Source: Escherichia coli
GTDB lineage: Bacteria > Pseudomonadota > Gammaproteobacteria > Enterobacterales > Enterobacteriaceae
Length of the DNA stretch: 632 nucleotides
NCBI RefSeq assembly: GCF_003334785.1
Contig: NZ_QOWV01000080.1
Direction: 5' to 3' (one strand)
Shown here one piece after another: positions 1 through 632 of this stretch; positions within the stretch are counted from its first letter, which is position 1; every line of letters starts with the position of its first letter. The notes beneath the pieces are model-generated. The model searched no databases. It was not told the origin of the DNA and worked only from the letters and a program-made list of their open reading frames with translations. A program made the position numbers and the translations under genes.

Positions 1-3
1 GAA

Positions 4-93
4 TGGCCCTCCAACCGTGTTGACGAACTCCTGCCATGGAACGTAGTACTCACCAATAAATAAGCGTCAATACGGTGCTCCGTTGACGCTTAC
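4..93. repeat. Left arm of a long imperfect inverted-repeat pair bracketing the IS30 fragment
   Basis: Position p pairs with position 636-p of the right flank: 59/90 complementary by hand count, no gaps. Perfect blocks include 67-76 (tcaatacggt) with 560-569 (accgtattga), 87-93 (cgcttac) with 543-549 (gtaagcg), 4-8 with 628-632, 13-17 with 619-623, 37-41 with 595-599. Confidence 0.8.
61..92. repeat. Hairpin-forming inverted repeat inside the left arm: perfect 10-bp stem, 12-nt loop
   Basis: 61-70 taagcgtcaa is the exact reverse complement of 83-92 ttgacgctta; the loop is 71-82 tacggtgctccg. On the minus strand the stem is followed by TTTATT (complement of 55-60). The corresponding region of the right arm (544-575) does not form an equivalent hairpin. 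Confidence 0.7.
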
Positions 94-542
94 AGATGAA
101 ATGGTCTCCAGAGCAAATATCAGGATGGTTAAGGCGAACAAAACCACGTCAAAAAACGCTGCGAATATCACCTGAGACAATTTATAAAACGCTGTACTTT
201 CGTAGCCGTGAAGCGCTACACCACCTGAATATACAGCATCTGCGACGGTCGCATAGCCTTCGCCATGGCAGGCGTCATACCCGCAAAGGCGAAAGAGGTA
301 CGATTAACATAGTGAACGGAACACCAATTCACGAACGTTCCCGAAATATCGATAACAGACGCTCTCTGGGGCATTGGGAGGGCGATTTAGTCTCAGGTAC
401 AAAAAACTCTCATATAGCCACACTTGTAGACCGAAAATCACGTTATACGATCATCCTTAGACTCAGGGGCAAAGATTCTGTCTCAGTAAATCAGGCTCTT
501 ACCGACAAATTCCTGAGTTTACCGTCAGAACTCAGAAAATCA
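94..542 (+). mobile_element. Internal fragment of an IS30-family insertion sequence (transposase gene body only; neither IS terminus present)
   Basis: Translation of 96-542 matches, from my memory of the protein, the central part of E. coli IS30 transposase InsI (MKWSPEQISGWLRRTKPRQKTLRISPETIYKTLYF...GHWEGDLVSGTKNSHIATLVDRKSRYTIILRLRGKDSVSVNQALTDKFLSLPSELRKS). Upstream of 94 the frame hits TGA at 84-86 and the expected ...LVLEKLE is absent; downstream of 542 the expected ...LTWDRGMELA is replaced by unrelated sequence. No IS30 terminal inverted repeat is recognisable. Boundaries are approximate to within a few bases. Confidence 0.85.
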
Positions 543-569
543 GTAAGCGACTCGTCAGAACCGTATTGA
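96..569 (+). pseudogene. insI: Truncated IS30 transposase ORF (InsI-like): 149 internal codons fused to 8 flank-encoded codons (VSDSSEPY) and a TGA stop
   Basis: Supplied ORF track 96-569 (157 aa). Contains the HWEGD motif typical of the first catalytic Asp region of IS30-family DDE transposases but lacks the N-terminal helix-turn-helix region and the distal catalytic residues. The ATG at 96 is an internal Met of the native protein; the 15 bases upstream (ttgacgcttacag) carry no GGAG-like Shine-Dalgarno; in-frame TGA at 84-86. Confidence 0.8.
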
Positions 570-632
570 TATTTACTGAGAGCTCAGATCAACTTTCCAG
601 GGCAACAGATCGCGTACCCGGTTTGCCGGCCA
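543..632. repeat. Right arm of the same imperfect inverted-repeat pair; begins at the first base after the IS30 homology
   Basis: Reverse complement of 543-632 aligns ungapped to 4-93 at about 66 percent identity; the strongest blocks are 543-549 and 560-569. The arm reaches the window edge and may continue beyond it. Confidence 0.8.

Follow-up and report, generated by a model that had tools for sequence, protein, structure and literature searches.

Introduction

Intact IS30 has a whole transposase gene between terminal inverted repeats of 26 bp, and the elements of the IS66 family end in terminal inverted repeats of about 20-35 bp that begin 5'-GTAAGCG or GTAA. To our knowledge, the transposition chemistry and the target choice of the IS66 family are poorly understood. 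Its members have been described as multi-ORF elements of 2.7-2.8 kb flanked by 8-bp repeats, and the literature on their target preference gave us general family features only, with nothing on specificity (PMC3281130).

Among the closest described systems are the nested insertion sequences (ISs) of the IS-rich islands and virulence plasmids of Escherichia coli and Shigella, where IS30 copies broken by IS66-family elements at IS30 nt 113-120 (reference locus L006), 366-373 (L008) and 481-488 (L002 and L003) sit among remnants of IS3, IS110, IS91 and IS1. Composite transposons and MITE or foldback elements offer a further comparison, as they too have related IS ends inverted around a central segment.

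Here, we analyze a 632-nucleotide stretch of E. coli DNA (the window, by which we mean the whole stretch) that is made of the same building blocks, and in the same style, as these nested elements, and that differs from them in that two unlike IS66-family members meet one IS30 copy in opposite orientations, thus producing an apparent long inverted repeat. With a probability of roughly 0.9, we read it as an IS30 copy, represented in the window by its nt 481-929, that was broken twice by IS66-family ISs, an ISEc47/ISEc23-like element on the left and an inverted ISCro1 on the right.

Results

Complementarity is confined to two imperfect arms

The first-pass annotation had placed an axis of symmetry at position 318, at the window centre, and a scan of the anti-diagonals bears this out: the best pairing is that of position i with 636-i, for which 123 of 314 pairs (39.2%) are complementary, against a mean of 24.6% (s.d. 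3.2%) over all anti-diagonals with at least 100 pairs, while the adjoining anti-diagonals 634, 635, 637 and 638 reach only 21-26%. The strong complementarity reported at the outermost positions is equally real. Positions 4-8 (TGGCC) are a perfect complement of 628-632 (GGCCA), a 5-bp block that by itself has no meaning, and the best local alignment of the left half with the reverse complement of the right half spans 4-97 against 540-632 with a score of 31, compared with 11.2 ± 1.7 (maximum 22) in 200 shuffles.

The signal is carried by the outer arms, in which 62 of the 94 pairs with i = 4-97 are complementary (66%), whereas the inner pairs (i = 98-317; 61/220, 27.7%) lie at background. The window has two imperfect arms of ~94 nt, about 445 nt apart, and whole-window symmetry is absent. 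A single symmetric element covering 1-632 was considered and discarded, given the background level of the inner 220 pairs and the inward direction of the termini described below. A repeat search of the window did not list the arms as a single pair, because their identity (66%) lies at the ~65% limit of that search. A separate 11-bp perfect complement links the IS30 fragment (481-491, TCTCAGTAAAT) with the ISCro1 arm (571-581, ATTTACTGAGA) across 79 nt; chance alone would yield about 0.05 such pairs in a stretch of this length, and it is probably a coincidence.

The window is assembled from three known insertion sequences

A BLAST search against 5,426 complete E. coli genomes split the window into three parts, which carry the following features:

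1-60, plus strand: last 20 codons of tnpC of an ISEc47/ISEc23-like element, encoding EWPSNRVDELLPWNVVLTNK
61-63, plus strand: TAA stop codon of the left tnpC
64-93, plus strand: IRR (right terminal inverted repeat) of the left, ISEc47/ISEc23-like element, ending ...TTGACGCTTAC at 93
94-542, plus strand: internal IS30 fragment, nt 481-929 of 1221 bp, no IS30 end included
94-101, no strand: AGATGAAA, IS30 nt 481-488, putative inner copy of the left element's 8-bp duplication
96-569, plus strand: chimeric 157-aa open reading frame (ORF), IS30 transposase residues ~141-289 plus 8 codons (VSDSSEPY and stop) from the ISCro1 terminal repeat
535-542, no strand: GAAAATCA, IS30 nt 922-929, putative inner copy of the 8-bp duplication expected for ISCro1
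543-572, minus strand: IRR of ISCro1 (IS66 family), which begins GTAAGCGACTCGTCAGAACCGTATTGAT at 543 and faces left
573-632, minus strand: stop codon (573-575) and last 19 codons of ISCro1 tnpC, encoding WPANRVRDLLPWKVDLSSQ and stop

In the left arm, the DNA of 1-93 agrees with ISEc47 of strain E2348/69 at 92 of 93 positions and with ISEc23 at 91 of 93, in each case up to the last base of the element, and the translation (EWPSNRVDELLPWNVVLTNK and stop) agrees in every residue with the C-terminal end of the annotated ISEc47 and ISEc23 transposases. Read as its reverse complement, 64-93 gives GTAAGCGTCAACGGAGCACCGTATTGACGC, the terminus found in intact ISEc23, whose copy in reference locus L006 ends in ...CGCTTAC and is then followed by its 8-bp target duplication, GAACAGGC. 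In lambda-like phage records, the matches of the left arm end at 93. The right arm (543-632) is identical to the right end of ISCro1 at 90 of 90 positions, from the first base of GTAAGCG onwards, and ISCro1 ends that are 100% identical to it occur with differing flanks in thousands of E. coli records. Its first 30 nt (543-572, GTAAGCGACTCGTCAGAACCGTATTGATAT) are the terminus of intact ISCro1, confirmed at 4004 in reference locus L007, and its translation (WPANRVRDLLPWKVDLSSQ and stop) reproduces the annotated ISCro1 transposase exactly at the C-terminus. In phage records, the right-arm match starts at 542, which is 1 nt outside the terminus that we place at 543.

Compared with ISEc47/ISEc23 and ISCro1, the window is thus 99-100% the same over the last 93 and 90 nt, which comprise the TnpC C-terminus, the stop codon and the GTAAGCG repeat, and it differs in holding just these terminal ~90 nt of each. 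Both arms have a terminal repeat of the IS66-family type and, next to this right end, the family's DDE transposase TnpC, of which the window contains only the C-terminal tips; the tnpA-tnpB-tnpC layout within 2.5-2.7 kb is present in the reference copies of L006 and L007.

We also observed a perfect 10-bp hairpin in the left arm, formed by 61-70 (TAAGCGTCAA) and 83-92 (TTGACGCTTA) around a 12-nt loop and running from the tnpC stop into the terminal repeat. The ISEc47-like right end therefore has its terminal GTAAGCG motif repeated internally. The hairpin might act as a terminator or as an additional binding site for the transposase. The ISCro1 part of the window has no equivalent perfect hairpin.

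The central 449 bp (94-542) are 100% identical to many IS30 copies, and the match halts exactly at 94 and 542. We number IS30 from the intact 1221-bp copy in L004, in which the left repeat (TGTAGATTCAATTGG...) starts at 1021. The fragment keeps the IS30 transposase frame over residues ~140-289, and the encoded peptide scores 112.7 bits against the NCBIfam model NF033563 (transpos_IS30; cut-off 80). Relative to the 1221-bp IS30 of E. coli (IS30 family), the piece is the same over nt 481-929, a part of the transposase, and different in having neither terminal repeat: both the left (TGTAGATTCAATTGG...) and the right repeat were sought in the window and are absent, so this is no intact copy, and the transposase lacks its N-terminal ~140 and C-terminal ~95 residues. 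Because both terminal repeats and the ends of the transposase are missing, the fragment is unable to move or to encode an active enzyme. The chimeric ORF at 96-569 starts at an internal IS30 Met codon, and its exact 157-aa product is absent from a public gene-position index; we regard it, with near certainty, as a functionless side effect of the insertions, and as no gene in its own right.

Two paralogous IS66-family ends face the IS30 centre

The arms are complementary as paralogous IS66-family ends in opposite orientation. Both conserve the TnpC C-terminal motif WP-NRV--LLPW and the terminal-repeat blocks GTAAGCG ... ACCGTATTGA, and the 66% inverted repeat around the IS30 piece arises because two diverged ends of this family are placed in opposite orientations. 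As a proxy for the flanks, we aligned full-length ISEc23 (2,532 bp) with ISCro1 (2,699 bp). From the right end inward, the two share ~64% DNA identity over ~780 bp, with more alignable patches along tnpC and a stretch of 259 bp at 76% around tnpB, and the TnpC proteins of the left-type element and of ISCro1 are 51% identical over 532 aa. Overall, the two flanking elements are only ~64-67% identical, and their terminal repeats differ. If the flanking elements are complete, the inverted repeat would run on beyond the window at similar quality for another ~0.8 kb to the left and to the right, and in patches as far as ~2 kb.

The IS66-family termini lie at the inner edges of the arms (...CGCTTAC at 93 and GTAAGCG... 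at 543) and face each other; the IS30 centre is therefore interrupted target DNA that lies outside both elements, and not the interior of an element. This geometry bears directly on the first-pass annotation, which had taken the arms to run past the window edges as parts of a larger element whose true repeat ends, like any target-site duplication, would fall outside. The arms do very probably extend outwards, to judge from their match to the last 93 and 90 nt of elements of 2.5-2.7 kb, but the idea of one larger element is not supported. The transposon termini, at 93 and 543, are inside the window, and so are the expected inner copies of the 8-bp duplications, at 94-101 (AGATGAAA) and 535-542 (GAAAATCA), the latter taken as such because it adjoins the ISCro1 terminus; the outer copies of both fall outside.

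Intact reference copies have 8-bp duplications at exactly these termini, not only ISEc23 in L006 but also ISCro1 in L007 (GTTTATCA) and an ISEc23-like copy in L008 (AGACGCTA), and in their repeats, gene layout and size the reference copies agree with the published family features (PMC3281130). A common motif was sought among the five 8-bp targets (AGATGAAA, GAAAATCA, GAACAGGC, AGACGCTA and GTTTATCA), and this sample, too small for the purpose, gave no convincing consensus.

Taken together, we observe directly what the three pieces are and where exactly each begins and ends, that the termini point inward and that the arms are homologous, and on this a course of events can be proposed. An ISEc47/ISEc23-like element would have inserted at IS30 nt 481-488, duplicating AGATGAAA, and ISCro1 would have inserted in the opposite orientation at nt 922-929, duplicating GAAAATCA, both junctions arising by ordinary IS66-type transposition with 8-bp duplication. 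Outside the window, full-length IS66-family elements would follow on either side and then the remaining thirds of IS30; this proposed course also comprises the order of the two insertions, complete elements on both sides and the presence of the outer IS30 thirds. The sequences that would mark these outer parts are the left end of ISEc47/ISEc23, which starts GTAAGCGTAAAC, the IS30 sequence up to nt 488, which ends ...GGAAAAGCTGGAGATGAAA, and the far (left) end of ISCro1, which in window orientation ends ...CCGGTTAC.

The two junctions in sequence collections

Neither junction was found as a contiguous BLAST match in 5,426 complete E. coli genomes, 72,556 plasmids (PLSDB) and 50,697 phage records. 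A gapped pattern of both junctions at the right spacing had no exact match in the viral, genome and metagenome contig collections, and generic single-junction patterns had no match in the contig collections. The joins to IS30 nt 481 and nt 929, which occur in no searched collection, set the window apart from the described ISEc47/ISEc23 and ISCro1 copies. BLAST matches with an apparent coverage of 86% consist of two separate pieces, in which the distance from the IS66-family end to IS30 is 118-550 bp wider than in the window.

The loci of E2348/69 and of plasmid pB4.H1.17.c11 hold the same pieces as the window, in the same order and orientation and wider apart. In the plasmid, IS30 is interrupted at nt 366-373 by an ISEc23-like element, and 3.4 kb further downstream comes an inverted ISCro1.

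Alternative origins of the configuration

These two loci are also what gives substance to a different route to the same three pieces, in which one or both junctions were made by IS66-mediated rearrangement (a deletion or inversion beside an IS that already adjoined IS30, or homologous recombination between separate IS30 copies with one insertion each). In E2348/69 (L001 4001-4131), the ISEc47 copy whose end matches the left arm at 92 of 93 positions lies 37 bp outside the left end of IS30, in the same orientation, and a deletion of ~516 bp next to its right end would recreate the left junction. In pB4.H1.17.c11 (L008 4001-8186), where the ISEc23-like element and IS30 are followed by 3.4 kb of other DNA and then by the inverted ISCro1, loss of the DNA adjoining the ISCro1 end would likewise recreate the right junction. 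The content of the window fits both routes. The left junction, however, falls on the exact 8-bp site of simple, duplication-flanked insertions, which a simple insertion explains at least as well, and we consider rearrangement a possible but doubtful origin. Much less probable is an assembly or laboratory chimera of unrelated repeat copies. It would account for the failure to find either junction, or the whole configuration, in any searched collection, and all three pieces are high-copy repeats, the kind of sequence on which assemblers fail. Against this, each join sits precisely on the final base of an IS66-family terminus, one of them also on an 8-bp target that has been used independently in nature, and IS30 and the IS66 ends share at most ~3 nt at the joins, which argues against a k-mer misjoin; precise joins of end to target are the signature of transposition.

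That the window is the core of one larger element with long inverted repeats (a foldback, MITE-like or composite transposon carrying the centre as cargo) seems to us more improbable still. Complementarity of the arms is significant and extends to the window edges, and in formal terms a composite transposon, too, consists of a segment between two inverted ISs, but the GTAAGCG termini at the inner edges of the arms face the centre, the reverse of what a mobile unit carrying that centre needs, and the flanking ISs are different members of the family, only ~64-67% identical, with unlike terminal repeats. The window shows no outward termini of one and the same IS at its outer boundaries, the supposed cargo is a dead internal fragment of IS30, and no second copy of the IS-fragment-IS unit was found in the E. 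coli, plasmid, phage, viral, genome and metagenome collections. Compared with composite transposons and MITE or foldback elements, the window thus differs in its inward termini, its unlike ISs, a centre made of target DNA and the absence of any sign of mobility as a unit. Least credible of all, with hardly any weight in our judgment, is a functional long-range pairing of the arms as a large DNA hairpin or cruciform, or as a structured RNA: the minimum-free-energy DNA fold does pair the extreme ends and is marginally better than that of shuffled sequences (z = -2.3, 20 shuffles), but the centroid structure lacks most of these end-to-end pairs, the arms are only 66% complementary with 445 nt of unpaired centre between them, and the TnpC C-termini and transposase-binding ends fully explain the similarity of the arms. 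No Rfam family matched the window, the sole sub-threshold match being a microRNA with E = 0.11 and 20.7 bits against a gathering score of 71.

Repeated use of IS30 nt 481-488

The two simple insertions that we prefer are consistent with what is found at the left junction, which coincides to the base with the junctions of two further insertions of the IS66 family in IS30. Strains HL15 and SF10 (L002, two genomes) carry an element of 2,437 bp there, and TUM10008 and five other genomes (L003) an ISCro1-like element of 2,704 bp. In both, AGATGAAA is duplicated on the two sides of the element (L002, 1573-1585 and 4015-4030; L003, 1293-1305 and 4002-4017), and both elements are oriented opposite to the left element of the window. 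Because these two elements duplicate AGATGAAA at nt 481-488, the left junction of the window can be regarded as a bona fide IS66-family target. The three elements at this site (the ISEc47-like one of the window, that of HL15/SF10 and the ISCro1-like one) are at most ~70% identical to each other.

Other IS66-family insertions in IS30 were seen at nt 113-120, 366-373 and 922-929, and we roughly estimate the chance that three of six events fall on one exact site of a 1.2-kb target at ~1e-5. The 481-488 site lies inside the palindrome CTGGAGAtgaaatggTCTCCAG (CTGGAGA-tgaaatgg-TCTCCAG). We nevertheless put forward only tentatively, as a conjecture more likely to fail than to hold, that IS30 nt 481-488 (AGATGAAA, window 94-101) might be a true hot spot of IS66-family transposition.

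In HL15, TUM10008 and E2348/69, the interrupted IS30 is followed by the same partial 'transposase' pseudogene of ~258 nt. This points to a single old IS30 copy, in an island that these strains share, as the repeated target of different ISs of the IS66 and IS3 families.

Discussion

The window is ordinary nested insertion-sequence debris from E. coli-type DNA, of an already known kind. It is probably a structure without a function of its own, an inactivated IS30 in an IS-rich chromosome or plasmid of Escherichia/Shigella type, and its biological weight is small: it adds another dead IS30 to an IS cluster made of well-known E. coli elements.

It also carries a caution for the scanning of sequences, as an imperfect inverted repeat centred on a window can be two diverged paralogous IS ends placed in opposition. 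Whether the termini point inward or outward decides between a target lying between two elements and an element proper.

Were the site at IS30 nt 481-488 a genuine hot spot, it would mean that local sequence or structure guides IS66-family elements to their targets and that a site of this kind is present in IS30. Three unlike IS66-family elements in one exact IS30 target may thus offer, if the pattern holds up, a handle on target choice in this family.

Follow-up and report, generated by a model that had tools for sequence, protein, structure and literature searches.

A perfect hairpin at the right terminus of an IS66-family element is probably a by-product of the terminus itself

Positions 55-95 of the window (the whole 632-nt stretch of Escherichia coli DNA analysed here) hold a perfect hairpin beside an IS30 fragment, and the locus raises the question of whether this hairpin is an element in its own right or part of something larger. 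The arms at 61-70 (TAAGCGTCAA) and 83-92 (TTGACGCTTA) are 100% complementary over 10 bp and lie 12 nt apart. The motif TAAGCGWC occurs at 61-68 (+), 85-92 (-) and 544-551 (+), three matches where 0.04 are expected, a number reached in 0 of 200 dinucleotide-preserving shuffles. The inverted-repeat search, the motif count and the fold all bear out the original prediction, so its description of the DNA was accurate: the perfect 10-bp stem, the three copies of TAAGCG(T/A)C at these positions and strands, the four G/C bases among ten in the stem, and the TTTATT that directly follows the stem on the minus strand are all present.

Folding, the check proposed for the hairpin, predicted a stable structure, with minimum free energies of -17.0 kcal/mol for plus-strand RNA (z -4.6), -19.8 kcal/mol for minus-strand RNA (z -4.4) and -12.7 kcal/mol for DNA of either strand. 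Across RNA and DNA the z-scores ranged from -4.4 to -6.0, and no shuffled sequence folded equally well. The predicted 12-nt loop was right as a spacing but is not open: ACGG (72-75) pairs with CCGT (80-83), and the full fold is an interrupted stem of 13 bp that has a bulge of 2 nt and closes in an apical loop of 4 nt.

Pieces of three insertion sequences, each with annotated matches in E. coli, make up the window, whose features are as follows.

1-63, plus strand: 3' end of tnpC of an IS66-family element (ISEc47/ISEc23 type), comprising the last 20 codons and the stop codon TAA at 61-63.
61-93, plus strand: right terminal inverted repeat (IRR) region of the same element, ending at C93 and holding the hairpin 61-70/83-92 and an inner helix, 72-75/80-83.
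65-75, plus strand: conserved inner inverted-repeat box CGTCAATACGG (reverse complement CCGTATTGACG), the first six bases of which lie in the 5' arm of the hairpin.
83-93, minus strand: IS66-family tip GTAAGCGTCAA, which on the plus strand makes up the hairpin's 3' arm and is presumably the end that the transposase recognises and cleaves.
94-542, plus strand: internal fragment of IS30, approximately IS30 nt 479-927 and part of the transposase ORF, between two IS66-family ends.
543-575, reverse orientation: right terminal inverted repeat of an ISCro1/IS679-type IS66-family element, with no hairpin.
573-632, minus strand: 3' end of tnpC of this second IS66-family element, with its stop codon at 575-573.

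The hairpin region 55-95 is the right end of an ISEc47/ISEc23-type IS66-family insertion sequence, running from the stop codon TAA (61-63) to C93. The frame 1 translation of 1-63 (EWPSNRVDELLPWNVVLTNK, then the stop) is identical to the C-terminus of the intact 530-aa TnpC of E. coli EC291 (L002), and among the matches to positions 1-93 are thousands of E. coli loci that carry the annotation IS66-like ISEc47/ISEc23/IS682 family transposase. TnpC homologs carry the domains PF03050, PF13817, PF13005 (zf-IS66) and PF13007 (LZ_Tnp_IS66). The 33 nt of 61-93 (reverse complement GTAAGCGTCAACGGAGCACCGTATTGACGCTTA) also close the intact copies L002 and L003. Elements of this kind are about 2.5 kb long; in L002 tnpA, tnpB and tnpC are annotated and the left end reads GTAAGCGTAAACTGACCGCCGTATGTAGCC, with a left inverted repeat (IRL) beginning GTAAGCGTAAACTGACCGCCGTAT. 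In the intact L002 and L003 copies this repeat matches the right end at 22 of the first 30 positions, an imperfect inverted repeat. L003, a 97% relative with the same ends, is a 2,532-bp element flanked on either side by TTATTTAC, a target duplication of 8 bp without mismatch, and perfect 8-bp duplications surround GTAAGCG...CGCTTAC at 10 further family loci.

These properties are those of the family, whose inverted repeats of 20-30 bp start with GTAAGCG and are flanked by 8-bp direct repeats (PMC11946415). The window's end carries the GTAAGCG tip (the reverse complement of 87-93); an imperfect inverted repeat of 20-30 bp lies at the opposite end in L002 and L003; the 8-bp target duplication is that of L003, whose ends are identical to the window's, rather than of the window's own copy; and the end adjoins a tnpC gene for a DDE_Tnp_IS66 transposase, in L002 the last of a tnpA-tnpB-tnpC operon. 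Because the ends of intact copies, the duplications and the family rule agree, base 93 is the last of the left element and base 543 the last of the right one. An IS66-family end is a known kind of feature, and the present one is real but ordinary.

The IS30 fragment (94-542) gave matches of 99-100% annotated as IS30-like element IS30 family transposase, with IS30 coordinates counted from the IS30 left end at L001:4132 (E2348/69). Native IS30 reads GCTGG/AGATGAAATGG at the 93/94 junction and GAAAATCA/CTGACATGG at the 542/543 junction, the slash marking the junction. Since native IS30 sequence runs across both points, 93/94 and 542/543 are true IS66/IS30 boundaries. At the second boundary the ISCro1-type element adjoins IS30 after GAAAATCA (535-542, the element starting at 543), and the native site lies within an inverted repeat with 5-bp arms, GTCAGaactcagaaaatca/CTGAC. 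No single place among the complete E. coli genomes and PLSDB records searched covered more than 86% of the window.

The third motif copy (544-551) is the tip GTAAGCGAC of the second element. Positions 543-632 match loci annotated as IS66-like ISCro1/IS679 family transposase, the minus-strand translation of 573-632 is WPANRVRDLLPWKVDLSSQ followed by the stop, and 543-575 matches the right end of L086 with one mismatch; between the TnpC of L086 and that of the left element, identity is 75%. The original prediction had made the left arm the partner of the right arm. The two are indeed related, but through homology, each being the right end (tnpC 3' end plus IRR) of a different IS66-family element, and not as flanking partners of the IS30 fragment: the alignment of 1-93 with the second end takes in both entirely, 59 of 90 aligned positions are identical, and the two encode C-termini ELLPWNVVLTNK and DLLPWKVDLSSQ, each followed by a stop. 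The two right ends lie tail-to-tail, facing each other across the IS30 fragment, 449 bp apart, the second element having inserted in this orientation into the same IS30 copy.

Three different IS66-family ends meet IS30 at exactly one bond, before AGATGAAATGG. One is the ISEc47-type right end at 93/94 of the window; another is a different left end in E. coli HL15 (L102:708/709, reading GACGGTACTCAGACGACGCTTAC/AGATGAAATGG); and the third is an ISCro1-like left end in TUM10008 (L103:709/710, reading GACGGTTTAAATGAGACGGTTAC/AGATGAAATGG), which was also seen on the minus strand of metagenome contig SKEX01000715.1 (L104:5180/5179). A metagenome scan with a 25-mer specific to the window's junction returned this contig alone, whose junction is of a different type (the ISCro1-like left end). 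The native IS30 site at the shared bond is a palindrome with 7-bp arms, CTGG/AGAtgaaatggTCTCCAG. A general IS66 preference for palindromic targets was considered and set aside, as 11 reconstructed empty sites showed no excess structure (z -1.85 to +1.15). The coincidence suggests an IS66-family insertion hot spot in IS30 (nt 478/479), and repeated joining at one bond hints at IS66 target-site selectivity.

Whether the palindrome is a dispersed repeat of its own was addressed by counting it. Of 5,426 complete E. coli genomes, 4,519 contained the 39-nt unit, at 12,597 places in all. Window 1-100 was found at 12,486 places, and 5,786 of the 6,097 records that it matched had one place covering at least 80% of the query. 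The near-equality of 12,597 and 12,486 places indicates that the unit travels with the tnpC 3' end. The suggestion of a dispersed small palindromic repeat was thus not supported, although the motif does recur: nearly every copy is joined to a tnpC 3' end, a few remnants aside. Truncated remnants start at window positions 42, 43, 61 and 71. An independent palindromic repeat or MITE was rejected given the tnpC-bound copies, the varied breakpoints and the lack of a duplication at the solo copy described next.

On E. coli plasmid pE203449_106 (L092:1500-1533) the 33-nt unit stands alone, preceded by a G, and reads GTAAGCG...CGCTTAC tip-to-tip over 34 bp. No tnpC lies upstream and there is no 8-bp duplication; the unit adjoins an internal fragment of an IS3-family (IS911-like) element. 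We considered a mobile micro-element here and rejected it as unsupported, given the missing duplication, the IS3-family neighbour, the roughly 20 records with the exact junction and the varied breakpoints of the remnants; this solo copy is one inherited mosaic junction. A 40-bp unit with its tips outward, GTAAGCGCCCCGAGAAG/TACGGTGCTCCGTTGACGCTTAC, was seen on E. coli plasmid p4 of strain 360D-1 (L100:134-173). In it the final 23 nt of an ISEc47-type right end adjoin the tip of another sort of IS66-type end. The unit resembles a MITE-like derivative formed by internal deletion, and showed no 8-bp duplication. K-12 MG1655 carries the hairpin unit (NZ_CP012868.1:2563103-2563135) at the end of a tnpC 3' pseudogene fragment (L101:1375-1533, NZ_CP012868.1:2562977-2563135), at the edge of the CP4-44 prophage adjoining yeeW, cbtA and cbeA; the unit lies between a eutP-like gene and yeeW and is followed on the plus strand by CTTTAATCCGTTTTCTG.

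The reverse complement of the 3' arm is the family end signature GTAAGCGTC, and the tip is kept in more than 40 diverse loci, many with flanking 8-bp duplications. The 5' arm (61-70) consists of the TAA stop (61-63), then GC, then the start of the inner box. CCGT(A/C)TTGAC is found in most right ends of the family and CCGTCTGGAC in left ends, and both modules, GTAAGCGTC followed after about 9 variable nt by CCGT(A/C)T(T/G)GAC, occur at both ends of more than 40 distant loci. Because the two modules recur in this way, TAAGCG is the IS66 end signature; the copy at 61-68 arose because the stop codon, together with the two bases after it, by chance completes the tip in inverted form beside the inner box. 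In this respect the original idea of a protein-binding site belonging to a repeat family came nearest to the truth, the sites being IS66 inverted-repeat tips, though it had not identified IS66. By analogy with other DDE transposases, TnpC would bind and cleave at the tip; the literature searched held no experimental data on binding or cleavage of IS66 ends, nor any description of such a right-end hairpin.

To follow the hairpin across the family, we compared 80 loci of the family, drawn from contigs of one genome per species and spanning 48-97% TnpC identity, with intermediate lineages added by exact-protein look-ups. The perfect stem was present only in L002, L003, L004 and L006 (90-97% TnpC identity) and in L010 (55%). 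Lineages at 83, 79, 77, 75, 73 and 70% TnpC identity lack it: between 5 and 8 of the 10 pairs are left in them, and no mismatch is compensated. Only two substitutions, at G64 and G85, separate the relatives at 83% and 73% from a perfect stem. An alignment of 14 right ends of the compact clade (A3), in which stop and tip span 33 nt, has 17 invariant columns among its 33, namely T61, the inner box 67-75 (TCAATACGG, columns 7-15) and the tip 87-93 (CGCTTAC). None of the 10 pairs was altered on both sides in these 14 sequences. Every pair has one invariant side, which makes a shuffle control of covariation uninformative, and the G64-C89 pair forms in only 5 of the 14. A conserved structured RNA was therefore rejected, with 0 of 10 pairs compensated and no relevant Rfam match at E<=10; the Rfam scan of the whole window at this threshold gave only two chance eukaryotic hits, elsewhere than the hairpin. 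The other ends are unstructured: the left end of the left element has z of about -0.7, and the ISCro1-type right end in the window folds as DNA at -4.1 kcal/mol (z -0.73).

The carrier at 55% TnpC identity, from Acerihabitans arboris, stands apart. About half of its last 60 coding nt differ from the window, and its terminal 33 nt are identical at 29 of 33 positions, with the stem fully identical and all four differences between the arms. This end (L010:4447-4539) is closer to the window's than are those of the 70-83% relatives, despite the TnpC identity of 55%, and reflects either an exchange of ends between IS66 lineages or sequence convergence. A left end was not found in this copy.

We consider it probable that the perfect palindrome is a by-product, and at most a weak accessory, of a transposase-recognised end. 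In this explanation the 3' arm is the inverted-repeat tip, presumably recognised by TnpC, and the 5' arm is the stop codon plus the inner box (CGTCAA...); tip, inner box and stop codon would each be constrained independently, and the 10-bp palindrome would be a lineage-specific extension of complementarity already existing among them. Support for the by-product comes from the uncompensated mismatches, the invariant side of each pair, the distance of only two substitutions, the unstructured other ends, the binding of the unit to tnpC, and the negative terminator scan and Rfam search. Against it stand hints that the stem may be maintained: the identical stem of L010, the position of substitutions in sampled variants and the structured stop-to-tip segments, the last two described below. 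We infer that the hairpin has no dedicated function. As a weak accessory it could modestly hinder transcription that arrives from the right flank, or form a 3' stem-loop on the tnpABC mRNA.

One rival role is that of an inward-facing weak intrinsic terminator or insulator, in which the minus-strand hairpin and its UUUAUU would partly stop transcription entering the IS66 element from the right flank, and tnpC would be protected against antisense read-in. On the minus strand the RNA forms a stable hairpin (-19.8 kcal/mol, z -4.4), and its tail TTTATTGG has 5 T in 8. On a rough score of the d'Aubenton-Carafa type, indicative only, the minus strand reached d = -8.5 (tail TTTATTGGTG), just below threshold, against -65 for the plus strand in the window. 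The TTT itself derives from a conserved Lys codon, AAA, that precedes the stop in relatives. However, a simple scan found no intrinsic terminator on either strand, and two classic terminators scored well above this hairpin, at +17 to +30. An intrinsic terminator is expected to have a G+C-rich stem, a loop of 3-8 nt and a U-run; this stem has 4 of 10 G+C and an unfavourable A/U-rich base (UAA/UUA). The closest relatives keep the T run yet lack the stem, and the only stem variant, C65T, gives an A.C mismatch on the minus strand. The weak terminator for antisense transcription in the original prediction thus keeps its stable hairpin and T-rich tail but not a positive scan or a passing score, and we think this role unlikely; its judgement that a strong terminator was unlikely was upheld by the empty scan, the score of -8.5 and the A/U-rich stem base.

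On the plus strand, the hairpin could be an RNA element, a 3' stem-loop that ends the tnpABC mRNA with the stop codon in its stem and either guards against 3' exonucleases or terminates transcription where the insertion site supplies a T-run. Its RNA folds at -17 kcal/mol (z -4.6), and DNA after the tip is T-rich at some sites, such as CTTTAATCCGTTTTCTG in K-12 and CCTTTTTGTTTTT in L093. Sampled E. coli variants showed four substitutions: three lie in the apical loop of 4 nt (76, 77 and 79), and the fourth, C65T, is the lone change in the stem, where it leaves a G.U pair on the plus strand only. Hairpins from stop to tip recur family-wide with unrelated sequences: the segments between stop and tip show more structure than controls of equal length from within tnpC (z<-2 in 14 of 47 versus 3 of 47; median z -1.14 versus +0.24; paired Wilcoxon p=5e-6), and the hairpins after tnpC in other lineages have unrelated sequences and positions and no U-runs. 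This suggests that some hairpin after tnpC may be favoured family-wide. Such signs of stem maintenance are hints only, because the samples are small and related by descent. Against the RNA element, the insertion sequence provides no U-tract of its own, and all tested contexts scored far below threshold (-65 for the window, -34 to -67 for eight further insertion sites); no compensatory variation was seen, and the stem is missing in relatives at 70-83% identity. We therefore regard a dedicated plus-strand element as improbable.

A separate palindrome, GTGTCC(G/A)C...G(C/T)GGACAC, was seen just after the tnpC stop, with no U-run, in L036, L040, L048, L051 and L055. Its carriers are Acidobacterial and Burkholderia-type IS66 elements, in which it lies between the tnpC stop and the right tip, and the half-site GTGTCCAC occurs singly in the related right ends of L021, L038 and L047. 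The distribution suggests a protein-binding motif rather than a terminator.

In a wider reading, the subterminal inverted copy of the IS66 tip would be a selected functional hairpin or dyad, serving as a second transposase-binding site or pseudo-end that sets the right end apart from the left, or as a built-in transcription insulator. We find this quite improbable. Were it true, the compact enterobacterial clade would have an insulator in place of the separate post-tnpC hairpins of its longer-ended relatives, and the identical stem of L010, at 55% TnpC identity, would be due to selection, convergent or conserved; at its furthest, this reading would let the tip-to-tip unit of 34 bp move as a minimal element.

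The version of this proposal at the level of DNA holds that the dyad TAAGCGTCAA-N12-TTGACGCTTA is a second site for TnpC or TnpA, which would make the right end differ from the left, or a cruciform. The dyad is perfect, its arm centres are 22 bp apart, it is present at the right end only, and it folds as DNA at -12.7 kcal/mol on both strands. TnpC homologs have a leucine-zipper and zinc-finger N-terminus (PF13007, LZ_Tnp_IS66; PF13005, zf-IS66), and L010 retains both arms while its spacer has diverged. Yet the internal copy starts ATAAGCG rather than GTAAGCG, the dyad is absent in relatives with active-looking elements and 8-bp duplications (L089), and experimental IS66 end-binding data were absent from the literature searched; a DNA-level role is very unlikely. 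Finally, TTGACG at 83-88, 5 bp from the tip, could be an outward -35 hexamer that combines with a -10 in the flank into a hybrid promoter, as IS1, IS2 and IS30 ends do, and it matches TTGACA at five of six positions, but this is extremely unlikely given that a simple scan found no promoter-like site in the window on either strand and that TTGAC at this position is lineage-specific. Hybrid promoters from -35 boxes in insertion-sequence ends are established for other families (discussed in PMC8764528). An outward promoter from IS66 ends was also set aside on a published IS66-family case, in which insertion of ISCro1 upstream of afaA in the afa locus lowered rather than raised transcription.

The locus matters mainly for its annotation: two IS66-family ends bracket an IS30 fragment, and the hairpin and its motif should not be taken for a regulatory element of the neighbouring DNA. 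Nested mosaics of insertion sequences such as this one are typical of islands and plasmids in E. coli and Shigella. To our knowledge the biochemistry of IS66 transposition is almost unstudied, so that any asymmetry between IS66 ends is worth knowing.

Compared with known systems, the hairpin resembles three classes of element to different degrees. Like intrinsic terminators, it is stable and has a T-rich run after the stem on the minus strand; unlike them, its stem is interrupted with an A/T-rich base, its T-run is short and broken, and its plus strand has no T-run of its own. With REP/BIME sequences and IS-derived MITEs it shares being short, palindromic and present in thousands of E. coli copies, whereas the unit in the window is almost always tied to a tnpC 3' end. 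The closest likeness in structure is to the inverted repeats of IS66-family members (IS66, IS679, ISEc8, ISEc23, ISEc47, IS682 and ISCro1), which have in common with the window's end the GTAAGCG tip and an imperfect inverted repeat of about 25-30 bp, matching the left end and placed directly 3' of tnpC. In the present lineage the right end, and not the left, has an inverted copy of its own tip overlapping the tnpC stop codon, and it is this copy that produces the perfect 10-bp hairpin by which it differs from most members of the family.

Follow-up and report, generated by a model that had tools for sequence, protein, structure and literature searches.

We found that the chimeric open reading frame (ORF) at positions 96 to 569 of a 632-base stretch of Escherichia coli DNA (here called the window, meaning the whole stretch that was analysed) is very probably a non-functional pseudogene remnant, left over from an IS30 copy that was cut on both sides by insertion sequences of the IS66 family. 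As read from its sequence, the window contains parts of three nested insertion sequences, with a piece of IS30 between two IS66-family ends. Because both flanks are IS66-family termini, the ORF is an ordinary by-product of insertion sequences nested in one another, and in itself it is nothing new.

Anatomy of the window and its reading frame

We determined the boundaries of the three pieces by comparing each with known elements (Table 1). Bases 1–93 showed 97–100% identity to ISEc47/ISEc23 transposase ends in thousands of E. coli records and also aligned with the ISEc47 end of E2348/69. Bases 94–542 were 100% identical to canonical IS30 as found in thousands of E. coli chromosomes and in enterobacterial plasmids; the element's coordinates were mapped on an intact IS30 copy (locus L005). 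Bases 540–632 were 100% identical to ISCro1 right ends, with the GTAAGCG terminus at 543–549. Both breakpoints are sharp, at 93/94 and 542/543, and coincide exactly with the IS66-family termini ...CGCTTAC and GTAAGCG.... Independent records agreed on these positions, left-arm matches ending at 93 and right-arm matches beginning at 542/543, and the boundaries were independently confirmed by phage-borne copies of the arms, which broke off at these positions too, 93 and 542/543. Each arm carries the GTAAGCG terminal repeat together with a tnpC 3′ end, the combination by which we recognize an IS66-family end, and the two TnpC C-termini lie on the expected strands. Once one of the two was reverse-complemented, the left and right arms aligned as diverged homologues, which explains why a preliminary description of this DNA, made from the letters alone, spoke of arms. 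Going beyond that description, we assign both flanks by these sequence features to IS66-family termini, of the ISEc47/ISEc23 type on the left and of ISCro1 on the right. The far ends of both elements, with their target duplications, lie outside the window.

Table 1 Features of the window and of related loci (positions refer to the window unless a locus is named).
Feature	Position	Strand	Details
tnpC 3′ end, IS66 family, ISEc47/ISEc23 type	1–63	+	Last 20 codons and TAA at 61–63; protein ends ...EWPSNRVDELLPWNVVLTNK, then stop (by translation)
Right-end terminal inverted repeat, ISEc47-type element	61–93	+	...CGCTTAC at 87–93; hairpin; in-frame TGA at 84–86
Internal IS30 fragment, nt 481–929 of the 1,221-bp element	94–542	+	Transposase codons 141–289; neither IS30 end
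Chimeric ORF, 157 codons and TGA	96–569	+	ATG is the internal Met141 codon of the IS30 transposase
Eight tail codons, VSDSSEPY, and TGA	543–569	+	Read out of the ISCro1 terminal inverted repeat
ISCro1 right end, inverted relative to the left arm	543–632	−	tnpC stop at 573–575; C-terminal codons ...WPANRVRDLLPWKVDLSSQ, then stop, over 632–576
Other in-frame start candidate, GTG 312–314 with AAGAGG 293–298	293–314	+	Anti-Shine–Dalgarno pairing −7.1 kcal/mol
Recurrent nt 481 junction	Window 93/94; L003 60–100 and 2490–2520; L006 1815–1845; L004 2490–2520		
IS30 insertion flanks	L003 3255–3290; L001 6655–6690; L004 3245–3280		GTAGCCTTTTTTAATAT and GTTGCTTTTTTTAATAT

The ORF listing gives a protein of 157 amino acids that starts at ATG and ends in ...LRKSVSDSSEPY before the stop. 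Its first 149 residues are 100% identical to residues 141–289 of the 383-residue IS30 transposase, and the two sequences diverge at residue 290, where IS30 continues with LTWDRG and the ORF with VSDSSEPY. Direct reading placed TGA 84–86, ATG 96–98 and TGA 567–569 in one common frame, and the ATG lies two bases inside the IS30 fragment. The preliminary description had the frame closed on its 5′ side by the first of these stops and passing from IS30 into the right arm, where VSDSSEPY precedes the last; both points were borne out, by direct reading and, for the passage into the arm, also by alignment to the IS30 transposase. An ORF of 157 codons was reached in 7 of 2,000 shuffles of the window. 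The frame is thus longer than expected by chance, because it was inherited from a real IS30 gene, and a tail of eight codons up to the first stop is nothing unusual. The predicted product is basic, as had been proposed (pI 11.3; 32 lysine and arginine against 14 aspartate and glutamate residues), and at 18.4 kDa it is slightly larger than the roughly 17 kDa first estimated.

We next compared the domains of the ORF product with those of the intact protein, in which Pfam recognizes an HTH_38 domain at residues 58–98, a weaker HTH_38 copy at 6–41 and an rve domain at 229–320. Both HTH_38 copies were absent from the ORF, which begins at residue 141, and a marginal tail of HTH_32 was left (E = 0.025). 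The rve match covered model positions 3–73 of 102, compared with 3–102 in the intact protein. IS30-family transposases are known to have a DD(33)E spacing; on this spacing and on the motifs HWEGD (D237), LTWDRG (D293) and TNENTNG (E327) we base our assignment of the catalytic residues. The ORF retains D237, whereas D293 and E327 lie past the break at residue 289, four residues before D293. With the profile for IS30 family transposases (NCBIfam NF033563) the product scored 112.7 bits against a cut-off of 80, across profile positions 53–193 of 267 only. Similarity to a functional IS30 transposase is therefore above the family cut-off, whereas the HTH domains, the full DDE triad and the flanking IS30 inverted repeats are missing, IS66-family termini having replaced both ends of IS30. 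These results uphold the earlier statement that DNA-binding and full catalytic domains are lacking. The RNase H-like core of the predicted product is incomplete and, since the HTH region and two of the three catalytic residues are missing, the protein would be able neither to bind IS30 ends nor to catalyse transposition, including strand transfer. Sequence searches detected no solved structure of an IS30 transposase relative.

Origin and expression of the arrangement

The arrangement could have arisen through two events, one joining an ISEc47/ISEc23-type right end to IS30 nt 481 and the other joining an inverted ISCro1 right end to nt 929. For each junction there are two possible routes, a simple insertion that duplicated 8 bp of the target and an IS66-mediated adjacent deletion. 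Simple insertions would have duplicated, inside IS30, AGATGAAA on the left (ending at nt 488) and GAAAATCA on the right (starting at nt 922), and if both junctions arose in this way the rest of a complete IS30 would be found beyond the far ends of the two elements. Alternatively, the left junction may have been produced by intramolecular transposition of an ISEc47 neighbour into IS30 nt 481; in E2348/69, an ISEc47 right end lies about 40 bp from the left end of IS30. What remained would be the middle 449 bp of IS30, with a transposase frame that would start at the internal Met141 and run eight codons into the ISCro1 terminal repeat, up to the first stop. Other genomes contained IS30 copies into which an IS66-family element had simply inserted, with a duplication of 8 bp. 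ISCro1 has been described as an IS66-family element, 2,699 bp long, that generates duplications of 8 bp and drives plasmids to recombine with one another (PMC12115866).

The whole window was found in none of 5,426 complete E. coli genomes, 72,556 plasmids and 50,697 phage records. Coverage of the window by E. coli records was 86% at best, and in the records that reached 86% the ISEc47 end adjoins another part of IS30. Exact-match scans of genome, metagenome and viral contig collections detected neither the left nor the right junction, no E. coli genome carried the right junction (542/543), and the exact 157-residue protein was not on record. As the junctions and the exact protein were found in none of the collections searched, we see no hint of selection for the product. 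The arrangement is young, since each of its three pieces matches an active element at 100% identity, and its lack of decay is uninformative either way.

We considered whether the ORF exists in any cell at all, since a short contig could have been misjoined from three multi-copy repeats. The source comprises just 632 bases, all of them high-copy insertion sequence DNA, and the full arrangement and the right junction were absent from every collection searched, as such an assembly chimera would predict. However, misassemblies join inside shared repeats, and no sequence is shared at the joins observed here. At each join, the break coincides exactly with the outermost base of an IS66-family terminus, a pattern that we read as the mark of transposition and not of a random deletion or a misassembly. 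In addition, IS66-family elements have really inserted at the left junction point, IS30 nt 481, and have done so repeatedly, as eight finished genomes show. We consider a misjoined contig very unlikely. A composite transposon, with the IS30 piece as a passive passenger between the ISEc47-type element and ISCro1, seems unlikely, if less so than a misjoin. It would agree with the inverted placement of two IS66-family elements whose right ends face the fragment. However, the two are different family members with diverged ends, their outer ends lie beyond the window, and no collection held a second copy of the arrangement. A composite transposon would in any case be compatible with the pseudogene reading and would leave the interpretation of the ORF unchanged.

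We then searched the window for signals that could direct expression of the ORF; the promoter and initiation-signal tests were carried out at the level of consensus sequences only. Scans of both strands of the window found neither a sigma-70-like promoter nor an intrinsic terminator. Pairing of the 16S rRNA 3′ end with the 20 nt before ATG 96 reached +0.7 kcal/mol at best, a value that 95% of all the window's 20-nt stretches equal or better, in agreement with the earlier view that the ATG is not preceded by a Shine–Dalgarno sequence. The start codon lies 2 nt 3′ of the strong terminal-repeat hairpin at 61–93, for which an inverted-repeat search gave stems at 61–69/85–93 and 72–75/80–83; the predicted RNA fold of positions 50–125 had a minimum free energy of −20.5 kcal/mol (z = −2.9). 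This hairpin extends as far as the final base of the ISEc47-type element and includes it; the equivalent ISCro1 end (543–575, minus strand) showed no such fold (z = +1.0). The alternative start at GTG 312 has its AAGAGG motif 13 nt upstream, a long spacing, and would yield a product of 85 residues here; it is common to every IS30 copy rather than specific to the fragment, and we found no evidence of its use.

Several other candidates were rejected. The 61–93 hairpin does not qualify as an intrinsic terminator of tnpC, as it has no U-tract and the terminator scan was empty. A fusion of TnpC to the ORF product can be dismissed on the reading frames, since tnpC stops at 61–63 in another frame and TGA 84–86 intervenes. 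The only known RNA suggested by Rfam for the window was mir-1200, at 20.7 bits against a gathering score of 71 (E = 0.11), which is chance level.

The tnpC gene of the left element lies on the same strand as the ORF. Its stop is 32 nt upstream and is not followed by a terminator-like site, which makes it plausible that read-through RNA covers the fragment. The fragment itself would have no promoter or ribosome-binding site of its own, and any RNA would presumably be read-through from the two convergent tnpC genes, with that of ISCro1 giving antisense RNA over the fragment. In bacteria, re-initiation 32 nt past a stop codon, beyond a hairpin and without a Shine–Dalgarno sequence, would be inefficient at best; at ATG 96 it may occur at a low level. 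We infer that the ORF is not expressed. The preliminary description had called it most likely untranslated, and the lack of a promoter-like site and of a Shine–Dalgarno sequence supports that judgement. A short-read expression signal over 94–542 would be uninterpretable, because every IS30 copy in the cell contains exactly this sequence. A promoter for an antisense RNA of IS30 was described by Arini et al. 1997, according to its citation in PMC8450116.

Low-level translation, for instance by re-initiation after the tnpC stop, would give an 18-kDa basic core that might act as a dominant-negative inhibitor of IS30, comparable to the Inh protein of Tn5. If this were true, one insertion sequence family would have made an inhibitor of another by inserting into it, and the fragment would poison IS30 transpososomes. 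The same-strand tnpC gene that ends just upstream without a terminator-like site would be in keeping with such translation, about 70% of the rve core, with D237, is retained in the fragment, and truncated inhibitory transposases are known in other families (Tn5 Inh and IS1 InsA). Against this, the start codon has no Shine–Dalgarno sequence and abuts a stable hairpin, and convergent transcription of the ISCro1 tnpC would produce antisense RNA. The RNase H-like core is cut four residues before the second catalytic aspartate, which makes a stable fold doubtful; every recognizable DNA-binding HTH domain is missing; and the ORF is unique to this sequence, on record nowhere else. Nothing found in our analysis supports the inhibitor idea, which we regard as extremely improbable, the least credible of the readings considered here.

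Insertion sequences that are nested in one another routinely give rise to chimeric ORFs at their joints, which annotation pipelines already mark as partial pseudogenes. What follows in practice is negative: ORF 96–569 should not be annotated as a gene. The one mildly useful by-product of the analysis is a recurrent junction between IS66-family elements and IS30, which may serve as a guide for a study of IS66-family target selection.

A recurrent IS66-family junction in IS30

Three different IS66-family elements, in two orientations, join IS30 at the identical nucleotide, nt 481 (Table 1). The element is of the ISEc47 type in the window and of another type in HL15/SF10; in TUM10008 and five further genomes it is an ISCro1-like element that has decayed. 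The elements of HL15/SF10 and of the TUM10008 group have the orientation opposite to that in the window, and they carry the 8-bp duplication AGATGAAA on their flanks. The flanking sequences of the IS30 copies in HL15 and TUM10008 differ, which indicates that these are separate IS30 copies. It is improbable that three family members would have met by chance at one site in a 1.2-kb target. The nt 481 site coincides with the left arm of an IS30 palindrome, CTGGAGAT-GAAATG-GTCTCCAG (fold z = −2.8). The right junction of the window adjoins the right arm of a weaker repeat, CGTCAG...CTGACG, which is clearest in the pB4.H1.17 copy and of which the L005 copy is a variant.

A fourth junction between an IS66-family element and IS30 was found in plasmid pB4.H1.17.c11 (CP146553.1; locus L007, 3090–3110), formed by an ISEc23/47-type right end. 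It lies 118 bp upstream of the junction in the window (...CGCTTAC joined to AGACGCTA / ...CGCTTAC joined to AGACGCTATTAC), and the sequence joined there starts with AGA, like the target in the window. Within the plasmid collection, no junction of the recurrent kind was detected. At the right junction of the window, the trinucleotide TCA just outside GTAAGCG (540–549) was also present in all of the 20 best of roughly 3,300 matches to the ISCro1 arm. This probably reflects ranking bias, as about 1 in 64 of the roughly 3,300 records would be expected to carry it by chance.

The IS30 copies of HL15/E2348-69 and of TUM10008 sit at corresponding positions of two different, distantly similar transposase genes that are annotated as partial (flanks in Table 1), which fits the known hot-spot targeting of IS30. 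As for the IS66-family elements, we tentatively suggest that IS30 nt 481–488, within the palindrome, could be a preferred target of several IS66-family transposases, a reading that we rate as possible while stopping short of calling it probable. A hot spot is more plausible than an inhibitor as a reading of this DNA and, if true, would to our knowledge provide the first handle on target choice in the IS66 family.

Comparison with known systems

The closest known protein is InsI, the IS30 transposase of E. coli, with which the ORF shares residues 141–289 and to whose element, at nt 481–929, the DNA of the fragment is identical throughout. Compared with InsI, the ORF is without residues 1–140, the HTH part, and without residues 290–383, which hold D293, E327 and the C-terminus, and eight foreign codons have been added. 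Compared with intact IS30, the fragment is without both inverted repeats and the IS30 promoter region.

The same type of nesting is seen in other partial IS30 pseudogenes cut by IS66-family elements, in HL15/SF10, in TUM10008 and the five genomes grouped with it, in E2348/69 and in plasmid pB4.H1.17.c11. The NCBI annotation treats the related loci as incomplete pseudogenes ('incomplete; partial in the middle of a contig'). The eight genomes and the window agree in the nucleotide at which IS30 is joined to an IS66-family terminus (...TTAC joined to AGATGAAATGG). The eight genomes have the left end of a different IS66-family element at this site, and IS30 is intact to its 3′ end. The window instead has an ISEc47-type right end at the site, together with a second cut, by ISCro1 at nt 929, that was seen nowhere else.

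The likeness to Tn5 Inh lies in the kind of product, in that the ORF would also encode an N-terminally shortened transposase without DNA-end binding. However, Tn5 Inh has its own translation start, a complete catalytic core and a dimerization region, and it is encoded by every copy of its element, whereas the ORF would share none of these properties. The consensus-level tests gave the ORF no promoter or initiation signals of its own, and in the collections searched it is neither conserved nor recurrent across copies or lineages, as an inhibitor of the Tn5 Inh type would be.

Follow-up and report, generated by a model that had tools for sequence, protein, structure and literature searches.

IS30 of Escherichia coli is a 1,221-bp insertion sequence, and its product InsI is a 383-aa DDE transposase with a full D-D-E triad. 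We take this triad to be D237, D293 and E327, on the basis of motif positions and of the known features of the family. The IS66-family elements ISEc47 and ISCro1 carry the genes tnpA-tnpB-tnpC, in an order that we saw in reference loci L003 and L004, end in GTAAGCG termini and make 8-bp target duplications, and such 8-bp duplications were present at four reference IS66-family insertions. ISCro1 has been described as a 2,699-bp member of this family that makes 8-bp duplications, among them TAACCTTT, and that has moved recently (PMC12115866). Insertion of one insertion sequence into another is routine in E. coli-like genomes. The loci closest to the one studied here are singly interrupted IS30 copies, found in TUM10008/TO6, in HL15/SF10 and on two plasmids, each of which has one IS66-family insertion with both halves of IS30 and the duplication visible. 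We compared these systems with a 632-nucleotide stretch of E. coli DNA (contig NZ_QOWV01000080.1), hereafter called the window, in which a piece of IS30 stands between the ends of ISEc47 and ISCro1. The window differs from the singly interrupted loci in having two different IS66-family elements, inverted with respect to each other, and a second breakpoint, at IS30 nt 929, that we saw nowhere else; its element at nt 481, ISEc47, is also a different one and has the opposite orientation. The structure is nevertheless of an already known kind, namely an ordinary nested-insertion scar.

We used the 1,221-bp copy of E. coli ATCC 11775 as the reference IS30, and all IS30 positions follow its numbering. 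Megablast searches of 5,426 complete E. coli genomes and PLSDB showed that window 94-542 (449 nt, plus strand) matched IS30 at exactly these coordinates, with 100% identity, in thousands of records from E. coli and from plasmids. The segment corresponds to IS30 nt 481-929, with 449/449 nucleotides identical to the reference, and window 96-542, translated in frame, gave 149/149 amino acids identical to InsI aa 141-289 of the same copy. The IS30 copy of K-12 MG1655 agreed with the fragment at 448/449 nucleotides and encoded the identical protein segment. The sole difference is synonymous and lies at IS30 nt 755, where the window and ATCC 11775 have G and K-12 has A; at the nucleotide level, the fragment carries the widespread non-K-12 allele of IS30. 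Profile searches returned NCBIfam transpos_IS30 (E=2.4e-32, profile positions 53-193 of 267) and a partial match to Pfam rve (model positions 3-73 of 102) that covers the first part of the integrase core. The original prediction had described 94-542 as an internal IS30 segment of canonical sequence, near-identical to IS30 and not a diverged homolog, and the complete identity to many E. coli copies bears this out.

The 40 nt beyond each fragment edge showed no resemblance to IS30 when compared with the reference copy. Since IS30 homology stops at both edges, the boundaries at 94 and 542 are exact to the base, as had been proposed. Two matches that reached window 546 (H14 and H15) came from an intact IS30 variant and contained no junction. 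The window retains 37% of IS30, the middle third of the element. Within the window, the 26-bp IS30 inverted repeats were not found, the best match having 10 mismatches in 26, and InsI residues 1-140, including the N-terminal DNA-binding region, are absent from the fragment. The first catalytic Asp, D237 (in WEGD), lies inside the fragment, and D293 and E327 lie outside it. Compared with IS30, the piece is thus sequence-perfect, yet it has neither the 26-bp ends nor aa 1-140, D293 and E327, and is a fragment, not an element. Two further points of the original prediction agree with these results: the end features and N-terminal region of IS30 are missing, and the fragment, from which two of the three catalytic residues are absent as well, is unable to transpose or to catalyse.

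Window 1-93 (plus strand) belongs to ISEc47, an IS66-family element, and is its right end, with 100% identity to annotated copies; it comprises the last 20 tnpC codons and the right inverted repeat, as indicated by identity and translation. The TnpC C-terminus reads EWPSNRVDELLPWNVVLTNK, with the stop codon at 61-63, and the terminus ...CGCTTAC occupies window 87-93, base 93 being the last base of the element. The ISEc47 reference copy in L004 is 2,532 bp long, runs from GTAAGCGTAAAC... to ...GTTGACGCTTAC, with its last base equivalent to window 93, and has AAACATCG as an 8-bp duplication on either side. A repeat search detected a perfect 10-bp inverted repeat, TAAGCGTCAA / TTGACGCTTA, with a 12-nt spacer at window 61-92. 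Both the stop codon of tnpC and the terminal bases of ISEc47 fall within this repeat, which belongs to the terminal structure of that element, not to IS30.

Window 543-632 (minus strand) is, in inverted orientation, the right end of ISCro1, a second member of the IS66 family, again with 100% identity to annotated copies and in agreement with translation and with the L003 comparison. Its terminus GTAAGCG corresponds to window 543-549, and the TnpC C-terminus, WPANRVRDLLPWKVDLSSQ, is encoded on the minus strand with its stop codon at 575-573. The ISCro1 reference copy in L003 measures 2,699 bp, has its terminal G at the equivalent of window 543 and is flanked by the duplication ACATAAAA. In both flanks, a TnpC C-terminus with an LLPW motif reads toward the right end of its element and stops 30 nt before the terminus; the two tnpC genes converge on the fragment, and the window edges lie about 60 nt inside each of them, which gives the window the look of a gap in the annotation with a fixed margin on each side. 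The window covers 93 nt of ISEc47 and 90 nt of ISCro1, compared with whole elements at the reference loci, and these flanks are 100% identical to the corresponding right ends. The IS66 terminal bases in the window are those of reference copies bounded by duplications. We also observed a subterminal ACCGTATTGA, 18-27 from the tip, in the right ends of ISEc47, ISCro1 and the IS66-family elements of the TUM10008 and HL15 loci; this motif may be bound by the transposase.

Because the fragment edges coincide with the terminal nucleotides of ISEc47 (window 93) and ISCro1 (window 543), the fragment was truncated by insertion. The original prediction had spoken of a recent truncation or capture event and of repeat arms around the segment. 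Truncation is upheld, nothing indicates capture, and a recent date is plausible in view of the 100% identity that the fragment and both flanks show to copies elsewhere. The repeat arms proved to be inverted repeats from the right ends of ISEc47 and ISCro1, which face the fragment; these bounding elements had been missed. Judged by identity alone, both insertion events plausibly look recent. In contrast, the TUM10008-type insertion at the same IS30 site, also present in TO6, has decayed to 94.7% identity to ISCro1 and has internal stops in tnpC.

IS66-family elements occur elsewhere as simple insertions in IS30. Plasmid pB4.H1.17.c11 carries an ISEc23-like element at IS30 364-371, with the duplication AGACGCTA, and plasmid p20171101CC-1 (L011) carries an ISEc47/ISEc23-like element at IS30 14-21, within the left inverted repeat, with the duplication GGTCAACG. 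In the chromosomes of TUM10008 (L006) and TO6 (L010), the decayed ISCro1-like element lies at IS30 481-488 and is flanked by duplicated AGATGAAA. The chromosome of HL15 (L007) has another element, which shares about 65% identity with ISCro1 and likewise with ISEc47, at the same eight positions and with the same duplication. All three chromosomal loci have the layout IS30 1-488, element, IS30 481-1221, and the two copies of AGATGAAA were located at 3298-3305 and 6010-6017 of L006 and at 3578-3585 and 6023-6030 of L007. IS30 nt 481-488 is therefore used as an IS66-family insertion site, and the TUM10008/TO6 and HL15/SF10 types share it with the left junction of the window. Using a 66-nt double probe for both window-type junctions, we found an IS66-type terminus abutting IS30 nt 481 in 8 E. 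coli records, 6 of the TUM10008 type and 2 from near-identical duck strains. The same probing found no E. coli record with an IS66-type terminus abutting IS30 nt 929, and no plasmid with either window-type junction.

Several features of the surroundings of these IS30 copies were also recorded. The insertion on p20171101CC-1 is evidenced at positions 1040-1075 and 3585-3610 of its locus, and similar ISEc47/ISEc23-like elements lie 71 bp (L012) and 37 bp (E2348/69, L001) upstream of the same IS30 copy, so that members of the IS66 family seem to be concentrated within and close to the IS30 module of these three loci. In ATCC 11775, TUM10008, HL15 and TO6, the IS30 module consists of an IS3-family fragment, IS30 and a 258-nt transposase fragment. 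Module copies in which IS30 has been hit at 481-488 occupy different chromosomal islands, beside lpxM-virK-capU in TUM10008/TO6 and close to fec and tRNA-Leu in HL15.

We consider it likely that a single IS30 copy was entered by two transposing IS66-family elements, which left its middle third as an inert remnant. ISEc47 would have inserted into IS30 nt 481-488, which would bring its right end up against window 94, and ISCro1, in the opposite orientation, would have inserted into IS30 nt 922-929, with its right end abutting window 542. With 8 bp duplicated per insertion, the fragment would have one whole target octamer at its left edge and the other at its right edge. The presumed ISEc47 target is AGATGAAA at window 94-101 (plus strand), the same octamer that two other IS66-family elements have duplicated. 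The presumed ISCro1 target is GAAAATCA at window 535-542 (plus strand), as suggested by the 8-bp duplications that ISCro1 makes elsewhere. This scheme predicts that IS30 1-488, ending in AGATGAAA, stands directly before the left end of ISEc47 (GTAAGCGTAAACTGACC...), and that GAAAATCA followed by IS30 930-1221 stands directly after the left end of ISCro1 (...GAGCCGGTTAC). The remaining parts of IS30 (1-488 and 922-1221) would thus still be present past the far ends of both elements; this, like any order of the two events, is inferred. The window stops short of those far ends, and the duplications are seen only at reference copies.

Megablast with the whole window found neither of its junctions among the 5,426 complete E. 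coli genomes, in PLSDB or in phage records, and exact patterns found neither in GTDB species representatives, JGI metagenomes or IMG/VR. Megablast matches listed as covering 86% of the window consisted of two separate pieces, with the IS66 end located elsewhere in IS30 or upstream of it. The left junction stands at a validated IS66-family target, and this makes a real transposition origin very likely and a misjoin very unlikely.

An assembly artefact, in which three multicopy repeats were wrongly joined, would account for an arrangement whose three segments are all high-copy repeats, each 100% identical to copies elsewhere, and which was found in exactly this form in no other public record searched. 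We nevertheless regard it as very improbable. Each breakpoint coincides with the terminal nucleotide of an IS66-family element, and one of them also with an octamer that has independently served as an IS66-family target; moreover, misjoins arise within shared repeats, not at transposon termini, and no sequence is common to IS30 and the IS66 ends. A later rearrangement is a less remote alternative, although still an unlikely one. An IS66-family insertion would have made the junctions, and the 449-bp piece would have been orphaned afterwards, with the other IS30 parts now elsewhere or lost, either through an inversion, deletion or replicon fusion brought about by homologous recombination among dispersed ISEc47/ISCro1 copies, or through recombination between two singly hit IS30 copies. 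Opportunities for such exchange exist, as ISEc47-like ends occur at up to 42 places per genome and ISCro1 ends at up to 26, as ISCro1-mediated homologous recombination between plasmids is on record (PMC12115866), and as the IS30 of E2348/69 is broken and scattered among other insertion sequences. However, the features of the window do not require a rearrangement, and all four comparable IS66-in-IS30 loci inspected were simple insertions with intact duplications.

The right junction is crossed by an open reading frame of 157 codons (window 96-569, plus strand), which covers InsI Met141-Ser289 and then 8 codons (VSDSSEPY) that belong to the ISCro1 inverted repeat. It could be supposed that this frame has been captured for a function, being expressed as a truncated transposase that, for example, interferes with the IS30 transposase. 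The frame is indeed open and starts at the native Met141, 2 nt past the ISEc47 terminus, the only alternative in-frame start being a GTG at 312. However, the frame is inherited from IS30 and meets a stop within 27 nt of the junction, and its product would have no N-terminal region and one of three catalytic residues. A scan of the window found no sigma-70-like promoter or terminator, an Rfam search of the window gave only a chance sub-threshold miRNA match, and an exact look-up found no record of the 157-aa junction-spanning product. Since the arrangement is also unique and not conserved among the searched records, we give functional capture almost no credence. No function is expected of the fragment, which would be an inert by-product, given that the IS30 ends and the N-terminal region are missing and the catalytic triad is incomplete. 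The window also resembles a composite transposon or MITE-like cassette, as a short segment lies between inverted, related terminal repeats. We rejected this candidate on the ground that the termini face the wrong way (...CGCTTAC, fragment, GTAAGCG...). Each of the two termini next to the fragment is the outer end of its own element; the fragment is thus target DNA outside both elements, and these two ends define no mobile unit that contains it.

The double insertion that we favour for the window adds a third element to those found at one IS30 octamer. The AGATGAAA site has received ISEc47 in the window, the decayed ISCro1-like element in 6 E. coli genomes, and a third element in HL15/SF10; these elements are only about 65% identical to one another and have entered in both orientations. 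Three of the six IS66-in-IS30 events that we enumerated fall at 481-488, for which the probability is on the order of 1e-5 if insertions are uniform over about 1,200 positions; the sample was ascertained through similarity to the window and cannot count as unbiased. IS30 477-498 forms a 7-bp inverted repeat, CTGGAGA-N8-TCTCCAG, and the octamer overlaps its left arm. The seven target octamers seen, too small a sample for this purpose, gave no convincing consensus, and we found no report of IS66-family targeting of IS30 in the searchable literature, with subscription journals outside its scope. We hold the chances to be even that IS30 481-488 is a genuine insertion hot spot for the IS66 family.

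The locus illustrates that a sequence-perfect, sharply bounded gene fragment can be explained by transposon termini in the 7 nt past each boundary. Its junctions, absent from all searched collections, may be usable as a lineage marker of the source strain. If the hot spot is true, it would reveal target-site selectivity within a family about whose choice of targets little is known, and if that selectivity is real, the IS30 octamer would provide a defined substrate for studying how IS66-family elements choose their targets.
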